Source: Paramicrosporidium saccamoebae KSL3 (taxonomy: Eukaryota > Fungi > Cryptomycota). From it: a stretch of DNA of 8,087 nucleotides. Numbering within the stretch: position 1 is the stretch's first letter; the number at the start of each line of letters is the position of its first letter. The translations under genes were made by a program, and so were the position numbers. Below the pieces are notes generated by a model. It had not been told where the DNA came from. It searched no databases and saw nothing but the letters and a program-made list of their open reading frames with translations. Location of the stretch: positions 1 to 8,087 of the forward strand of contig MTSL01000187.1 of the NCBI GenBank assembly GCA_002794465.1, in the 5' to 3' direction. Below, in pieces: positions 1 to 8,087 of this stretch.

Positions 1-3000
1 AGAGATTCCTGCTTGATGGGCAAAGTTGTTGTCAATTTCTTGACGAGATTAAAGTACTTGTCAGCGGAATTGCTGTCTCCAGCGCGAAGAATCCCTAAAT
101 GGCTCTCCAGCTCGTTAATCTTTTCTTTAGCACTATTCAGCTCGCGACTGGTATCCTCAAGGATTTGACTCTGCGATTGATTCGTCTCTAAAGATTTCTT
201 CAGATTGGCGAGAGAATGCTCCACTGCTTGACGGGCCCTCAGCAAACTGTCAATGGAAGGGTCCACTTTACGGACAATATTCCGTAAAGTACCCAGATCA
301 CTCTGCATCTTTTCATCAGAACCAGTGTCAATCCAAAGAGTCTCGGACAGATTTTTCTTGAACAAACTTAGTTGGCGTTTGATTTTTGCCAATTGGGAAT
401 TTTTGGCTTCCAAACCATCTCGCTCTTTGGTGATTTTGGTAATTTCCTCGTTGAGTAATTGGATTTGATCCTTTTGTTGGTCACCCTCCACGCCGTGTTC
501 TTTGGCCATATTCCGCAACTTTGACTCCAGCTCTCTGATCGTATCATTCAATAATACAACACTTGCCTCTTCGTTCTTCAAGCGTTTAGAAAGATGTTGA
601 TTATATTCGTACATGGCCTTTACTTCCTCCGAGAACACCTCGCGCGCTTTTTTCATCTCCTGAACCTTTTCTTCGTGTTCATCTTTGAGATCTTTGATTG
701 CCTTTGCGTGCTCTGCTAAACTCTTTTCTTTGTAGGCTGCGGCTTCTGCCTTGTGTTGGTCCAAGTTCTTCTTGGCAGTAGTCAGGTTTTGTTGAATAGA
801 CTCAATCTCTTCTTTCTGTAGTCTAATGGTCTCATTGAAATTCAGTAATTTTTCCTGGGCATCCAGGCGAGAAGTTTCAAGCTTCTCCGCCAAGCTCGTC
901 TTTTCTGCCTCAAGGACATTGATTGCTTCTTGATGTTGTTTTTGCATCGCATTAGTCATTTCAGCGTTATTTGACATGGTAGACTCCAAAGTTGCCTGGA
1001 GGTTCGTAAGGCTTTCCTTGCGAGTCATGCTCTCTTGTTTGGTGGCTTCAATTTCCTGCTTCTGTGCTTGAATGAGTGTCTCCTTCTCACTGACATTTCG
1101 TTCCACAGTCTGCAATTCTAATTTCAGCCTTTCAGACTCGTCTTTCAGTGATAGGATTTGTGTAGCATTCTGCTTGTTCAGCTCGTCATGCTGGGTTGAC
1201 AGAGTTTGGAGGGTATCCTCGAGATTGGATATCCTCTGCTCCTGCGCCAGAATCTCGGCCTCTTTCTCTGCAATAATCGCTCGAGCTTTCTCAGTTGTCA
1301 GTTCAGCCTCTTCATTCTTCCTCTTCAACGCTTCTAAATCTCTCTTCAGATTCTCCAATATGCCATTCTTCGTCTCTACCTCTTCTTGGAGGCTTTTTTG
1401 TGTCACCATTGCCGCCGTATACTCGCTCACATGTTTCGTGATTGCAACATTGCGCTCTTCTTTTTCTGCAGTTGTCAATGCTAATTTCTTCTCAGACTGC
1501 TCCAACGTTTGCCTCAATTCTTCTTTTGCCGTCTTCAGGTCCTTTGACTCTTCGAAATGCTCTCGGTGTTCCTTTTCCAATTGAGCTCTCAACTCTTGGA
1601 TCTGTCTTTGAAGTTCTGATGTTGCCGAGCAAGTCCCCTCGGCCCTTGTTTCAGCTTCTCTGGCCCTCTCGAGAGCCTGAGCCGTCTGTCTCTCAGACTC
1701 TGAAAGGCTTGCCAGTGTCGTGGTTTGTTCTAAACTAATCCTATTCTTTGCCCTCAATAACTCTGCTGATTCTTTATGACAAGCCTCAATGGTGGACTGT
1801 AGACTTTTGTTTTCACCCAAACGCGTCTGCAAAGATTTTTCCAACTCTTCCTTTGACGTTTCCAGCTTCTCCATCTCCGTGACACCTTCCTTGTACGAAT
1901 TAAGAACGCCCTTTAAAAGATCCTCACGAGTATAGTTTTCAACGACTGTTCCAGGATGGTTCTTTTGCACATACATCTGGACGATTGGTAGATAATCCTG
2001 CTTTAAAAAGATGTCCAGACGTTGCACCCACGAAAAGTTTTCACGCAAATTCGTGATTGTATCTAGGGCGTAATTTAGCCTCACCCGGTCCTTTGATACT
2101 TTCTTTTGTTTACCATCGTTCCCCTGAACTGCCGTTGCTTCTCCTTGATCTGTCACACCAAGAGCAGTCAATAACTTTTCCTTCGCGCTACGGAGGGCCT
2201 TGTTGGCAGACTGCAGCTTGGTTTTGTCTTTCAACAGCGCATCCGAAGATTGCTTCGATTCCTCGGCCTCCTTCTGACAAGATTGTAGCCTTCCATTCAC
2301 ATCGCCAATAGCAGTCTGTAGGTTTCGGTTCTCCTCCAAACATGTTTCTGAAGACTGCTTTAATTGTTCAATCTCTTCCTGGAAACGTTGTGCATCCTGT
2401 TCCGTCTTATCAGAAAGCTTTGCATACGCCGCTCCAAGTTCGTCAAAAAGAGCAGCTTTGGATTGCAATGCCTCCGAGTACGCCTGCATGTCAAGCTTGA
2501 AATGCTCGTCACGGGCCCTCCACTCCTCCTTATTCCTAGTGGAATAGTTGTGGATGGATTCACGAAGACCATTAATCTCTTGCTGAGCGCTCTTATATTG
2601 TCGATCCAACCCCTCAGATCTTAGCTTCCATAAATCGGCCTGTCTTACTAGCTCTTCCTCACGACCTTGATGTTGCTGGGATTCCTGATTCAACGCTTGC
2701 TGCAGTTGATTCAGTTGAAGACTAAGTGTACTGTTTTGACTACTCAAACTATTCTCAAGAGCTTGATGCCCCTCCAGTTTTAAATTCCACTCCTGGTTAT
2801 CCTGATTCCTCTGCTCTAGTGTTTGCTGCTCTTGGTGACGCAATCGTTGAGTCAACGCTTGATCAGAAGTACGCAATGATTCATTCTCCGCCTCTAGACG
2901 CGTCACTTCTTTTGTCAAGTTGGTATAAGCAGCTCTGATTCCTTGAAAGAGATCAGGCAATGGTACTTGTCCTGAATTAACTTTTTGCAAAAAATCTGGG

Positions 3001-4622
3001 CCCATCTCCTGAAAGGTAGCAAGATAACTCTGGAAAATGCTGTCACAATTACGATTTTCGGATTGCGCATTCACTCTAATCTGACCTAAACTTCCCACCA
3101 GAGTGTTGATCCAAATCCCAGGTGATACATATGGCCCACTGGTGTCAACTTGCTTCATGTAACCAATTTGCTGTTGAAATCTACTCAAGTACTCTCTAAG
3201 AGCTGGTGCATGTGGCCCGAAGAGATCAAGACCAGATTCTATCTCCTTAATCCGGTTGTCAGAACTTGAATAATCCCCCAAAAGCATCATGGCCTTGGAT
3301 TCGTAGTAAAGTTTAGCTAGCGTATATATGTTATCAGCAACGCCATTGACCAGTTTAGGGGCCACCTTAAAGGAGGAGACAATTTTCAAAAACCTATCCA
3401 GACTCCCATCACGTAAAAAGACGTTGGCTACGTGAAAGATTCCATACGTGGGATCTACCGATTCGGCTACATGTACTGCCAAAGGCCAATCGTCAGTGTC
3501 TCGGACAATTTTTAGAATTGTTCGCAAGGCATAGATCTTTGCGTGAAGCTCGGATGGCTTGGCTTGGATGATAATGTCAGTGATCTCTTGTAGGGCTGGA
3601 TCAACTGACCTTGTCCCCTTGTCCAAGCTTCCCAGCTGATTAGCAATGACTCCATTGTTAATCAAGCCCATCAGTTGGCTTTTCATGCACCCGCTATCAG
3701 ATTCGCAGTAATCAGTCAAGATGGTGGCTACAAAGTGGTGAACTAGGTAAGGATTCTCTGCAACCTGCCGGTTCTGTAAATGGCTACTTGCTGCCTGCAA
3801 AAATTTTGCTTTGGCAGTGTCACGATTGGCTTTATTTCCGGGATCAGAGCCCTGGAGTTGCCTCTGGAGGTTCTTGTAATAGTGATTCGTCTCACAAAAG
3901 TTGTGGTTCAATTGTTCGCAGATAGATAATAATACCCCAGTATAATTAAAATTAGAGTCGTTTGCGGCAAGTTGCGCCAATCTGGGTTCTAATGCTTCAA
4001 TGATATCCATGCTGTCAAAATCGTACAAGATGAATTCACGATAGCTCAGGTTTTGGAAGTATCTCAATTTATCTGAATTATTGCTAAGCGCCTCTTTCTG
4101 TCGTTTAAAAAGGTCAAGGTAAGTCTGACGGTACTTTGTGGGAGGGAGACTAGTGATAAACGCCTCAATTTGTGAAATTTCAAAGCCCTCCCCACTGGTG
4201 CTCCTCGCAAAGGGTGTTTGATCAGGAGAAATATCAAAGACCTGAGATTCATACTCTTTAAAAATTTGGTCATCCATTTTCCATCCAAATAACGAGATGA
4301 TTCGACGGACGACAAACGGATAGGCGCTATCCTCGATCAACTGAACAACAAGACTATGGTAATTGGGGGCTTTCTCCTTATTGTGCAAGAAATGCATGGC
4401 GGCAGCGTGCTTCAGCACTCGACATGAAGGATACTTTTGCATCAGCATGTAATGCGCACCCACAAAAGATGGATGTAGTGCCAATAAATCGGGACAGCAT
4501 TTTTGTACAAGCCCAATATCAGCAGTCTCGGAAGCATTATAGAAAACTCTACAAGTATCATCGCTTTGACTTGCCCGAGTCCACCCCACAATGACCGCAA
4601 GGAAAAGGGCCAAGACTCTCAT
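1..4622 (-). CDS. Large putatively secreted coiled-coil protein of unknown family, at least 1540 aa, 3'-truncated by the window edge
   Basis: Hand translation of the minus frame with codons at 3k..3k+2 shows no stop from the ATG at 4622-4620 to position 3. An in-frame TAA lies 4 codons upstream of the ATG. Starts MRVLALFLAVIVGWTRASQSDDTCRVFYNASE and leaves the window at ...KYFNLVKKLTTTLPIKQES. Residues ~1-560 are non-repetitive and Cys-containing; from ~562 (IRAAYTNLTKEVTRLEAENESL, near 2939) the sequence is E/K/Q/L-rich with heptad character. Probably absent from the ORF track because its stop is outside the window. The function is not recognised. Confidence 0.92.
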   Translation of the reverse strand, partial: MRVLALFLAVIVGWTRASQSDDTCRVFYNASETADIGLVQKCCPDLLALHPSFVGAHYMLMQKYPSCRVLKHAAAMHFLHNKEKAPNYHSLVVQLIEDSAYPFVVRRIISLFGWKMDDQIFKEYESQVFDISPDQTPFARSTSGEGFEISQIEAFITSLPPTKYRQTYLDLFKRQKEALSNNSDKLRYFQNLSYREFILYDFDSMDIIEALEPRLAQLAANDSNFNYTGVLLSICEQLNHNFCETNHYYKNLQRQLQGSDPGNKANRDTAKAKFLQAASSHLQNRQVAENPYLVHHFVATILTDYCESDSGCMKSQLMGLINNGVIANQLGSLDKGTRSVDPALQEITDIIIQAKPSELHAKIYALRTILKIVRDTDDWPLAVHVAESVDPTYGIFHVANVFLRDGSLDRFLKIVSSFKVAPKLVNGVADNIYTLAKLYYESKAMMLLGDYSSSDNRIKEIESGLDLFGPHAPALREYLSRFQQQIGYMKQVDTSGPYVSPGIWINTLVGSLGQIRVNAQSENRNCDSIFQSYLATFQEMGPDFLQKVNSGQVPLPDLFQGIRAAYTNLTKEVTRLEAENESLRTSDQALTQRLRHQEQQTLEQRNQDNQEWNLKLEGHQALENSLSSQNSTLSLQLNQLQQALNQESQQHQGREEELVRQADLWKLRSEGLDRQYKSAQQEINGLRESIHNYSTRNKEEWRARDEHFKLDMQAYSEALQSKAALFDELGAAYAKLSDKTEQDAQRFQEEIEQLKQSSETCLEENRNLQTAIGDVNGRLQSCQKEAEESKQSSDALLKDKTKLQSANKALRSAKEKLLTALGVTDQGEATAVQGNDGKQKKVSKDRVRLNYALDTITNLRENFSWVQRLDIFLKQDYLPIVQMYVQKNHPGTVVENYTREDLLKGVLNSYKEGVTEMEKLETSKEELEKSLQTRLGENKSLQSTIEACHKESAELLRAKNRISLEQTTTLASLSESERQTAQALERAREAETRAEGTCSATSELQRQIQELRAQLEKEHREHFEESKDLKTAKEELRQTLEQSEKKLALTTAEKEERNVAITKHVSEYTAAMVTQKSLQEEVETKNGILENLKRDLEALKRKNEEAELTTEKARAIIAEKEAEILAQEQRISNLEDTLQTLSTQHDELNKQNATQILSLKDESERLKLELQTVERNVSEKETLIQAQKQEIEATKQESMTRKESLTNLQATLESTMSNNAEMTNAMQKQHQEAINVLEAEKTSLAEKLETSRLDAQEKLLNFNETIRLQKEEIESIQQNLTTAKKNLDQHKAEAAAYKEKSLAEHAKAIKDLKDEHEEKVQEMKKAREVFSEEVKAMYEYNQHLSKRLKNEEASVVLLNDTIRELESKLRNMAKEHGVEGDQQKDQIQLLNEEITKITKERDGLEAKNSQLAKIKRQLSLFKKNLSETLWIDTGSDEKMQSDLGTLRNIVRKVDPSIDSLLRARQAVEHSLANLKKSLETNQSQSQILEDTSRELNSAKEKINELESHLGILRAGDSNSADKYFNLVKKLTTTLPIKQES
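4572..4622 (-). other. Predicted signal peptide (residues 1-17) of the large ORF
   Basis: MR (basic n-region), VLALFLAVIVG (hydrophobic h-region), WTRA with small residues at -3/-1, followed by polar SQSDD. Judged by eye, not by a predictor. Confidence 0.8.
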
Positions 4623-4783
4623 GACTTGTGATTATGAATAGGATTGAATGGTGCCCACTTAAGAACCCATCTGACGCCAATTGGTTTCCCTCGGACCAAT
4701 CTCGACACGCAGAAATAATACTGTGCCAATCGAAAGTATCCACGATGACTTGCTATTGGTGCAGTGATTACCCAGTCTGCCAT
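4619..4783 (-). other. 54-aa upstream ORF whose stop overlaps the large ORF start (ATGA)
   Basis: ATG at 4783-4781, MADWVITAPIASHRGYFRLAQYYFCVSRLVRGKPIGVRWVLKWAPFNPIHNHKS, TGA at 4621-4619 within gtcATGAga. The ORF is seen directly; whether it is translated is unknown. Confidence 0.2.
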
Positions 4784-4790
4784 AACCAAT
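4677..4790. promoter_or_regulatory. Cluster of CCAAT boxes (NF-Y/HAP-type) upstream of the large ORF
   Basis: CCAATTGG palindrome 4677-4684, CCAAT 4696-4700, CCAAT 4726-4730, ATTGG 4755-4759, CCAAT 4786-4790. Further copies at 4908-4912 and 5024-5028. Confidence 0.6.
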
Positions 4791-4792
4791 GA

Positions 4793-5008
4793 CTAGACGT
4801 TGTATTTGTGCACGAGAGAATTATAATTAAAGCACGTGGCGCCTTTATAGGCCACCACCCTCAACACACCGGATTGCGGGATAGCATAGATATCCAGGTT
4901 GGGGCCGCCAATCATGAGCGGATAGCACTTAATCGACGTATATAATAGACAGACAGGAGGCTTATAAGGCGCCACGAGATTTATAGTCAAAGAGGAGTCC
5001 TGGTCCAT
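4793..5008 (-). other. 71-aa intergenic ORF, probably non-coding
   Basis: From the ORF track (MDQDSSLTINLVAPYKPP...). ATG start, no recognisable motif, overlaps putative promoter elements. Same frame as the 4619-4783 ORF. Confidence 0.12.
4835..4976. repeat. Inverted repeat pair of a TATA-like plus GGCGCCACG module
   Basis: Left arm 4835-4853 CGTGGCGCCTTTATAGGCC; reverse complement of right arm 4959-4976 is CGTGGCGCCTT-ATAAGCC. 11 bp are perfect, 17 of 19 positions match with one gap. Confidence 0.7.
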
Positions 5009-5099
5009 AGATAGTAGTATTAGATTGGATCTACTCGTTTACATTAATCACCAAATCAGTCTCCTTGTTTTTACACTATGCACGATTCTATTTAAAAAA

Positions 5100-7625
5100 T
5101 TACTCGGTCTCTGTGGTACCATATCCTCCCACCTCTGTAGCAACATGTCCCTCCGCCTTGCTAGCAACATGTTCCTCCGCCTTGCTAGTAACATGACCCT
5201 CCGTCTCGATAGTAATATGACCCTCTGTCTCGGGAGCAAATTTTTCGGATGCAGGAACAAAGGACATTTCAGATGCATATTTGGCCTGCACCGCACGCTT
5301 CACTCTCAGCATGTCACGGAAGGTCGTCTCAGTGCCATGGCGCGTCTCAAATTCTTGCCAGGCAGCCCAGAGAGCAGGGAAACGACGTGGATCACATGCA
5401 GAGGAGGCGTGGGCGTAGATTGCCCGAGCACGCTCCACCTCCCCGAGACTCGTTTCCAAAGTCGCATAGCGGAGAGACATGGACACTGATTCGGAAAGCC
5501 CCGTGATGGAGGCGATTGCATCTTCAAAGACGGATCGTTGCGCTGTAATGCCCAAACTTTGTTGCGTCTTGGAAAGAAGAAGATCAAATAACGTGGTCCG
5601 CTGGTCCTCAGAGACAGCATGGGCCGCCCGTTCAAGGATCCTCAGTGCGTTTCGGGCAGATCCATATTGTTCCTCCATCCGGGCGTATTCAATGTATATG
5701 GAAGAGCACAGGGACGCTGGACATCCCTGCAGAGCTTGTTCAAACACATCCCGGATTCGTTCAATGCTTCCCTTTGGCCCATAATGGCTAACAAATTTTG
5801 GCAAATAAATGTTCCAAATCTCAAAAGAAACGGGATAACCAAAAGCAGAAATGCCCCTTTCGTACACTTTAAAGGACGCGTCCTCGGTAGTATCTGCATG
5901 AGTCTCCAAAAATGCAGCATAATTGATGATATTTTGAGGTGTCATTATCCCCAAATCCATCATACGGTCATATGCAGCGAGTGTGGGGTCTAAAAGACCT
6001 CGGGCCTCTTCCAGATCCACGTAAAAATTCCAAAGCTTCAAGTTCTTGAATAGATATCGACGCGGATTGTCAGAATCCTTAGCCTTTCCAGATGGCGGTA
6101 CTAATGCCTCGGCCAACAGATCCAAGGCTGCAGGAATTCCTTGTTGACGTACCGCCATTTCCCCAAAGGCAATCCAAACAGAAGCAATTTCATCCACATT
6201 TGTAAAGTCTGCTTCGGTTGCGCGTCTCAGTACCTCAGTTGCCTCTTTATGCTTCTCTAAAGTTTCTAAGAAACGAGCATAGCTGATCCATAGGCTGGAA
6301 AGTGATCCCTTGGCACGTTGAAAATGAATGCTCTTGAGAGCATCTTCATAAACGTCAGTTACCTCTTCTCTTTTGTGTTCCTGGAACAAAGCAATGCGCT
6401 CCATCCAAATGGCCACATTGTTGGGCTGCTGTCTCACCCGGACATTTGAAAGAAGGAATGGGCGCCTCTCCAGCAACGCTTCAAACTGCTCCATTCTCCT
6501 GTCCAAATCATCCCCCTTTGCATCCGTTTTAGCCTTTTTGCGGCTTCGACGGTCTAGCTCAATGGCAATGATACTTTCCTCCATCTTTGAAAATGCATCA
6601 AAGACGAGCGAAAAATCACGAACAGTCGGGACGCTGATAATAGCTTCCTCATAAACGGCACGAGCCTCTTGGATCCTTCTGCTCCGAATATGCCACATGG
6701 CCAACGCATTCCAAAATAGTCCAGTAGCATGAATTGGGCCGTCCATATTCCGTCGTTGTTGCAAGGTACTAAAGTTGGACCGCTCCATGGCCTTCTCAAT
6801 GGCGGATCTCAGGACTGTCTCTATTGGAGTCGCCTTGATAGCTGCACCGTGCTGGCTTACTATGCGACACAATTCTTGCCAATACTGTCCTGGCATGATT
6901 TCGTCGTCATCTACAGCCTCTCCACTCAGAGACGGAGGCTCATTCTGTGCCAGTTCCACTAGCAACGAGGCAGCATCGTCGTAAAACTGACAGCGAAGGA
7001 GACATCCAACATGTCTGGCCGCTATTTTGGGGTCACTGCGGTCCGCTGTCACTCGCCAATAGCGTGACCAAATCTCTGCAGCAGTGCGTGGTACGAAAAG
7101 CTCTATGGCACCTGCAAATTTGAGGTACAGGGACCAAATACGCTCGTGGAGAGAAAAAGGCAATGCTCTCAATGCTCTGTCGAATGTCGTACGGGTCGCA
7201 GTGATACGACGCTGTCGCATCAAAAATGACGCATAATCAAGCCACAGACGCGGCATGTAGGGAAGGTTAGAGAGTGCCCGCTCATAGCCGTCATTTATGG
7301 AGGAAAATTCAGTGGCAAGCATGCCAATAATGACCGGTGTGCGCTCTTCCGAATTATCGCGGTAAAGTTGTAAGAGACGTGTCATGCGTTCAACACGCTC
7401 GTCCAAGTACAGCTTCCATACTTTGTAGCTCAAGGGTAGCAAAACCAAAGTTCTCTCATATACAAAATTACGACCAATAGCCTCGTCAAGGAGACTGACA
7501 ATTCTAACTGAATCTGAAATCTGATGGCGCTCACGAAGGTACTGAAGCCATTTTTTTGCCGAATATGGGTCCCTCAAAAGCTCCTCTTCGTATGAAAAGT
7601 CTCCTTCAGAAATCAGAGAATCCAT
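5100..7625 (-). CDS. SYF1: Pre-mRNA splicing factor SYF1/XAB2 (HAT/TPR-repeat scaffold of the Prp19/NTC complex), 841 aa, no introns needed
   Basis: Recognisable Syf1 motifs: N-terminal YEEELLRDPYSAKKWLQYL, YERTLVLLPLSYKVWKLYL, MPRLWLDYASFL, TRTTFDRALRALP, HERIWSLYL, ARAVYEEAIISVPTVRDFSLVFDAF, RRPFLLSNVRVRQQPNNVAIW, LKLWNFYVDLEE, YDRMMDLGIMTPQNIINYAAFLE, SFKVYERGISAFGYP, IERIRDVFEQAL, GEVERARAIY, WQEFETRHG, DMLRVKRAVQAKY. Confidence 0.96.
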   Translation of the reverse strand: MDSLISEGDFSYEEELLRDPYSAKKWLQYLRERHQISDSVRIVSLLDEAIGRNFVYERTLVLLPLSYKVWKLYLDERVERMTRLLQLYRDNSEERTPVIIGMLATEFSSINDGYERALSNLPYMPRLWLDYASFLMRQRRITATRTTFDRALRALPFSLHERIWSLYLKFAGAIELFVPRTAAEIWSRYWRVTADRSDPKIAARHVGCLLRCQFYDDAASLLVELAQNEPPSLSGEAVDDDEIMPGQYWQELCRIVSQHGAAIKATPIETVLRSAIEKAMERSNFSTLQQRRNMDGPIHATGLFWNALAMWHIRSRRIQEARAVYEEAIISVPTVRDFSLVFDAFSKMEESIIAIELDRRSRKKAKTDAKGDDLDRRMEQFEALLERRPFLLSNVRVRQQPNNVAIWMERIALFQEHKREEVTDVYEDALKSIHFQRAKGSLSSLWISYARFLETLEKHKEATEVLRRATEADFTNVDEIASVWIAFGEMAVRQQGIPAALDLLAEALVPPSGKAKDSDNPRRYLFKNLKLWNFYVDLEEARGLLDPTLAAYDRMMDLGIMTPQNIINYAAFLETHADTTEDASFKVYERGISAFGYPVSFEIWNIYLPKFVSHYGPKGSIERIRDVFEQALQGCPASLCSSIYIEYARMEEQYGSARNALRILERAAHAVSEDQRTTLFDLLLSKTQQSLGITAQRSVFEDAIASITGLSESVSMSLRYATLETSLGEVERARAIYAHASSACDPRRFPALWAAWQEFETRHGTETTFRDMLRVKRAVQAKYASEMSFVPASEKFAPETEGHITIETEGHVTSKAEEHVASKAEGHVATEVGGYGTTETE
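5114..5233 (-). repeat. 24-bp in-frame coding minisatellite in the SYF1 C-terminal tail (4 good units plus 1 degenerate)
   Basis: Plus-strand units: 5138 tagcaacatgtccctccgccttgc, 5162 tagcaacatgttcctccgccttgc, 5186 tagtaacatgaccctccgtctcga, 5210 tagtaatatgaccctctgtctcgg; degenerate unit at 5114. Encodes ETEGHITI-ETEGHVTS-KAEEHVAS-KAEGHVAT-EVGGYGTT. Confidence 0.9.
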
Positions 7626-7677
7626 GACCAGGGAGTCGCCTGGCTGCAGTGCACTATTTGATAGTTCAACGGTGAAG

Positions 7678-7771
7678 AATCACAGCTGCTCAATCGTCCA
7701 CATTAGCTGCATCTTAATGACTCACAATCACAGCGGCTCAATAGACCACGTTCACAATGGCTCGATGGTAC
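7678..7771. repeat. Degenerate ~24-bp repeat upstream of SYF1
   Basis: aatcacagctgctcaatcgtccac (7678-7701) matches aatcacagcggctcaatagaccac (7726-7749) at 21 of 24 positions, 48 bp apart, with more diverged units at 7702 and 7750. Confidence 0.65.
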
Positions 7772-7947
7772 AATTACAGATCAGCTCCTCAACAATTACA
7801 AATCAACTCTTCAATAATTACAGACCAACTCTCCAACAATCACAGATTAACTCTTCAATAATTACAAATCAACTCTCCAACAATCACAGATTAACTCTTC
7901 AATAATTACAAATCAACTCTCCAATAATAACTACAGCTCCCCCTAAT
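7772..7947. repeat. 22-bp minisatellite, 7 good units plus 1 degenerate
   Basis: Units start at 7772, 7794, 7816, 7838, 7860, 7882, 7904 and 7926 (degenerate); consensus AAT(T/C)ACA(G/A)AT(C/T)AACTCT(T/C)CAA(T/C). Units 4 and 6 are identical; units 5 and 7 differ only at the last base. Confidence 0.93.
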
Positions 7948-7950
7948 AAT

Positions 7951-7956
7951 AAAAAA
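7951..7956 (-). terminator. RNA polymerase III terminator (T6)
   Basis: TTTTTT on the minus strand, 2 nt after the tRNA-Lys 3' end. Confidence 0.85.
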
Positions 7957-7958
7957 GT

Positions 7959-8031
7959 CGCCCAGCGTGGGGCTCGAACCCACGACATTGAGATTAAGAG
8001 TCTCACGCTCTACCGACTGAGCTAGCCGGGC
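7959..8031 (-). tRNA. tRNA-Lys(CTT): tRNA-Lys, anticodon CTT, 73 nt, no intron, no encoded CCA
   Basis: GCCCGGCTAGCTCAGTCGGTAGAGCGTGAGACTCTTAATCTCAATGTCGTGGGTTCGAGCCCCACGCTGGGCG. Acceptor stem GCCCGGC/GCTGGGC, anticodon arm TGAGA-CTCTTAA-TCTCA, T arm GTGGG-TTCGAGC-CCCAC. Closely resembles the canonical eukaryotic cytosolic Lys-CTT sequence. Confidence 0.97.
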
Positions 8032-8036
8032 AAACT

Positions 8037-8087
8037 TGCAAGTTCCGGGAATCGAACCCGGGTCTACCGCGTGGCAGGCGGCAATTA
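8037..8087 (-). tRNA. tRNA-Gly(GCC): tRNA-Gly, anticodon GCC, 5' part beyond the window
   Basis: Minus strand reads TAATTGCCGCCTGCCACGCGGTAGACCCGGGTTCGATTCCCGGAACTTGCA. Anticodon arm GCCGC-CTGCCAC-GCGGT, T arm CCGGG-TTCGATT-CCCGG, 3' acceptor strand AACTTGC plus discriminator A at 8037. Confidence 0.92.

Follow-up and report, generated by a model that had tools for sequence, protein, structure and literature searches.

The question raised by this locus is what a giant gene, running off the edge of a contig of Paramicrosporidium saccamoebae, encodes and in which compartment its product would work. The organism grows within the nucleus of its host amoeba, and its spores carry a polar filament; the known microsporidian polar-tube genes, homologues of PTP1 and PTP2 included, were not found (PMC5701793). 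Hidden Markov models of microsporidian polar-filament proteins matched nothing in the P. saccamoebae proteome, which the genome authors blame on rapid evolution, and the same authors left open whether the polar filament arose only once (PMC5701793). Here we analyse a window that comprises the whole stretch of 8,087 nucleotides of contig MTSL01000187.1 containing the gene. Our tentative reading, based on sequence, is that the gene encodes a fibrous secretory-pathway protein that evolves fast and is possibly a spore or polar-filament component.

The giant gene is real, has a single exon and is native to P. saccamoebae (Rozellomycota; amoeba parasite), and the original prediction had guessed this type of organism correctly. 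Its partial coding sequence (3..4622, minus strand, codons 1-1540) begins with an ATG at 4622-4620 and stays open to base 3, so that the frame of at least 1540 codons claimed earlier is indeed present with 0 stops. In each of the remaining five frames there are 63-122 stops, and the probability of 1540 stop-free codons by chance at this base composition is ~1e-42. An in-frame TAA stands three codons 5′ of the ATG. Its ORF statistics and codon usage agree with those of the adjoining Syf1 gene (GC3 0.473 vs 0.475, RSCU r 0.57). To call the gene hidden was an overstatement: the public assembly already has a 1540-aa partial model on MTSL01000187.1, which reaches the first base of the record and has an identical translation, and the frame was absent from the ORF list because that list leaves out ORFs running off their source. 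Because the contig stops at window base 1, the gene lacks its 3′ end and the protein its C-terminus. The gene is cut off by the assembly, and the leftward extension once proposed for recovering the C-terminus meets the first base of the record.

The intergenic region that separates the Syf1 stop from the ATG of the giant gene (4623..5099, minus strand) presumably holds the promoter and the 5′ UTR. Reading of the sequence, a repeat search and a frame-2 translation revealed TATAA boxes, an 18-nt inverted repeat and a 54-codon uORF ending on the main ATG. The gene order SGF29-S5-TAL-Sec1-Syf1 is common to P. saccamoebae and its relatives. Sec1 and Syf1 are fused in one model in the nearby public annotation.

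The product, of at least 174 kDa over the visible 1540 aa, contains 13 cysteines (9 in the head, 4 in the tail), and self-BLASTP and Tandem Repeats Finder detected no internal repeats in the gene. Its architecture is as originally described: a leader, a predicted all-helical head of ~545 aa and a long heptad-rich tail. The head (residues 18-561; 2940..4571, minus strand), with a mass of ~61.5 kDa and a pI of 5.9, is predicted to be helical and non-heptad, and it is as unrecognisable as first thought. Pfam assigned it no family at E<=0.1 or at E<=10; the whole protein likewise gave no family at E<=0.1, and at E<=10 only the chance-level ApoA-II and DUF2576. No TPR profile appeared in the head in Pfam even at E<=10, and none of the Uso1/p115, GRIP, GRAB, myosin, kinesin or SMC head/targeting domains was found by Pfam in the giant protein. 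PDB sequences gave no match to the head or the tail, and an exhaustive phmmer search over 1.84 billion representatives returned the head itself alone. The AlphaFold single-sequence model of the head is all-alpha and unreliable (pLDDT 41.8); as a query for fold searches it is unusable at this pLDDT and any matches would be meaningless.

The visible tail (residues 562-1540; 3..2939, minus strand) is rich in E, K, Q and L, with 4 Pro (0.4%), 4 Cys, a pI of 5.5 and a mass of ~112 kDa. By a crude heptad score, a home-made proxy and not COILS or Marcoil, 84% of residues 562-1540 lie above the 99th percentile of shuffles, as do 1% of residues 1-561, and the onset at residue 557 by this score agrees with the heptad-like sequence predicted from ~562. 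An AlphaFold single-sequence model of residues 562-1540 as a monomer is ~89% helix (mean pLDDT 58, pTM 0.26) and consists of long helices, a structure that would match any coiled coil. The sustained heptad periodicity and the helix prediction fit the long coiled-coil fibrous proteins, which are a structural kind and not a homology family. The rod of ~980 aa that had been proposed thus stands as a heptad-rich, predicted helical region but not as one continuous piece, the model dividing it into ~16 helices with short breaks, of which the longest is ~174 aa (~26 nm). The ~15 helix breaks would let the giant protein fold back. At the largest interruption, residues 821-898 (1929..2162, minus strand), a 24-residue non-helical linker rich in Gly, Gln and Lys is followed by two short helices with Pro879 and Pro890, forming a small helical knuckle. 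AlphaFold places helix breaks there at tail positions 260-283, 314-316 and 328-337 (pLDDT 29-50), and the heptad score falls at residues 823-838 and 870-902. A single rod of 130-145 nm, as first envisaged, is an upper bound only, with the breaks and the 821-898 linker intervening.

Relatives of the giant protein are exceedingly scarce. Word-indexed searches of 5.8 billion proteins returned nothing or self only for head and tail, with no relative of the tail at E<=1e-6, and metagenome scans with the whole giant protein and with the alignment of two heads found no relative. A comparison with the polar-tube protein PTP3 had been suggested at the outset; neither the phmmer search of the head over 1.84 billion representatives nor the word-indexed searches with either part yielded a PTP3 homologue, and homology is not supported. 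By sequence comparison the giant protein is without detectable relatives except for one counterpart, found in an uncultured environmental relative of the same clade (L007) that keeps the order SGF29-TAL-Sec1-Syf1. There, L007:8797-14169 is a complete 1790-aa ORF directly 3′ of Syf1, in the same position and on the same strand as the giant gene. It has a hydrophobic N-terminus, no later hydrophobic segment and a Cys-rich, soluble-looking end (...CNLNMLVC).

We regard this ORF as a probable positional orthologue of the giant gene, very divergent in sequence. Head against head, the Smith-Waterman score is 78 compared with 36.9 +/- 4.8 for shuffles (Z 8.5), with a control Z of ~0 and a reversed control of 30. 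The sole significant similarity, seen by Smith-Waterman and by phmmer (domain E 2e-4), covers residues 357-419 (3366..3554, minus strand) and residues 355-425 of the counterpart, and lies equidistant from the N-terminus in both proteins. Head similarity beyond residues 357-419 is not significant alone (Z<1), and hhalign of the two heads is collinear over 494 columns with 26% identity (P 0.0017 vs 0.88 when reversed) and a probability of 15%. Coil-like sequence first sets in at residue 557 in the giant protein and at 567 in the counterpart. The matching stretch of L007 is a weak TPR-like hairpin, the only TPR hits of the L007 head being sub-threshold ones at residues 400-424 (TPR_4, E 0.004, 17.9 bits vs a cut-off of 27). 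The proposed family of these two proteins accordingly shows collinear head similarity and a shared position, with a core of ~65 residues and unmatched tails. Homology of the tails was considered and rejected: hhalign gave P 0.35, the same as for the reversed sequence, and the Smith-Waterman score (161 vs 132 reversed) lost most of its excess against reversed and block-permuted controls. An L-x-x-L-G knuckle motif noticed by eye in both tails found no support in a simple pattern count.

Could the L007 ORF instead be unrelated, the giant protein a species-specific orphan, and the shared position and TPR-like match coincidental? This alternative, which concerns the family claim only, draws on the confinement of the similarity to ~65 TPR-like residues, on the hhalign probability of just 15% and on the dissimilar tails; TPR-like motifs can match without common descent. 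It also draws on L001, which is closer by Syf1 than L007 and is without the gene at this position. No comparable ORF lies beside Syf1 in 6 other Syf1-bearing loci (L001, L004, L006, L008, L010, L012), the closer relatives L001 and L004 having other genes 3′ of Syf1, and tblastn of the giant protein against L001-L004 gave no match. Against coincidence, position, strand, head length, coil onset, hydrophobic N-terminus and the 494-column collinear alignment all agree, and the shuffle and reversal controls are clean. We judge the orphan status unlikely.

The case for a secretory route starts from the N-terminus. Codons 1-17 (4572..4622, minus strand) encode the leader MRVLALFLAVIVGWTRA, which is followed by SQSDD, with putative cleavage after Ala17. 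By inspection it has the n/h/c regions of a signal peptide and obeys the -3/-1 rule: the n-region is basic, the hydrophobic core is 12 residues long and positions -3 and -1 are small. By hydropathy over 8 residues it comes 2nd among the 59 long ORFs of the fetched loci, and the N-terminus of the L007 counterpart ranks 5 in the same set. The core is too short for a membrane anchor. Across the 1540 aa no 19-residue Kyte-Doolittle window exceeds 1.25, the N-terminus itself reaching 1.23, which upholds the earlier view that the visible part has no transmembrane stretch; the signal-peptide-like character of the leader, also noted earlier, is confirmed. Close pairs of head cysteines (42/43, 235/243, 306/312) were also counted for the secretory route. 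The L007 counterpart combines a hydrophobic leader with the lack of a transmembrane segment and of HDEL/KDEL, which favours a soluble secretory protein; counting against it, the L007 leader has no basic n-region and contains prolines. Sequons carry little of the argument. The earlier count of 19 N-X-S/T sequons in 1540 aa is exact, but the enrichment over composition shuffles (11.4 +/- 3.2, p ~0.018) is weak, and the sequons are not conserved, the L007 counterpart having 2. N-glycosylation was downgraded as a sign of secretion; the P. saccamoebae genome paper does not discuss glycosylation (PMC5701793). On balance the leader is a putative cleaved signal peptide and the giant protein is probably secreted.

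On the secretory reading, the signal peptide would be cleaved, and the whole giant protein would enter the ER lumen and be exported in soluble form. The tail would pair with itself or with a partner to give a jointed coiled-coil fibre, of which the head would be the binding end. Such a fibre would most likely serve a structural job in an extracytoplasmic assembly built inside secretory compartments, namely the polar filament, its anchoring apparatus or the spore wall, where the giant protein could act as a scaffold or tether, much like the role proposed for PTP3 in microsporidia, without being a PTP3 homologue. The bolder proposal that the giant protein and its L007 counterpart are the first components of a polar filament or anchoring apparatus outside canonical Microsporidia, whether as a diverged PTP3-like scaffold of ancestral type or as an independent solution, is in our estimate distinctly improbable.

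The most serious competitor keeps the protein in the cytosol, as a golgin-like tether, a scaffold of the spindle pole or nuclear envelope, or a cytoskeletal linker, with a hydrophobic N-terminus that would be due to chance, to a mis-called start or to a peripheral membrane-binding helix. Very long coiled coils, those of a thousand residues included, are mostly cytosolic, and a TPR-like helical head is a typical mark of a scaffold in the cytosol; both facts count against secretion, and the head here is predicted to be all-helical, possibly a TPR-like solenoid. The weak L007 leader, the unconserved sequons, and the 54-codon uORF beside a codon 1 that is a putative start add to this side. A mis-called start fits poorly with a first ATG only three codons after an in-frame stop, and a chance N-terminus with hydrophobicity in both divergent proteins, each in the top 10% of 59 ORFs. 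By the flanking charges, the C-terminal side is the one more likely to be translocated, and no Pfam head or targeting domain of the known tethers is present. We hold a cytosolic protein to be somewhat unlikely. Two further alternatives accept secretion and place the protein elsewhere. It could be an effector released into the nucleus of the host amoeba, where its long coiled-coil fibre and binding head would serve to organise the host's nuclear structures, or to tether them, around the parasite. The leader and the hydropathy rank serve this idea equally, extreme sequence divergence suits proteins of the host interface, and the organism does grow inside the host nucleus (PMC5701793). Yet a fibrous protein of at least 174 kDa would be an unusual effector, nothing sets this function apart from a structural spore role, and we find it quite improbable. 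Finally, a transmembrane helix or GPI signal in the missing C-terminus would make the protein a type I membrane protein or the stalk of a surface adhesin, holding the head ~100 nm out from the surface of the parasite. Adhesins built as head and stalk are known, the order of leader and long tail fits such a design, and the N-terminal head would be distal, as expected of a type I or GPI-anchored protein. This last option appears highly improbable: the visible 1540 aa contain no transmembrane or GPI anchor, and in the complete L007 counterpart no hydrophobic segment follows the leader, the sequence ending in a soluble-looking Cys-rich stretch.

The preferred reading, a fibrous secretory protein, would make this large, fast-evolving, leader-bearing product a directly testable polar-filament candidate. 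Should it be located in the filament or the anchoring disc, the origin of this invasion organelle would become accessible to molecular study; should it prove cytosolic, it would merely join the other lineage-specific coiled-coil proteins and be of modest interest. The syntenic and nearly unrecognisable counterpart in environmental data shows how soon proteins of this kind diverge beyond the reach of homology searches.

Among known systems, Uso1/p115 and the golgins come nearest in overall shape, having a helical-repeat head of ~550-700 aa and then a coiled coil of ~1000 aa. They are without a signal peptide, and their Pfam head/targeting domains are not detected in the giant protein. Kinectin and p180 carry a full-length N-terminal transmembrane anchor and a very long coiled coil in the cytosol, and the giant protein likewise has an N-terminal hydrophobic segment ahead of a very long predicted coil. 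Its core, however, is just 12 residues, after which come a cleavage-type site of small residues and then acidic ones, and a head of 545 aa precedes the coil. Laminin chains, EMILIN/multimerin and fibrinogen have a signal peptide, a globular N-terminal region and, over hundreds of residues, a coiled coil through which they oligomerise in the secretory pathway. The plan of these animal fibre proteins, from leader through N-terminal region to coiled coil, is similar, whereas the giant protein is without LN, EGF, EMI, gC1q or fibrinogen C domains (Pfam, E<=10), is of fungal lineage, and has a tail about twice as long and jointed.

The remaining comparison is with PTP3, a large protein of 1219-1284 aa (E. 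cuniculi ECU11_1440, 1256 aa) that is proposed to be a self-interacting scaffold of the polar tube. It reportedly bears a signal peptide, as Peuvel et al. are said to have described in 2002, and it is extracted by SDS without reducing agent. The giant protein, with 13 cysteines, differs in being longer (at least 1540 aa against 1256 aa in E. cuniculi), and neither our database searches nor the HMM scan of the genome authors recorded sequence similarity between the two. Like PTP3, the giant protein is large, comes from a filament-building parasite of the Rozellomycota-Microsporidia lineage, and would belong to a class evolving too fast for detection across lineages (PMC5701793).

The minus strand of the window carries a single uninterrupted reading frame from an ATG at 4622-4620 down to base 3, amounting to 1540 codons. 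The five remaining frames of the same DNA contain 63 to 122 stops, an in-frame TAA lies three codons 5′ of the ATG, and at the local base composition so many codons would stay free of stops with a probability of about 1e-42, which confirms the predicted ORF of at least 1540 codons. It was missing from the ORF list because that list leaves out reading frames extending past the end of the source. Both the GC3 of the giant gene (0.473 versus 0.475 in the neighbouring gene) and its relative codon usage (r 0.57 with the same neighbour) match its surroundings, and it is therefore native to them. An exhaustive protein search returned a single match of 1540 aa, identical to the query; the gene is already on record as a partial hypothetical protein of the public assembly, modelled on the first 4620 bases of MTSL01000187.1 (GCA_002794465.1). 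The C-terminus is missing through the assembly, not through the window boundary, and the right end of the window adjoins a 10-N scaffold gap. The guess of a Rozellomycota or microsporidian relative was right, the contig being part of MTSL00000000, the genome of Paramicrosporidium saccamoebae, a member of the Rozellomycota.

Residues 1-17 (MRVLALFLAVIVGWTRA) have the layout of the leader foreseen in the original prediction: a basic residue is followed by a 12-residue hydrophobic core, Thr at -3, Ala at -1 and then SQSDD. The N-terminal hydropathy of the protein ranks second among 59 long ORFs from all loci fetched, and the ORFs ranked near it are also signal-peptide-like. At 12 residues the core is too short to serve as a membrane anchor, and the charges on either side favour translocation of the C-terminal part. 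No 19-residue window, N-terminus included, has a Kyte-Doolittle mean above 1.25, so the visible part indeed lacks a transmembrane stretch. The 19 N-X-S/T sequons counted by eye are real and compare with 11.4 ± 3.2 in shuffles (p ~0.018).

The head (residues 18-561) has an ordinary globular composition with 9 cysteines, several of them closely paired. By a crude heptad score with the 99th percentile of shuffles as cut-off, the heptad signal is absent from the head (1% above the cut-off) and covers 84% of the sequence from residue 557, in agreement with the predicted onset at ~562. Glu, Lys, Gln and Leu are abundant in this tail and prolines scarce (four); no internal repeats were found in the giant gene. 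In single-sequence AlphaFold models, the head is predicted to be all-helical at very low confidence (pLDDT 41.8) and the tail ~89% helical (pLDDT 58). The modelled tail comprises ~16 helices rather than one, the longest at 563-736, 1224-1375 and 1111-1212, with a non-helical 24-residue linker and two short helices at 821-898. The continuous rod of 130-145 nm originally proposed is therefore only a fully stretched upper bound, and the longest unbroken element would be ~26 nm.

The head is as unrecognised as predicted. Pfam yields no family for it at E<=0.1 and one chance-level match at E<=10; PDB sequences and a word-indexed search of 5.8 billion proteins give no match, and an exhaustive phmmer comparison with 1.84 billion representatives finds only the protein itself. 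The tail likewise finds only itself at E<=1e-6, and two metagenome scans revealed no relatives.

Gene order offers another route to a counterpart. The contig reads SGF29 - ribosomal S5 - transaldolase - Sec1 - Syf1 - giant gene, and among seven distinct loci of relatives the upstream order is kept in two, L001 and L007. Closer relatives lack the giant gene after Syf1; at L001 (Syf1 59% identical) a Ras GTPase comes next. At L007, a locus of an environmental relative (Logan SRR28204433, GC 58%, Syf1 48% identical), Syf1 is followed on the same strand by a complete 1790-aa ORF (L007:8797-14169) without Pfam match. BLASTP finds almost no similarity between this ORF and the giant protein. Full Smith-Waterman alignment of the heads scores 78 versus 36.9 ± 4.8 in shuffles (Z 8.5; Z 7.1 with local-composition shuffles), with head-versus-tail controls at Z ~0 and the reversed sequence scoring 30. 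The similar stretch, residues 357-419 in the giant protein and 355-425 in L007, lies at equal distance from the N-terminus (phmmer domain E 2e-4), and hhalign gives 494 collinear columns at 26% identity (P 0.0017; reversed control P 0.88). The first coil-like segment begins at 557 and 567, respectively, and the L007 N-terminus, MFTPGPAMAMLLVLHLPPAWS, ranks 5/59 in hydropathy. The significant core of the match is TPR-like in L007, below the Pfam threshold, and TPR-like hairpins can match through convergence; scored alone, the remainder of the head shows no significant similarity, and similarity between the tails does not exceed that expected of any two coiled coils. On balance, we consider common descent likely. 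The two proteins would constitute a proposed lineage-restricted family with two known members, apparently outside all described families. If the L007 ORF is orthologous, the complete protein has neither a membrane segment nor an ER-retention signal, as found in L007, and the Paramicrosporidium copy may miss ~250 or more residues.

The L007 ORF carries two sequons. Its C-terminal ~150 residues (L007:13700-14166) are Cys-rich, with short Pro/Leu motifs (IPPEELAAM, LTSPQLSALPPERL, DWFDWSSLS), and a Gly/Ser/Pro-rich low-complexity stretch occupies residues ~1340-1440; neither region matches a Pfam family. Several further ORFs of 450-730 aa without Pfam match lie at loci of additional members of this environmental clade (L008:4027-6216, 9455-11392 and 11500-13659; L010:422-1771; all on the minus strand). 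Two of these, of 719 aa (L008) and 449 aa (L010), have clear signal-peptide-like N-termini and are further candidate secreted orphans of the lineage.

The splicing factor Syf1 (5100-7625, minus strand; Pfam E 3.5e-132) groups in a neighbour-joining tree with ten environmental sequences as one clade inside Fungi. Within its 3′ end (5138-5225, minus strand), a 24-bp unit repeated in tandem, in 3.7 copies with 87% matches, encodes the 8-residue units ETEGHITI, ETEGHVTS, KAEEHVAS and KAEGHVAT, a lineage-specific C-terminal extension. In the public annotation a single model of 1447 aa joins Syf1 to Sec1 (window 5100-8087; L005:4541-9523 in the Sec1/Syf1 locus), running across a tRNA gene and a tandem repeat. 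In the DNA they are separate ORFs of 592 and 841 aa, and because of this joining the 841-aa Syf1 is not on record as a protein. Between them lies tRNA-Lys(CUU) (7957-8032, minus strand; ARAGORN; Rfam 67.9 bits), directly preceded upstream by the 3′ half of a putative tRNA-Gly(GCC) (8035-8087, minus strand), whose 5′ half is lost to the 10-N gap just beyond the window. The spacer from tRNA-Lys to the Syf1 start codon holds a 22-bp unit repeated ~7 times (7770-7928; alternatively 44-bp x 3.6, 91% matches). On the other side of Syf1, the spacer to the giant gene contains an 18-nt inverted repeat (4828-4845 and 4966-4983; 89% complementary, 120 nt apart, GGCGCC core), with a CACGTG E-box also in the 4828-4845 arm. 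Each arm adjoins a TATAA motif, and the repeat may therefore be a promoter element. Nearer the giant gene, a 54-codon ORF (4619-4783, minus strand) ends in a TGA overlapping its ATG (ATGA), and a 3-codon mini-ORF (MGS, then stop) lies upstream in the main frame; both are relevant only if the 5′ UTR extends there.

What is shown is a real gene, extremely divergent, that encodes a leader, a helical head and a long, jointed, heptad-rich tail, with no membrane anchor in the visible protein or its likely orthologue. P. saccamoebae is a Rozellomycota parasite of the Saccamoeba nucleus whose spores have a polar filament, and HMMs for microsporidian polar-filament proteins find nothing in its proteome; the authors explain this by rapid evolution (PMC5701793). 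We consider entry of the giant protein into the secretory pathway rather probable. Its leader would be cleaved there, the chains would assemble into a jointed two- or three-stranded fibre, and the head would bind something. Outside its cytoplasm the organism is known to build a spore wall and a polar filament with anchoring structures. Since the HMMs find nothing, a scaffold or tether in one of these is the most economical guess, albeit a tentative one.

The main rival, which we hold rather unlikely, is a protein that tethers or scaffolds in the cytosol and has an N-terminus resembling a leader in appearance only. Of lesser standing are a secreted effector working in the host nucleus and an anchored surface stalk. 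The observations behind the original head-and-stalk fibre stand, and its interpretation is partly supported. The giant protein is a concrete, testable candidate for the question of what the polar filament is made of, and how it arose, outside Microsporidia.

Among known systems, the nearest functional analogy is the polar tube protein PTP3, which is large and self-interacting and for which a scaffold role has been proposed. The original comparison holds as analogy and fails as membership, since neither database searches nor polar-filament HMMs give a match. Cysteine content lends no support, with 13 Cys in the giant protein and PTP3 extraction working without reducing agent. Nearest in shape is Uso1/p115, which, unlike the giant protein, lacks a leader and has a recognisable head domain; kinectin and p180 have a true transmembrane anchor. 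Long coiled coils do exist outside cells, as in laminin and EMILIN, although these share no domain with the giant protein. With its leader-bearing head and jointed coiled coil of great length, the giant protein is of a known kind in its design, though an unusual form of it.
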